From positions 1 through 64,000 of the forward strand of contig CALXXY010000002.1 in the NCBI GenBank assembly GCA_944392815.1: 64,000 bases of DNA. The letters run 5' to 3'. The stretch's first letter is position 1; every line of letters begins with the position of its first letter. Positions 1 through 64,000 of this stretch are shown piece after piece. The notes below the pieces were generated by a model. That model did no database searches and was not told where the DNA came from. It saw only the letters and a program-made list of their open reading frames with translations. A program made the translations under genes and the position numbers. The stretch is from an uncultured Alphaproteobacteria bacterium. GTDB taxonomy: Bacteria; Pseudomonadota; Alphaproteobacteria; Rs-D84.

Positions 1-1667
1 GCCTCTATCGGGCACATTTGGCTCACCGCTTTTACATCCAACCCGATACATTGAGAGTAGTCGGGTCCACATCTGTCCTCAGATTGCAGACATTCCTTAA
101 CCTGAGTAGCGCACGAATTCACTCTCATAGAGGCGAGGCGAGCTACGACAAAATCCCAAATATCAGATTCCTGTGCCTCTGCGGCAGAGGTAGTGTTAAT
201 ACCACATGCATTCAGAGGGACCTGACAAAGATTTAACATGGTTTCTGGCCGCGTCAAACACATGTCATAGGAGCCATCAGGATCATTGGGGTCAATAGTG
301 TCACGACAGGCCTGTTGGAAACAAGAAGAGATATTACCGATACAGTTTTGTCTTGCGTTATCTTCTGCGATTAATTCAGCGGACTTGACCTGAGGGGCAA
401 CTTCACGCAGGAAAGTATCCCAAACCTGAGAGGCAACATTTTGGCATTGCTTGGTGACGCTTTCACAAAGTGGCTTTTTGGAAAGCAAAATATCATAAGT
501 AGATGCCTGGATACTTATACTCGTCGCCGAACCCTTGATTTCATATGTTGTGGCGGTGGCACCACGCCCACGTGTATTTGTTGAATCAAACGCGGCCACA
601 GACGCACACCCAGAAAAATCATCGCCACAGCCACCAGTGTCAATCATACAGTTTTTAAATTCAACCACGCATTGACCCAAATCGTATTTGTTCGCGCTTT
701 GGTATTGTTCCAGCGCAGCATCACGCAACGCCTGTTCTGCGACATATAATTTTTGCGCACTGGCATTTTTCTGCTGTTTCAAACTGTTTTCATATGCACT
801 GCAGTCGGACCGAATTTGTTGCGCATACATTAATTGCAGCATAGACAATTCAGCCGAACATTCCGGCATTTGTGCCGCACACACCTGGTGCGACGCCTTG
901 TACAGGTCGTCACCCTCTTTGCCCTCTATCGGGCTGGCCATCATACCGGTATCGGCAAAAATATCTTCGTCGGTGAAATCAACAGGCGACAACCACGACG
1001 TCAAATCCAACGAACGTTTTTCTTCCTCTTCCTCCTGTTGGGAATCCATGATTGACTGCGCCACAGCATTGGCGTTGGCAATTGCGGCCTCGGCAGCGTC
1101 GCCCATTTCAATACGTTCAACACCATACGTAGCCATTTGATATGATTGCTGGTCCAATTCCTCTATCTGGGCCAAAATTTCGTCCAACTCGGCATTTTTG
1201 TCACTGCAGATACAACGCCCACCGTTGTCATTATCCAACATACAGAAAGAATCCATACAACCGTAGTATTTTTGACGGCATGCCTCGCTGACCACAACGT
1301 TTTCATTCGCGGCGGCAATTTTTGTACCTGTATTAATAACCTTTTGCGTGGCACCAGCCCGGGCGGTCACAGCACTGCGTGCAACCGCACTGGACGACGA
1401 ACTGGCGGCCGTGGCGGCCGGCGTTCTGCTGACCGTTGTACGCCCAGTTGTTGCGGCACGTGCCGTTGTGGCCGTGGCTGTGGACGCGCGCGTTGGCGTG
1501 GCCGAACGTGCAGTCGTCGCACTGCGCGCAGTGGTACTGCGCGTGGCGGTATTGGTCGCGGCATTTGTCGCCGCCGCCGCCGTACCCCGCGGATTCCGTG
1601 CCGTCGCAGCGTCTGCATTATAAACCACAGACATTAACAATGCGCAAAATATAGCAATTTTTTTCAT
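1..1667 (-). CDS. Large secreted Cys-rich hypothetical protein, partial (runs off the window start)
   Basis: Not in the ORF track because it has no stop in the window. ATG at 1667 gives MKKIAIFCALLMSVVYNADAATAR (signal peptide), an Ala/Thr/Arg-rich linker, then Cys-rich segments (CRQKYYGCMDSFC..GGRCICSD). Open to base 1. Confidence 0.85.
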   Translation of the reverse strand, partial: MKKIAIFCALLMSVVYNADAATARNPRGTAAAATNAATNTATRSTTARSATTARSATPTRASTATATTARAATTGRTTVSRTPAATAASSSSSAVARSAVTARAGATQKVINTGTKIAAANENVVVSEACRQKYYGCMDSFCMLDNDNGGRCICSDKNAELDEILAQIEELDQQSYQMATYGVERIEMGDAAEAAIANANAVAQSIMDSQQEEEEEKRSLDLTSWLSPVDFTDEDIFADTGMMASPIEGKEGDDLYKASHQVCAAQMPECSAELSMLQLMYAQQIRSDCSAYENSLKQQKNASAQKLYVAEQALRDAALEQYQSANKYDLGQCVVEFKNCMIDTGGCGDDFSGCASVAAFDSTNTRGRGATATTYEIKGSATSISIQASTYDILLSKKPLCESVTKQCQNVASQVWDTFLREVAPQVKSAELIAEDNARQNCIGNISSCFQQACRDTIDPNDPDGSYDMCLTRPETMLNLCQVPLNACGINTTSAAEAQESDIWDFVVARLASMRVNSCATQVKECLQSEDRCGPDYSQCIGLDVKAVSQMCPIE

Positions 1668-1814
1668 GAAAAGGCCCTTCCTGATTACACTATTTTATCA
1701 TACTTCGTGAATTTATTGAAAGTATTTTTTGCGTATTTTTCAGAAAAAATGTACCAAATATTGACAACTTGCTTATTTGTACTATACTTATATGGGAATA
1801 CAAAAGGATTATTG

Positions 1815-2675
1815 ATGAAATTTGCAAAACCGATATTAAATGCAGATAACGCACGCGCGGAATATATAAAATCAGACAACGGCGACAGTTTTCATAACTC
1901 GCTGCTGGGCTTTTCACATTATTCGCCGTCATATGTTTTAACAAACGAAGACATTCGTTGGGTATCGGGTCTGACACAAAACAAAGGGCCACGCGTTTTA
2001 ACCGTTGCGGCATCTGGCGACCATCCTATGTTTTACGCAATGCGTGGTGCGACCAATATTGATACGTTTGACATTTCTTTCTGTGCCAAAGTTGCAATGG
2101 ACATCAAAACCGCAGCCATACAAAAATTATCACGCGATGAATATGTGCAATTATTAAACGACATGCACCAGGCCCAGCGTATATCTGATGTAAAATCAAT
2201 TGCTGAACTGATGCCGGACATTCCCCAAAACAGCGCATATTTCATACAGCAAATGGGCGCGTATCCTATATTCAGTAATGGATTAAACCCGTCTTATTAC
2301 AAAGAAACGATTCCAACAGATGCAGAATACGCCAAAATGCGTGAAAATATTCGTGCACCGTTCAAATTTATATGGTCAGACATTAAATCTTTGCACACAA
2401 ATTTAACTGACGAATATGATGTAATTAACCTGTCAAATATCTTTGAATATATGACACCGCAACAAATACACCAAACATTGGCGGCACTGCGTAATCATGT
2501 ACGTCCAGGCGGCGCAATAATCGCCCAAACAGGCAACTGGGGCATAAACAGAAACGCCCGCGCATATTGCGACGCAGCAAAAAAATTCAAACGCTGGGCG
2601 CGTGTCGGATATTGCAAAAAAGAAAAAGACAACGCAAATTCAGAAATGATTGCGGTTGTCCAACGCACACGATAA
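1815..2675 (+). CDS. DUF3419/BtaA-like SAM-dependent transferase family protein
   Basis: VLTVAASGD SAM-binding-like motif, IDTFDIS, YDVINLSNIFEY, and VRPGG near the C-terminus. ATG at 1815 follows AAAGGA. Confidence 0.6.
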   Translation: MKFAKPILNADNARAEYIKSDNGDSFHNSLLGFSHYSPSYVLTNEDIRWVSGLTQNKGPRVLTVAASGDHPMFYAMRGATNIDTFDISFCAKVAMDIKTAAIQKLSRDEYVQLLNDMHQAQRISDVKSIAELMPDIPQNSAYFIQQMGAYPIFSNGLNPSYYKETIPTDAEYAKMRENIRAPFKFIWSDIKSLHTNLTDEYDVINLSNIFEYMTPQQIHQTLAALRNHVRPGGAIIAQTGNWGINRNARAYCDAAKKFKRWARVGYCKKEKDNANSEMIAVVQRTR

Positions 2676-2677
2676 TT

Positions 2678-2704
2678 TAAAATCCCACCCAATGGTGGGA
2701 TTTT
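2678..2704 (+). terminator. Intrinsic terminator hairpin
   Basis: aaaatcccacc-caat-ggtgggatttt directly after the stop codon. Confidence 0.7.
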
Positions 2705-2742
2705 CATATTGATTTACACCCATGGTATGGTATTATAACACG

Positions 2743-2916
2743 TGATGTGGGGTGTTCCCACATTGGGCTTAAGAACCCATTGATCGCGTCCGTGATACAG
2801 ACGTTAAATAAATCCAACCAACGCGGTTGGAGTGTAGTGAATATATTGAATAAGCCACGCAATTACTACTGATTGTTCTTAAACTCCAACCACCCGATTT
2901 TTCTGGTGGTTTTTTC
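2743..2916 (+). ncRNA. Candidate structured RNA or 5' leader, copy A
   Basis: TTGATT(2709)/TATTAT(2731) promoter-like pair, 5' hairpin, closing stem gggcttaagaac/gttcttaaactc around three hairpins, then an accacc..ggtggtt-T-run terminator. Same architecture at 26048-26240. Confidence 0.55.
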
Positions 2917-2942
2917 TTAACGGAAAAAAAGGAGATAAGAAT

Positions 2943-3137
2943 ATGAAAAAGCAAATCATAATAATCGCGGGGTTGGTATCTGTAATCATGACGCCCCGGG
3001 CCCCGCGCAAACATAGTTTGCGTGGGTGGTTCTGGCGGGGGGTGGCGGTCGCCAGACCGTCGGGGGGTGGTCAGAGAGTGCAAGAATACGCACTTAGCCC
3101 CCATTGTCATCGCGAGCAAAGCGGGGCGATCCAGTAA
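2943..3137 (+). CDS. Short hypothetical ORF, possibly disrupted by repeat elements
   Basis: GGAG SD and hydrophobic N-terminus MKKQIIIIAGLVSVI; the 3' half runs into palindromic repeat sequence. Confidence 0.3.
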   Translation: MKKQIIIIAGLVSVIMTPRAPRKHSLRGWFWRGVAVARPSGGGQRVQEYALSPHCHREQSGAIQ

Positions 3138-3338
3138 ATAGAAAAAGCACTGCGGGCATTCGCCCGCAGACATATTGCACTGGATTGCCACAGTCGTACG
3201 ACAACGTTTTCAACGTTGATCGTACTCCTTCGCAATGACGGTGATATATGTCCCGCGCCGATGGCGCGGACATTATCTACACTCTATACTCTCCACTCTA
3301 CACTCTAATAAAAAACGGGGCGAATGCCCCGTTTTTTA
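3030..3338. repeat. Mosaic REP-like cluster: GGGGTGG module, inverted GTCA-tagged pair (3106-3134, 3180-3239), hairpin, heptamer run and terminator
   Basis: 3180-3239 is a reverse-complement copy of the 60-bp unit at 23769, 36994, 37461 and 37642. 3241-3338 closely matches 23828-23922. Confidence 0.85.
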
Positions 3339-3896
3339 TTTTCCTGTTGCGCGACGTTTCACGGCAACCGCTTTCTTCGCACCCGTGGCCTTGGCGGCTT
3401 TTGGTGCCTCTTTTTCAACCTTGGCCGCTGGGGCTTTGGCTGATTTTTCTTTCTTTTCCGCTTTGTCGGCAACTTTATCTGTTGCTTTTTCTGCGGCGGT
3501 GGCGGCTGGTTTCACAACCTTTTTCGCGTTTTCATCGCGATCAACCAATTCGATAATCGCCATAGGCGCAGCGTCACCGTAACGGAACCCGGCCTTTAAC
3601 ACACGGGTATAACCACCCGGGCGATTGGCATAACGCGGTCCCAAAACAGTAAACAATTTTTTAACCGCAGCGGACGAATTATTGCCCAACTGGGACGCCA
3701 CCAGGCGGCGATTTGCAACAGTGTCAACCTTGGCACGGGTAATCAATTTTTCGACAACCCCGCGCAGGTCTTTGGCCTTTGGCAAAGTAGTTTTAATCTG
3801 TTCTTTTTCAATCAAATTTTTCGCCAGCCCAATAAACAAGGCCTTGCGTGCATTAGTGTCGCGATTAAACGTGCGACCGGCTTTCATGTGTCTCAT
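3336..3896 (-). CDS. rplQ: 50S ribosomal protein L17 with Ala/Lys-rich C-terminal extension
   Basis: MRH start, [33 protein letters not shown]. Confidence 0.98.
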
Positions 3897-3911
3897 CGAT
3901 TACTCCTTTTT

Positions 3912-3984
3912 GCGTTGTTTCTGCCCCAGTTTCCTGGGGATTGGTTCAAGACACCGCGCCCTGGCCCACCGTGGCCAGCAACGC
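3912..3984 (-). promoter_or_regulatory. Structured 5' leader of rplQ (multi-stem junction with GAAA tetraloop)
   Basis: Minus strand: gcgttg/caacgc closing stem around ctggcc/ggccag, ggt/acc and ccccag-GAAA-ctgggg, just before the SD. Confidence 0.5.
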
Positions 3985-4132
3985 GAATTTATTTTTGTTT
4001 ATCGGTGCCAAAAAATATCATACGAAACATTTGTGCAAAAACACCGTCACCCTGCAAAAACGCCATGCGTTTTTTAGCATTTGTATAAGTATTTTTCTTT
4101 TTCGTCGACATTTTTTCCACCAACATCACCAG

Positions 4133-4234
4133 AAATTAAAATTTATGAGATGATTGGAAGCGATTGGCGGTTCGCAGTGTAGTCAACCTACATAAGAACC
4201 GACAATCGCGACAAGCATCCATAAAGTTTAATTT
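4133..4234. repeat. ERIC/RPE-like long palindrome overlapping the rpoA stop
   Basis: aaattaaa..tttaattt ends, gcgattggcggttc/gaaccgacaatcgc arms, core gcagtgtag-tcaac-ctacataag. Confidence 0.7.
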
Positions 4235-5261
4235 ATTTGTAGGGGTCCTCGTATTTTTTGGCCAACTCCGCAATATTTTCTGGTGGCCAACCGGGAACCT
4301 CCATACCCAAACTCAGGCCCATTGCCTCTAATTGAACTTTGATTTCGTTCAATGATTTGCGGCCAAAATTCGGTGTTTTCAACATGTCGGCCTCGGTTTT
4401 CTGGACCAATTCGCCCAACCAATTAATTTTGTCATTTTTCAGGCAATTATTGGCACGAACTGACAATTCCAATTCGTCGACATGCTTTAACAATTTCGGA
4501 TCAAACGGCAACGCGTCTTTGGCCTTTTCTTCTTCGGCCGGGGCGTTAATTTGTGCCGGATCTTCGAAATTAATGAATACAACCAATTGATCTGTCAAAA
4601 TACGCGCCGCCAGTGCAATCGCATCCTCGGGCGAAACAGAACCATTGGTTTTAACAGTCATTTCCAATTTGTCGTAATCAGTGCTTTGACCAACACGGGT
4701 TTCAGAAACACTGGTTGCAACATTCAAAATCGGTGAAAAGATTGAATCAACTGGAATCACGCCCAACGGCAAACCGTCTGCATGTGCAGATGCCGGCACA
4801 TAACCGCGCCCAGTGGACAAAGTGATTTCCATATCCAAATTCGCACCATCGTCCAAAGTGCAGATTTCCGCATCTTTGTTCATAACCTCTACCCCGCCGG
4901 TTGTTTCAATCATTGCGGCGGTGACGACGGCCGGACCTTTGACCTTTAATGTGGCCTTGTGCTGACCCTCGGTCAATGCTTTGAAATAAACGCCCTTCAG
5001 ATTCAGGATAATATCCGTCACATCTTCGCGGACACCAGAAATACTGGAAAATTCGTGCTGAACACCATCAATTTTAATATAAATCGGCGCGCAACCCTGC
5101 AACGAAGACAACAGCACACGGCGCAACGCAGTACCCAACGTTAAACCAAAACCCTTTTCCAATGGTTCTGCAACCAATGTTGCCAGGTTCGGATTGTGTT
5201 CATCAACCTTGATATTCAGTTTTTTGGGCTTAATCAAAGTCACCCAGTTTTTTTCAATCAT
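4233..5261 (-). CDS. rpoA: RNA polymerase subunit alpha
   Basis: [47 protein letters not shown]. Start moved to ATG 5261 after GGAGGA. Confidence 0.98.
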
Positions 5262-5476
5262 AAAATCCTCCATTCGGCTTAGTTTATCATTTTCGCCAAT
5301 CGGCCGCATCGGGAAATTCCCCAACGCGCCCGCGAATTTTATAACACAAATATCCAAAAGTCAAACAATTATTGGATTTTTCAGTATTTTTATAGCAAGC
5401 CACCCGAATACATAAAAAAGTTGACAACAATAAAAAATGTACTATATTTTTAATAACCAGAACCAAAGGACTGTTC

Positions 5477-5887
5477 ATGAAAAAAATATTTGTTTTGTGG
5501 TTAATCATTGGTGTGGCTGGATTTTGTGCGAACGCAGCCCAGGCCGGCTATACAACAACCGAAACGGTTAACACGTATGAAAAATTGACAATCGACACAG
5601 TAAAATATATCGATGGCAATTATGTCGCACCGAAATGTGCACGCGCAGTAAAATCCCCATGTCGCGCGGCATCATCACTGGACGTCGCACGTGGCGGCTG
5701 TGCAAAATGCACAAAAAATTGTGCAAAATCTGCACATTTGAAACCTGTTCGCGTAAAAACGTATACCGAGGTCATAGATCACTATCAAATTTATCAACCA
5801 GTGGTCACATACAAACCTGCGGGCACATACACAACCCGCCGCTATATAGATGCCCCAAATCCGCATTGCGGTACATGTGCGCGATAA
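5477..5887 (+). CDS. Small secreted Cys-rich hypothetical protein between rpsK and rpoA, opposite strand
   Basis: Signal peptide MKKIFVLWLIIGVAGFCANAAQA, own TTGACA-type promoter (~5421), AAAGGA SD, terminator at 5900-5922. Confidence 0.75.
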   Translation: MKKIFVLWLIIGVAGFCANAAQAGYTTTETVNTYEKLTIDTVKYIDGNYVAPKCARAVKSPCRAASSLDVARGGCAKCTKNCAKSAHLKPVRVKTYTEVIDHYQIYQPVVTYKPAGTYTTRRYIDAPNPHCGTCAR

Positions 5888-5949
5888 AAACACAATAAAT
5901 AAAACGCCCCACGGGCGTTTTTATTTTGAATTAAATCCCACATCAATTG

Positions 5950-6262
5950 AAAATTAAATAGAATGGTATAGATACACGCAGTGGGGATTGCGACGTGTAC
6001 ATTGTTGAAAATTAAATAGAATGGTGCAGAGATACGTAAACGGGATTGCGTAGTGTACAAAACGTACATGAGCAATCCCGTTTACGGATAGTCCGATAAA
6101 AAATTAAATAGAATGGCGCAGAGATACGTGAACGGGATTGCGTAGTGTGGCTTTAGAAAATTAAATAGAATGATATAGATACACGCAGTGGGGATTGCGA
6201 CGTGTACAAAACGTACACGAGCAACCCCCACCGCGCGTAGATATATTATTATATTTAATTTT
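5950..6262. repeat. Tandem array of four ERIC/RPE-like units (starts 5950, 6008, 6100, 6157)
   Basis: Each unit begins aaaattaaatagaatg. Units 2 and 4 have both inner arms around gtgtac-aaaac-gtaca(t/c)gagc; units 1 and 3 stop at the core. Confidence 0.85.
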
Positions 6263-6644
6263 AGACGCGGCGCACTTTCTTTGGACGACAACCATTATGC
6301 GGAATACGCGTCGTGTCAGTAATGGACTGGACAATCAAACCGGCGTTTGCCAACCCGCGGACAGCAGATTCACGACCCTGGCCAATACCACGCATTAAAA
6401 CATCAACTGTTTTCATGCCCATTTCGGCAACTTTTTTGCCAACGGCGTCGGCAACGACTGTTGCGGCATATGGGGTGGATTTTTTTGCACCCTTGAAATT
6501 ATTTGCCCCAGCGGTGGCCCATGTCAAAACGGCCCCAGATTGGTCTGTGATGGTTATACGTGTATTGTTATTGGTCGCGACCACGTGCGCAATGCCGTGC
6601 GAAACCTTTTTAACAACTTTCTTTTTCGCTTTTGTTACTGCCAT
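6261..6644 (-). CDS. rpsK: 30S ribosomal protein S11
   Basis: NNTRITITD, KKSTPYAA, PHNGCRPKKVRRV. Confidence 0.98.
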   Translation of the reverse strand: MAVTKAKKKVVKKVSHGIAHVVATNNNTRITITDQSGAVLTWATAGANNFKGAKKSTPYAATVVADAVGKKVAEMGMKTVDVLMRGIGQGRESAVRGLANAGLIVQSITDTTRIPHNGCRPKKVRRV

Positions 6645-6708
6645 TATTTATTACCTTTGATTTAGATGTCTTCAATTAACTATGGTGTTAATCTCTACCT
6701 GTTATCAT

Positions 6709-7086
6709 TTATTTACCCTTGACCGCGGAACCTGCGACAACGACGCGTTTACCTTTGCGGGTACGAGCATTTGTCTGGGTACGCTGGCCACGAACGGGCA
6801 AACGATTACGGTGACGAATACCGCGATATGTTTTCAAGTCCTGTAAACGTTTAATGTTCATAGCGACTTCACGGCGAACATCACCTTCTACTTTGAAATT
6901 TTGTTCGATATAGTTCGAAATTTTAACAATATCCTCGTCAGTCAGATCCTTGGCGCGCAGCCCATCTTTTAATTTCAAGGCCTTGCAAATTTGTGCTGCC
7001 TTGGCTGGGCCGATACCATGAATATACTGCAGCGCGATTTCAATGCGCTTTTCTGTCGGAATATTAACACCTGCTATACGTGCCAT
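6709..7086 (-). CDS. rpsM: 30S ribosomal protein S13
   Basis: [27 protein letters not shown]. Confidence 0.98.
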
Positions 7087-7243
7087 TTTTCATTTTCCTT
7101 TTTATTTACTGCGATGCGAACCGCACCGATTTATGAACGTTTCGCACCCAAAACCAGATTTCGAAACGTATTTTATTTTGCCGCATTATTTTATACGAAA
7201 TGCCACAAAAGTCAAATTTTATTCTGTTTCCACCAAACCAAGT

Positions 7244-8560
7244 TTAACGGAAACGCCCCTTTTTCTGTGCTTTTTTAATAACACCACTGTACTGTTTTGC
7301 AACCAAGTATGATTGAACCTGGTTCATTGTGTCCAGCACAACCCCAGCGACGATTAACACACTGGTTCCGCCAATCGCCAACGGCATGCCCGCATGCGTG
7401 TTCAGAATAATCGGCACCACGCATACAACAATCAGATACAGCACACCAATTGCCGTGGTGCGTGACACCACAGAATCCAAATAGTGCATGGTCTGATCGC
7501 CTGGGCGCACACCCGGGATATAACCACCTGCATTTTTCAGGTTGTTTGCGGTTTCTTCGGAATTGAATATAACCGCAGTTTGGAAATACGCAAAGAACGC
7601 AATCAATACCGTATACGTAATGATATATGACCATGTTCCATACGTAAAAAATCCCATAATAGATTGCACAATCGGATTTTCACTTTGCACGAAACGCTGA
7701 ACGAACGCAGGCAACATCATGATACTGGCTGCGAACACAGGCCCCATAACGCCAGACATATTAACCTTTATCGGCAAATATGACGCATTCGTATTCATAA
7801 CGCCGTTGGCCATAACCTGGCGCGGATACAGAATTTGAATACGACGTTGTGCCTGTTCGAAAAACGCAATCAGTGCAACGATACCAACCACGAACGTCAC
7901 GACCAACGCAATCATAGCCGGCGAAATTTGTCCCACCGACCCCAGCGAGAATAATTGTGCAATTCCCCCGGGCACTTCGGCGATGATTCCGGCAAAGATT
8001 AACAGCGACGCGCCCTGGCCTATGCCACGCGCAGTGATTTGTTCGGCCAACCACATAACAAACACAGTTCCACCGACCAACGCAATAATCGCCGATAATT
8101 CAAACGCAAACCCCGGATTCACAACGGCCGCAACACCATTAACCGGCGCCATAGATTCCAATCCACGCACCACGGCCCAGCCCTGAATCACGGCCAAAAA
8201 CACCGCCAGATAACGTGTATATTGGTTAATCTTGATACGGCCCGATTCGCCTTCTTTGCGTAATTCGTTCAAAGATTTGCTGGTTGCTGTTAACAATTGC
8301 AAAACGATGGACGCAGAAATGTACGGGAAAATGTTCAATGCCAACACAGACATACGCGACAAAGAACCACCCGCGAACATATCAAACATACCCATCATGC
8401 CACTGCCTTCGCCTGTAAACAGGTGCAACACAGCGGACGCATTTACCCCCGGCAATGGAATAAACGATCCGATACGATAAACAATCAGCGCACCAATAGT
8501 GAACAATATGCGCTTTTGCAAATCGGACATACTTCCAAAAAATTCTCTCAAAAATTTCAT
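7244..8560 (-). CDS. secY: Preprotein translocase SecY
   Basis: PYISASIVLQLL, GIGQGASLLIFAGI, IPGVRPG, GGTSVLI; multiple TM segments. Confidence 0.98.
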   Translation of the reverse strand: MKFLREFFGSMSDLQKRILFTIGALIVYRIGSFIPLPGVNASAVLHLFTGEGSGMMGMFDMFAGGSLSRMSVLALNIFPYISASIVLQLLTATSKSLNELRKEGESGRIKINQYTRYLAVFLAVIQGWAVVRGLESMAPVNGVAAVVNPGFAFELSAIIALVGGTVFVMWLAEQITARGIGQGASLLIFAGIIAEVPGGIAQLFSLGSVGQISPAMIALVVTFVVGIVALIAFFEQAQRRIQILYPRQVMANGVMNTNASYLPIKVNMSGVMGPVFAASIMMLPAFVQRFVQSENPIVQSIMGFFTYGTWSYIITYTVLIAFFAYFQTAVIFNSEETANNLKNAGGYIPGVRPGDQTMHYLDSVVSRTTAIGVLYLIVVCVVPIILNTHAGMPLAIGGTSVLIVAGVVLDTMNQVQSYLVAKQYSGVIKKAQKKGRFR

Positions 8561-8617
8561 GCGAACGAACTTTTAATTGTTGTTTGCACCCAGAAACTGG
8601 GTGCAAACATATAAACA

Positions 8618-9076
8618 TTATTTGTTTTTGATTGTGCCACCTGCTTTGACGATTGCTGCCTCGGCCGATTTGGACCATTTATCAGCAACGATATTCACAG
8701 ATGTTTTTATTTCGCCTTTGGCCAATACTTTCAAACCGTCTTTTGTACGATTGATAATTTTGGCAGCCATCAACGAATCGATTGTAATCGGTGATTTGGC
8801 ATCAATTTTGCCAGACGCGATAAATTTTTCAATATCGCCCAGGTTGATTGTCACGTATTCCTTGGCAAATGGATTGTTAAACCCAAATTTCGGGAAACGG
8901 CGCAAAATCGGCATCTGACCACCCTGGAATGTTGCCTGTTTGCGGGAACCACTGCGGGCCTTTTGACCTTTGTTTCCACGCCCGGCGGTTTTACCCATAC
9001 CAGAACCCATACCACGACCAACGCGTTTGGCGTTGCTGCGTGCACCGTAATTATCCATCAAAGCATTCAGTTTCAT
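8618..9076 (-). CDS. rplO: 50S ribosomal protein L15
   Basis: RVGRGMGSGMGKTAGRGNKGQKARSG, FQGGQMP. Confidence 0.98.
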   Translation of the reverse strand: MKLNALMDNYGARSNAKRVGRGMGSGMGKTAGRGNKGQKARSGSRKQATFQGGQMPILRRFPKFGFNNPFAKEYVTINLGDIEKFIASGKIDAKSPITIDSLMAAKIINRTKDGLKVLAKGEIKTSVNIVADKWSKSAEAAIVKAGGTIKNK

Positions 9077-9158
9077 TTTATTTTTCCTTTTATCCTGCGA
9101 ACCAGCATTCTGATTCTGTGTCGCACGTCACATGGGTGACGTACTCGGTTCAATTAAT

Positions 9159-9338
9159 TTATTTTTCCACAATTTCGACCAAATGTGAAACTTTGGCAAC
9201 CATACCACGAACGGCAGGAGTATCTTCGACCTCGTGCGATTTACCGATACGCCCCAGCCCCAGCGCAGCAATAATTTTACGCTGTGCGGTCGGACGGCCA
9301 ATAATACTTTTAACTTGTTTTACAACGATTTTTGCCAT
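9159..9338 (-). CDS. rpmD: 50S ribosomal protein L30 (59 aa, absent from the ORF track)
   Basis: Manual translation [59 protein letters not shown], between rpsE and rplO. Confidence 0.95.
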
Positions 9339-9371
9339 AATTATTCTCCGTTTTTATTTGGCGGGTCCGAA

Positions 9372-9932
9372 TTATTTTTCTTCCGCTGGTTCGTTATTTT
9401 CAACCTTTTTGCCATCGCGGCCGGCAATAATTTCAGCCACTGTTTTACCACGACGTGCAGCCACAGTTTTCGGCGAATTCATTTTTGCGAATGCCAAAAA
9501 CGCAGCGCGAATCATGTTGTTTGGATTGTTTGAACCCTGGGATTTCACAACAACGTCCTGGACGCCCAAGCATTCAAACACTGCACGCAACGCACCACCG
9601 GCAATGATACCAGTACCAGGAACAGCACTGCGCACGACCAATTTGCTGGCGCCATATTTGGCGGCAATATCATGGTGCAGTGTGCGGCCCTCTTTTAATG
9701 GGACGCGAATCATTTTTGCTTTGGCTGCTTTGGTTGCTTTCTGCACAGCAGATTGCACTTCCAACGCTTTACCTTTGCCGAAACCAACACGACCGGCCTT
9801 GTCCCCGACAACAACCAATGCCGAGAAAGACATATTACGACCGCCCTTTACCGTTTTAGAAACGCGGTTGATAGAAACCAGTTTATCTACCAAATTATCC
9901 GTTTGTAATTTTTTATCATCAAAACGTGCCAT
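9372..9932 (-). CDS. rpsE: 30S ribosomal protein S5
   Basis: [33 protein letters not shown]. Confidence 0.98.
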
Positions 9933-9954
9933 AATAAACTCCGTATATTACCGA

Positions 9955-10311
9955 TTAAATTCTGATACCACCTGCACGGATTGCTTCGCACAGTGCCTTG
10001 ATTCTGCCGTGATAGCGATAACCACCGCGATCGAAATAGCAATTATCGGCAATGCCGGCCGCCACTGCACGTTCAGCAAATTTTTTGCCAACCAATTCAG
10101 CACCGGCAACATTCCACCCTTTGCCTTTGAAATCTTTTTCCTTGGACGATGCGGCGCAAACAGTGCGACCATGCACATCATCAATGGCCTGGATTTCAAT
10201 ATGACGACCCGAACGGAAAACCGACAAACGGATTTTGCCCGGATTTTTTCTTTTCAACGCACCGCGATTTGCCAATGTGCGTCTTTCTTCTGCAGACAAA
10301 TGTTTCAGCAT
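9955..10311 (-). CDS. rplR: 50S ribosomal protein L18
   Basis: RLSVFRS, FDRGGYRYHGRIKAL. Confidence 0.97.
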   Translation of the reverse strand: MLKHLSAEERRTLANRGALKRKNPGKIRLSVFRSGRHIEIQAIDDVHGRTVCAASSKEKDFKGKGWNVAGAELVGKKFAERAVAAGIADNCYFDRGGYRYHGRIKALCEAIRAGGIRI

Positions 10312-10361
10312 TTTGTTTCCTTTTGTATCCGATTCCCGTAACAGCGGGAATCAACTATTTA

Positions 10362-10913
10362 TTATTTCTTTTTACCTTCTTTGCGGCGGATTCTTTCACC
10401 CTTGTAAAAGATACCTTTGCCTTTATACGGATCCGCTTTGCGAACTTTGTGAATTTTATCAGCAAATTGACCCACCAAACATTTATCAATACCGCTGATG
10501 GCGAATTCAGTTGGTGTTTCACCCATTTTTACGGACAACCCAGCCGGGATTTCCATAATAACATCGTGTGAATAACCAGCAACCAAAACCAATTTGTTGC
10601 CACTGACGGACGCCTTATAACCAACGCCCTTCATGTACATTTCCTTGGTAAAACCATCGGTCACACCTTCTACTGCGGCACGAACATTGCGGGTCATAGT
10701 CCCCCACATTGCGCGCGATGTTTTATCTTCGGCATCTTTTGGTGTGACAACGACCTGATCAGATTCCACAACCACATCAACCAGGCCCGCATGTTTAGTA
10801 TCCAAAGAAACAGTCAATTCGCCCTTTGGCCCTTTGATAGTCAGCACGTCGCCTGCAATTGCCGCCGACACGCCATCTTTCAATTTAACTGGATGTTTTC
10901 CTGCACGAGACAT
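10362..10913 (-). CDS. rplF: 50S ribosomal protein L6
   Basis: MSRAGKHPV, KGPKGEL, DPYKGKGI..RRKEGK. Confidence 0.98.
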   Translation of the reverse strand: MSRAGKHPVKLKDGVSAAIAGDVLTIKGPKGELTVSLDTKHAGLVDVVVESDQVVVTPKDAEDKTSRAMWGTMTRNVRAAVEGVTDGFTKEMYMKGVGYKASVSGNKLVLVAGYSHDVIMEIPAGLSVKMGETPTEFAISGIDKCLVGQFADKIHKVRKADPYKGKGIFYKGERIRRKEGKKK

Positions 10914-10933
10914 AATTCAATCCTCACTATAAA

Positions 10934-11332
10934 TTAGATAACCTTGCACAATACTTCGCCACCGACATTCATCAGGCGCGCTTTGTGATCAGTCATAACA
11001 CCATTTGGCGTGGACACAATTGCGATACCCAATCCATTCAACACACGTGGCATTTTTGCACTGCCCGCGTAAACACGACGGCCAGGTTTTGAAACAACTG
11101 TAATTTCCTGGATTGCACCATTTCCGCCGACATATTTCAATTCAATGACCAAATTTGCACGATGTTCGTCAATTTGTTCTTTGCGGAAATCTGTAATAAA
11201 ACCTTCGTCCTTTAACACAGACAAAACCGCAGCGCGCAGTTTGCTGTTTGGAACGGTCACAAATTCTTTACCGGCATTCTGACCATTACGAATACGGGTC
11301 AGCATATCTCCGATTGGGTGTGATAATGACAT
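10934..11332 (-). CDS. rpsH: 30S ribosomal protein S8
   Basis: PIGDMLTRIRNG, SKPGRRVY, GGEVLC. Start moved to ATG 11332. Confidence 0.98.
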   Translation of the reverse strand: MSLSHPIGDMLTRIRNGQNAGKEFVTVPNSKLRAAVLSVLKDEGFITDFRKEQIDEHRANLVIELKYVGGNGAIQEITVVSKPGRRVYAGSAKMPRVLNGLGIAIVSTPNGVMTDHKARLMNVGGEVLCKVI

Positions 11333-11415
11333 CTTTTTGTACTCCTTGTTACTCGTTGGGGAAATCCCCGCGGAACCCAGCTGCATTGTCCACAACTGGG
11401 GTTAAAATTGCAAAA

Positions 11416-11718
11416 TTACCAACTGGATTTACGTACGCCCGGCAATTTACCTTCGGACGCCATGGTACGCACCTGTTGACGGCACAAACCGAACAGACGG
11501 AAATACCCACGTGCACGACCAGTCACCGCGCAACGATTATGCAAACGAGTGCGATTCGCATTACGCGGCAATTTTGCCAATTTCTTCATCGCTTCCATAC
11601 GTTCATCAGGCGTCGCATTCACAGACATTTTTGCCTTGATTGCGTCATGCTTTTTGGCGTATTGGGCGACCAATTTTTCACGTTTTTTCTGTTTATTTAT
11701 TAACGCTAATTTAGCCAT
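11416..11718 (-). CDS. rpsN: 30S ribosomal protein S14 (long form)
   Basis: LPRNA..R..NRCAVTGRARG, LPGVRKSSW. Confidence 0.98.
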   Translation of the reverse strand: MAKLALINKQKKREKLVAQYAKKHDAIKAKMSVNATPDERMEAMKKLAKLPRNANRTRLHNRCAVTGRARGYFRLFGLCRQQVRTMASEGKLPGVRKSSW

Positions 11719-11733
11719 ATTATATACCTTTTA

Positions 11734-12279
11734 TTATTTCAGAACCAGCGGCAAACCGATTTTAGTCAGCAATGCACGCGCTTCGTCATCTGTTTTTGCC
11801 GTTGTCGCAATAACGATATCCATACCGCGAATTGCGTCAATTTTATCCACGGAAATTTCCGGGAATATCAGGTGTTCTTTGATACCGAACGCATAATTAC
11901 CACGGCCGTCAAATTTTGATTTTGACAAACCACGGAAATCCTTTACACGCGGCAACGCAACAGTAATCAATTTATCCAGAAAATCATACATTCTTTTACC
12001 GCGCAACGTCACTTTGCAACCAATGGGTTGACCTTCGCGCAGACGATACGTAGCAATAGATTTTTTTGCACACGTAATAACAGTTTTCTGCGCGGCAATC
12101 GCCGTCAAATCAGCAGCGGCAGAATCCAATTTTTTCTTGTCTGCGACCGCTTCGCCAACGCCCATGTTCAAAACGATTTTACTCAATTTTGGAACTTCGA
12201 ACGGATTTTTGTACCCGAATTCTTTGACCAATTCAGGAACAATTTCTTTTTCATAAATTTCACGCAATCTGCTTTGCAT
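11734..12279 (-). CDS. rplE: 50S ribosomal protein L5
   Basis: [27 protein letters not shown]. Confidence 0.98.
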
Positions 12280-12326
12280 TTTTTATTCCTTAACGTTTTG
12301 TCCCCGTAACAGCGGGAACCAGTTTT

Positions 12327-12629
12327 TTATAATTCCGCACCGGATTTTTTTGCAATGCGAACTTTTTTGTCGCCGTCAACTTTGTACCCAACACGTGTGG
12401 CTTTTTTAGTTTTTGGATCCACCAACGCAACATTAGAAACATGGATTGGGGCCTCGCGGTCAACGATATGACCCGGTTGATCCTGGGTTGGTTTCACATG
12501 CCATTTGTGACGGTTAACACCTTCGACAACAACACGGGATTCAGACGGACGCGCCATCAGCACTTTGCCTTTGACACCCTTGTATTTTCCCGAAATAACT
12601 ATGACTTCATCGCCTTTTTTGATTTTCAT
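12327..12629 (-). CDS. rplX: 50S ribosomal protein L24
   Basis: [26 protein letters not shown]. Confidence 0.97.
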
Positions 12630-12662
12630 TTTATAACCCTTTGTCTGTTGCATTGCCCGGTA

Positions 12663-13037
12663 TTAAATAACCTCGGGTGCCAAAGATACAATTTTCTGAA
12701 CATCGTATTTGCGACGCACTTCACGCGCAATTGGCCCAAAAATACGTGTACCAATTGGTTCAAAATTATTTTTGTTAATCAATACGACCGCATTATCATC
12801 AAAGCGAATAATCGACCCGTCCGGACGTTTAACCGGAAATTTAGTACGAACGATAATGGCACGCTGCACAGTACCCTTTTGCACTTTACCGCGTGGAATC
12901 GCTTCTTTGATGGCGACAACGATTTTGTCCCCAACTGTCGCATAACGACGATGTGAACCGCCCAAAACCTTGATGCACATTGCTTTGCGTGCACCCGAGT
13001 TATCGGCCACTGTCATAACTGTTTCATTTTGTATCAT
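12663..13037 (-). CDS. rplN: 50S ribosomal protein L14
   Basis: [30 protein letters not shown]. Confidence 0.98.
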
Positions 13038-13135
13038 AACACTTCACCTTTTATCCTGCAGGCGGGGCAATCCCCCACCGCTTTGTTTCGGGTTCCGACT
13101 GCGCGGACGCGCCTCAAAGAACCCACAATTGTGTA

Positions 13136-13405
13136 TTATTCAGCAACGTCCACTGCTTCGTCTTTGGATACGCCAACGCGACCCTTTACGATCCAAGTTT
13201 TTGTCTTGGAAATCGGACGATGTTCTTCGATGGCAACGATATCACCAACTTTGTATTCGTTGTTTTCATCGTGTGCCTTGTATTTTTTATTCTGCTTCAC
13301 GAACTTGCCATACAGCGGGTGACGAAAACGACGTTCAACCTCTACCACGACAGTTTTGTCGTTTGCTGTACTTTTAACTGTTCCCTGCAGTATACGTCTT
13401 GGCAT
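13136..13405 (-). CDS. rpsQ: 30S ribosomal protein S17
   Basis: [23 protein letters not shown]. Confidence 0.98.
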
Positions 13406-13526
13406 AACTATAGTCCCTTATTCATTTTTTTGTATTTATACACACGTATAAATAACCACCATTTTTTACCCGATTTCGCAATATGATAACTAAAAATTTA
13501 GAAATCTCAACAAAAATCGGCAATTT

Positions 13527-13721
13527 TTATTTTTTCGTCGCGTTAATTGCTGTTTTCACGCGTGCGATTTCGCGACGGGTCTGACGCATAACATGAGTTT
13601 TCTGCATCTGGCCCGCAGCATGCTGAAAGCGTTGGTTCATCTGTTCTTTTTTCAGATTTTCCAATTTGCTCTGCAATGCTTCTGCTGTCAAAGCTTCTTT
13701 TTCAACTTTCTTTTCTGCCAT
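13527..13721 (-). CDS. rpmC: 50S ribosomal protein L29
   Basis: LKKEQMNQRFQ..RREIARVKT; operon position. Confidence 0.95.
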   Translation of the reverse strand: MAEKKVEKEALTAEALQSKLENLKKEQMNQRFQHAAGQMQKTHVMRQTRREIARVKTAINATKK

Positions 13722-13769
13722 TTTTTTAACCTTTCTGCCCTGGCCCGCGTGGCGGGTTGCATTGTGATA

Positions 13770-14183
13770 TTAATTGACCTTGCGTTCGACAACTTTTGTT
13801 TTAACCGGCAATTTTGCAGCCGCCAAAGCAAACGCTTCGTACGCAACTTCTGGTTTTACACCGTCCAATTCGAACAGGATACGGCCCGGTTTCACACGGC
13901 AAATCCAGTATTCAACCGCACCTTTACCCTTACCCATACGAACCTCGGCTGGTTTTTTGGTCACAGGAACATCTGGGAACACACGAATCCACAATTTACC
14001 CATACGACGCATATGACGGGTAATTGCACGACGTGCGGCCTCGATTTGACGCGCAGTCACACGTTCTGGCGTCATTGCTTTCAGCCCAAACGACCCAAAC
14101 GCCAATTCACTGCCGCCTTTGGCCAGCCCGTGAATACGGCCTTTGTGCTGTTTGCGAAATTTTGTTTTATTTGGCATTAACAT
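13770..14183 (-). CDS. rplP: 50S ribosomal protein L16
   Basis: [20 protein letters not shown]. Confidence 0.98.
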
Positions 14184-14250
14184 AATAACAACCTTTTAAT
14201 TTCTGTATTTAATTTTTGATTTCCCGACACCATATAGATGCCGTCAAAAA

Positions 14251-14952
14251 TTATTTGCTCTTTTTTTCGCTGCTGCCGGCATATTCAGCGGGACGCGCCA
14301 TTTCAGATGCCAGCTTTTCTTTATTCACGACATCACCAGTGTAAATCCAAACCTTTACACCAATAACACCGTACGTTGTTTTCGCCTGAATTGACGCATA
14401 GTCAATATCAGCACGCAATGTGTGCAATGGAATACGACCCTCGCGGATTTGTTCGCTGCGGGCAATTTCCGCACCATTCAGACGGCCAGAACACATCACT
14501 TTGATACCCTGGGCACCTGCCTTGACGGCGTTCTGAACGGCTTTTTTCATTGCACGTTTAAAGGACACACGCCCTTCGATTTGTTGTGCAATATTCTGCG
14601 CAACCAATTGCGCATTTAAATCCGGGCGACGCACTTCGTAAATGTTCACAACAACCTGGTCGTTTTTAACCAATTTTTTGATGTCGTTGCGCAACGCTTC
14701 GATATCGGCACCATTTTTACCGATAATCATACCCGGACGAGATGTGTGGATTGTCACCACAACCTTTTTGGCAAATCGTTCAATAACGACCTTGGCCAAA
14801 CCGGCTTTTTTCAATTTACGTTCAATAAATTTGCGAATTTTGATATCTTCGGCCAACAAATTCGCATAGTCACGTTTGCCAGCAATCCAACGCGAATCCG
14901 TCACTTTGTTAATAAATTCACGCAATGAAATTGGCGATACTTTCTGTCCCAT
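14251..14952 (-). CDS. rpsC: 30S ribosomal protein S3
   Basis: [31 protein letters not shown]. Confidence 0.98.
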
Positions 14953-15045
14953 TTTTTGTTTTCCTTGTCTGTTTTATGGCAAGTGTTCTTGAAGACCGGC
15001 AACGTCTTTATTCAGGGCCCACGCCCATACCACTTGCCATGTGTA

Positions 15046-15474
15046 TTATTTTGCCTTTGCCTGTTTTGTTGTTTTTTCTGCCTTGGCTTTTGGTGCCTTT
15101 TTGGCTGGTGCAACACCAGATTCCAAAACAATCGTCAGATTTGAAAACGGTTTCAAAATCGGACGTGCACTACCACGTGGCCCCGGGAAAATACGTTTCA
15201 TTGTCAACGCTTTGCCACACCAAATTTCTTTGACGTACAAAGTTTCCACCGGCAGATTTTTGTTATGTTCTGCATTTGCGATGGCCGACAACAAAGTTTT
15301 CAGCACTTCGCCAGACACACGTTTTTTCGAAAATTTCAGGACGTCAATTGCACGTTCAACCGGCAAACCACGCACCAAATCGCAAACCAGATTCAATTTC
15401 TGGTGGCTGATGCGGATTAATTTATTGAACGCACGCACCTGATTATCTTTGATTCCATATCTTGTCGTTGTCAT
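15046..15474 (-). CDS. rplV: 50S ribosomal protein L22 with Lys/Ala-rich tail
   Basis: RISHQKLNLVCDLVRG, SAIANAEHN. Confidence 0.97.
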   Translation of the reverse strand: MTTTRYGIKDNQVRAFNKLIRISHQKLNLVCDLVRGLPVERAIDVLKFSKKRVSGEVLKTLLSAIANAEHNKNLPVETLYVKEIWCGKALTMKRIFPGPRGSARPILKPFSNLTIVLESGVAPAKKAPKAKAEKTTKQAKAK

Positions 15475-15489
15475 AACTGCTACCCTTTA

Positions 15490-15774
15490 TTATTTCTTGG
15501 CGGCGGCCGCTTTTTTATTTGCCGCGTGACCTTTGAACGTACGCGTTGGTGCAAATTCACCCAATTTGTGACCAATCATATCCTCTACGATGGACACAGG
15601 AATGAATTTATTACCATTGTGAACTTCGAACGTCAACCCAACCATCGGCGGCACAATTGTGCTGCTGCGGGACCAGGTCTTAATCGGCTTGTGGTCATTT
15701 TTTTCGTTTGCCGCCGCGGTCTTTTTCAAGACGGACGGGTGAACATAAGGACCTTTCCATACTGAACGAGACAT
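15490..15774 (-). CDS. rpsS: 30S ribosomal protein S19
   Basis: [28 protein letters not shown]. Confidence 0.98.
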
Positions 15775-15796
15775 CAATTACTCCGTTTATTTTATA

Positions 15797-16630
<834 letters not shown>

Positions 16631-16704
16631 TTTATTCTTACCTTATGTTTATCCCAGAACACTAACACCCAATATATTTCAGGTTCTCTGTCCTGGTACG
16701 ATTA

Positions 16705-17040
16705 TTACTGTACGTTTGCCGATAAATCCAACTTAGCATCTGCCGGCAAAGATACATATGCTTTTTTAACTGTGCGCTGTGTGCCCATGCCACGACCACG
16801 GAAAGATTTCTCTTTACCTTTGACGACAACAATATTGACCTTGACAGGTTTTACATTGTAAATCGCCTGAATGGCACGTGCGACATCTTCTTTGGTTGCA
16901 TTTGCAGCAACTTCGAACGCAACGCCATTGCTTTCAGACAGTTTTGCTGACTTTTCCGAGATTATCGGGCGACGCAGTATATCATAAATACCAGCGGAGC
17001 GCACGATTTTTTTCTCTGTATTAACTTTCTTTTCTGCCAT
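16705..17040 (-). CDS. rplW: 50S ribosomal protein L23
   Basis: RPIISEKS, KKAYVSL; start ATG 17040. Confidence 0.95.
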   Translation of the reverse strand: MAEKKVNTEKKIVRSAGIYDILRRPIISEKSAKLSESNGVAFEVAANATKEDVARAIQAIYNVKPVKVNIVVVKGKEKSFRGRGMGTQRTVKKAYVSLPADAKLDLSANVQ

Positions 17041-17077
17041 TTTGTTATACCTTTGTTCGTATTGCACCATGACAAAA

Positions 17078-17707
17078 TTATGCCAGGCGCGCCTCCACCG
17101 CTTTGACCGCGTCAGCAGTCAAAACCAACTTGTCATGTTTCAGAATATCCAGCACATTCAAACCAATTGTCGGCAAAGCGTCAATGTTTGGAATGTTTGC
17201 TGCGGATTTCTGGAAATTAACGTCCACCGTGTCGCCACCAACAAACAACGCGGAATCCAAATTCAGTTTTTTCAACTGCTTGGCCAACGCACCTGTTTTT
17301 GCGGACGACAATTTTTCGGAATCAATCACAATCAAATTGCCATCTTTGGCCTTGGACGACAAAGCCATTTTCAAACCCAAAGCACGGATTTTTTTCGGCA
17401 AATCAATTTCGTGACTGCGAACAACTGGCCCATGAACAACACCACCGCCACGCATGTGAACATTATATCTTTCACCCTGACGCGCATTACCAGTTTTTTT
17501 CTGTTTGAATGCTTTTTTACCGCTGCCGGCGACATCGGATACAGTTTTCACTGCATGGGTACCTGCACGGGCCTTGGCACGCTGCCAAGTCACAACACGA
17601 TGCAAAATATCTGCACGCGCGTCCAACCCGAAAATCTGGTCTGCCAATTCAACTTTGCCGACCGCTTTGCCATCAAAATTAATAACATCAATTTGCATTT
17701 TTTCCAC
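17078..17707 (-). CDS. rplD: 50S ribosomal protein L4
   Basis: RAGTHAVKT, QKKTGNARQG, RGGGVVHGP. Confidence 0.98.
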   Translation of the reverse strand: MEKMQIDVINFDGKAVGKVELADQIFGLDARADILHRVVTWQRAKARAGTHAVKTVSDVAGSGKKAFKQKKTGNARQGERYNVHMRGGGVVHGPVVRSHEIDLPKKIRALGLKMALSSKAKDGNLIVIDSEKLSSAKTGALAKQLKKLNLDSALFVGGDTVDVNFQKSAANIPNIDALPTIGLNVLDILKHDKLVLTADAVKAVEARLA

Positions 17708-17735
17708 CTTACTTTAATCTGTTGCCCCTGTTATA

Positions 17736-18485
17736 TTATTCCGCAACAGGTTCTGTTTCGGTTTCTGCTGCTGGTGCTGCCTGTTCTGCGACAGATTCAT
17801 CTGCATTCTGCGCAGCGGCTGCCTTGGTCGGGATTGGCAAATCATTTTGTTCTTTTTTCACCGCGTCACTGACCAACACAAATGTGCCATTTGCGCCTGG
17901 GACTGCACCTTCGACAAAGATTAAATTTTCTGATTCATCAATGCCGAACACTTTCAAATTCTGCACGGTCACGATTTCATTACCCATCTGACCAGCCATT
18001 TTTTTACCTTTTAACACGCGGCCTGGCCATTCACGCATACCTGTACCACCGATGGAACGATGTGCCTTTAACACACCGTGGGTTGCTTCTTTACCGCCAA
18101 AGTTATGACGTTTCATAGCACCCTGGAAACCTTTACCTTTGCTGGTTGCCTGGACATCGACGAATTGACCGGCAATAAAATGCGCTGCGGACAACGGTGT
18201 TCCCACAGGAATCATACAATCATCAGACACACGAAATTCAACAACTTTGCGATATGGTTTCACGCCTGCTTTTTCTGCCGCGACCACCTGTGGCTTTGCG
18301 ACATGTTTTGCTTTGGCTTCGCGCATACCCAAAACATTTGCGACATAACCATTTTTTTCCACTGTACGATTGCCAATAACCGTGCAATCACCGACGGACA
18401 AAACAGTCACAGGGTGTGCCACGCCACCGTCGTCATACAAACGTGTCATACCTATTTTAGTTGTAATTAAACCGCTACGTTTCAT
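17736..18485 (-). CDS. rplC: 50S ribosomal protein L3
   Basis: KIGMT, SKGKGFQGAMKRHNF, KGKKMAGQMG. Confidence 0.98.
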   Translation of the reverse strand: MKRSGLITTKIGMTRLYDDGGVAHPVTVLSVGDCTVIGNRTVEKNGYVANVLGMREAKAKHVAKPQVVAAEKAGVKPYRKVVEFRVSDDCMIPVGTPLSAAHFIAGQFVDVQATSKGKGFQGAMKRHNFGGKEATHGVLKAHRSIGGTGMREWPGRVLKGKKMAGQMGNEIVTVQNLKVFGIDESENLIFVEGAVPGANGTFVLVSDAVKKEQNDLPIPTKAAAAQNADESVAEQAAPAAETETEPVAE

Positions 18486-18571
18486 TTTATTTGCCTTTAT
18501 TCGTTAGTAGGTTGGGCGACAGTACACACCATTTTTACGTTCGTCCAACACAAACAATACATTACCCTTTG

Positions 18572-18883
18572 TTATAATTTAATTTTCACATCAACACCGG
18601 ACGCCAAATCCAACTTCATCAATGCATCTACTGTCTGAGGGGTTGGATTCACGATATCAACAACCGCTTTGTGATTGCGAATTTCAAATTGTTCGCGCGA
18701 TTTTTTATTGATGTGTGGCGAACGGTTCACAGTAAATTTCTTAATCAATGTCGGCAAGCGAACGGGTCCAACTACCTCTGCGCCAGTGCGCTTTGCAGTT
18801 TTGACTATCTCGTCCACAGATTCCATTAACACCCTGTGATCAAACGCTGTCAATTTGATGCGAATTTTAGATGCTGGTACCAT
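18572..18883 (-). CDS. rpsJ: 30S ribosomal protein S10
   Basis: [24 protein letters not shown]. Confidence 0.98.
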
Positions 18884-18965
18884 TTGTTCGTTTTCCTTAT
18901 CGTTATTCCGGGCCGGTAATCACTGGCGTTAAATTCCAGTTACACCGACCCGCGACATTTGTTTA

Positions 18966-20153
18966 TTATTTGATGATTTTCGATACAACACCTGCGCCAA
19001 CTGTGCGTCCGCCTTCACGGATAGCAAAGCGACGGCCTTCGTCCATAGCAATAGGTGCAATCAGTTGCACTGTGATACGGACGTTATCACCCGGCAGAAC
19101 CATTTCTTTGTCAGCCGGCAGTGTAATTGTACCAGTCACGTCTGTTGTGCTGAAGTAGAACTGCGGACGATAGTTGCTAAAGAACGCAGTGTGACGTCCA
19201 CCTTCTTCTTTGGTCAGAATATAAACTTCGGCTTCGAAATCTGTGTGTGGGGTAATAGAACCCGGTTTGCAGATAATCTGGCCACGTTCCACATCTTCTT
19301 TTTTGGTTCCACGCAACAGCAAACCAACGTTATCACCGGCTTCACCCTGATCCAGCAATTTGCGGAACATTTCAACACCGGTCACAGTTGTTTTCTGTGT
19401 CGGACGCAGACCAACGATTTCGCATTCATCACCAACTTTGACGGTACCGGCTTCGATACGACCTGTCACCACTGTACCACGACCTGTGATAGAAAACACG
19501 TCTTCGATTGGCATCAAGAACGGTTTATCAACTGGACGTTCTGGCAATGGGATATATTCATCGCATGCTTTCAACAAAGCGTCAATAGATTCTTTGCCCA
19601 AACCGTCATTTTTGCCTTCCAATGCGGAAACGGCAGAACCACGAATGATTGGCACATTTTCACCGTCGAAATCGTTCGCAGACAACAGTTCACGAATTTC
19701 CATTTCGACCAATTCCAACAATTCAGGATCGTTCGCCAAATCGCATTTGTTCAGATAAACAACGATTTTTGGAATACCCACCTGGCGTGCCAACAGAATG
19801 TGTTCACGTGTCTGAGGCATAGGACCATCAGTCGCGGCCACAACCAAAATCGCACCGTCCATCTGGGCAGCACCGGTAATCATGTTTTTAACATAGTCCG
19901 CGTGCCCCGGGCAGTCAACGTGCGCATAATGACGATGTTCTGTTTCGTATTCAACGTGCGCTGTGTTAATTGTAATACCGCGTGCGCGTTCTTCTGGGGC
20001 ATTATCGATTTGATCAACACCTTTGGACTGATCAGCACCGACGCCATAGTAGTGAACGATAGCAGCAGTCAATGTTGTTTTACCATGGTCAACGTGACCA
20101 ATTGTACCAATATTGACGTGTGGCTTGGTTCTTACATATTTTTCTTTTGCCAT
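18966..20153 (-). CDS. tuf: Elongation factor Tu
   Basis: [34 protein letters not shown]. Confidence 0.99.
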
Positions 20154-20262
20154 AGTTTTTTCTCCTTGGGCTTTGTTAAGTTTGATTTCTGAAATCTGAT
20201 TTCCGATTCATTACAACAAATCATAAACCAGAAATCAAAAATCACAATCTTTTTTTATATTT

Positions 20263-22344
20263 TTATTTTGTCAGTTTTTTTATAACCTCGTCTGCGACAT
20301 TTTTCGGCACTTCGGCATAGTGGGACAATTCCATATACGGATTTGCACGCCCCTGTGACAAAGAACGCAATGTCTTGACATATCCGAACAGATTTGCCAA
20401 TGGAACGAATGCCGAAATCAACTGATTACCGAATTGTGTTTCAATACCGTTGATTTGTCCACGACGACTGTTCAGGTCCCCGATGATATCACCGACGTAT
20501 TCTTCCGGTGTATTAACCGAAAGTTTCATAATCGGTTCCAACAACTTTGGCGCTGCTTTTTTCATTGCTTCGCGGAAGCACGCACGCGCCGCAATTTCAA
20601 AGCACAACACATTGGAATCGACTTCGTGGTATTTACCATCAACCAATGTCGCTTTGAAATCCACAGTGGGATAGCCAATCAGAACACCTGTCTGTTGCGC
20701 TATCTTTAACCCTTTTTCAACACCGGGGATATATTCTTTTGGAATAGCCCCACCAACAATCTTGTTTTCAAATTCATACCCAGTGCCCGGTTCCAACGGT
20801 TCAAATTCAATTTTCACCTGGGCATACTGACCAGAACCACCCGACTGTTTTTTGTGTGTGTATTCTTCTGTGACAGGTTTACCAAACGCCTCGCGGTATG
20901 CGATACGTGGTTCACCAACATTAACGTCAACTTTGAATTCACGGGACAAACGATCAACCAAAATTTCCAGGTGCAATTCACCAACACCCGCCAAAATCGT
21001 TTGACCAGATTCTTCGTCAACCGACACGTGGAACGACGGATCTTCTTTGGCCAACGCCTGCAGACCCAACGACATTTTTTCGATATCGGCCTTGGTTTTC
21101 GGTTCCACAGCAATGCTCATAACCGGATCTGGAACGTGAATATTTTCCAAAATAATCGGATTGGCTTCGTCACACAGCGTATCACCAGTAATAGTTTCCT
21201 TCATACCAACCAATGTGATAATATCACCGGCAGATGCCTCTTTGATTTCTTCGCGTTGATTGGAATGCATCAGCAACATACGACCCACGCGTTCACGTTT
21301 GTCGCGGTTGGAATTATAGATGTACGACCCAGACACCAATTTACCAGAATAAATACGAATGAACATCAGGTTTCCAACAAATGGGTCATTGGCAACCTTG
21401 AACGCCAGTGCGCTGAACGGTTCTTTTGGATCAGCATGACGTTCAATAACAGTTGTTTTGTCCATCGCAGTACCCTTGATTGCCGGGATATCCAACGGAC
21501 TGGGCAAATAATCAACAATTGCGTCCAACAACGGCTGAACACCTTTGTTTTTAAATGCAGTCCCGCACAACACAGGGTTGAAATTCTGAGCAATTGTACC
21601 CTTGCGGATTAATTTTTTGATTGTGGCGACATCGGGCTTTTTGCCTTCCATGTACGCTTCCATAATCTCGTCGTCCAGGGTGACAACTTCTTCGATTAAT
21701 TTGTTGTGTAATTCCTCGGCTTTTTCCTTTAAATCATCTGGAATATCGATGACATGCGGATCTTTACCCAGGTCATCTTCCCAAACGATACCGCGCATTT
21801 CGACAACATCAACCACGCCGCGGAAATCGGATTCAGCCCCAATTGGGAAATTAACAACCAACGGATTTGCACCCAAACGTTCACGAATCATATCGACACA
21901 GCGGAAAAAGTTTCCACCAATACGATCCATTTTGTTAACAAAGCAAATACGCGGCACATTATAACGATCGGCCTGGCGCCACACAGTTTCAGTTTGTGGC
22001 TGAACCCCAGACACAGATTCAAACACCGCAACGGCACCGTCCAACACACGCAGTGAACGTTCCACTTCCATAGTGAAATCCACGTGCCCCGGGGTATCAA
22101 TCAGGTTAATACGGTGATCGCGCCAGAAACACGTAGTTGCCGCGGACGTAATTGTAATACCGCGTTCCTGTTCCTGTTCCATCCAGTCCATTGTCGCGCC
22201 ACCATCGTGCACTTCGCCAATTTTGTATGTCTTTCCGGTATAGAACAAAATACGTTCAGACGTTGTTGTTTTACCCGCGTCGATGTGCGCCATAATACCG
22301 ATATTGCGGTACATATGCAAAGGTGCTGTTTTTCCGACTGACAT
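20263..22344 (-). CDS. fusA: Elongation factor G
   Basis: [27 protein letters not shown]. Confidence 0.99.
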
Positions 22345-22389
22345 AAATTTTTTCCCCTTTTTATCTGTTGTCTGTGTTTATTTGCAAAA

Positions 22390-22863
22390 TTACCAACGGA
22401 AATGTGCGAACGCTTTATTGGCCTCGGCCATTTTATGCGTATCGATTTTCTTTTTGAATGCGCCACCCTGGCCATTCAGTGCATCGCGCAGTTCGCCGAA
22501 CAATCTGTCTTCCATTGAACGTTCGCCACGTTTGCGTGCAAACATAACCAACCAACGCAGTGCCAATGTCTGTTGACGCGCAGGTCTGACTTCGACCGGA
22601 ACCTGATAAGTTGCACCGCCAACACGACGCCCTTTTACCTCTACTGATGGTTTCAACGCATCGACCGCTTCTAAAAATGCAGCCAATTCATCGCCGTCTT
22701 TTGCAACTTTTTTCAGTTTTTCCAATGCACCATAAACGATATTTTCGGCAACTTCTTTTTTGCCGTCCCACATAACCACATTAATACATTTCGCAACAAC
22801 CAGATTGTTGTATTTTGAATCTGGCAAAATTTCACGTTTAGTTGCACTTTTACGTCTTGACAT
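22390..22863 (-). CDS. rpsG: 30S ribosomal protein S7
   Basis: [26 protein letters not shown]. Confidence 0.98.
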
Positions 22864-22936
22864 TTTTACTATCCTTTTATTGCTTCATCTGGGTTTTCCC
22901 AAATTACTCACACGGGCCACCCCGCGTGTATGATTA

Positions 22937-23308
22937 TTATTTAGCCACCTTGGCACCATACAGGGAACGTCCCTGTTTTCTGCTTTCGACACCCTTGGTA
23001 TCCAGAACACCACGAATGATGTGATATTTCACACCGGGCAAGTCCTTTACACGACCGCCACGAATCATAACAACGCTGTGTTCCTGCAGATTATGACCCT
23101 CGCCCGGGATATAGGCCGTCACTTCGCGACCATTGGCCAATTTAACACGAGCCACTTTACGCTGGGCCGAATTAGGTTTTTTAGGCGTGGTTGTGTACAC
23201 ACGTGTGCAAACACCACGTTTTTGCGGGGCCTGCATCATATCGGGCGCAGTTGATTTAACAACGACCTTTTTGCGCGGCTTCCGAATCAGTTGATTTACT
23301 GTTGGCAT
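22937..23308 (-). CDS. rpsL: 30S ribosomal protein S12
   Basis: [18 protein letters not shown]. Confidence 0.99.
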
Positions 23309-23599
23309 TCAAAATCTCTTTGTTTTTTGTACCTTTTTTATCTGCACAAAACATCTGTTCAGAATTATTTCAACGGACCACCCCGCGATTATAAATCTGT
23401 CAGAACGCGCAGAATTCTGTGTTTTTTTCTTTCCTTGTTTACACGGAAAGCGAATACACTATAACCACGAACCCGCATATTGTCAAGCAGAATTTGGGGA
23501 TTTTTGCCGAAAAAACGGCTGGAAATTCCCAAAAATCCGGGACGTACAAAATTCCCACAAAATGACAATTTTTTTATTGGTACAAAATTCATGAAACAG

Positions 23600-23922
23600 G
23601 TTCCCCCTTTGCGACGAATGTGGCTGCCGACCTCGTCCCATCGCGGGGTAAAGTTCCCCTCTGCGGAGGGGAACTAGTTCCGCGACGGGACGAAGACCAA
23701 GTTCCCCTCTGCGGAGGGGTGGCGCGCTTTGCGCGACGGGGTGGTCATTACTCGGACACTCTGCCCCTGTCATTGCGAAGGAGTACGATCAACGTTGAAA
23801 ACGTTGGCGTACAACTGCGGCAATCCAGTGGTATATGTCCCGCGCGCATGCGCGGACATTATCTACACTCTATACTCTACACTCTTCACTCTGATAAAAA
23901 ACGGGGCCACGGCCCCGTTTTT
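23600..23922. repeat. Mosaic repeat cluster: two aagttcccctctgcggagggg palindromes, GTCA-tagged 60-bp unit (23769-23828), hairpin, heptamers and terminator
   Basis: Direct copies at 23651 and 23699; other modules shared with 3030-3338 and 36990-37800. Confidence 0.85.
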
Positions 23923-23941
23923 TCATTTGATGTAAATTCAA

Positions 23942-24706
23942 TTAGAATTCCACACCAAACTTTACACCATAGGCAAAGCCGTCAACAATATCCCAGGAAC
24001 CGGCCTCTTCTTGGTGCACCATTTCTTTGCCAACGTATGCACCAACAAATTTGGCATCATCAATGTTATAGTTCACGCCCAATTTGCCCAACCATGTGCC
24101 ACGTTCATTCTCATCGTCCAGGCCAATCTGGTATTCTGCGCCCAGAACCAAAGCCCAGCTTTCGTTCATGTTAAAGAACGCATCAGCACCGGCGCGCAAC
24201 ATATGCATTCCATCATCGCCCCAATTGAACGATTCAGAATTGGCATAGTCAAATGCAACATGTCCTGCGACCGCCCACGATGCTGTTTCATAACCAACTG
24301 TTGCACCAACTGTCCATTGATACCATGTATTATCTTCGCCCAGGAATGTTTCGCCATACGGCCATACGCCATAAAAGCCGTATGATCCAAATACATCGGC
24401 TTTCCAATTTGCACCATCAAACACACGATAATCTACGCCGATACCAAAAGTATTCCACCCGGCTGTATCAAACCAATCAGATTCACTTAACGTTGTGGCC
24501 AGGCCAATTGCCAATCTGTCTGTCACACCATAACCGAATTCTTCGGTCAGCGCATATGCATTAGATGACTTTGACCCTGATTCCAAAGACGTCACACTGT
24601 AAAAGCGTCCCTGGTCCGGACGATACAACGGATTATCGTTGATTGCCGCGTTTGCACCAGTTGCCGCAAAAACTGCCAACAAAGATGTTAAAACTAATTT
24701 TTTCAT
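23942..24706 (-). CDS. Outer membrane beta-barrel protein
   Basis: Signal peptide, aromatic-rich alternating strands, C-terminal YGVKFGVEF beta-signal. Confidence 0.8.
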   Translation of the reverse strand: MKKLVLTSLLAVFAATGANAAINDNPLYRPDQGRFYSVTSLESGSKSSNAYALTEEFGYGVTDRLAIGLATTLSESDWFDTAGWNTFGIGVDYRVFDGANWKADVFGSYGFYGVWPYGETFLGEDNTWYQWTVGATVGYETASWAVAGHVAFDYANSESFNWGDDGMHMLRAGADAFFNMNESWALVLGAEYQIGLDDENERGTWLGKLGVNYNIDDAKFVGAYVGKEMVHQEEAGSWDIVDGFAYGVKFGVEF

Positions 24707-24963
24707 GATATATCCTTATGGTTCAGTTAAAAAACTAGATTTACTACCTAGCTAGGAATATTGTACCGCGCGATTCGCCCCCTGTTCAAGGACAAAGATT
24801 TTTGCTTTTTTCCCAAAAATATGGTATATTGTGGCCGTTCGCGAATCGGATTCGATTCCCATTATTTTTAATGAAACGCCCAGGAAACTGGGCGTTTTAC
24901 CATACAGCATATATATTTCGTTTCAAAATTAAATCATTAACAAATTTAACGAATGACGCGTTT

Positions 24964-25980
24964 TTAATTCCCATTTTGAATTTTTTTTATCACACGCCAG
25001 TCAGCATGATTTTTTACATGTTCCGCATACGTGCGCGAAAACCTGTGCCCACCGTTGCCATCGGCCACAAAAAACAAATAATTCGTATCAGCCGGCGTCA
25101 ACACTGCATGTATCGCGTCCAGCCCCACATTTGCAATTGGTGCCGGCGGCAATCCCGCATGAGTATACGTATTATACGGACTGTCTGTTTTTAAATGATT
25201 GCGCAGCAACGGCCGCCCACGCATATCCCCCAACCCATTGGTCAGCGCATAGACCACCGTCGGGTCGGCCTGCAACCGCATGCCATCGCGCAACCGGTTC
25301 AAATACACACTGGCAACAATCGGCATTTCAGATTTTTTTGGTGTTTCTTTTTGCACAATGGACGCCAGCGTTATAACATCGTTCCATGTTTTCAGCGGCC
25401 GCGGTGCAATACGCCCCGCCCTGTCCCAGTTATGTTCCAATTCCACCATTTTTTTACGCATTAAATCCAGCAACGCCAATCGCGACGTCCCGCGCGCAAC
25501 GCGATACGTATCCGGGAACAAATCCCCATCGTGCAAATTGCACACCGGCAAATCAGTCCCCACACCACATTCCACATCGCCGGTCAAATCATCATCGGCC
25601 AACAATAATTCTTTGATTTGTTTGACGGTCAGTCCCTCGGGCACGACGATGGTTGTTGCGGCCACATCGCCATGCGCCAACATATCAGCAATGCGCCAAA
25701 CACTGGTTCCCCGCGGAATGTCATATTGCCCAGATTGAATTCCGCCGCCATTTCCCCGCACGGCTATTTTAAACAGCGCAACCGAATCGATTAAATCGCG
25801 CGATTGCAACCGCGTGGCCACGCCCGACACAGTATCCCCACGTGCCACCACGAACGTGGCGTCACGCGTCACAGCGGACCGCACACCAAATATATACAAC
25901 GCCGCGATAACCACGACAACCACAGCGCCACACACAAAATTAATGAATTTTTTGGATTTAAATAATTTTTTCGCTTTCAT
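24964..25980 (-). CDS. mltG: Endolytic transglycosylase MltG
   Basis: N-terminal TM, VPEG, LFPDTY, LASIVQKE, RLQADPT, SPYNTY..GLPPAPIAN. Confidence 0.95.
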   Translation of the reverse strand: MKAKKLFKSKKFINFVCGAVVVVVIAALYIFGVRSAVTRDATFVVARGDTVSGVATRLQSRDLIDSVALFKIAVRGNGGGIQSGQYDIPRGTSVWRIADMLAHGDVAATTIVVPEGLTVKQIKELLLADDDLTGDVECGVGTDLPVCNLHDGDLFPDTYRVARGTSRLALLDLMRKKMVELEHNWDRAGRIAPRPLKTWNDVITLASIVQKETPKKSEMPIVASVYLNRLRDGMRLQADPTVVYALTNGLGDMRGRPLLRNHLKTDSPYNTYTHAGLPPAPIANVGLDAIHAVLTPADTNYLFFVADGNGGHRFSRTYAEHVKNHADWRVIKKIQNGN

Positions 25981-26047
25981 GACGAAATAATTATACAGAT
26001 AAAAAACGAACTTGCAAAAACAAAAACAAATCTTTTATAATATGCAC

Positions 26048-26240
26048 GAATTCACAATGGATTATGTGGATTCGGGGTTCTAACAAGCCCGCAGCTCACC
26101 GGCGTACAACGCTGTCAAAAATCCCGACATATGGTCGGGGTGCCACAGGAATAAGGGTCCGCCCAAACACTGTGGAATCATAGTGAGTTGTGATTTTGTT
26201 AGCCCCCGACCACCATCAATTGTTGGTGGTTTTATTTTTT
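26048..26240 (+). ncRNA. Candidate structured RNA or 5' leader, copy B
   Basis: TTGCAA(26012)/TATAAT(26036) promoter, 5' hairpin, closing stems ggggttctaacaa/ttgttagcccc and cgcagctcac/gtgagttgtg around three hairpins, then accacc..ggtggtt-T-rich terminator. Confidence 0.6.
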
Positions 26241-26268
26241 ACAATACTCTAACTGGGGGGGGGATAAC

Positions 26269-26601
26269 ATGACACATACAAAATCCGCGCCGGACGCCAC
26301 AGACGCACGCATTGGCGAATTAATAAAACAGGCCCGCACAAAAATGGGCTATGCCCAGGCGGATTTGGGGCGTGAAATTGGCGTCACTTTTCAACAAATT
26401 CAAAAATATGAATCAGGTGCCAATAAAATCGGCGCGGCCACATTGCACAAAATTGCAAAATTTCTTGAAATCCCGGTTGCTTGGTTTTATGACGAATTGG
26501 ACAGCCCATGCCAAACGCAGAAAATCAGAAACTGCGCGACGCACCGCCCCGCATTAAACGACGCGTTTGATAATCAGGCATCTGACGCAAACGCGCAATA
26601 A
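26269..26601 (+). CDS. XRE-family helix-turn-helix regulator
   Basis: IGELIKQAR..QADLGREIGVTFQQIQKYESGANKI, typical alphaproteobacterial HTH_3 signature. Confidence 0.9.
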   Translation: MTHTKSAPDATDARIGELIKQARTKMGYAQADLGREIGVTFQQIQKYESGANKIGAATLHKIAKFLEIPVAWFYDELDSPCQTQKIRNCATHRPALNDAFDNQASDANAQ

Positions 26602-27832
26602 ATTGTTCGTATCCGGGTTTGTTTTTTAATTCATCGCGCCATTTGTTATATTGCGCAACAAATTTTTTCAGCCAATTATCAACCGTAATTGAAATATTTT
26701 TGTTATATTCGGCCATGTTTTTGGCGTCTGAATGTTTATATTCGGGGTCAAATGCGTCAACCACCCCATCGAAATATTTATGAAAATCAATCGGCGCAGC
26801 CCCGGTTAAATCACGCACAACATCGTCCAAAATTTGTGACCGCGTTCCCCGATGATTTAATTCAGAATTAATATAATCATACAGCGAATTCAAATCGCCC
26901 GATTTACTGATTAAATTATTATCAAACACCCCATCGCCATCAAACACCGATTTTATATCACCAGACACATTTTCAATGGCGGACGCCACAGAACTGAAAT
27001 GCCCCTTGTTGCTGGCCACGCCGTCCAATCCGATATTCTGGGCCGCACGTGCGGCACTGTCCGCGACAAGACCCGCATCATCAACATGCGTCACAGAACG
27101 ATAGCCCATTTTTTCGGTCGTATTTATAACAGCCATATCGCGCACAACATTTGCCAAAATTGCATTTTGACCGTCACGCATCATGCCGCGAATAAACGCA
27201 TTTTTATCACGCGCGCCATCATACATTTTTTGCGCTGTTTTTCCCGCACGCATTAACATATCTTTGATTTCCCATTCGGGAATTTCATCACGCGCCAATT
27301 TATCATACTCATAGCGCTGCATATCACTCATGCGCGGTAATATTTTTTGAATGTCGTCCTGGGTAAATCCGTCAATTTTATAAATCGTTTCATTGCCCTG
27401 AATTTTATACAACGCGCCGTCCGCCACGTCCCCAGGCCGCACAATATGTGCATCGGCCGGCAACACCAATCCTGTTTTCACATCTGGCGCGAAATAGGTA
27501 TCAAACAAAGACACCTGCAGCGGATTCCCATTTGACTGTACCAAATCCGAGTATGGCGCCAAAATCACAAACTGCATATCGTTCCAACTGCCGCCACTGT
27601 GACCCTTGACCGGGTGATTTAGCGTCACATGCACAGTCGCACGCGGCAATTCAAAATTTGTCGCCATCGCCGTCGTCGGAACAGCCAGGCGCCCATCAGG
27701 CAACCTGCGCGGCATGTATTTTGTGCAATGCACCGTCAGCCAATTTGCCGGATTGGACATATACGCCACCTGGGCGTCTTCGTCAAAATTTAATTGTTCG
27801 GTTGCCCGTTTGAAATCTTCTTTGCTTGCCAT
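26525..27832 (-). CDS. Hypothetical protein (~435 aa)
   Basis: Long ORF with LTVHCTKYMP and RATVHVTLNHPVKGH..GSW. ATG 27832 lies 7 nt after TATAAT. Confidence 0.8.
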   Translation of the reverse strand: MASKEDFKRATEQLNFDEDAQVAYMSNPANWLTVHCTKYMPRRLPDGRLAVPTTAMATNFELPRATVHVTLNHPVKGHSGGSWNDMQFVILAPYSDLVQSNGNPLQVSLFDTYFAPDVKTGLVLPADAHIVRPGDVADGALYKIQGNETIYKIDGFTQDDIQKILPRMSDMQRYEYDKLARDEIPEWEIKDMLMRAGKTAQKMYDGARDKNAFIRGMMRDGQNAILANVVRDMAVINTTEKMGYRSVTHVDDAGLVADSAARAAQNIGLDGVASNKGHFSSVASAIENVSGDIKSVFDGDGVFDNNLISKSGDLNSLYDYINSELNHRGTRSQILDDVVRDLTGAAPIDFHKYFDGVVDAFDPEYKHSDAKNMAEYNKNISITVDNWLKKFVAQYNKWRDELKNKPGYEQFIARLRQMPDYQTRRLMRGGASRSF

Positions 27833-27896
27833 GTATGAAATTATACCACAAACAACCAAAAAATACCACCGCCGTTTCCGGCGGTGTATTACATTG

Positions 27897-29591
27897 CTAC
27901 TTATCTTTTTCTTTATCGTCGTCCTTGCCCAAACCCATAACATTTTTCACAGGGTCGATAATAGTTCCCTTGGCACTGTCCAACGTACGAATCAGCGCGC
28001 GACGAATTTTCCCGGAAATGGTCATCGGCAAACTGTCCACGAATTCGATTATTCGCGGATATTTATACGACGCAGTCCGTGCGCGCACATGATCCTGTAA
28101 TTGGCGCACCAAAACATCAGTCCCCTGGAAATATTTGTTCAAAACGATTGTCGCTTTGACCGCCATACCGCGCGACGGATCAGGCACGCCCGTGACGGCA
28201 ACCTCGCGTACGGCGGGGTGTTCCAACAACACACTTTCAACCTCGAACGGGCTGACACGATACCCAGACGTTTTGATTAAATCGTCATTGCGCCCAACAA
28301 ACCAATAATATCCGTCATTGTCGCGATACGCCACGTCACCAGTGTGATAAAAACCATCACGAAAAACCTTGGCCGTTAATTTTTCATTTTTGTGATATCC
28401 CTGGAACAGCCCAACAGGACGCCCATTTTTCAACGACACACAAATTTCACCAACTGTCCCGGCGGGCACAGGGCGACCGCCCTCGTCCAACAATTGCACG
28501 TCCCACCCCGCCGCAGGCATACCCATACTGCCGGGCTTTGGTTCAATCCACTGATTCGTAAACATCATCACACATGTTTCAGTTTGGCCAAACCCCTCGT
28601 GCAGTTTTATATTGGTTGAATTGTAAAAACGTTCAAAAACCTCGGGATTTAATGCCTCGCCTGCGACATCGGCCTTGGCCAGCGCAGACAAATCATATCT
28701 TTTAAAATCCGCATGGATTAACATTTTATACACAGTCGGTGGCGCACAAAACGAAGTGACATGATTATCAGCCATCGCATGCAGCAAATCATGCGCCGTT
28801 GCAATGCCTGCAAAATCAAACACAAATACAGTTGCCCCAGCCAACCATTGGCCGTACATTTTACCCCACGAACATTTTGCCCAACCCGATTCGGACAAAG
28901 TAAAATGCACATCGCCATCATGCAAACGCTGCCAAAATACCGCAGTATTAATATGCCCCAACGGATACATAAAATTATGCGCCACCATTTTCGGCATGTC
29001 TGTGGTGCCACTGGTGAAATAAATCACCATGGTGTCAGTGTTTTCATTCATAACGCGTTCAATCGTATCCGGCATAGTATCAATCGATTCGGCAACTTCG
29101 ACATTGGAAATCAATTGAACATCGCGGTCGCCAATGGCCGATTTAATTTCATTTACAATATGCCCATCATCAAACGCAATAATCGCCTTGGATTCCGCCT
29201 GTTCTATGCGATATTCGATATCTTCGGCCTTTAATTGATTGGTGGACGGAATAGGAATCACGCCAATTTTATGCATTGCCAACATTAAAATCCAATATTC
29301 CCAACGCCGCCGCATAAACAGCAACACAGTATCCCCACGCGTCAACCCCCGCGACGTCAGAAAATTCGCCACAGAATTCGACATACGCGACAATTCACGA
29401 AAACTGAATTCTTTTTTTTCACCGCTGTCATCGGTCCACAGCAACGCAACCTTGGTTGGTTCCTCGCGTGCTAAAACATCAATCACATCATAAGAAAAAT
29501 TAAAATGTTCTGGAACAATTGGCGCGCCATTTTGGACATAGTCATCATAACTGTCAAATTTATCTTTTTTTAAAAATTTCAACGCAAACAT
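27897..29591 (-). CDS. AMP-forming acyl-CoA synthetase (short/medium-chain type)
   Basis: YFTSGTTDMPK, EGFGQTET, YHTGD, GRNDDLIKTSGYR, TISGKIRR. Confidence 0.92.
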   Translation of the reverse strand: MFALKFLKKDKFDSYDDYVQNGAPIVPEHFNFSYDVIDVLAREEPTKVALLWTDDSGEKKEFSFRELSRMSNSVANFLTSRGLTRGDTVLLFMRRRWEYWILMLAMHKIGVIPIPSTNQLKAEDIEYRIEQAESKAIIAFDDGHIVNEIKSAIGDRDVQLISNVEVAESIDTMPDTIERVMNENTDTMVIYFTSGTTDMPKMVAHNFMYPLGHINTAVFWQRLHDGDVHFTLSESGWAKCSWGKMYGQWLAGATVFVFDFAGIATAHDLLHAMADNHVTSFCAPPTVYKMLIHADFKRYDLSALAKADVAGEALNPEVFERFYNSTNIKLHEGFGQTETCVMMFTNQWIEPKPGSMGMPAAGWDVQLLDEGGRPVPAGTVGEICVSLKNGRPVGLFQGYHKNEKLTAKVFRDGFYHTGDVAYRDNDGYYWFVGRNDDLIKTSGYRVSPFEVESVLLEHPAVREVAVTGVPDPSRGMAVKATIVLNKYFQGTDVLVRQLQDHVRARTASYKYPRIIEFVDSLPMTISGKIRRALIRTLDSAKGTIIDPVKNVMGLGKDDDKEKDK

Positions 29592-29722
29592 ATTCGACCC
29601 TTTATTAGTACCCTGGAAAGTATTGCAAATAAATCGCCAATGTAAAAGAAAAATGACAACTAAAAAAAGGTTGATTTTTTATCACAACAGTTGCATAATC
29701 GCCCTGCTTGCTGAACAGTTTT

Positions 29723-29782
<60 letters not shown>

Positions 29783-29799
<17 letters not shown>

Positions 29800-29997
29800 C
29801 AAAATGAAAACCACCCAACGGGTGGCTTTTTGTTTTGTGCCTGTGGTGGGTTCGAACCAGCGAAGGAAGCTGTTCGAACCGCCGGCAAGAGGCGGACGGA
29901 AGTACGCCGGTGCAGCGCGCCACGCGCGCAAACGCGCCCAGGTGACGAAGTAGCCCAGTCACTCCGACCACAAAATAAAAACCACCCAACGGGTGGA
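29783..29997 (+). repeat. Direct repeat of the tRNA-Pro 3' end plus terminator (29783-29825 and 29954-29996)
   Basis: cccagtcactccgaccacaaaat(g/a)aaaaccacccaacgggtgg occurs twice, 171 bp apart. Confidence 0.85.
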
Positions 29998-30050
29998 TTT
30001 TTTCTGCCCTGTCCGCTACAAATAAAAAAACGGGGCGCGTGGCCCCGTTT

Positions 30051-31304
30051 TTATTTTTCAAATCGTTTTATTACCAATGACGCGTTTGTTCCACCAAACC
30101 CGAACGAATTGCTTAACGCAACGTTAACAGGTCTGTTTTGCGCCACATTCGGCACCAGGTTGAAATCACCGACTTCGTCCTCGGGATTTTCCAGGTTAAT
30201 TGTCGGCGGCACAATGCCATCGCGTATCGCCATGACACAGAATATCGCCTCTACCGCGCCGGCCGCACCCAACAGGTGCCCTGTCATGGATTTGGTTGAC
30301 GACATGCAAACATCGGTGCCGGCAAACAAAGTTTTCACAGCACTCAATTCACCCAAATCACCCAACCCAGTCGATGTTCCGTGCGCATTAATATAATCAA
30401 CGTCGGTCGGCGACATACCAGCATCATTCAACGCCGCCTGCATGGCGCGCATACCGCCCTCGCCCCCGGGGGCCGGCGCTGTAATATGATACGCATCACC
30501 CGACAGTCCGTATCCTGCGACCTCGGCATAAATTTTTGCGCCACGGGCAACAGCGTGTTCGTATTCTTCTAAAACCAGAATACCCGCACCTTCGCCCATA
30601 ACGAACCCATCGCGTTCCTTGTCCCATGGGCGCGACGCTTTGGTCGGTTCATCGTTGCGGGTGGATAATGCCTTCATCGCACAGAACCCAGCAACCCCGA
30701 TTTTACCAACTGCGCCCTCGGCCCCACCTGCAACCATAACATCGGCATCACCATGTTGAATCAAACGAACGGCTTCGCCAATGGAATGGGCGGCCGACGC
30801 GCACGCCGTCACGACGGATAAATTTGGACCCTTTAACCCATATTTAATGGAAACATGTCCAGCGGTCATATTAATAATAACCTTTGGAATAAAAAACGGA
30901 CTGATGTGGCGCGGACCATTTGCATACAATTCCGCACAGTTATCGTATATTGTGTTCAATCCGCCAATACCCGCACCAATGGACACACCCATACGGGTTT
31001 TATCACCGTCATAGTCAATCAATCCCGCATCGCGAATGGCCTCGTCCGCGGCGACCATGCCGTACACAATACATTTGTCCATTTTACGCTGTTCGCGCAC
31101 ATCAACAACCGCGTCGGGATTATATTGCCCCGGTTCAGTTCCCACAACAGGCAACCCCGCGATTTGCGACGTTAAATCAGACGCGTCAAACGTATCAATT
31201 TTACGAACGCCGGAAACACCATTAACGATATTTTTCCATGCGTATTCGATACCAGTTCCAACCGGCGATACAATACCCATACCGGTAATAACAACTCGTT
31301 TCAT
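30051..31304 (-). CDS. fabF: Beta-ketoacyl-ACP synthase II
   Basis: VTACAS, YINAHGTST, TGHLLGAAG, NSFGFGGTN. Confidence 0.97.
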   Translation of the reverse strand: MKRVVITGMGIVSPVGTGIEYAWKNIVNGVSGVRKIDTFDASDLTSQIAGLPVVGTEPGQYNPDAVVDVREQRKMDKCIVYGMVAADEAIRDAGLIDYDGDKTRMGVSIGAGIGGLNTIYDNCAELYANGPRHISPFFIPKVIINMTAGHVSIKYGLKGPNLSVVTACASAAHSIGEAVRLIQHGDADVMVAGGAEGAVGKIGVAGFCAMKALSTRNDEPTKASRPWDKERDGFVMGEGAGILVLEEYEHAVARGAKIYAEVAGYGLSGDAYHITAPAPGGEGGMRAMQAALNDAGMSPTDVDYINAHGTSTGLGDLGELSAVKTLFAGTDVCMSSTKSMTGHLLGAAGAVEAIFCVMAIRDGIVPPTINLENPEDEVGDFNLVPNVAQNRPVNVALSNSFGFGGTNASLVIKRFEK

Positions 31305-31430
31305 ACTGTTTATCCTTTATCTTGCACACCCACATGATACCCTGTTTATGGGCACACGTACAGAAAAAAATCCGTCAAGCGTAAAAAACACTGTGACGGA
31401 TTAACGTAATCTGGTGCATTCACCCCAAGA

Positions 31431-31664
31431 TTATTTTTTGTGTGCTTCGATATAAGCAACTGCTTTATCAACAGTATCCAATTTCGATGCATCTTCATCT
31501 GGGATTTCAATGCCGAATTCTTTTTCAACTTCCATAATGAATTCAACAACGTCCAAAGAATCTGCGCCCAAATCATTCACGAACGAAGATTTTTCTTCGA
31601 CTTTTGCCTCTGGCACGCCCAATTTTTCGGACACGATTTTTTTCACTTTTTCAAAAGTTGTCAT
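31431..31664 (-). CDS. acpP: Acyl carrier protein
   Basis: [11 protein letters not shown]. Confidence 0.98.
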
Positions 31665-31798
31665 TTTTTATCCTTTGTTTCAGTTAAATTTGTGGCCCAA
31701 TCCTGGGCGTCATTACTTAAAACTATCATTTTCCCGCCCCAGTGTCAAGGAATTATAACAAATTATAACAAACGCTTGACACAGGCCAAAATATATGT

Positions 31799-32797
31799 TT
31801 ATGCCATCACATCGGATAACAGCGTATTCATATTTGTGCGAAGATCTTCGCGATCAGACGCCCAAGTCAATTGACGCATTAAAAATTTATTCACATCGTC
31901 CATCGTCAAATTGGGGATCCCGGCCGCATTCACCACACGCCGCCACGCCGTGCGTGGGTCAGTCAAATGCCCCCGCCCCCGTCCAGGAAAAACCCAACGT
32001 CCGTCCTGGGGCAAATCCTGCAATAAAACCACCGCCATATCAGACAACGGCCGATCGCACCATGTATAATGATTAAAATCCAAATCGCGCCACTGCATAG
32101 AAAACACCTGGGACTTTGGCGCGAACCCATATATCAACATTAAAAACGCAGCCCGCAAATTCGCGTCACTTTCGCGTTCAATCGCCCGCACCAGCCGATG
32201 AAATCCATGAATATTCAGCGGCCGCACCCGACGATGCTGCACAACACGTGGCAACCCCGCCACGGGATTTTGTTTTGCATATCCCGAATCCAGCGCATAT
32301 TTAAACACACTTTGCAAAAATTCCTGCATACGTCCCGCAATCGCCCGACCAGAAATATTGCCAATCACACCCGCAACATCATCGGACGTAATATCGTCCA
32401 AATTTTTATCCAAAATGGGCACAAAATGCCGTGCAATTGCACGTTCCAGTTTATCGCGTGACACACTGTTTCGCCGCACACGCGCGTTCAAATAAATATC
32501 CAGAAATTTTTTCAGCGTAATTTTTTTCCTGCGTAAGCGCGGCTTTTGCATGGCAGATTCCAAAATATCAGGCACCGCACTGCGCGCATCTTCTATATCC
32601 ATGGTTGGATAATTTCCGATAATTATCCGCTTGTCCCGTCCATGCACACGTTTACGAACAAAAAAAGTTTTCACCCCGCGACTGGTCACATACATACGCA
32701 GCCGTGGTTCAGATATATCCTGGACGACATCAAACCCGGTGGCCGGCGGTGGCAAATTATCCAAAATAAATGAATTAAAAAAGAATTGGTGTGCCAT
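31799..32797 (-). CDS. Tyrosine-integrase-like protein with arm-type DNA-binding N-terminus; catalytic residues appear degenerate
   Basis: LRMYVTSRGVKTF..IIIGNYP..IEDAR arm domain, NPVAG, QWRDLDF, WVFPG. Expected R, HxxR and Y are not found. Confidence 0.75.
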   Translation of the reverse strand: MAHQFFFNSFILDNLPPPATGFDVVQDISEPRLRMYVTSRGVKTFFVRKRVHGRDKRIIIGNYPTMDIEDARSAVPDILESAMQKPRLRRKKITLKKFLDIYLNARVRRNSVSRDKLERAIARHFVPILDKNLDDITSDDVAGVIGNISGRAIAGRMQEFLQSVFKYALDSGYAKQNPVAGLPRVVQHRRVRPLNIHGFHRLVRAIERESDANLRAAFLMLIYGFAPKSQVFSMQWRDLDFNHYTWCDRPLSDMAVVLLQDLPQDGRWVFPGRGRGHLTDPRTAWRRVVNAAGIPNLTMDDVNKFLMRQLTWASDREDLRTNMNTLLSDVMA

Positions 32798-32827
32798 GGC
32801 CTGTACCCCTTTGGTTAACCATTTCAG

Positions 32828-33256
32828 TTATTTAAATCTGGCATACAATTTTCTTTCCGCCCAAAAATATCTTTTTTCCATGCTTAAATTCGCCCATTTT
32901 TCGCGCGCCGCAAAATACGCAGCATTACGCGCGCCAAAACCGCACCCCGGTTTTTTACATGGGAATATTCCGCTGAATCCAGGGCATTCAAATTCACCAA
33001 ACTGCGGTCTGGATTCACTGGTTTTTACATCACGCACAGTTTTCACATATTTAATTTTGCACCCAACAGACAACCGCGCCATAGCATCATCGGCATGCCC
33101 CACATTATTTGTTAATCTGCGCGCAGCCGCCTCGTAATTTTGCTTGGCCTCGGCCCATTCGCGTTTAATATCCGAATATTCGCGAATATCAGAAATGATA
33201 TCCTTTAATGGTGTTTTAATTAAATAATTCACAGTATCAGAAAACATTTCCAACAC
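32828..33256 (-). CDS. Cys-rich hypothetical protein, paralog 1
   Basis: CPGFS..CKKPGC..N..YF..FW motif shared with two neighbours. Confidence 0.75.
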   Translation of the reverse strand: MLEMFSDTVNYLIKTPLKDIISDIREYSDIKREWAEAKQNYEAAARRLTNNVGHADDAMARLSVGCKIKYVKTVRDVKTSESRPQFGEFECPGFSGIFPCKKPGCGFGARNAAYFAAREKWANLSMEKRYFWAERKLYARFK

Positions 33257-33263
33257 CCCTATT

Positions 33264-33680
33264 TTATTTCACACGTGCAAATTTCCGCGCCCAAAATTCA
33301 GCCCTGCTCTGCTTCAGTTGTTTCAATTTTCGACGCGCATCAAAAAACGTGTTGTTATGTGGCAAATACCGACAGTTTTCATACGAACAGCGCCAACCGT
33401 CCTTGGAAAATTTAGGACAATTCAAATCATACTGACGCGCAATATCCATACGCATCTGAATATCGTATTCCCATTTCCAAAACTGTTGCACGCACCCAGC
33501 AAACGGATTTGCATACGGCATGCCATATCGGCATTCACCCCTGTCCACAATCATGTTATCGTATGCCGCACGCGACACGCGCCGCACAGACGCGATTTGT
33601 GCGCACAACGCACGGAACTGACCGATATCAGTCCACACGTTGCGAATCGGTGTTTTAAAAACGTATTGCATAAATCCCAT
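33264..33680 (-). CDS. Cys-rich hypothetical protein, paralog 2
   Basis: CPKFS..CSYENC..N..FF..FW. Confidence 0.75.
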   Translation of the reverse strand: MGFMQYVFKTPIRNVWTDIGQFRALCAQIASVRRVSRAAYDNMIVDRGECRYGMPYANPFAGCVQQFWKWEYDIQMRMDIARQYDLNCPKFSKDGWRCSYENCRYLPHNNTFFDARRKLKQLKQSRAEFWARKFARVK

Positions 33681-33688
33681 TGCAAACC

Positions 33689-34051
33689 CTATTTATTACG
33701 CGATTTTTTATTCACCCAGAAATTCTTTTTCTGTGCGCATAAATTTCTGTATTTTGCCAACGCGTCTAAATATTCATTATTGCAAACATAAAAAGAACAC
33801 GCCACCTGGCCACATGTCTGTTTACCATCAGTAAAAAATGCGCACGGCAGATTTTCATTAAACGCATACGAAACGTGCCCCAAAAATTCACCATCGGCAA
33901 CCGCGCGTTCACTGGCACATACTTCTGAATCAAACGATTCGCCCAGCGCACGCACCAAACGTTGTTGACGCAGAACCAACGCGCGCTGTTCCTTGATTTG
34001 TTTTGATAAATCAGCATACTGTTTTAACGAACTAAAAATATTATTTTTCAT
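33689..34051 (-). CDS. Cys-rich hypothetical protein, paralog 3
   Basis: CAFF..CGQVAC..N..YL..FW. Confidence 0.75.
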   Translation of the reverse strand: MKNNIFSSLKQYADLSKQIKEQRALVLRQQRLVRALGESFDSEVCASERAVADGEFLGHVSYAFNENLPCAFFTDGKQTCGQVACSFYVCNNEYLDALAKYRNLCAQKKNFWVNKKSRNK

Positions 34052-34069
34052 ATTTTATTCTACCTTTGT

Positions 34070-35866
34070 TTAATTAACCTTTAATGCGTTAATGAATGCG
34101 GACTGCGGTATTTCTACATTACCAAAAGTACGCATACGTTTTTTTCCTTCCTTTTGCTTTTCCAGCAACTTGCGCTTTCGCGTGATATCCCCGCCATAAC
34201 ACTTGGCGGTCACATCTTTGCGATATGCAGCAATTGTTTCCCGTGCGATAATTTTGCCACCGATGGCGGCCTGCAGCGGGATTTTGAATTGATGACGTGG
34301 AATTAAATCTTTTAACCGTTCTACAATCTGCCGGCCACGTTTTTCAGCCGCACTGCGATGACACATAAAAGACAGCGGTTCCACATTTTCATCATTCACC
34401 AGAATTGAAACCTTGACCAAATCAGACGGTCGATACCCCTGCACCACATAATCAAACGACGCATATCCCGACGAAATAGATTTCACACGATCGTAAAAAT
34501 CAAACACTATTTCGGCCAAGGGCAATTGATACACCAACACCGCGCGATTACCGACATACGAAATATTTTCCTGAACCCCACGCCGTTCCGCGCACAGCGA
34601 CATAATGCCCCCCATATATTTATCAGGCATCATAATCGTCGCACGCACCCATGGTTCTTCTATGGACGCAATTCGCGTTAAATCAGGCATATCAGCCGGA
34701 TTTTCCAAATCCACAACATTCCCATCGCGCAAATACACTTTGTACAACACGCTGGGCACAGTATTAATTAAATTCAAACCGAATTCGCGCCGCAGCCGTT
34801 CGCTGATAATTTCCATATGCAGCAAACCCAAAAATCCGCACCGCAATCCAAACCCCAACGCAGACGATTTTTCCACAGTAAACACAAACGATGCGTCATT
34901 CAGCGCCAATTTTTCCGCCCCATCACGCAGGGCCGGGTAATCATCGGCCTCGACCGGGAAAAACGACGCGAACACCACCGGCACAGACGGCTTGAACCCG
35001 GGCAACGGTTCACAATCCGCCCCACTGCGCGCGTCCACGATTGTATCGCCAACCTTGCAATCATGAATGGTTTTCATGCCTGTTATAATGAACCCGATTT
35101 CGCCAGTTTCCAACGAATCGGCATCAACCATTTTTGGTGTAAAATAACCTATTTTTTCAATAACATACTCGGCGCCAGTTGCCATGAATCGAATTTTTTG
35201 TCCGCGCACCAGTTTTCCATCAACCACGCGCACCAGCACCACCACCCCCAAATAAGAATCATACCACGAATCCACCAGCAACGCGCGCGCAGGCGCATTT
35301 TCATTTCCGCGTGGCGCCGGCAACCGATGCACAATTTCTTCCAATAACTCGGGCACACCCGCCCCGGTTTTCCCAGACACGCACAACGCATCTGCGGCGT
35401 CCAGCCCGATAACATCGGCAATCTGCTCGCGCGCGGCGGCCACATCGCTGGACGGCAAATCAATTTTATTCAACACAGGCAGCATTTCCAAATCATTATC
35501 CAACGCCAAATAAGCATTAGCCAACGTCTGCGCCTGAACCCCCTGGGTTGCATCGACCAGAATCAGCGCCCCTTCGCACGCAGCCAACGACCGCGACACT
35601 TCGTACGAAAAATCGACATGCCCGGGCGTATCCATCAAATTCAATTGATACACCTGGCCATCGCGCGCGGTATAGTTCAACCGCACAGTTTGCGCCTTTA
35701 TCGTGATTCCGCGTTCCCGTTCAATATCCATGGAATCCAGCACCTGGGCCTTCATTTCGCGCGATTGCAACCCACCAGTATATTCAATCAACCTGTCGGA
35801 CAGGGTAGATTTTCCGTGATCGATATGCGCGACGATTGCAAAATTTCTGATATTTTGTTGCTTCAT
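34070..35866 (-). CDS. lepA: Translation factor EF-4
   Basis: [37 protein letters not shown]. Start ATG 35866. Confidence 0.98.
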
Positions 35867-35942
35867 AAAAAACCTGGTGTTTTGCCTTGAACTTGCGGCA
35901 ATGATACACCAGTATAAACAAATCTGCAACCACAATTTTCAC

Positions 35943-36521
35943 CTAAGTGAACAAAGAAATCAGCCCTATTCCCAATCCTGCGGCGATAATGGCCCCGATT
36001 GTCAGCGGCCAGAAATATTTTTTGACTATGGCGTTTGCGCGTTCCTGGAAAAAATACAGCAACGCAGCAACAATTGCGAATCGCCCTGTCCGGAAAATTG
36101 CAGACACCCCGATAAAAATCCAGATTGGATATCCAATAAACCCCAGCCACAGCGCCAATAACTTATACGGAATCGGCGTCACCGCAGTCAACACTATGAT
36201 TAAAATCCCGTATTTAGAAAACATGGGCTTGATTGCCGTTTCAATCAATTCGTAATTGGAAAAAGTATTTATAATCCACAGCCCCAACGAATCCCACAGC
36301 CACGCGCCAATCATATACGCAATTGCGCCCCCAACGACAGACCCCAACGCGGCCGCGACAGTAATCGGCACAGCGCGTTTTTTATTTGCGATAATGGGGG
36401 GCGTCATGAACACTTCGGGCGGAATGAACAAAAAAATCGATTCGCACACAGTCAGCAAAAACACGATCCACGAATACGCACGACTTTCCGATTTACTTAA
36501 AATATATTCAGCGAATTTCAT
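35943..36521 (-). CDS. DedA/YqaA family membrane protein
   Basis: ESIFLFIPPEVF, GSVVGG..Y.IG, TPIPYKL, RTGRF. Confidence 0.9.
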   Translation of the reverse strand: MKFAEYILSKSESRAYSWIVFLLTVCESIFLFIPPEVFMTPPIIANKKRAVPITVAAALGSVVGGAIAYMIGAWLWDSLGLWIINTFSNYELIETAIKPMFSKYGILIIVLTAVTPIPYKLLALWLGFIGYPIWIFIGVSAIFRTGRFAIVAALLYFFQERANAIVKKYFWPLTIGAIIAAGLGIGLISLFT

Positions 36522-36610
36522 AATAATCCTTTCCGTTTTTTTGGCGCAAAATTTACTTGATTGTAATTTAATAAATAATAATTTACAATTACATAAATTG
36601 GAAAAAGCAA

Positions 36611-36961
36611 ATGAAACATAACAAAAACCCAAATTCGAACAGATCGGCCCGCATGGCCAGCACAGTCCAAACAACAGTCGCCCAAATTCTGCGCGACCGC
36701 TTTGGCGACGACAAAATAATTTCAGGTGTATCATTGGTTGGATCTGTTGCACGCGGTGGCACCCAGTTTGTGCATTTGTATTATTACTCGCGCAACCCAG
36801 ACATCACGTCGGTCCAGCGCCGCTTGGACGAAGTGACCAAAACAGTCCGTTATGAATTGGCATCGCGCCTGGATCAAAAATACGTCCCAGAAATCAAATT
36901 TGAATACGACGACACACTCGACCGCGCCGAACGCCTGGACAAAATTTTAGAAAATTTGTGA
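36611..36961 (+). CDS. rbfA: Ribosome-binding factor A (divergent)
   Basis: NRSARMAS..VAQIL, KYVPEIKFEYDDTLDRAERLDKIL. Confidence 0.85.
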   Translation: MKHNKNPNSNRSARMASTVQTTVAQILRDRFGDDKIISGVSLVGSVARGGTQFVHLYYYSRNPDITSVQRRLDEVTKTVRYELASRLDQKYVPEIKFEYDDTLDRAERLDKILENL

Positions 36962-36989
36962 TTTCCCCCCCGCCCCATCGCGGAACGCC

Positions 36990-37800
36990 CCCTGTCATTG
37001 CGAAGGAGTACGATCAACGTTGGAAAAGTTGGCGTACGACTGTGGCAATCCAGGTCAATATGTCCGCGCAACGCGCGGTGCCTTTTTATCCCAACCAGAA
37101 ATTATCCTGTTCTGCCAGATCAATCCAATCTGGATTCACAGATTCAATCAATTGTATTTTTCTTTTCCGCGACCCAGCTTTCAAACGTTTTTCCCGTTCC
37201 AACGCATCATTAATGTATTGATAATCTTCGCAATAAACCAATTTATCACAGCCATACCTGGCGGTAAAACACCCTGGATACACGTTATTTTTATGTTCAT
37301 ACACCCGCCTGCGAATATCATTCGTCACCCCAATGTACAAAGTCCCATTTTTACAATTTGCCATAATATATACAAAGAATTCATACTTTCGCATAAAAAT
37401 CCCCCACCATGCCCATTGCAATCCAGGTCAATTCATACTTTCGCATTTCCACCCCACCCTGTCATTGCGAAGGAGTACGATCAACGTTGGAAACGTTGGC
37501 GTACGACTGTGGCAATCCAGGTCAATATGTCCGCGCAACGCGCGGTGCCTTTTTATTTACTGGATCGCCACGCTCCGCTCGCGATGACAATGGGGACTAA
37601 TCTGATAATTACGAATTAGGTCATCGCATTCGCCCCCCCTTGTCATTGCGAAGGAGTACGATCAACGTTGGAAACGTTGGCGTACGACTGTGGCAATCCA
37701 GGTTAATAAAATCCCGCGCCAATGGCGCGGCCCACATCTACACTCTCCACTATATTATTTTCCCGCGCCGTGGCGCGGGAATAAATACAGCGGGGATTTT
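36990..37800. repeat. GTCA-tagged palindrome cluster: ~100-bp direct repeats 36990-37089 and 37457-37556, inverted partner 37560-37588, third unit 37642-37701
   Basis: gtcattgcgaaggagtacgatcaacgttggaaa(a/c)gttggcgtacgactgtggcaatccagg present three times. Confidence 0.9.
37086..37394 (-). CDS. Small GIY-YIG nuclease (YhbQ/UPF0213-like)
   Basis: FVYIMAN..GTLYIGVTNDIRRRVYEHK, FTARY..KLVY.E, ALEREKRLK, IESVNPDW.DL. Confidence 0.93.
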   Translation of the reverse strand: MRKYEFFVYIMANCKNGTLYIGVTNDIRRRVYEHKNNVYPGCFTARYGCDKLVYCEDYQYINDALEREKRLKAGSRKRKIQLIESVNPDWIDLAEQDNFWLG

Positions 37801-39557
37801 TATTCAACCCAAATGGCTGCATAATCCGTGGCATTCTGGCCACCAAACGGAATCTTAACATTCCCCTTGGTCACAGAAACCTTGCCGTCCGTCTGGGACA
37901 CACCCGTCACCACGGCACCGGTGCCGGTCGATGTGCTGTCCAGCGCGGTTATTTGCGACTTGGTCGCATAGGTTGATGTAATCACATTTCCGGACGCATC
38001 TTGGGTCGCCTTGGTCGCATTTGTGGCATTCGTCGCGGTTGTTGCACTGTCGGCCTTGGTTGCGCTGTTCACGGTAACGGCACCAGTTGAACTGACCGTA
38101 ATATCACCACCAGATTTCACACCACCCAACGTATTGGCGGTTGCAGCCGGCAAAGTATAACCATCTGGCAAATCGTCCGCGGTAATAAACCCACTATCGT
38201 TTGTTAAATCACTGGTTTTTGTCGGAACATCAGCAGTATTTGCCTTGCCCGCCAACGCAGTTGTCAAACCAGAAATTTTTGATTGGGCAATCGCCGCACT
38301 GGCCGCAATATCAGCATTGGTTATTGTACCGTCGGTAATTTCAGCACTGGTAACCGCGCTTTTGGTCGCCAACGTCCCCAACCCTGAAACCTTGGTTGAC
38401 GGAATTGTTGGTATATCTGACGCCGTCAGTGACGCGCCACCCGTAACCAATCCCTTGGCATCGTACGTAATCTTGGTTGCGGTTCCGGCGGTTATGGCCG
38501 CATTTGCGGTAACCTTGGCATTCGCGGCGGTCTGCGCTGCACTGGCGGCGGATTGCGCCGCTTCGGCCTTGTCCTCTACTGCACCTAACGCGGACGTTGT
38601 CGCATACCCGGACAGTGCGGACGTATTCGCCTTGGTCGCCAAAGCGGTGGCAACTGCCTTTTCAGACGGATACGCAGTATCAGTCGCGCTGGCTGCGGCA
38701 CGCACAGACGTCACTTTATTTTTGGTTTCTTCTGCGGTTATACCCTTGGTTGCGGAAACAGTCGAACCCGATGCCAAAACACTGGTCACCACATTCCCCG
38801 TTCCACCGGTTGACCCCGATATGCTGGATAACTTGCCACTGGCCGTGCTTTGTGCGGCGGCGGCGGCGGCGGCCGCGTCATCGGCGGCACTCTGCGCGGC
38901 GGTTATTTTCGCATTATATCCGTCATAGGTTGATACCTTGGTCGACGTAATCCCAGAATTCACCGCATTCAATTGCGCACTCGTCAAAGTCGCCTGTTTC
39001 CCGGACAAACCGGACGTTAATTCAGTTTTCGTTGCATACGTTGATGTAATCACATTCCCGGACGCGTCCTGTGTCGCCTTGGTCGCATTTGTGGCATTCG
39101 TCGCGTTTGTAGCATTTGTGGCATTGGTTGCGTTGGTCGCACGCGCCGCCTGATTTACTGTAACCGCACCATCAGACCCAACGGTTATGTTACCACCGGA
39201 TTTCACACCACCCAACGCATTGGCGGTTGCAACCGGCACCGATGTAATAAACCCACTGTTGTTGGTCAATTGACTGGTTGTTGTCGGCACAGTGATATTA
39301 ATCGTCTTGTTCGCAGACGCATTCGCAGTAAACGTATCGACGGTGGCGCCATTTTTCTGAATGGTCAACGTGGCGTTATTCACCGTCGGAATGGTCGGAC
39401 GACCCGACAAATCGCCGTACGCGCCCGTTTTCGCGACAGTGGCCAACCCGTCGATTTTTTCATCGACATACCCACTGGACGCGATATCGGCATACGCCCC
39501 CCCCACGACCATCATGGCGATAAATGAAACTGCGAAAATACCTTTAACTTTCATCAT
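37800..39557 (-). CDS. Secreted fibre-like repeat protein D (585 aa)
   Basis: Signal peptide then IASSGYVD; modules LATVAKTGAYGDL, VPTKTSDLTNDSGFIT, PAATANTLGGVKSG, (ATN)n. Confidence 0.85.
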   Translation of the reverse strand: MMKVKGIFAVSFIAMMVVGGAYADIASSGYVDEKIDGLATVAKTGAYGDLSGRPTIPTVNNATLTIQKNGATVDTFTANASANKTINITVPTTTSQLTNNSGFITSVPVATANALGGVKSGGNITVGSDGAVTVNQAARATNATNATNATNATNATNATKATQDASGNVITSTYATKTELTSGLSGKQATLTSAQLNAVNSGITSTKVSTYDGYNAKITAAQSAADDAAAAAAAAQSTASGKLSSISGSTGGTGNVVTSVLASGSTVSATKGITAEETKNKVTSVRAAASATDTAYPSEKAVATALATKANTSALSGYATTSALGAVEDKAEAAQSAASAAQTAANAKVTANAAITAGTATKITYDAKGLVTGGASLTASDIPTIPSTKVSGLGTLATKSAVTSAEITDGTITNADIAASAAIAQSKISGLTTALAGKANTADVPTKTSDLTNDSGFITADDLPDGYTLPAATANTLGGVKSGGDITVSSTGAVTVNSATKADSATTATNATNATKATQDASGNVITSTYATKSQITALDSTSTGTGAVVTGVSQTDGKVSVTKGNVKIPFGGQNATDYAAIWVE

Positions 39558-39676
39558 ATCTGTGTCTCAAAAAAACTTAATAAATGTCTATTTAATTTCG
39601 CTACTCTGCTCTGCTTTGTTTTTTTGGTTGTATATGTGCGACGCGACATCACGCCGCACATATTGTTATGCCGCTA

Positions 39677-41464
39677 TTATTCGCCTTCGCCATTACGGGC
39701 AATAACTTCCCATGCATATGCACTGTTATTAAATGTTAATACACACTTTGCGGTTCCATCGGCACATTCACCATCTGGTGCCGGGATTGCAGCGTTTGCT
39801 GTTTGTTGTGCCTGGGTTGCAGTTTGCTGCGCCGCCGTGGCGGTTGATTGTGCGGTCGACGCTTCACCTGCTACTTCCTTGATAGCGGCCACAACCGTTG
39901 TGGCTGTTGTACCCATATTACCGGCGGTCACAGTACCAACCTGGGTGTTATATGTAGAGGTCGGTAATTTTGAATCAGCCGCAGTTTGTGCTGCTTCTGC
40001 TGCCTCTTGTGCAGCTGCTGCATCTGCTAATGCCTGGGTCGCATCTGTCTGTGCTGCATCAGCCGCATCTTGCGCCGCACCTGCAGCAGTGCTTGCACCG
40101 TCAGCGGTTGTCTTTACTTCATTGATAGCACCGACAACTGTCTTGTTTGTTGTTGTCAAAGAGTTATCTGTTTTATCCTGTTTCAATGCCAGGTTTGCAG
40201 AAGTCGGCAGATCGGCAACTTCTTCCTTGGTGGCATATGTCGTTGTGATTACATTACCAGATGCGTCCGCCGTTGCACGTGCGGCTGTAGCGGTTTTATC
40301 CAATTTACCGGATTCCAACGCATCAATTGCGGTGTGCGCGGCGGCCAAACCGGTTGTTTCATGATTTACAACGGCTTCCAACGCGTCAACATCGCCCTGT
40401 GCGGTATCTGCTGCTGTTTTTGCGCCTGCCGCTGCAGTGGCTGCATCTGCGGCCTCTTTGGCTACTTCATTGATTGCCGCAACGGTGTTGCCCTTGGCAT
40501 CTGTCGTTAATTGTGACAAAGTACCAATGTTTGATAATGCAGTTTGTGCATTTGTGCTGGCGGTACTGGCAGTAGTTTCAGTTGCAATATCAGCATACGC
40601 CGCGTCAGCCGCTTCTTTGGTCACATAATCTGCCAAATCGGCTTCTTGCAATGCACTGTCTGCCAAATCCAAAGACGCATTAACTGTATCGGACAATTTT
40701 GCTTCGGTCACTGCTTTATCTGCGATATCAGCGGTCGCAACAGCGCCATCTGTAATTTGTGCACTGCCAACGGCATTCAATTTTGCCAAAGCACCCAAAT
40801 CGACGCTATTTGCCTTGGCCGCCAAAGCGGTGGCAACTGCACCCGCCTGGGCTGCGCCCGTTTGACCTGTTGTGATGCTTGTTGTAACGGTCGGAATTGT
40901 ATTACCCGCGGTCACCTTGCCTTCGGCATTAACATACACAGGTTGAGATGCACTACCAGTTTGCGATAATTTATCCTGCTTGCCCGCTAATTCAGTTTTG
41001 GTTGCGTGTGTTGCAGACGTAGCTTCCAATGTATCAACACGTCCCTCTAATGCCTCCACTGATGCATTTGCGTCAACAGAACTAACCGCGTTCCACACAG
41101 CTTTCGCCGATGGGTATTGTGCTTCGGTTGACTGTGCATTAACCGTTTGTGTTTTGTTTGTCGTTCTTTCAACATTGGTTATATCGGCCGGCTGAACCGC
41201 GCTGGTGGCCAAATCCCCCTCGGCCGCGGTGGCGAATTCAGCCACATTATGTGTGACGATGTCACCGTATGTTCCCATTTTGCCTTCAATTTCACCAATC
41301 GACGTTGTATGTCCGCTGACCGTGCCACTCAATGTCGTCACGGTTTGCGATACTTCGCCAACTTTTTCATCGACGTATCCCGATGATGCGATTGCGGCGT
41401 ATGCCCCATCGGCCGAAACCACGGCCAATAATGTTGCAAAAATGCCTGCTGTCAGTTTTTTCAT
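39677..41464 (-). CDS. Secreted fibre-like repeat protein C (595 aa)
   Basis: Signal peptide then IASSGYVD; Ala-rich coiled coils, LTT..KT.V.AINEV repeats, Cys-containing C-terminal cap. Confidence 0.85.
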   Translation of the reverse strand: MKKLTAGIFATLLAVVSADGAYAAIASSGYVDEKVGEVSQTVTTLSGTVSGHTTSIGEIEGKMGTYGDIVTHNVAEFATAAEGDLATSAVQPADITNVERTTNKTQTVNAQSTEAQYPSAKAVWNAVSSVDANASVEALEGRVDTLEATSATHATKTELAGKQDKLSQTGSASQPVYVNAEGKVTAGNTIPTVTTSITTGQTGAAQAGAVATALAAKANSVDLGALAKLNAVGSAQITDGAVATADIADKAVTEAKLSDTVNASLDLADSALQEADLADYVTKEAADAAYADIATETTASTASTNAQTALSNIGTLSQLTTDAKGNTVAAINEVAKEAADAATAAAGAKTAADTAQGDVDALEAVVNHETTGLAAAHTAIDALESGKLDKTATAARATADASGNVITTTYATKEEVADLPTSANLALKQDKTDNSLTTTNKTVVGAINEVKTTADGASTAAGAAQDAADAAQTDATQALADAAAAQEAAEAAQTAADSKLPTSTYNTQVGTVTAGNMGTTATTVVAAIKEVAGEASTAQSTATAAQQTATQAQQTANAAIPAPDGECADGTAKCVLTFNNSAYAWEVIARNGEGE

Positions 41465-41537
41465 TTTTCCTTTCCTTTCTTTGTTTTTTTGTTTTTTTAT
41501 TTAGTTTTCAAATTTCCTTGTTGAATCGCGGAACCGA

Positions 41538-43544
41538 TTAATCCACCGTTGTGTCGGTATTTTGCGAGCCCATAACCGGCCCAGCGTCAACCGGCGCCGT
41601 TGCAGGATCCGTCACCGGCACCCACGCCAGTTTATTATCCTTGGTCAATGTCAGCACACACAAATCCGATTCAGTCGTACATGTATTCGACGGCTGCTGG
41701 ATAGCAATTTCAACGATTTTATCGTTTGTTTGCTGTCTGGTGTAAACGTCCGACAAATCCGCCTTGGCCCCAATTTCGGCAACAACATCGTCAGACAATT
41801 TATCCGATGTCACGGCGTTATCCGCAATCTTTTCCGTGGTCACCGCACCCGCTGCAATTTTATCCGACGAAACCGCACCGTTTTGCAATTTAGACCCCGC
41901 CAATGTACCATCTTTAATCAACCCAGGGTTAACAGGCAATTCACTTAAATCCGATATTTCTGACGATACCCACGACGTCATTGCGCCGATCGTCGGGAAA
42001 TATGTATCAGATGATTTATTTTCAGGCGTAATAGAATTTATCTTGTTCGCGGAATCTTCCTTTTTCGCCAACAAACCACTATCAGGGGCGGTGATGTTGG
42101 TGACGTTTTGTTCAATCTGTTCAATTGTTTGGTTGATTGTGGTCAATTCGGAATCATCAACCTTGGCAGCCAGGGCGTCTGTCAATCCATCAACCCTTGC
42201 CTGGGCAATTGTGGCAGATGTAGTGATATTTCCGTCCGCACCCACGGTCAGGATTTTACCGTTATTTTCCGCACCAACATTTTTGTCCTGTTTGCCATTA
42301 ATCTTGCTGGCCAGGCCGGTGTTCAAATCGGCCTCGGTCACGGTGCCGTCGGCAATCGCCGCGGAATCAACCGCACTGTCCGCGATTTTATCGCCAGTCA
42401 CTGCGCCATTTTGAATTTGACCGGTTCCAACCGCGTTATCTGCAATCGCATCGGCATCAATCGCGTCATCGGCAATTTTATCACCGGTGATCGTGCCATC
42501 GGTAATTTTATCGCCAGATACAGCCCCATCACCCAAATCAGTCGACGGATCAAATTCAACATTTGCAATCTGTTGCGTGGTCCAATCGTATACGGCCTTG
42601 ACAGACGGATATGCGTCTGTGGATGCCTGGTTGGTTGAATTAATGACGGTGGCTTTGTTTGATTTATCTTCCTTGCCGTCAATTTCTGCATTCAACGCAG
42701 TATCCAACTTACCCGCGGAAATGGTACCATCGGCAATATCTGTGCCGGTCACACTGCCATCGGCAATGGCATCGGAATTAACCGCGCCATCTTTGATATG
42801 CTCGGCACCAATGGAATCATCGGCAATTTTGTCGCCATTAACAGCGTCCGCCCCGATTTTATCACCCGTCACGGCACCGTTTTCCAATTTGCTGCCAGCA
42901 ATAGTTCCATCTTCGATATTACCGGGGTTAACTGGCAACCCAGTATCTGACAAGTCCGCAATCTTTTTATTAGTCCATTGAACGATTGCGCCCACTGACG
43001 GATATGCTGTTGGCGATGTTTGATTACCTTCGTTGATTGCAGCCGCCTTGTTTGATAAAACTTCGTACGTTGTTGCAGCGGTTGCAGAATCCAATTTGGA
43101 TTCCATTTCTGTACCCAACTGACCAACCGTTGTTTGCAATCCACCGACCGATGTTTCCAAATCATTTACATCTTTGACCAAGCCAGCTTCAGCATTACCA
43201 ACGGTTGCCCCCAATGCCTCAACCGCGCTTTGTGCACCGGTTGCAGTTGATTGGGCGGTATCAGCGGTTTGTTTCGCTTCGGCCGCAGCGGCAGCAGCAT
43301 CGTCAACCTTGGCCGCCAGACCAGTATCTTCGTTATTGATTGTATCACCCAACTGGGTAACCTGTTCAGTCAGGTTTGTAACATTTTCCTTGGTTTCATA
43401 TGTATTGCTGACCGTTTGCAGGATTGACGTTTCACGATTATCAACGTACTGCTTGCTGGCGATTTGGGTTGCAGCGTTGGCCGCACCGACACTGACCAAA
43501 ATTGCCGCCATAAATCCAGAAAATGCGATATTTGATTTTTTCAT
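41538..43544 (-). CDS. Secreted fibre-like repeat protein B (668 aa)
   Basis: Signal peptide then IASKQYVD; many 10-residue I(A)DGAVT.DK repeats. Confidence 0.85.
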   Translation of the reverse strand: MKKSNIAFSGFMAAILVSVGAANAATQIASKQYVDNRETSILQTVSNTYETKENVTNLTEQVTQLGDTINNEDTGLAAKVDDAAAAAAEAKQTADTAQSTATGAQSAVEALGATVGNAEAGLVKDVNDLETSVGGLQTTVGQLGTEMESKLDSATAATTYEVLSNKAAAINEGNQTSPTAYPSVGAIVQWTNKKIADLSDTGLPVNPGNIEDGTIAGSKLENGAVTGDKIGADAVNGDKIADDSIGAEHIKDGAVNSDAIADGSVTGTDIADGTISAGKLDTALNAEIDGKEDKSNKATVINSTNQASTDAYPSVKAVYDWTTQQIANVEFDPSTDLGDGAVSGDKITDGTITGDKIADDAIDADAIADNAVGTGQIQNGAVTGDKIADSAVDSAAIADGTVTEADLNTGLASKINGKQDKNVGAENNGKILTVGADGNITTSATIAQARVDGLTDALAAKVDDSELTTINQTIEQIEQNVTNITAPDSGLLAKKEDSANKINSITPENKSSDTYFPTIGAMTSWVSSEISDLSELPVNPGLIKDGTLAGSKLQNGAVSSDKIAAGAVTTEKIADNAVTSDKLSDDVVAEIGAKADLSDVYTRQQTNDKIVEIAIQQPSNTCTTESDLCVLTLTKDNKLAWVPVTDPATAPVDAGPVMGSQNTDTTVD

Positions 43545-43556
43545 TCTTTCTTTCCT

Positions 43557-46346
43557 TTACATTGCGATTTCATACCACACTGGACTGCCATCGCCATCCG
43601 TGCCCAGTACGCTGTTCGCTGGTTTTGCGCCCGCCGGCGCGGCCACTGCGTTCGCCGCGTTATCCAACGCGCTTTGCACATCGGTCGCCAATTTAGATTT
43701 CGAAATTGCCGCATCGGCCGCAACATCGGCGTCATGAATCTGATCCTTGTACGCCAACGCCTTCAGATCTGCGGTATTGGCCTTGCCATCAATTTCGTCC
43801 TGCAAATCCTGGTGCAATTTCGGTTTAGTCACCGCACCATCATCGATTTGATCGGTGTTAATATCTACACCCTCGGCCACAGTGTTGGTGACATATGCCT
43901 CGACTGCGTGAACCGTCGGATATTTGGTCGTGGATCCGGTATCCGCCGTCATATCGTCGGTCTTGTTCGCGGCATTTTCGGCGGTGTATCCCAACGCGTC
44001 TTGCTTGCCCGCGATATCATCGGCATAGCCGTCGTACACAGAAACCTTTTCCGCGGTAATGCCCGAATTCACGGCATTCAATTGTTCGGCGGTCAAAGCG
44101 TCCTGTTTCCCGGCGACATCTTGGCTTGCCTTCTCTGCCGCCGCCTTGGCATCGGCAACATCGGCAACCAATCCGGATTCGCCATTCCCAATTATATTGG
44201 TAATGTTCGTAATCTGGGATTGAACACCAGTGTCAGGATTCGTGATTTCGGATACCTGTTCGGTAATATTCGTCACGTTTTCTGTGACATTCGTGACGTT
44301 TTCGGTCAATTCACCGATTTGCTGAACCAGGCCACCTGCGCCATCTTCACCACTGACAGTTGTCTGCAAATCATCAACCACAGATGCGTCGGCCTTGGCC
44401 GCCAATGCCGCAGTCACCGCCGCAGACGATGGATATTTTGCTTCGTCATTGGTAATTGTTGTCGCCTCGCGCGCGGAAACATCTTGCTTTAATGCCAAAT
44501 TGGCTTGCACGCTTTCCGCGGTTTGCGCCGCTTCCTCGGCCGCGGTTTGTGCCGCTGATGCCGCGGTATTCGCCGCCCCTATCTGGTCGGCTAAACCTGT
44601 ACCCTCGGCATTAATGGTCGAATCCAATTGCCCAACCGTCTGTTCCAGTGTATCCAGTTCGGACGCATTGGCCTTGGTTTCCAATTCTTTATACACGGCC
44701 GCGCCAGATGGGTATTTTGTTGTATCGGCCTCGGACACAACCTGAACCAGGTTCGAAACATCTTGTTTTCCGGCCAGGACCTGTTCCATACCCTCCATAC
44801 CGCCAACGGCAACGTCCTCTAACTTTTCGTCAATCTGCGCTGTGGTATACGCGTCGGTAATGCCGTATCCGGCCAACGTTGTGGCTTTATCGGCCTTGCC
44901 CGCCAAAGCGTCCGTCAGTTCCGTATCCGTCACCATATTTTCCGTGGCGGTCGAAATCGCACCACTCAAACCGTCTGTCGTCACATAGTTCGACGCATCG
45001 GTCAATTCAGCAACAGTTGTGGGAACGTCATCAACGTTCGCCTTGGCCGCCAACGCCGCCGTCACCGCGGACGTAGACGGATAATCTGTATCGCTGTTGG
45101 TCAGTGTTGTTTTTTTGTTCAAAACATCTTCTTTGCCGGTCAGGCCAGCCAACGCCTGGGCCGCGCTTTCCGCCGCCCCGGTTGCCGTGGCTGCCGCACT
45201 GCCCGCCAATTGGGAAACAGTTTCCAATTCGCCGTCCAACGCGGTCACATTGCCAGACAAATCATTAACACTTTTGACCAGACCGGAATTCACATCGCCA
45301 ACCGTTGTTTTTAACCCAGCAACGTCAGTTTTAAATTGTTCGATTTCCGCACTGCCAACAATATCGCTGGTGGCGTCCTCGATGGCCTTGGTAATTTCTT
45401 CCCTGTTCATGGCGTCACTGATGCCATAGCCCGCCAGGGTTGTGGCCTTGTCCGCCTTGGTGGACAGTTTGTCATCTACATATTGTATAGTCGCGTATGT
45501 ATCGGCCAAATTCGCAATTGCCGCGCCAATCGCAGCATTCATCTGTTCGGTCGTGGAATATGCGTCCAAATTCGCCGGATCGCCGGGTTCGCCCTTTTCA
45601 CCCTGGGGACCGGTAATATCCGCCTTGGCAATCAGTTCACGCCAGTCATCATTTCCTTCACCAACATAGCGCCACAACAAATGCGTATCATTGGAACCTA
45701 ATTCAACCTCACGCCCATCTTTGCCCGCAACAGTTTCCAACGCACCCTGCAACGCATCAACATCGACAAAGATTTCATTGTCATCTTCGATAATAATATA
45801 TCCGTCCGCCCCCGGGATTAATTTACCCTGGGTTTCGTCCCTTAATATATCAATGCTTTCGTGAATATCACTGTCGGCGGTGTGTAAATCCTCGACCTCG
45901 CGCATTAAATCGTCCACGTCCTGGCGCAATCCGGACACATCAGGATTGGTATCACCCCCAGATGACGAACCACCACCAGACGACGAAGAACCACCCCCAG
46001 ACGGGCGCAGTGAACTGCCCCCGCTGACGGCCGTGCCGCCACCCAAATAATGACCAATCGACAAACGCGGCGACGTTGCAACGCGGCCAGATGTGGTGTT
46101 GCTGGTACTGATTGATGTGGCCGTCCCAGACGCACCGGAATTCGGCGTCACCCGCAGCGACCCACCGCGCACAGACGCCGTGGAATTCGCGGCACTGCCA
46201 CTGCCCGCGGCCGCCGCATCGGACGCACTGGCATATGTCCCAGCCCCGCCCAACGCACGAACCGACGACGCGCCGTACGCCCCAGAAACCGCCGTGCATA
46301 ATACGCAAATAATTGCTAATCTTGAAATTTTCAGATCGTGTTTCAT
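43557..46346 (-). CDS. Secreted fibre-like repeat protein A (~929 aa)
   Basis: Signal peptide, Ser/Gly linker, short collagen-like GPQGEKGEPGDP, two KADKATTLAGYGI.DA repeats, YPS..AV modules. Confidence 0.85.
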   Translation of the reverse strand: MKHDLKISRLAIICVLCTAVSGAYGASSVRALGGAGTYASASDAAAAGSGSAANSTASVRGGSLRVTPNSGASGTATSISTSNTTSGRVATSPRLSIGHYLGGGTAVSGGSSLRPSGGGSSSSGGGSSSGGDTNPDVSGLRQDVDDLMREVEDLHTADSDIHESIDILRDETQGKLIPGADGYIIIEDDNEIFVDVDALQGALETVAGKDGREVELGSNDTHLLWRYVGEGNDDWRELIAKADITGPQGEKGEPGDPANLDAYSTTEQMNAAIGAAIANLADTYATIQYVDDKLSTKADKATTLAGYGISDAMNREEITKAIEDATSDIVGSAEIEQFKTDVAGLKTTVGDVNSGLVKSVNDLSGNVTALDGELETVSQLAGSAAATATGAAESAAQALAGLTGKEDVLNKKTTLTNSDTDYPSTSAVTAALAAKANVDDVPTTVAELTDASNYVTTDGLSGAISTATENMVTDTELTDALAGKADKATTLAGYGITDAYTTAQIDEKLEDVAVGGMEGMEQVLAGKQDVSNLVQVVSEADTTKYPSGAAVYKELETKANASELDTLEQTVGQLDSTINAEGTGLADQIGAANTAASAAQTAAEEAAQTAESVQANLALKQDVSAREATTITNDEAKYPSSAAVTAALAAKADASVVDDLQTTVSGEDGAGGLVQQIGELTENVTNVTENVTNITEQVSEITNPDTGVQSQITNITNIIGNGESGLVADVADAKAAAEKASQDVAGKQDALTAEQLNAVNSGITAEKVSVYDGYADDIAGKQDALGYTAENAANKTDDMTADTGSTTKYPTVHAVEAYVTNTVAEGVDINTDQIDDGAVTKPKLHQDLQDEIDGKANTADLKALAYKDQIHDADVAADAAISKSKLATDVQSALDNAANAVAAPAGAKPANSVLGTDGDGSPVWYEIAM

Positions 46347-46408
46347 CAATTCCCTCTACTTACGCAATGATAACATATTTCTGCGAATCGGGTCAATAGC
46401 ATTTTGTG

Positions 46409-47131
46409 TTAAAATTCATATCTGATTCCGACCGATATAGAATTATCCAATATGAAATCGATATCATTCTGGAACCATGTCGCACCACTGCCGTCATCAA
46501 AATGCAGATTATTTATGCGCTGATCCCCGCCCATCAGACCCGACAGACGATACCGAATATCCAGCACTAAATTATTATCCAATTCGTGTGAATACCCGAC
46601 CATCACGCCGGCCATCGGTGAAAAATTATATTCTGTGCGTTCACTGCCGTCGGCCCAGGTCATATCCAACGTAGTAATGGACATAGCCGCACCAACACCC
46701 GCACCCAAATACAAACCGTTTGTGAAATCATAATACCCATTCAGCAATACATACGGGATTTGCATTGTGAATTCAGCGGCGAAATCTTTGTCCTTGAAAT
46801 AGCCCAGATAACCGGCCTCTAACTCTGCACGCCAAAAATACGCGAACTGACGACCGCCGAATAAACTGCCACCAAATGCGGGCTCGAACGAATATTTGTC
46901 GCTGCCATAACTTTCGACAGGATTAAAATTATCACCTGTGCTGTATTCGTTTTTCCAATTCCAGAAATTTAAATCTGCGCGTGCACCAATGTACCAGCCG
47001 GTTTTTGCCTTGTCCGTGTAATCATATGTCACGACATACCCGCCGTCTGCGCCGCGTGTCAAATAACTGGGTGCCGCAACCGCAGGCGTCGCACAGGCCA
47101 GCAAAACAGCCAAAGAAACTAATCTTTTCAT
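46409..47131 (-). CDS. Outer membrane beta-barrel protein (OmpA-like 8-strand type)
   Basis: Signal peptide, WRAELEAGY, NGYYDF..YLGAGVG, C-terminal SVGIRYEF. Confidence 0.85.
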   Translation of the reverse strand: MKRLVSLAVLLACATPAVAAPSYLTRGADGGYVVTYDYTDKAKTGWYIGARADLNFWNWKNEYSTGDNFNPVESYGSDKYSFEPAFGGSLFGGRQFAYFWRAELEAGYLGYFKDKDFAAEFTMQIPYVLLNGYYDFTNGLYLGAGVGAAMSITTLDMTWADGSERTEYNFSPMAGVMVGYSHELDNNLVLDIRYRLSGLMGGDQRINNLHFDDGSGATWFQNDIDFILDNSISVGIRYEF

Positions 47132-47271
47132 ATTTCCTTCCTTTTTATTTAATTCGATTTATTATATCATAAAACGACACATCAAAAAAAGTAGAAAATC
47201 ATATATTGACATTTTTTTATAAAATCTGGTAAATTAATATCATATAGATATCACGAAGGGGAAAAATAATT

Positions 47272-47673
47272 ATGAAAAAAATTTTATTGTGCATGGCAAT
47301 TTTGACAATGACTGCGTGCAGCGGCGTGGGCAACATCAATGATGACAAGGTGTTTTTCGCATTCGATTCCGCGGTGATTTCTGATGACGCACGCGCAGAA
47401 TTGGAAAAACAATCATTATATATGAAACAAAATCCGGATAAAAATGTTGTGCTCGAGGGTCACTGTGACGAACGCGGTTCCACGGAATACAACCTGGCAC
47501 TGGGGGCATTGCGTGCGGGTAATGCGGCACACGTGCTGATTGCCGACGGAATCGAACCTGAACGTATTAAAACAATTTCATATGGCAAAGAACGTCCGCA
47601 ATATCCCGGCACAGGCGAAGAAGTATGGGCATTAAATCGTAATTCCACGACCAAGGTTGTCGATGCCGAATAA
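47272..47673 (+). CDS. pal: Peptidoglycan-associated lipoprotein
   Basis: Lipobox MTAC, VFFAFDS, EGHCDERGSTEYNLALG, SYGKERP. Confidence 0.93.
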   Translation: MKKILLCMAILTMTACSGVGNINDDKVFFAFDSAVISDDARAELEKQSLYMKQNPDKNVVLEGHCDERGSTEYNLALGALRAGNAAHVLIADGIEPERIKTISYGKERPQYPGTGEEVWALNRNSTTKVVDAE

Positions 47674-47717
47674 AAAAATAAAAATGCGCCACGGCGCATT
47701 TTTATTTTTATGTATGC

Positions 47718-47746
47718 TTGACCATATAATCTTTTTTTAATATCAT
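47718..47746 (+). promoter_or_regulatory. Sigma70-type promoter, probably giving a leaderless ftsE mRNA
   Basis: TTGACC-17 nt-TATCAT-7 nt-ATG, no SD. Confidence 0.55.
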
Positions 47747-47753
47747 TTTTCAT

Positions 47754-48551
47754 ATGGAAAATAACACAGCAATATCTTTTGCAAATGTGGGTGCGCGATA
47801 TGATAACGGTCGCGAAGTATTATCCGATGTTTCGTTCAACATATCTTCTGGCGGGTTTTATTTCCTGTCTGGGGCATCTGGGGCGGGCAAAACAACACTG
47901 TTGCGATTAATTTATCAATTGCATAAACCGTGCCGTGGACAAATAAAATTATTCGGGCGCATTACAAACGAAATGACGCGCGACGAAATCGCAAATCTGC
48001 GCCACAAAATGGCAATTGTATTCCAGGAATATTCCCTGTTGTCGCATATGTCTGTGTTTGACAATGTGGCACTGCCGCTGCGCGTGCGCGGATTACCCGA
48101 ATCCAAAATCAAAAAACTGGTAATCAAGGTTCTGGAATGGGTCGGTCTGGCTAAATACGCGGACGCAAATCCCAAAACTTTGTCTGGTGGCCAACAACAG
48201 CGTGTATCAGTCGCCCGCGCGATTATTATCCAGCCCGCAATTTTACTGGCCGACGAACCAACCGGCAACCTGGACGACGAAAATGCGTCGCGCCTGATGG
48301 AATTGTTTATACAAATGAACAAAACATTTGGGACAACTATTATTTTGGCCACACACAGCACTAAATTAATGGAAACATACAAATTCCCAATCATTCACGT
48401 GGAAAATCATCGCGTCAGTTTTTCTGGCGCACGCGACACTGCTGTGCATGCCACCGCCCCCGCCCAACCAACGCGGGTATGGCGTGGCCCCAAACCACAA
48501 AATTACTTCGCAGAATTATCAAAACAATTTGACGATATTGGGAACGCATAA
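47754..48551 (+). CDS. ftsE: Cell division ATP-binding protein FtsE
   Basis: [29 protein letters not shown]; precedes the ftsX-like gene. Confidence 0.9.
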
Positions 48552-49394
48552 ATGACAAAACGGCCAATTGTATTTTCACTGGTACACGAACAATCTATAT
48601 TCATGACGGCAATCATGGGGTTGCTGACATTTTTGGCCGTGGTGGCGTTTGGAATCGCATTGGCAATCGGCACGGGCGTAGTGCGCTGGAATTCACAGTG
48701 GGATTTGACTGCAACTGTGCAAATTATGAATCCAGATAACGCCGCGGCCGTCAACAAAATTATTGATGAAAATGGCGATAAAATAAAATCCAGCACAGAA
48801 ATCACGACCGATGAAATGCGTGATTTATTGCGCCCATGGCTGTCTGGGGGCGGTGGCGCATTGGAAAATTATTTGCCAAAAATGTATGAAATTCAGTTTA
48901 ATTCCGCCGACGACATGGAATCAGTTCAAACACAAATCGGCGACAATGCACGATTCCTGACACACGCATCGGCATTGCACAGTTCCACATCAGCCGGGTG
49001 GAAAATGATATTTATATCGGCGTTCGTGTTGCTGTTAACGTTGGGCGCAATTGGCGTATGCATTTCGTACATCGCACGAAACACAGCATTACTGCACAAA
49101 CGTGAATTGGAAATATTAAATCAAATCGGCGCAACGGACTCGTACGTCGCGCGCCAAATGCAGATAATCATTGCAAAAATCTGCACCGTCGCATGCAGTG
49201 CTGGATTCGTTGTCGCGGCACCTGTATTGTTATTAATCCTGGGTGCGGCACACAGTGCGCGTGTTGGCCTGATGGCAATGTTGGGAATTTCTGGTTGGGG
49301 TTGGTTTGCGCTGTTTTTGTTGCCTGTGGCGATTATAATTTTCGCGATATGGATAACAAAACGCACAACTGTAAATATATTAAAGAATGATTAA
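48552..49394 (+). CDS. ftsX: FtsX-like permease
   Basis: Four TM segments, HKRELEILNQIGATDSYVAR. Confidence 0.8.
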   Translation: MTKRPIVFSLVHEQSIFMTAIMGLLTFLAVVAFGIALAIGTGVVRWNSQWDLTATVQIMNPDNAAAVNKIIDENGDKIKSSTEITTDEMRDLLRPWLSGGGGALENYLPKMYEIQFNSADDMESVQTQIGDNARFLTHASALHSSTSAGWKMIFISAFVLLLTLGAIGVCISYIARNTALLHKRELEILNQIGATDSYVARQMQIIIAKICTVACSAGFVVAAPVLLLILGAAHSARVGLMAMLGISGWGWFALFLLPVAIIIFAIWITKRTTVNILKND

Positions 49395-49903
49395 TGAGAT
49401 TGTTAACCCCATCTTTGTTATTAATCACGTGTTTTGTAATTGGTGGTGCGGTATTTAAATCCGTGGCCCCGCGCAGGTGCCCCGCCATTTTACCCAACGA
49501 CACCATATTTGTACTGACGGGCGATATGCGCCGCATACCATTTGCCATGCGCCAACTGCGCAAATATCCAAACACAGATTTATACATAATCGGCGCGGGC
49601 GTAAACGGTTCGTTCGACATGGCCCGCCGCGTCACAATTGAATCAGAATCTAAATCCACATACCAAAACGCATTGGCCATACGGGACATAGCCACAACCA
49701 ACGGATTAAATCGCATCGTCCTGATTACGACCGAAGATCACATGAACCGCGCCAAATATTTAATAGAACACGAATTGCCATATACGGAAATAGTCGCCTG
49801 CCCTGTGCCATTGTCGGATATGCCGGTCACAAAACGACTTGAAAGATGGGCCATAGAATATGTAAAATACATCGTCACTTTATTCGGATTCAAAGAAGGT
49901 TAA
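49394..49903 (+). CDS. YdcF/DUF218 family protein
   Basis: IFVLTGD..RI, STYQNA, LITTEDHMNRA, EYVKY. Confidence 0.85.
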   Translation: MRLLTPSLLLITCFVIGGAVFKSVAPRRCPAILPNDTIFVLTGDMRRIPFAMRQLRKYPNTDLYIIGAGVNGSFDMARRVTIESESKSTYQNALAIRDIATTNGLNRIVLITTEDHMNRAKYLIEHELPYTEIVACPVPLSDMPVTKRLERWAIEYVKYIVTLFGFKEG

Positions 49904-49934
49904 ACTTTAAATAACACAAAGGAAAAAAAACAAA

Positions 49935-50642
49935 ATGTTCAGAACGATTATTTTTAAACTGGTATTGGCATTGCATTTTATTTTGTGGGCACCAATATTG
50001 CTGGTGGGATTAATTTCGGACCGTATTAACAGATTTTTTGTTTTGACATGCGCGTCTGGTGTGCTGTTTTTGGCACGTGTTGTCGCGGGCATAAAATATG
50101 AAATACACTATCCCCCACACGAAGAAAACGGTGTCCCAGTTGCCCCAAACGGCAACATTCGCCTGGACGGGAAATCAATCATTGCGGCAAAACATATGTC
50201 CATATTGGAAATAGCAGTTTTATCCACCCATATTCGCAATTCTTTTTTCATTATCAAACGTGAATTGCTGTGGATACCTATTTACGGGTGGGCATTTTGG
50301 CGCATGGGACTGCAGCCGGTAAACCGTGCCCGTGGCGCAACAAACATGCAAAAATTAACCCACGCAGTTGCAAAAAAAATCATGGACGGCAAAGTGTTAA
50401 TCATTTTCCCCGAAGGCACCCGTGTCAAACCCGGCCAAACGGTAAAATTAAAACGCGGATTGCTGTTTTTGGCCCACGAATTAAAATTGCCTATTTTACC
50501 GGTCGGCACAGACGCAGGAAAATATTGGCCCAAACATGGCCGTATGCACAGTGGCACCGCACACGTATGGTTCGAACCTGTATTACCATGTAATGCGTCG
50601 CTGGACGAAATATCCGCGGCCATCAACCGCCACAGCGCATAA
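49935..50642 (+). CDS. plsC: Lysophospholipid acyltransferase (PlsC-like)
   Basis: AKHMSILE, KREL..IP..GW, IFPEGTR. Confidence 0.85.
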   Translation: MFRTIIFKLVLALHFILWAPILLVGLISDRINRFFVLTCASGVLFLARVVAGIKYEIHYPPHEENGVPVAPNGNIRLDGKSIIAAKHMSILEIAVLSTHIRNSFFIIKRELLWIPIYGWAFWRMGLQPVNRARGATNMQKLTHAVAKKIMDGKVLIIFPEGTRVKPGQTVKLKRGLLFLAHELKLPILPVGTDAGKYWPKHGRMHSGTAHVWFEPVLPCNASLDEISAAINRHSA

Positions 50643-50798
50643 ATAAAAAATCCCGCACTGCGGGATTTTTTACAGCATTGACAATCGCCCAGAAATTCGG
50701 GTAAAATAAATACAAGCAAATGCCGAAAAAAACCACCGGTTTCCATCGGTGTTTTTTATATTCAGAATAATAATAACGTTATTATAAATACTGTATTT

Positions 50799-51206
50799 TT
50801 ATTCACACCACGATGCGCGACGCCCGCCATCGTACGGGCGCGCCAATTTTTCATTTAATAAAATTTTTGATACATCGTGCCCATCGGCGTCATACACACG
50901 CGCATCAATCCGCCCCAAATACTTATCGTCCCGCACATTACGCAGTTCCACAATTGTGCCAACTGGCAATAATTCAGCCAACCTGTCGCGCGCCTGCACC
51001 GCCATTGTAGTTTCACTGTCACATTGCCCATGAATTTCAGGCGTATCCACATTATCCAACCGCACCCGCACGGCAACAGTTATATCATCGTCCAACAGCA
51101 CATGCGCCCCAAACGTATCACCATCGACTATATAATCAACAACAGCCGGCACGCCCCACGCCGCACCGGCCAAAAATACAGCACAAAAACATAAAATCCA
51201 GCGCAT
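50799..51206 (-). CDS. Thermonuclease (SNase) family secreted protein
   Basis: VDGDTF, VRLDNVDTPE, DKYLGRI, LARPYDGG. Confidence 0.9.
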   Translation of the reverse strand: MRWILCFCAVFLAGAAWGVPAVVDYIVDGDTFGAHVLLDDDITVAVRVRLDNVDTPEIHGQCDSETTMAVQARDRLAELLPVGTIVELRNVRDDKYLGRIDARVYDADGHDVSKILLNEKLARPYDGGRRASWCE

Positions 51207-51213
51207 ACTATAA

Positions 51214-52533
51214 CTACGGCAACCTGGGCGACCATGTTGGTTCCACCCCATACACACCATCAGGCAATTCGATATCATACACATTTTGCCCAGTAATATC
51301 GACGCTGCGAATATGGCTCATACGGTCCATACCATCAATTGATTTTTCTGTTTCATAGTACACCAACCGACGCGACCCAGGCGCCCAGGACGGTGCCTCC
51401 ATATACCAGCCGCCGGCCAAAATTTTTTCATTGCGTCCACGCGGATTCATAATACCGATGTAAAACGTATCATCTGCGATTTTTGTGAACGCGATGAATT
51501 TACCATCAGGCGACCACGCAGGCGTCGCATACCGCCCCGCCCCATACGTAATGCGTTCCACATCGCCGGTTTCTAAATCCAATATATAAATTTGTTGATT
51601 ACCACTGCGGTCGGAATTGAACGCCATTTTTTTACCGTCCGGCGAATACGACGGACTGGTATTCAGCGAATTTCCAAACGTTAATTGGCGCAATTTTTTG
51701 GATTCTATGTCATATTCATATATATGCGTTATACCATGCTTTACCAAAGACAGCGCGATTTTATTCCCATCTGGCGAAAAACGTGGCGCAAAATTCATGC
51801 CCCCAAATTGCCCCAAACGCCGCTGTTCACCTGTTTCCAAATCCAGCGTCCACACCATCGGGTCGTCATCGCGGAACGACAAAAACACGATTGTCTGCAT
51901 ATTCGGCGAAAAATGCGGCGACATAACAAAAGTATCCTCGTCCGACAGGTACCGCAATCCATATCCGTCCTGGTCCATAATCGCCATACGTTTCACACGA
52001 TCCTGGACGGGTCCGGTTTCTGCAATAAACACGATTTGAGTATCAAAATACCCAATTTCACCAGTTAAACGTTCATAAATGGCATCAGCCATAATATGCG
52101 CCAAACGTCGCACAGATTTTTTAGACGACACCAAACTTTGTGCCTCTATCTGTTCGCGGCCGGCAATATCCCACACCCAAAATTCCAGATTATACCGCCC
52201 ACCGGATTCAGCCGATAATTTTGCCTGGACCAGCACCTGGGCACGCACAGCCGACCATAATTTAAAATCCGGCATTTTGCCCATTTCAACAAATTCAGGC
52301 AACGCATCACGGGACACTATGCGAAACAACCCTGTCGATTTTAAATCGGCATCCACCACATCGCGCAACATTTCCGCATCTTTGGCAGAAACGTTCCCAA
52401 TCGTTTCGAATTTCTGCACGGCAACGGCAATGGGCTCGGTCGCGCCGGCAACAATATCAACCTTTAATTCAGCCCGTGCAGGCACCACCACCATGGCCCA
52501 GGCCACCAAAACTGCAAATATTTTTTTCATCAT
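51214..52533 (-). CDS. tolB: Tol-Pal beta-propeller protein TolB
   Basis: AHIMADAIYERLTGE.GYFDTQI, repeated P.(W/F/Y)SPDG (PD40). Confidence 0.95.
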   Translation of the reverse strand: MMKKIFAVLVAWAMVVVPARAELKVDIVAGATEPIAVAVQKFETIGNVSAKDAEMLRDVVDADLKSTGLFRIVSRDALPEFVEMGKMPDFKLWSAVRAQVLVQAKLSAESGGRYNLEFWVWDIAGREQIEAQSLVSSKKSVRRLAHIMADAIYERLTGEIGYFDTQIVFIAETGPVQDRVKRMAIMDQDGYGLRYLSDEDTFVMSPHFSPNMQTIVFLSFRDDDPMVWTLDLETGEQRRLGQFGGMNFAPRFSPDGNKIALSLVKHGITHIYEYDIESKKLRQLTFGNSLNTSPSYSPDGKKMAFNSDRSGNQQIYILDLETGDVERITYGAGRYATPAWSPDGKFIAFTKIADDTFYIGIMNPRGRNEKILAGGWYMEAPSWAPGSRRLVYYETEKSIDGMDRMSHIRSVDITGQNVYDIELPDGVYGVEPTWSPRLP

Positions 52534-52625
52534 TTGTGTAAATCCTTTCCCAACAATACAGCAATTTTATATACATATTCTGAAAAAAGCAAGAAATCAC
52601 CACCCATTTTCCACCACACACAATC

Positions 52626-52741
52626 GCCATCACAACCGCCCCCACAGCCGTAATTACAACCGTGTTGACGACCGCAATTACAAATGTATTGACAAATGTC
52701 AATACGATGATATAGTCACTTGTAAGTACGGCAGTATTGTC
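52626..52741. repeat. 12-bp-periodic G(T/C)-N4-AC array overlapping a TTGACA/TATAGT promoter
   Basis: 8-mers at 52626, 52638, 52650, 52662, 52674, 52686, 52698, 52722 and 52734. Confidence 0.65.
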
Positions 52742-52761
52742 GCCAGTATAGGAGTTTGTGT

Positions 52762-53016
52762 ATGCCAAATGTAATGCAACAATTGTTCATCATGAACATC
52801 GAAGCACTGTTAAAGGAATATGCCGCATATCGTGCATTTAACAAATCCGACAGTGTTATAAACATGCGCATTCCACACCCAATATTGGAACGCATAAAAA
52901 AATTGGCGGAACAGCAACATGTCCCATACCAATTATTAATATCATCAGTTTTATATTCTTTGGTCAGTGCGGACGCACCATCGCCCGCCCCCCAACAACC
53001 AACCCTGGGATACTGA
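52762..53016 (+). CDS. CopG/antitoxin-like ribbon-helix-helix protein
   Basis: INMRIPHPILERIKKLAEQQHVPYQLLISSVL; AGGAG SD. Confidence 0.75.
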   Translation: MPNVMQQLFIMNIEALLKEYAAYRAFNKSDSVINMRIPHPILERIKKLAEQQHVPYQLLISSVLYSLVSADAPSPAPQQPTLGY

Positions 53017-53017
53017 T

Positions 53018-53959
53018 ATGGCCACAAAATTACACGAAGAAACATTCAACACACTGCAACACACCAAACATCGTGTGAATGAAAACATCGCCCCCAGTTT
53101 ATTTCCAACCGCGGACGAATTAAACGACACTGAATATTGGTTATTTTCAGATTTGTATAATCTGTTCGGCGAACAATATATGGGCACGCCCAACAAAATT
53201 CCCGACACGTTTTTATCCACAATAAATTTTTCAGAATTCAACAAATTGCCCGCCACAAATCCAGACGGCGAAAAACGCGCCCCAGATTACCATGCGTTCT
53301 ATAGTGGACACATGGCAACATTTTTCAATGATTACACATTAAAATCGCCACGCGGCACAATTGAAAAACGTGGCGCCATGGACGCAAAATTCACACGCTA
53401 TGCATGCTGGAAAATTTTACACCCGTGGACACACACCCTGTTCGCGCAGTTATATTTCATGACCCCAGACGCCACATTTGCAGAACTGTACAACGCGTCA
53501 TATAAATATTCGCGCATATATCAACGCGCGGAATTGGCCGAATATAACAAAACCATCAACGGCATCGCCAACAGACACCACGCCAACATGCGCGAATTCA
53601 ACGCATCACTGCACAGGGCGTTTTTCTATTCCACCGACCACCACGCAATTATGGACGCGTATAATTTAACCGGCAACATTTTGGACCACATGGGATTATT
53701 GTCATTATCCGCCCGCAAAAGCGCCCTGTATCGCACAATTCGCAAATGGGACACAAATAAAAATATGTCATTTAGGCAATTTACCAACCTGTTATATAAC
53801 GAACTGGTGGACGCACGTGTAAAAATGATTCAGGACACAGGCCGCGCCCCCGAACGCGATATTTCAAAACAATCAATTCAGCAAATCACACGGGAATTAC
53901 AACAACGGGAACGCGCATTCGTAAATAAATTCGCCTATCAACATCTGCGCCAGGGGTAA
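53018..53959 (+). CDS. DinD-like protein (divergent)
   Basis: KFTRYACW, FAQLYF, R.ELAEYNK, ILDHMG, G.APE..SIQQI align by eye with DinD motifs. Confidence 0.7.
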   Translation: MATKLHEETFNTLQHTKHRVNENIAPSLFPTADELNDTEYWLFSDLYNLFGEQYMGTPNKIPDTFLSTINFSEFNKLPATNPDGEKRAPDYHAFYSGHMATFFNDYTLKSPRGTIEKRGAMDAKFTRYACWKILHPWTHTLFAQLYFMTPDATFAELYNASYKYSRIYQRAELAEYNKTINGIANRHHANMREFNASLHRAFFYSTDHHAIMDAYNLTGNILDHMGLLSLSARKSALYRTIRKWDTNKNMSFRQFTNLLYNELVDARVKMIQDTGRAPERDISKQSIQQITRELQQRERAFVNKFAYQHLRQG

Positions 53960-54007
53960 AAAATAAAAGGGAAAAAATCGGGCGGCCATTCGGCCGCCCA
54001 TTTTAAA

Positions 54008-54385
54008 TTACCAATCCATAATAACGTTTTGGCAATTAATAAGTTCCAATCCAGCTGACGACAGGAAAAATTGCAACACCACACCGATACCGAACAGCAA
54101 CACAAAACCGACCAGCATACCGGTACCCTTTGTTTTCAAGTCATCTAATTTCATATCGGCGGGCTTACTAATATAACCCCACGCCCAACCGGCTATAATG
54201 AACGCGGCACCAACAAACGCCAACGTACGTAAAATTTTAAACACGCCGTACATTTGCCCAATCAATGCACACAAACCAGATTCATTGACACCAACGCCCC
54301 CGGCGGCCCCAGCCGCCATCGCAGCGCCACCCGCCGCCAAAACAACAACGCCGGCCAATCCAATTTTTTTCAGTATATTTTTCAT
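54008..54385 (-). CDS. TrbC/VirB2-like small membrane protein
   Basis: Signal peptide, short helix, two hydrophobic segments separated by a basic loop. Confidence 0.5.
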   Translation of the reverse strand: MKNILKKIGLAGVVVLAAGGAAMAAGAAGGVGVNESGLCALIGQMYGVFKILRTLAFVGAAFIIAGWAWGYISKPADMKLDDLKTKGTGMLVGFVLLFGIGVVLQFFLSSAGLELINCQNVIMDW

Positions 54386-54508
54386 ATAAATCCCCTTTCT
54401 TTTCCCTTAATTCTATCATAAATTTTTCCTGGATTCAAGCCCCATCGCCACCCCATCAACATAAAAAAACGGGCAACAAACGTTGCCCGCGTATCCGAAC
54501 GATTTTGA

Positions 54509-54886
54509 TTACATCGCCGGCACAATAACATATCTGCGTGTCAAAACAGGTTTCGCACATGTGTCACATGAACTTTTTTTCACACTGCATGCGTCACAGG
54601 AAACTTTTTCAGCCGCAGGAACCAAAATCTGGCGATCATGACGTGGCGCCTGGCCAAAATTGTCCATGGCATACAAATCCTCACAGCGCGTATTGCGATA
54701 AACAATTTTTTTGCCTGTGTCCAAACCACCCACATAGCGCGAAAAATTACGTCCATATTCCCCGGCATAGTAAATACAATCCTGACCATCTTGGGTATAA
54801 CGGACGCCGCCCTTGTAATAATCATAATAAGCACCACACCCGGCCAGCGATGTCAGCGCGATTACAGAAACCAGAACTTTTTTCAT
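54509..54886 (-). CDS. Cys-rich lipoprotein
   Basis: Lipobox LAGC; two CxxC (CDAC, CDTC). Confidence 0.8.
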   Translation of the reverse strand: MKKVLVSVIALTSLAGCGAYYDYYKGGVRYTQDGQDCIYYAGEYGRNFSRYVGGLDTGKKIVYRNTRCEDLYAMDNFGQAPRHDRQILVPAAEKVSCDACSVKKSSCDTCAKPVLTRRYVIVPAM

Positions 54887-55085
54887 ATAATGCCTCTTTT
54901 GGTTTTTAATCTGTTATCTCTCTGACATGCTCCCCGATTCGTACTTTAATTGTTGCACAAAAATATTCATTGTCAATATTTTTGTTGATTCGCTTTTTGT
55001 ATGAATCCGCAAACTTTCCCATATTTTATTATGGGCGCAGATTAAATGATTGTGATATAATTTCCACAAAATATGGGGGACTAAT

Positions 55086-56024
55086 ATGGATTACAAAGAT
55101 TTCGGTTTGGTAAACACAAAACAAATGTTTGCGAACGCACTGGCAAATCACTATGCGGTGCCCGCTTTTAATTTTTACAATATGGAAACTTTGGTCGCCA
55201 TCGTGGCCGCCGCCCGCGATACGCACAGCCCGGTTATTTTGGCGGTGTCGGAATCTGCATTGAAATATATGGGCGACGACATGCTGCGCGGCATGATTTG
55301 GGGATTAAATTTAACACCGAACGAAAATGTCGCATTGCACCTGGATCACGGTTCATCATTTGAATCATGCGTGCACGCAATTGAATTGGGATTTTCATCG
55401 GTAATGATTGACGGTTCAAAATTGCCATTTGACGCGAACGCAGACCTTACACGCACAGTTGTCGAATTTGCACATAAATACGATGTTTCGGTTGAATCTG
55501 AATTGGGCACTCTGTCCGGCATAGAAGATGAAAACACTCAATCCGCCACGTCCAGTTATACCAACCCCGACGACGTCGTAAATTTTGTAAATAAAACGGG
55601 CACAGATTCATTGGCCATCGCAATCGGCACCAGTCACGGCGCATACAAACGCAAATCAGACGACGAAGAATTGCGATTTGACATTCTGGACGCAGTTGCC
55701 AAACAATTGCCGGATTTTCCGCTGGTATTACACGGCGCGTCCAGTGTACCTGAACAATTTGTCAAAACAATAAATGAATTCGGCGGAAAAATGACCAACG
55801 CCCGTGGCATAGCCCCCGACCAATTACGCCGCGCGGTTCAAATGAACATTTGTAAAATAAATGTGGACAGCGATTCCCGCCTGGCATTCACGGCGGGCGT
55901 GCGCGAACAATTGGCCACCCACCCAGAAAATTTTAACCCGCGCGATTATCTGAACGCCGGTCGAGAAAATATATACGCCAATTGCGTGGACGAAATCAAA
56001 AACATAATGCAAAGCGGAAAATAA
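55086..56024 (+). CDS. fba: Class II fructose-bisphosphate aldolase
   Basis: ALHLDHG, SSVMIDGS, AIGTSHGAYK, PLVLHGAS. Confidence 0.95.
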   Translation: MDYKDFGLVNTKQMFANALANHYAVPAFNFYNMETLVAIVAAARDTHSPVILAVSESALKYMGDDMLRGMIWGLNLTPNENVALHLDHGSSFESCVHAIELGFSSVMIDGSKLPFDANADLTRTVVEFAHKYDVSVESELGTLSGIEDENTQSATSSYTNPDDVVNFVNKTGTDSLAIAIGTSHGAYKRKSDDEELRFDILDAVAKQLPDFPLVLHGASSVPEQFVKTINEFGGKMTNARGIAPDQLRRAVQMNICKINVDSDSRLAFTAGVREQLATHPENFNPRDYLNAGRENIYANCVDEIKNIMQSGK

Positions 56025-56055
56025 ATGTGGTGACAATTGCGAAATGTACCGATAT

Positions 56056-56221
56056 AAAATAAATTAGAACGGTATAAATGCGAAGATTGGCGGGTGTGAA
56101 GTGTACAACCGCTATATAAAATAAATTAGAATGATATAGATGCCGACAAAAAATTTGCGTAGTGTATTAAACATACATGAGCAAATTTTTTGTCGGCAGA
56201 TATGTTATTATAATTTATTTT
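56056..56221. repeat. ERIC/RPE-like palindrome (full copy 56118-56221, half copy 56056-56106) at the efp stop
   Basis: aaataaattagaatgatatagat-gccgacaaaaaatttgc-gtagtgta..tacatga-gcaaattttttgtcggc..taatttattt. Confidence 0.85.
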
Positions 56222-56789
56222 ATTTTGCCCGTTCGACGTATTCCAGGGTCTCAGTATTCACTACGATTTTCTCGCCCTGCTCGATGAACAGGGGCACTTG
56301 AACACGAACACCGTTGTCCAAAATGGCCGGTTTGCCGCCACTGTTGGAAACAGTTTGACCCTTTAATGCGGGTTCGGTTTCTTCGACGGTGGCAACGACT
56401 GTTTTCGGCAAAGAAACAGATACGGGCTGACCCTCGACAAAATTGACTTTGACGGTCATTTCAGGGGCTAAAAATTTCATCTGTTCACCCAGGGATTGTG
56501 CGGGCACTGTGAATTGCTCGTAATCGTTCAGGTTCATAAAATATGCGTCTGTGCCATCAGAATACAGATATTGGCAATCAATATCCTCGACCATTAATTT
56601 TTCGACTTTATCTTCGGCCCGCCAACGGTTGTTGTCTTTGTTCCCAGAATCAATATCGCGCAGGTCCGCCTGGACGAATGCACCGCCCTTGCCTGGTTTA
56701 ACCTTGGTTATGGACATAACGGAATAACGTTTACCATTGTGGGAAATAACCCAACCCACACGCATATCGTTTGCAATATATGAAGCCAT
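56220..56789 (-). CDS. efp: Elongation factor P
   Basis: KPGKGGAF, KPAILDNG..VQVPLFI, YVERA. Confidence 0.97.
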   Translation of the reverse strand: MASYIANDMRVGWVISHNGKRYSVMSITKVKPGKGGAFVQADLRDIDSGNKDNNRWRAEDKVEKLMVEDIDCQYLYSDGTDAYFMNLNDYEQFTVPAQSLGEQMKFLAPEMTVKVNFVEGQPVSVSLPKTVVATVEETEPALKGQTVSNSGGKPAILDNGVRVQVPLFIEQGEKIVVNTETLEYVERAK

Positions 56790-56849
56790 AATGATACCCC
56801 TTTGTAATTTTTTGAATATTATAAATTTTGCACGTGCCAGCGCAAGCGT

Positions 56850-57392
56850 TTATTGCGCCGCACGTTTATGCGCCCAATATCTGTCGATACTGTCCATAAT
56901 GATTTTATCGGCCTGGCTGCGGTCGGCCCACCCCATAACCCGCGACCAAGAATTCGGCTGCAAATCTTTATAGTGTTGAAAAAAGTATTCGATTTTAGAA
57001 CGCAAAATCGCAGGCAACTGTTCAATGTATTCGGTTGTCATGTAATACGGATCAATATTGTCACGCGGCACACAAATAATTTTTTCATCACCACCGGCCT
57101 GATCCTCCATCAGCAATGCGCCGATTGGGCGAACCTCGATAATAACGCCGGGACGCAAAGGCGAATTACACACAACCACGCAGTCCAACGGGTCGCCATC
57201 ATCGCCCAACGTGCCCGGGAAATACCCATAGTTTGCAGGATACGCCATGGGCGTGTGCAAAATTCTGTCCACACGCGGCAGACCTGTGGCCTTGTCAATT
57301 TCATATTTCACATGTCCGTTTTCAGGGACCTCTATTATCGCATTCATATTTTTTGGTGGCTGTTTGCCTGGTGCGATTTCTTCTATACTCAT
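56850..57392 (-). CDS. ppa: Inorganic pyrophosphatase (family I)
   Basis: KYEIDK, YPANYG, DGDPLD, DEKII, FFQHYKDL. Confidence 0.96.
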   Translation of the reverse strand: MSIEEIAPGKQPPKNMNAIIEVPENGHVKYEIDKATGLPRVDRILHTPMAYPANYGYFPGTLGDDGDPLDCVVVCNSPLRPGVIIEVRPIGALLMEDQAGGDEKIICVPRDNIDPYYMTTEYIEQLPAILRSKIEYFFQHYKDLQPNSWSRVMGWADRSQADKIIMDSIDRYWAHKRAAQ

Positions 57393-57508
57393 AATCATTA
57401 ATCCTTTGTTTTCCGGGGAAATATTATCATAAAAAAACAAATTTGCAATTCGAATCGGGCAAAAAAATCCCGCGATTGTTTCGCGGGATTTTTTTACATT
57501 GTTTCACA

Positions 57509-58627
57509 TTACATACGCATTGGCATTAACACGAACAAAGCGTCTGTATTTTTGTCGGTCGATTTTATAATTGTCGGCGACAAAGGATCCTGCATTTCCA
57601 TTTGGAATTTTTCGCCCTCTACCTGGCCGGCAACGTCCATCAGGAATTTCACATTAAATACAACGGTAAACGAACTGTCGCCATTGTATTCCACGTCCAA
57701 TTCCTGGGTTGCGGTTCCGGCATCTGGGCTGGACGCATTAACAACCAATTTGTTCATGGTAAATGTCAATTGTACAGATTTAGTTTTATCAACACTGGCA
57801 ACCGACACCAAATCGACAGCATTTAAAAACTGTTTTCTATCCAAAATTGCGATTTTATCGTTGCCCTTTGGAATAACGACACGATAGTTTGGATATTGCG
57901 CGTCCACCAATTTGCTGGTCAACGTTGCGGCACCAACTGTAAACCGTGCCTTGGTATCAGACAATTCCACGGTCACATCGTCGACGGTGGCGTCCTCCAG
58001 TAATTTGGACAATTCACCAATAACGCGACGCGGCAAAATCACAGCCGGCATTTCCGCACTGCCCGCCGGTGCCGGCATGGCACACAGCGCCATACGCTGG
58101 GCGTCGGTTGCGACAGCGGTTAACATTTTTTCTTTGCCTTCGTCAGAAATGTGGAAATAAATCCCGCCCAGATGATAACGCACATCATCGGTTGGAATTG
58201 CGAATTTAGTTTGATTGATTAAATGTGCCAAATCCCCGGTTGTCATCTGGAATTTAGTGGTCAAATTACTGCCCGCCATGGCCGGGAAATTTTCCGCCGG
58301 CAATGTTGGCAAATGGAACACAGCGCGCCCACTGGACACAACCAATTGATCCCCAGATTGTTTGAACGAAATTTCCGCATCGTCCGGCAATTTACGAACG
58401 ATATCATACAACATCTGGACCGGCACAGTCGTTTTCCCGCCCAACGTGATATCGGCGGCGACATGTTCCACCAATTCCAAATCAACATTTGTCGCAGACA
58501 AAATTAAATCATCTGCAACCTCTATTTTAACATTCATCAATATTGGCAACGTCGCGCGTTTTTCAACGATTGATTGCATATGCCCCAGCGCGCGAATTAA
58601 CACCTGACGAAACACTGAAAATTCCAT
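57509..58627 (-). CDS. dnaN: DNA polymerase III beta clamp
   Basis: TLPILMNV, VATDAQRM, SKLVDAQYPNY, VLMPMR. Confidence 0.97.
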   Translation of the reverse strand: MEFSVFRQVLIRALGHMQSIVEKRATLPILMNVKIEVADDLILSATNVDLELVEHVAADITLGGKTTVPVQMLYDIVRKLPDDAEISFKQSGDQLVVSSGRAVFHLPTLPAENFPAMAGSNLTTKFQMTTGDLAHLINQTKFAIPTDDVRYHLGGIYFHISDEGKEKMLTAVATDAQRMALCAMPAPAGSAEMPAVILPRRVIGELSKLLEDATVDDVTVELSDTKARFTVGAATLTSKLVDAQYPNYRVVIPKGNDKIAILDRKQFLNAVDLVSVASVDKTKSVQLTFTMNKLVVNASSPDAGTATQELDVEYNGDSSFTVVFNVKFLMDVAGQVEGEKFQMEMQDPLSPTIIKSTDKNTDALFVLMPMRM

Positions 58628-58754
58628 AATATGCTCCTGTTAAATCTTTTTCGTCCTACATTCCGTTAAGACGATTTTAACAAAAAAGCCCGATTCGGTG
58701 CAAGGGTTATTCCAGGAAAAACAGCATATACAAAAATTTTCTGCGTCAAAAAAG

Positions 58755-60863
58755 TTATTGTTGAACAGTATCCTGATTTAAAATGCCGTTTACTAAATCG
58801 CCAACCGGCACATTTAACCATTCAGGATCATCGCGCTGTGCCGGCGCACCGCGTTTCATGGCCGTTTCACACGGATTGCTGTCGGCCAACCAATTTTCCA
58901 ACAAATCCCCAGCCAACAATCCAACGCCCGCCCCGGCGACCAAGCCAATCCCGCCCGTAAACGGCGCCAACAATAAACCAATGCCGGTCGCAGACGCAAC
59001 TTTGCCCGCGACAGCGGCGCCACTGATTTGCACAGTTGGTTCCGCCAGGTTATCTGTTATCTCGATAGAATTCACAACATTGCCCGTCAACGACAGTTTT
59101 AATCCCCGCACAGGAACCGTTGTCAACGCCAATTTAATATTTTCGTTCCCCAAATCCAAACTGCCCGCCAGACGAACATTTATCGCATTTGTTTCCAACG
59201 CGACACCATTTTGCGTTTCAATCAATCCATTACGCAATTTAGTATTAATCGACACACATGAAATATTTATCTGGTTATATTTCTTTTCAGAACTGAACAA
59301 ATCAGTAATACTGTGCCGCAACGTGGTCAGGAAATCTGTGCCATAAATATTGGACACCAACGCCGAATGCGCATACCCGCCCGCCGCAGAATAAATTTGC
59401 ACCGGCCCGGTAATAGTTTGCATAATTTCGGACAAATTCGTTCCATTTGCCTGGACATACATATCAAAATTCACAGGCAATTCAGATATAAAATCGCGAA
59501 TTTTTATTTGATTTAATAAATTACCAATAACTATGCCGCGCCCTGTGCCGCCCAAATCAATATACAACCGCCCATCAGGATTTATATCCACATTGGCCGC
59601 CGCACGCACAGCGCCATCTGCAATCACAGTTGTTGCATCGATGCGCGCATGTCCATTTTCCAATTTCACATGTGCGTCCATATCGCGCAAATTAAAATCA
59701 CGATAAACTATGAAATTATCCAACATCACATGCAAATCGGCATTAAATTTTAAATATTCAGTCCCATACAATGGAATATCATGAAACACATTTAAATCGC
59801 GATTTGGGTGCACCCAACTGCGCCCATATAAATCAGGGAACAATTCCAACAAACTGATTGATTTCGATTCAATTGTCGCGGTCAATTTCGGCAAATCGCC
59901 AGACCAATCCACCACACCAGAAAACGCCAAAGTATTTCCGCGCACAGTCAGCGATGAATTACGCAACGTTAATTTTTGCCAATCGTACCCCCCCGCAATA
60001 TTCACGGACATCGTCGGCATGGGTTGTAAATCCAGATTGAACATATTGCCCAATGCCACGACGTCTGGGATATCACCTTTGATAATAAAATCAATGGGGG
60101 CTTTGCTGGTGCCCTCCAGCGCGACATTTGCAATCAATGCGTCACCACCCGTCGCGAACGCTATGCGCACAGGATACACTTTGCGTTCAGCATTATATTT
60201 TGAAAACGACACAATAAACGGAAAAACATCACCATCATTACGCAACCAACCACTGTACTCCAATGTATCTTCGCGTGGCATATACCGAATTTGCACCCCA
60301 TCAATATCATATTGCGTACCCAAAAAATCGGCCGACAAATTTTGAATTTCCAATCCCCCCAGCCCAGACGCAGCAAATGGGAAATCGGCCGGCACGTCAA
60401 CGCTTTTCCCCGCATCCGTCGCCACATCACCAATATTCGGCACAACGGAAAATTCGCCCCCTGCGTTTTGTTCAACACATATATTCGCATCATAAATTTT
60501 TATATTTTGAATTGTTGGTCTGTCCCGAAACAAAGAAATCAAATCCAACGTCACATCAATTTTTTCAGCACTGAACGCGTTTTCGTGGTGTGCCCAATCA
60601 GCATTTGGCACGCGCACCCGATTCAATTCAATTTGCGGACGCAACGATAATTTCCACGACACAGCCCCATCAATTTCCACAGGCAATCCAGTTGCGTCCT
60701 GTAATACAGTCAAAACACTGCTGCGCAAAGATTCCAAATTTATCTGGGACAACGCGACAACAACCGCCACCACCAGTCCCATCACAAACAGAACCAGTAC
60801 ACGCATTATTTTAAAAAAACTTCCTTTTTTCTGTTTTTTTGCCTTTGCCATTTGTCCCAGCAT
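58755..60863 (-). CDS. AsmA family protein
   Basis: N-terminal TM, ATGLPVEIDG..W.LSLRP, beta-rich body, C-terminal hydrophobic hairpin. Start may be 60851. Confidence 0.8.
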   Translation of the reverse strand: MLGQMAKAKKQKKGSFFKIMRVLVLFVMGLVVAVVVALSQINLESLRSSVLTVLQDATGLPVEIDGAVSWKLSLRPQIELNRVRVPNADWAHHENAFSAEKIDVTLDLISLFRDRPTIQNIKIYDANICVEQNAGGEFSVVPNIGDVATDAGKSVDVPADFPFAASGLGGLEIQNLSADFLGTQYDIDGVQIRYMPREDTLEYSGWLRNDGDVFPFIVSFSKYNAERKVYPVRIAFATGGDALIANVALEGTSKAPIDFIIKGDIPDVVALGNMFNLDLQPMPTMSVNIAGGYDWQKLTLRNSSLTVRGNTLAFSGVVDWSGDLPKLTATIESKSISLLELFPDLYGRSWVHPNRDLNVFHDIPLYGTEYLKFNADLHVMLDNFIVYRDFNLRDMDAHVKLENGHARIDATTVIADGAVRAAANVDINPDGRLYIDLGGTGRGIVIGNLLNQIKIRDFISELPVNFDMYVQANGTNLSEIMQTITGPVQIYSAAGGYAHSALVSNIYGTDFLTTLRHSITDLFSSEKKYNQINISCVSINTKLRNGLIETQNGVALETNAINVRLAGSLDLGNENIKLALTTVPVRGLKLSLTGNVVNSIEITDNLAEPTVQISGAAVAGKVASATGIGLLLAPFTGGIGLVAGAGVGLLAGDLLENWLADSNPCETAMKRGAPAQRDDPEWLNVPVGDLVNGILNQDTVQQ

Positions 60864-60872
60864 TAATTTTGT

Positions 60873-61853
60873 TTACGGCAATTTGAATTCCAAAAATTTA
60901 ATTACCGGTTGCATAAAATCAGGTATCGGGGCACGCACAGTCATATTTTTACCGGTCCCCGGGTGTTGAAATGTTAACCTATACGCCAATAAAAACAAGT
61001 TATTTGTGACCAACAGCGACCGCAGCGCCCCGTCCAACTTTTTATCCACGCCATACAAATCGTCCCCAACAATTGGCGCATGTAAACTTAACGCACTGTG
61101 CACACGCAACTGGTGCGTACGGCCGGTTTTGGGCGAAAACAGCACCCACGACAAATGCCCACCGGCACTGGACAACACCCTGTATTCAGTAATCGCACGT
61201 TGTGGCCGTTGCCCAGTACCATTATCAATCCGTGCAGGACTGTCGAACACCTGGCCACGCGTCATATAATTATCAATCACCCCGTGCGGTGGACGCACAT
61301 CGCCATTTAACAACGCCAAATATTCTTTGTGTGCAGTTTTATTTTGGAATTCGTTTGATAACACCTGGGCAGCATTCTGATTTTTCGCCACAACCAAAAC
61401 GCCACTGGTTTCCCTGTCCAACCGATGAACCAGCGATATTTTGTCATACGGGAACAACGCCGCCGCCATTTTATCCACAGATTTGCGAATACCCGTTCCG
61501 CCCTGCACCGCCAACCCAGCGGGCTTGTTAAAAATCACAATATCTTCATCATCATGAATAATGCAACGCCGCAATTCTTCTAAATCAGTCAAAGAAAAAC
61601 GTGCACCACTTTCTGTTTTTTTATTGGGCACCACGGCATAACTGGCCAAAGTTGGCGGCACACGCACCACGTCACCAGCGCGCAAAATTTCCTGGCCCCG
61701 GGCACGGGACGAATTCACACGAATTTGCCCACCACGACACAACTTGTAAAACTCACGTTGGGGCATGGCGGGAAATTTGCGCAAAAACCAGCGCAGCAGT
61801 CGCGTTCCATCATCAGTTTTGGAAATTTCGACCAATTCCGCCATATGCACCAC
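60873..61853 (-). CDS. RluA-family pseudouridine synthase with S4 domain (RluC-like)
   Basis: NKPAGLAVQGG, HRLDRETSG, TGRTHQLRVH, PIVGD. Confidence 0.93.
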   Translation of the reverse strand: MVHMAELVEISKTDDGTRLLRWFLRKFPAMPQREFYKLCRGGQIRVNSSRARGQEILRAGDVVRVPPTLASYAVVPNKKTESGARFSLTDLEELRRCIIHDDEDIVIFNKPAGLAVQGGTGIRKSVDKMAAALFPYDKISLVHRLDRETSGVLVVAKNQNAAQVLSNEFQNKTAHKEYLALLNGDVRPPHGVIDNYMTRGQVFDSPARIDNGTGQRPQRAITEYRVLSSAGGHLSWVLFSPKTGRTHQLRVHSALSLHAPIVGDDLYGVDKKLDGALRSLLVTNNLFLLAYRLTFQHPGTGKNMTVRAPIPDFMQPVIKFLEFKLP

Positions 61854-61861
61854 CCACGGAT

Positions 61862-62326
61862 TTATTCCCCGTATATTATCTGGACAACGTTTTCACCATT
61901 GGGATTCGTACATGTCCCTGTCGCCCCACTTTCCGTACGCCCAGACATAGTATACCCCACAGAATCGGTCCACGCTTTGGCCACCAAAGATTCACAATCG
62001 GATTGGGTCAATCCATTAATAGAAACTATGAATTGCCGCGTATTGGACGGATTCACCGAAATTTCATATGTTCCACCATATGGGTTTTTATTCGACATTC
62101 CAATCGCCCCGAACACAGTCGCACTGTTTATGCTGGAATAATCGTCATAGTTATTGAAAATCTGGCGCACCTGGGTCACCATTTGCAACACTTCGTCATT
62201 AACCTGGTTGCGTTTTTGCGTTTTCATGGCGCTGGATATTGCGGCCACCGCCGCGACAGTTATCACCCCCATAATGGCCAACACGCCCATCATTTCAATC
62301 ATAGAACGACCTGATTCATATTTCAT
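61862..62326 (-). CDS. Type IV pilin-like protein
   Basis: Class III signal-like ESG-RSMIEMMGVLAIMGV with E at +5; NPYGG; two C-terminal Cys. Confidence 0.8.
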   Translation of the reverse strand: MKYESGRSMIEMMGVLAIMGVITVAAVAAISSAMKTQKRNQVNDEVLQMVTQVRQIFNNYDDYSSINSATVFGAIGMSNKNPYGGTYEISVNPSNTRQFIVSINGLTQSDCESLVAKAWTDSVGYTMSGRTESGATGTCTNPNGENVVQIIYGE

Positions 62327-62376
62327 ATTTCAACCTCTATTTGATATTTATTTTTTTATATTCTATCATAAAAGCC

Positions 62377-63801
62377 ATGAATATTCAATTTTCTGATTTA
62401 ATTGAAAACAGTCCCAATGCCCCAGGCGTCTATAAAATGTACGACGCAGACGGCAACCTGCTCTACGTGGGCAAGGCCAAAAATCTGTCCAACCGATTGA
62501 AACAATATCTGGACATATCCAAACTGGAATTGCACAAACAGGTCATGCGCACATTGGTCGCCCGTGTTGATTGGGAAATAACCCCAACGGAATCAGACGC
62601 ATTAATTTTGGAACAAAAATTAATCAAAACGTTAAAGCCAAAATATAACATCATGCTGACCGACGGGAAAATGTACCCAATGATTGCATTGACCCAATCG
62701 GAATTTCCGCGCCTGTTAAAATTCCGCGGCAAAATATCCCAGCGTCGCGATGTATACGGCCCATACCCATCAGTGACGGCATTAAACGAAACAATTAAAA
62801 CTATACAAAAAGTATGCCGCCTGCGCACATGCACAGACACATTTATGCGCAACCGGGCGCGTCCGTGCCTGCTGTATCAAATCGGCCGGTGCAGCGCGCC
62901 ATGTGTATTACCCCAAACCGACTATGCAGAAAACGTTGCGTTGGCACGTAAAATTTTAACCGGCAACAGCGAACCAATCATTGCAGATTTAACAAAACAA
63001 ATGCAAAAATTTTCTGCAAATATGGATTATGAATCCGCCGCCGCGGTGCGTGATAAAATCGCCGCATTAACACAAACGTCAACACGCGGTATACGCCGGA
63101 ATCGTGCACACAGCGCGAATTTTGATTGGACTGATTCAGTAAACGATTTGGAAAAATGGTTGGGCATAAAAATTGAATGCGCGGGCGTATTTGATAACTC
63201 GCACCTGTTTGGTCGTAATCCAGTCGGCGCAATGATAACATTTGGTCACGACGGTTTTATAAAATCTGGATACAGACATTTTAAATTGCGCAACACTGCG
63301 GCGGCCGGCAATGACATTGCCATGATGGCCGAATTTGTCCAGCGTGCCACAACACGTGGCCCAAAATTGGATTTAATTGTGGTCGACGGCGGCCCCGCAC
63401 AATGGAATATCGCACACAAAACAGCGCCCGACATTCCAATACTTGGCGTCACCAAGGGCGAGGTTCGCGATGGCGACGAACATTTCATTATGCCCGACGG
63501 CACAGTTTGCCGCGACATACCAAAAGATTCACGCCTGTTTTTATTACTGCGTGCCGTCCGGGACGAAGCCCACCGTTTCGTCATCACGTTTCACCGCACA
63601 GTGCGCGCCAAACAAATGACATCGTCCGTTTTGGACGAAATTGATGGCGTTGGCCCAACACGAAAACACGCACTGCTGAATCATTTCGGATCTGTGCGTG
63701 CCATCACAGACGCCAGTTTGGACGCCCTGTTGCGCGTACCGGGACTGGGCAAATCTGCCGCAGAAAAAATCTATGCCCATTTTCATTCCGAAGTGATATA
63801 A
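62377..63801 (+). CDS. uvrC: Excinuclease ABC subunit C (compact)
   Basis: PGVY..YVGKAKNL, CLLYQIGRCSAPC, FDNSH, VDGG, RDEAHRF, HhH. ATG 62377 follows TTGATA-17-TATCAT by 7 nt. Confidence 0.95.
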   Translation: MNIQFSDLIENSPNAPGVYKMYDADGNLLYVGKAKNLSNRLKQYLDISKLELHKQVMRTLVARVDWEITPTESDALILEQKLIKTLKPKYNIMLTDGKMYPMIALTQSEFPRLLKFRGKISQRRDVYGPYPSVTALNETIKTIQKVCRLRTCTDTFMRNRARPCLLYQIGRCSAPCVLPQTDYAENVALARKILTGNSEPIIADLTKQMQKFSANMDYESAAAVRDKIAALTQTSTRGIRRNRAHSANFDWTDSVNDLEKWLGIKIECAGVFDNSHLFGRNPVGAMITFGHDGFIKSGYRHFKLRNTAAAGNDIAMMAEFVQRATTRGPKLDLIVVDGGPAQWNIAHKTAPDIPILGVTKGEVRDGDEHFIMPDGTVCRDIPKDSRLFLLLRAVRDEAHRFVITFHRTVRAKQMTSSVLDEIDGVGPTRKHALLNHFGSVRAITDASLDALLRVPGLGKSAAEKIYAHFHSEVI

Positions 63802-63827
63802 TATATACTGCTACAAAGGAGTATATA

Positions 63828-64000
63828 ATGAAATTTTTCGTAAACTTTTTATCAGCGTTTCGCATTGCTGCCGCATTTGCGATTATCCCGACACTGATGT
63901 TCGGCCTGTATTGGACAACGTTTATATTATTCGTACTGGCATCAATATCAGATTGGTTCGATGGATTTTTGGCACGTAAATATAACGTATGCACAAAATT
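63828..64000 (+). CDS. pgsA: CDP-alcohol phosphatidyltransferase, partial
   Basis: AAGGAG SD; MKFFVNFLSAFRI..SDWFDGFLARKYN; uvrC-pgsA synteny. Confidence 0.8.
   Translation, partial: MKFFVNFLSAFRIAAAFAIIPTLMFGLYWTTFILFVLASISDWFDGFLARKYNVCTK

Follow-up and report, generated by a model that had tools for sequence, protein, structure and literature searches.

The element at positions 2743-2916 of the window (the whole 64,000-nt stretch of DNA analyzed here) and its relative at 26048-26240, hereafter copies A and B, are members of a large family of leader RNAs, promoter-proximal and so far undescribed, in the reduced genomes of gut Alphaproteobacteria, with a patchy presence in other families of the class. 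Family members can be modeled in two mutually exclusive folds, each backed by compensatory changes; the first contains a predicted intrinsic terminator that the second would destroy. We think it probable that the family works as a conditional transcription attenuator, a two-state, effector-driven device that would be off by default. Transcription, termination, the use of the folds as a switch and the direction of switching are what we infer.

Copies A and B are diverged homologs

Copies A and B had originally been singled out as sharing a layout and little primary sequence, and both parts of that description hold. Each predicted fold has a 5' hairpin, a long closing stem beginning with GGG and a three-hairpin junction, and the two also agree in the A-rich linker after hairpin 1, the large loop of hairpin 3 beginning with GAAUA and the ACCACC/GGUGGUU arms followed by a U-run (Table 1). 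A sigma70-like promoter is predicted at each, as had been claimed. Identity is 51% over 154 structurally aligned columns. The minimum free energy of copy A is -53.1 kcal/mol against a shuffle mean of -38.5 (sd 3.87; z = -3.8), and that of copy B is -85.1 kcal/mol against -52.8 (z = -7.6), with 0 of 200 shuffles as good in either case. Because a single-sequence covariance model built from a paralog of copy A (R1) finds copy B at 41.3 bits (E = 7.6e-10), we conclude that the two are homologs and not mere look-alikes; a second model, R2, scores copy B at 54.2 bits (E = 3.7e-11).

One pairing listed for copy A has to be replaced. The helix gtagt/actac, assigned to hairpin 3, is that of the minimum free energy fold of copy A alone, and the family-conserved P4 pairs GUGUAGU with GCCACGC. 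Copy A also stands out by its weak inner closing stem (GAUC/GAUU), for which paralogs have 6-10 bp. The terminator tool was silent on copy A, probably because of the long loop; the hairpin is visible in the fold.

Table 1. Predicted features of copies A and B, in window coordinates
Feature	Position	Strand	Remarks
Copy A promoter-like site	2709-2736	+	-35 TTGATT, 16-nt spacer, TG-extended -10 TATTAT; 9/12 consensus matches
Copy A P0, 5'-terminal hairpin	2744-2764	+	Predicted fold; loop GGUGUUCC; two-sided changes at 8/8 pairs (91 sequences)
Copy A P1 5' strand	2765-2776	+	GGGCUUAAGAAC; partner 2875-2887 (fold 1)
Copy A P1 5' strand, fold 2 alternative	CCC 2776-2778	+	GGG with CCC, local hairpin; two-sided changes at 4/4 pairs
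Copy A P1b 5' strand	2782-2785	+	GAUC; partner 2871-2874; 8/8 P1b pairs covary family-wide
Copy A P2 hairpin	2786-2804	+	GCGUC...GACGU; then A-rich linker 2805-2812
Copy A P3 hairpin	2813-2831	+	UCCAACC/GGUUGGA; predicted fold
Copy A P3 3' strand	2825-2833	+	GGUUGGAGU; 5' half of alternative antiterminator helix
Copy A P4 hairpin	2832-2860	+	2832-2838 with 2854-2860; conserved 15-nt loop GAAUAUAUUGAAUAA at 2839-2853
Copy A H5, fold 2 only	2860-2875	+	CAAUU with GAUUG; encloses P1b 3' strand and excludes P1b; found by RNAalifold
Copy A 3' segment	2883-2891	+	ACUCCAACC; fold 1, split between P1 (CUCC) and terminator (AACC); fold 2, all pairs with 2825-2833
Copy A predicted intrinsic terminator	2888-2915	+	AACCACC, 10-nt loop, GGUGGUU, U-run; seen in predicted fold
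Copy A Shine-Dalgarno	2930-2934	+	AGGAG
ORF after copy A	2943-3137	+	64 codons; no Pfam family
Copy B promoter-like site	26012-26041	+	TTGCAA-18-TATAAT; 10/12 consensus matches
Copy B, B-type member	26048-26240	+	Predicted fold and covariance-model scores
Copy B P0	26048-26073
Copy B P1	26074-26087		With 26195-26207
Copy B P1b	26090-26099		With 26183-26192
Copy B P2	26100-26114
Copy B P3	26121-26141
Copy B P4	26143-26175		Inner stem present
Copy B 3' segment	26204-26211		CCCCGACC; complementary to GGUCGGGG, 26133-26140
Copy B terminator	26208-26231	+	Called by terminator tool; U-run follows
Gene after copy B	26269-26601	+	110-aa XRE-type regulator; Pfam HTH_3, E = 9.2e-14; starts 32 nt past RNA-model match

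The Shine-Dalgarno sequence and small ORF noted behind each copy are present, and the two ORFs differ in kind. That of copy B encodes a DNA-binding regulator of the HTH_3 family. That of copy A has only its first 17 codons in common with the gene after a paralog on contig C4 and then enters a repeat, so that by its sequence it reads as the truncated remnant of a gene for a cysteine-rich secreted protein. Given its weak P1b and its position before a gene remnant, copy A may itself be decaying.

A leader family of small genomes

The family lies outside the common RNA families, as the original prediction had supposed: a scan of the whole window against Rfam 15 at gathering score matches only a tRNA. 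Permissive Rfam scans covered copies A and B along with four B-type and four class-level loci, and gave only sub-threshold matches to sRNA-Xcc1, on B-type copies, once weak matches to RUF1, MIR7504, Prevotella-2 and similar families, far under their thresholds, are set aside as chance. Known riboswitch and leader classes (SAM-I, yybP-ykoY, NiCo, T-box, c-di-GMP and others) had no match in Rfam 15 even at permissive E-values. The accessible portions of the literature on sRNA-Xcc1, Enterousia and Rs-D84 riboswitches, Chen et al. 2011 (RNA Biology) apart, do not describe this RNA.

What had been taken for a pair proved to be a populous family. The host genome (0.93 Mb, 96.8% complete, near Candidatus Enterousia in the order Rs-D84) holds 15 full-length copies, 10 A-type and 5 B-type, that are 56-84% identical to one another, and three 5' fragments (C1:24850, C1:71366 and C1:91671). 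Covariance-model searches, which the original prediction had proposed, recovered many homologs in relatives as well. Among 24 other genomes of the genus, R1 finds the family in 23, and R2 finds it in 34 of 41 sampled Rs-D84 genomes, with up to 38 copies per genome; in other families of Alphaproteobacteria, 11 of 119 genomes carry it. A combination of MAFFT and RNAalifold on 10 copies misaligned the variable stems, and a single-sequence covariance model with Infernal alignments was used for this reason.

We also looked for carriage by phages. The pattern GGTTGGAG-N40-70-CTCCAACC matched at least 120 stretches of viral contigs, and of 80 such loci none matches R2. The pattern is self-complementary, and we regard its viral matches as chance.

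Two competing folds

In fold 1, a 5' hairpin precedes the long P1/P1b stem, which closes the P2-P4 junction, and an intrinsic terminator follows. All 10 A-type copies fold in this way individually. Across 91 related sequences in model-fitted alignments, 92.8% of cells are consistent with fold 1 pairing, as against 67.3% when shuffled and 36-47% with slid partners, and 51 of 55 pairs show changes on both sides. The terminator takes part in this pattern, with 9 of 9 pairs covarying and U-run columns at least 90% U, and in the P4 loop the letters AAUA are conserved to at least 91% (91 sequences in each case). G:U pairs are common (59 of 91 sequences at one P1 pair), which fixes the RNA strand. 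P2 is absent from some relatives in other families of the order.

In fold 2, the 3' strand of P3 pairs with a segment that fold 1 divides between P1 and the terminator. Because this pairing uses up the last 4-5 bases of P1 together with four from the 5' arm of the terminator, the two predicted folds exclude each other. In an alignment fitted to fold 1, fold 2 pairing is found in 92.0% of cells, as against 82.9% when shuffled and 33-63% with slid partners, and two-sided changes occur at 15 of 18 pairs. Two of the covarying pairs have both sides unpaired in fold 1, one with G:C in 47 sequences, U:A in 27 and U:G in 4, and the other with A:U in 41 and U:A in 40. The small hairpin H5 has two-sided changes at 5 of 5 pairs; at pair 384:402 the counts are AU 41, UA 40, CG 3 and other 5. 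Complementarity between the P3 3' strand and the 3' segment is kept across more than 10 sequence variants, several of them inside one genome, and an automatic rule detects it in about 67 of 82 sequences.

The original prediction, that the RNA is structured and functional (as a riboswitch, an attenuator or an sRNA), is thus supported by homologs, covariation and the tabulation of downstream genes below. It missed the competing second fold, and it is this fold that turns a structured RNA into a probable switch. Three further candidate features were considered and rejected. Short ORFs near the 5' end or after GGAG, possible leader peptides, are not conserved, and we read the 5' 'NUG' as a consequence of the G:U pair of P0. 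Neither a kissing interaction between the P0 and P4 loops nor an 8-nt palindrome in the P4 loop (AAUAUAUU) is conserved across copies.

Promoters, downstream genes and tandem arrays

The elements typically sit between a predicted promoter and a gene. A promoter-like site with at least 9 of 12 consensus matches lies within 55 nt upstream of 58 of 91 copies, where shuffled sequence would give 11.7; the distance from its -10 hexamer to the RNA start is fixed in 53 of the 58. Downstream, a tabulation of the kind originally suggested shows that, in this genome, 14 of 15 copies have a co-oriented ORF with a Shine-Dalgarno sequence 18-99 nt behind them. Of 83 copies examined in all genomes, 64 have a co-oriented ORF close behind them, again with a ribosome-binding site. 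The usual spacing of about 20-35 nt leaves hardly any room for an extra promoter between leader and ORF.

In this genome, the genes so placed encode outer-membrane proteins, an autotransporter, cysteine-rich secreted proteins, an XRE regulator and a restriction-type helicase. Overall they also include PAP2, ResIII, DNA methylases, RgpF and many proteins without a family. Such a set is incoherent; it is no metabolic pathway and is too diverse to suggest a ligand.

Some copies have no gene of their own. Tandem arrays in which every unit has a promoter and a terminator and no ORF intervenes comprise four units in one genome (G042) and three in another (G054). Such arrays of 2-4 complete units, unlike the usual riboswitch, invite the reading that the copies are stand-alone genes for trans-acting sRNAs, with the terminated transcript of about 175 nt as the product, acting on other mRNAs or on proteins, and the position before genes incidental or a side effect of read-through. 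The promoter and terminator predicted for each copy fit that reading, as do the repeated CUCC-type (anti-Shine-Dalgarno-like) segments of the family. According to the accessible text of PMC2996969, the related sRNA-Xcc1 is a discrete RNA of about 88-100 nt in Xanthomonas, by Northern blot and end mapping. We nevertheless consider stand-alone sRNA genes unlikely. The ORFs so regularly placed behind the copies speak against them, a pure sRNA needs no covarying alternative helix that removes its own terminator, and the default fold keeps the candidate seed segments paired. Moreover, GGTTGGAG or its complement occurs only four times outside family copies, which leaves no obvious targets or partners. 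An sRNA role and a leader role are compatible with each other.

Transcript data were sought in 12 sequencing runs, used as assembled contigs, two of which are on record as RNA (share 0.06 each). One of the RNA runs, X5, yielded a single 104-nt contig (depth 2.06) that covers 2813-2902 with 7 differences and one gap. It probably derives from a paralog or a relative, DNA carry-over is possible, and contigs of this kind show no RNA ends.

A proposed model of the switch

We propose that each copy is a transcription unit of its own, about 175-195 nt long, that would decide between terminating and reading on. In fold 1, the default, the P1/P1b stem and the junction would leave the following bases free to form the intrinsic terminator, and the gene would be off. 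In fold 2, the P3 3' strand (GGUUGGAGU in copy A, GGUCGGGG in copy B) would pair with the shared segment (ACUCCAACC and CCCCGACC, respectively) while H5 takes the place of P1b, giving a three-way junction that resembles sRNA-Xcc1. With the terminator destroyed, RNA polymerase would read into the gene. An effector, whether a small ligand, a protein or an RNA, would have to shift the balance by several kcal/mol, either favoring fold 2 or blocking fold 1. In transcripts of 39 copies cut before the 3' arm of the terminator, fold 1 is on average 9.2 kcal/mol better than fold 2, which agrees with a default off state that some factor would turn on. The same gap suggests that fold 2 may be rare, or may be used only elsewhere, for instance after processing.

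The stability of fold 1 could also be read without any effector. The RNA would then be a constitutive leader module (a 5' stabilizer, an insulator or a 'portable promoter') that holds expression at a fixed low level through partial termination and protects the 5' end of the mRNA. In its favor, the 5' hairpin starts right at the predicted transcription start, and a hairpin in that place is typical of mRNA stabilizers such as the ompA 5' UTR. The very diverse gene set, with such mobile kinds as restriction-modification and XRE genes, and the failure of these genes to point to a ligand agree with it as well. We judge it quite improbable nonetheless, for it leaves unexplained why the antiterminator helix and H5 are kept up by compensatory changes across order and class, and why the P3 5' strand is retained as a competitor of the 3' segment.

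We give next to no credence to selfish or recombinational DNA repeats (a MITE, a REP or a surface-gene shuffling patch) with hairpins that are DNA palindromes: the element is multi-copy and has truncated copies, the duplication of copy A took in the first 17 codons of its gene, and true palindromic repeats abound in the genome, one of them just downstream of copy A (about 2966-3387), but copies so diverged keep every helix by compensatory change, the many G:U pairs suit one strand only (R1 gives the reverse strand 22.7 bits against 227.7), promoter, terminator and start codon stand at fixed positions with respect to the element, and inspection of the flanks by eye revealed no terminal inverted repeats or target duplications.

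Returning to the attenuator, we asked what its effector might be. No GGDEF, DAC or RelA/SpoT domain was found in the genome, and at 96.8% completeness their absence is likely though unproven; self-made c-di-GMP, c-di-AMP and (p)ppGpp are therefore unlikely signals. The genome has a single NusG and so no paralog of the RfaH/LoaP type. We reject a dedicated trans-acting RNA carrying GGUUGGAG as the partner, since outside family copies we count only 4 instances of this motif or its complement, where about 28 would be expected by chance.

The identity of the signal bears on the biology of the hosts. According to the accessible text of PMC12306168, Rs-D84/Enterousia bacteria are uncultured and have genomes under 1 Mb; amino-acid, nucleotide and lipid pathways are lacking, and a life at the expense of other cells is assumed. 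In such genomes the leader RNA makes up as much as about 0.7% of the DNA (38 copies, each about 180 nt, per roughly 1 Mb). Most of the recognizable envelope and accessory genes stand behind it, and it would thus be the main gene-control device and a handle on the signal. The family is also well suited to experiments, with two folds that have compensatory support, termination as a read-out and dozens of natural variants.

Comparison with known systems

REP, BIME and MITE elements are, like the leader family, multi-copy, hairpin-rich and intergenic, with fragments. The leader family differs from them in its strand-specific G:U pairing, in helices kept by compensation among diverged copies, and in the fixed frame of promoter, terminator and ORF.

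T-box RNAs are multi-copy leaders in which a trans-acting tRNA stabilizes the antiterminator. The proposed mechanism is similar in that termination would be the default, antiterminator competes with terminator, and an outside factor would be needed. In contrast to T-boxes, the leader family has no Rfam match, its genes are not of the aminoacyl-tRNA or amino-acid kind, and no specifier-like element was identified. The c-di-GMP-I (GEMM) riboswitches are multi-copy leaders before diverse genes for surface and secreted proteins, and the leader family likewise places many copies per genome before a mixture of envelope, adhesin-like and regulator genes. Here the differences are the absence of an Rfam match and a host genome without the GGDEF, DAC or RelA/SpoT domains discussed above.

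SAM-I and the pbuE adenine 'on' switch are transcriptional riboswitches in which a junction aptamer is joined to a terminator/antiterminator platform. The leader family is built on comparable lines: promoter-proximal, with a conserved multi-helix 5' leader domain that covaries, exclusive terminator and antiterminator structures that share the terminator strand, and an ORF directly downstream. It departs from them in having far more copies per Mb and tandem units each with its own promoter, and the coherent set of controlled genes expected of a riboswitch is not found.

The closest relative among known RNAs is sRNA-Xcc1 (RF02221, about 88 nt, Xanthomonas campestris), and the likeness concerns fold 2, which is collinear with the Rfam consensus. 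Common to both are a closing stem of 8-10 bp (GGNCGGGG/CCCCGNCC type), two hairpins in direct succession, a 6-8 nt linker and an ACC tail; the loop letters of hairpin 1 recall the AUACAA...GAA type, to a degree that differs between copies. The three-way junction of sRNA-Xcc1, defined by a closing stem of about 9 bp, two adjacent hairpins, a 6-nt linker and an ACC-type 3' tail, is matched by fold 2 only, and its closing stem and hairpin 2 (H5) covary. The sRNA-Xcc1 model matches four of the five B-type copies over their full length and in register, at 23.4, 29.7, 32.9 and 36.5 bits; the lowest of these is copy B (26133-26219) and the highest, the best in the genome, is C8:14133-14224, all short of the gathering score of 53. 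Copy A has no match at E up to 10. Across 121 genomes of the class, the scores run in a continuum from 70 down to 28 bits, and some matches lie inside strong matches to the family model (G041:C2:55270-55453, G041:C4:23051-23234 and G169:C1:115504-115688). A 46-bit sRNA-Xcc1 match, locus L110, carries the family's 5' extension and precedes an XRE gene.

The two differ as well. The leader family has an added 5' half (P0, the 5' strands of P1, P1b and P3, and P2), which competes with the Xcc1-like fold, and it carries a canonical intrinsic terminator. Neither a clear 5' extension nor such a terminator is seen in the high-scoring sRNA-Xcc1 loci examined. Hairpin 1 of A-type copies (GAAUA-UAUU-GAAUAA) also lacks the inner stem of its sRNA-Xcc1 counterpart. 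B-type copies retain this stem, with AUACAACAG, inner stem and GAAA in three loci (L011-L013) and GGAAUAAG, inner stem and AAACA in copy B. The title of Chen et al. 2011 reportedly calls sRNA-Xcc1 trans-acting. Its genomic setting is reminiscent of the leader family: bona fide sRNA-Xcc1 stands 30-54 nt before a co-oriented ORF in five of eight loci by the rule applied, with one more by eye. The accessible parts of two preprints place sRNA-Xcc1 upstream of symE in integron cassettes (bioRxiv 10.1101/2025.06.18.660453) and upstream of an ORF6N gene in APSE phages (bioRxiv 10.1101/2020.03.17.996009).

These parallels allow a broader reading that we put forward tentatively, as possible though doubtful. 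Sensing in the leader family may rest on the sRNA-Xcc1-like three-way junction, which would make it a new class of RNA switch and let one signal set the surface and accessory repertoire of the cell; sRNA-Xcc1 would then be a minimal cis-acting leader without the clamp. Under this reading, the signal would most plausibly be a metabolite or protein linked to contact with the partner or host cell that these bacteria, with their crippled biosynthesis, depend on. If it is true, the 10-38 leaders of a genome under 1 Mb would set the whole repertoire of outer-membrane proteins, adhesin-like secreted proteins, restriction-modification genes and XRE regulators at once. The family also offers a testable re-reading of sRNA-Xcc1, an RNA of unsettled function, as the core of a cis-acting switch on mobile genes.

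A multicopy leader RNA family

Copies A and B fold more stably than any of 200 shuffles each (-53.1 kcal/mol, z -3.8, and -85.1 kcal/mol, z -7.6, respectively). They share one layout, in which a 5' hairpin (P0) is followed by a closing stem beginning GGG (P1, then P1b), the hairpins P2, P3 and P4, and a 3' hairpin, ACCACC/GGUGGUU, with a U-run. An A-rich linker lies 3' of P2, and the large P4 loop opens with GAAUA. Sequence and folding against shuffles bear out, in both stretches, the features that the original prediction had listed, from promoter to terminator. Its statement that neither matches a common RNA family also holds, as Rfam 15 at gathering score yields one tRNA and nothing else in the entire window. 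The proposal of conserved structure beneath diverged sequence is supported by the 51% identity of A and B (154 aligned columns) and by R1, a covariance model made from the single sequence of a paralog of copy A, which detects copy B (41.3 bits, E 7.6e-10). Copy A had been described as having one twin; that twin is real, but the two are members of a multicopy family rather than a pair.

Using blastn and nhmmer, we found 12 strong copies (E <=2.7e-20) and six weak ones in the 927-kb genome, the latter comprising three additional B-type copies and three 5' fragments that end after P2. All ten A-type copies, 56–84% identical to one another, reach one architecture when folded independently. R2, a family covariance model built from 39 A-type sequences, matches these ten (E <=1.6e-27) and, on the B-type side, both copy B (54.2 bits, E 3.7e-11) and a further three (40, 31 and 18.4 bits); a fifth B-type copy, on contig C8, was detected by nhmmer and Rfam. 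The three fragments point to recombination at these leaders, or to their decay.

Coordinates of the leader RNAs and associated features (G, genome, G000 being that of the window; C, contig; L, locus)
Feature	Location	Description
Copy A	window 2743-2916	leader RNA
Copy A promoter-like site	window 2709-2736	TTGATT-16-TATTAT, immediately 5' of RNA
Copy B	window 26048-26240	leader RNA
Copy B promoter-like site	window 26012-26041	TTGCAA-18-TATAAT, immediately 5' of RNA
REP-like block	window 2966-3387	palindromic repeats immediately 3' of copy A; summed contig depth of two metagenome runs rises from ~20-30 to 266-1111
Same REP-like repeat	window ~23480-23940	visible in ORF translations near 23700-23940
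Large secreted protein	window 3-1667 (-)	at least 555 aa, extends beyond window edge; signal peptide, long Ala/Thr/Arg-rich low-complexity stretch, cysteine-rich C-terminal part
5' fragment L015	G000 C1:24850-24916	promoter, P0, P1 5' strand, P2 start, then unrelated sequence
5' fragment L016	G000 C1:71366-71423	as L015
5' fragment L014	G000 C1:91671-91727	as L015
L013	G000:C8:14103-14360	B-type, top sRNA-Xcc1 score of the genome (36.5 bits); no own GGCGG-type terminator arm, no downstream ORF; different hairpin next, U-runs flanking both sides
L093	G000:C2:207903-211562	leader with restriction-modification-type gene directly behind
Tandem array L051	G042:C1:71017-71915	four complete units ~70 nt apart, then one small XRE-like gene
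Tandem array	G054:C4:75818-76471	three complete units, each promoter-RNA-terminator
Tandem array L032		two complete units, each promoter-RNA-terminator
L105 region	G077:C1:749745-751817	bona fide sRNA-Xcc1, three copies (55.8-57.9 bits) in an alphaproteobacterial genome, spacing almost exactly 1 kb

Predicted default fold and covariation

When 91 sequences are aligned to R2, standard pairs occupy 92.8% of the cells of this layout (fold 1), compared with 67.3% (sd 0.4) after shuffling and 35.8–47.0% when partners are slid by 1–3 columns. Covariation, which the original prediction proposed to check, shows as both-sided changes in 51 of 55 pairs against a shuffled mean of 40.0, counts that come from a model-fitted alignment of related sequences and are therefore not probabilities. 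Every helix (P0, P1, P1b, P2, P3, P4 and the terminator) contains several such pairs, and a smaller sequence set agrees. Because G:U pairs are frequent on the family's strand, and the seed scores 227.7 bits forward against 22.7 for its reverse strand, pairing acts at the RNA level. Some members in other families of the order lack P2 or carry extra hairpins between P3 and P4 while retaining the remainder; for several helix variants the reading is by eye, from tool outputs.

A competing, putative antiterminator fold

The 3' strand of P3 (GGUUGGAG-U/G) also complements a segment, (A/C)-CUCCAACC, of which fold 1 uses one part (CUCC) at the P1 base and the other (AACC) in the terminator's 5' arm. 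Over ten sequence variants preserve the complementarity: GGUUGGAG:CUCCAACC, GGCUGGAGG:CCUCCAGCC, GGUCAGGAGG:CCUCCUGACC, GGUCGGGG:CCCCGACC, UGACUGGAAG:CUUCCAGUCG, the grouped GGACUGGGAG:CUCCCAGUCC and AGACUGGGAG:CUCCCAGUCU, GCUGGAAG:CUUCCAGC, GUUGGGAAG:CUUCCCAAC, GGCAGGAAG:CUUCCUGCC and CGACCGGAAG:CUUCCGGUCG. An automatic rule located complements of 8 nt or more at the P3 3' strand in ~67 of 82 sequences; in most of the others it put the terminator in the wrong place. Three variants coexist in this single genome, which favours intramolecular pairing and argues against a common external partner. The rival fold (fold 2) includes a second small helix, H5 (CAAU/AUUG), which flanks the P1b 3' strand and is mutually exclusive with P1b; it varies as CUAU/AUAG, CUAU/GUAG, CUG/CAG, CUGU/ACAG, UCA/UGA, UCAU/AUGA and GAGCA/UGCUC.

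On the 91-sequence alignment, whose fitting used fold 1 rather than fold 2, fold 2 pairs in 92.0% of its cells (shuffled 82.9%, sd 0.5; slid 32.6–63.1%), and 15 of 18 pairs show both-sided changes (shuffled mean 8.1). Two covarying fold-2 pairs join partners that are both unpaired in fold 1. One is G:C in 47 sequences, U:A in 27, U:G in 4 and other in 10; the second is A:U in 41, U:A in 40, C:G in 3 and other in 5. By our reading these two pairs (G:C/U:A and A:U/U:A) vary independently, with all four combinations present. Enforcing the antiterminator helix in ViennaRNA yields a prediction that contains H5, P4 and P2 as well, together with a hairpin formed locally by the 5' G-run.

Distribution

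The window's RpoA is 88–98% identical to those of MAGs from animal guts labelled Candidatus Enterousia or 'uncultured Alphaproteobacteria'. Under strict filters, R1 matches 23 of the 24 other genomes sampled within the genus and none of 16 from five other families of the order, in samples that are draws, so that 'not found' does not mean 'absent'. Searching relatives with a covariance model, as originally suggested, uncovered many homologues: R2 matches 34 of the 41 genomes sampled in the order, this one included (by family, f1 15/15, f2 4/4, f3 12/15, f4 0/1, f5 1/2, f6 1/3), with a maximum of 38 matches per genome. Across the class, sampled at one genome per family, 13 of 121 genomes match; outside this genus the figure is 11 of 119, with a best E of 1.5e-16 and genome sizes of 0.9–3.5 Mb. 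Every helix is present in the four class-level matches inspected, and an Rfam scan of these four gave no match.

Promoters and downstream genes

Sigma-70-like sites that score 9 or more of 12 lie within 55 nt upstream of 58 of 91 copies, against 11.7 expected. In 53 of these 58 the -10 hexamer ends at one constant distance from the RNA start, which places the predicted start at the foot of P0. Downstream, a co-oriented ORF with a Shine-Dalgarno sequence stands 18–99 nt behind 14 of the 15 full-length copies in this genome. Across all genomes, a simple rule, some of whose assignments are doubtful, places such an ORF close behind 64 of 83 loci; among the other 19, six have less than 250 nt of sequence remaining and at least one is the upstream member of a tandem pair. 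The ORF behind copy A is a remnant, truncated by the adjacent REP-like block.

Pfam searches of 13 downstream proteins from this genome gave HTH_3 (behind copy B), OMP_b-brl (twice), PAP2, Autotransporter with PMP repeats, and ResIII; seven have no family, including four cysteine-rich secreted proteins. Behind distant members the genes include N6_Mtase, N6_N4_Mtase with TypeIII_RM_meth, RgpF, OMP/Surface_Ag_2, DUF1232 and HTH_3. Restriction-modification-type genes directly follow the leaders at loci L093, L068 and L102 (a 1219-aa ResIII helicase, a type III methylase and an N6 methylase). Restriction-modification genes, outer-membrane proteins and autotransporters together resemble the phase-variable gene sets of other host-adapted bacteria. 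A conserved family of 60–84 aa proteins starting M-x-I-G-x-x-I-E directly follows the leader in several species (L020, L023, L028, L031, L051); these have no Pfam assignment and are XRE-like by eye only.

One study describes Rs-D84/Enterousia genomes as smaller than 1 Mb, lacking most biosynthesis and thought to depend on partner cells (PMC12306168). A leader family gating envelope and accessory genes would fit such a partner-dependent, reduced-genome life. The accessible portions of the literature on sRNA-Xcc1, Enterousia and Rs-D84 riboswitches contain no description of this leader RNA.

Proposed mechanism

Our best reading is that the family is a conditional transcription attenuator whose default is off. 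On transcripts ending immediately before the terminator 3' arm, the minimum-energy fold 1 exceeds fold 2 in stability by a mean of 9.2 kcal/mol (range 0 to 16; 39 A-type sequences); for copy A the gap is just 2.8 kcal/mol, because its P1b is weak. The leader RNA alone would then terminate by default, and read-through would depend on a factor acting for fold 2 or against fold 1. A putative effector might switch the leader on by stabilising the Xcc1-like junction or by blocking the 5' clamp. The fold-2 junction and the P4 loop form the core retained in every architectural variant, and for that reason we place the putative sensor there. Among candidate signals, c-di-GMP, c-di-AMP and (p)ppGpp produced by the cell itself are unlikely, since no GGDEF, DAC or RelA/SpoT domain was found in this genome, which is 96.8% complete. 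A factor of the RfaH/LoaP type is likewise unlikely because the genome has a single NusG.

The same RNAs might instead form a trans-acting sRNA family, for which the tandem arrays are the main supporting point. Each unit of the L051 array has its own -35/-10 and its own terminator, and its P1b stems are all different and all paired; in the two further arrays P1b likewise differs by unit and stays paired. Such a role is compatible with attenuation, and the RNAs could do both at once. Two further rivals, that the family is a constitutive leader module or that it is a selfish repeat, we place behind conditional attenuation.

Relation to sRNA-Xcc1

sRNA-Xcc1 (RF02221) is the sole recurrent Rfam signal in the family, at 23.4 bits for copy B and 36.5, 32.9 and 29.7 bits for three other B-type copies against a threshold of 53; copy A and one B-type copy gave no match to it. 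The alignments of B-type copies to sRNA-Xcc1 are full length, and its closing stem is exactly the fold-2 helix. In the 121 genomes of the class, RF02221 matches at E <=0.01 in 24, a count that includes this genome and G103 (the latter with sub-threshold matches only), and above threshold in five. Scores form a continuum, several sub-threshold matches fall within strong R2 matches, and one 46-bit match carries the family's 5' half with an XRE gene behind. The high-scoring sRNA-Xcc1 loci examined, in contrast, have no clear 5' half and no terminator like the family's, although like the family they mostly adjoin co-oriented ORFs downstream. The sRNA-Xcc1 triplet of the L105 region looks like a cassette array.

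In published accounts, sRNA-Xcc1 is an 88-nt RNA on Northern blots (PMC2996969). It is located upstream of symE in the Xanthomonas integron cassette of widest distribution (bioRxiv 10.1101/2025.06.18.660453) and, in some APSE phages, upstream of an ORF6N gene (bioRxiv 10.1101/2020.03.17.996009). By Rfam's criterion the window's RNAs are not members of sRNA-Xcc1. Given the sub-threshold RF02221 pattern, the match of the fold-2 stem and the comparison of loci, they are probably distant relatives that have an added competing 5' half and terminator.
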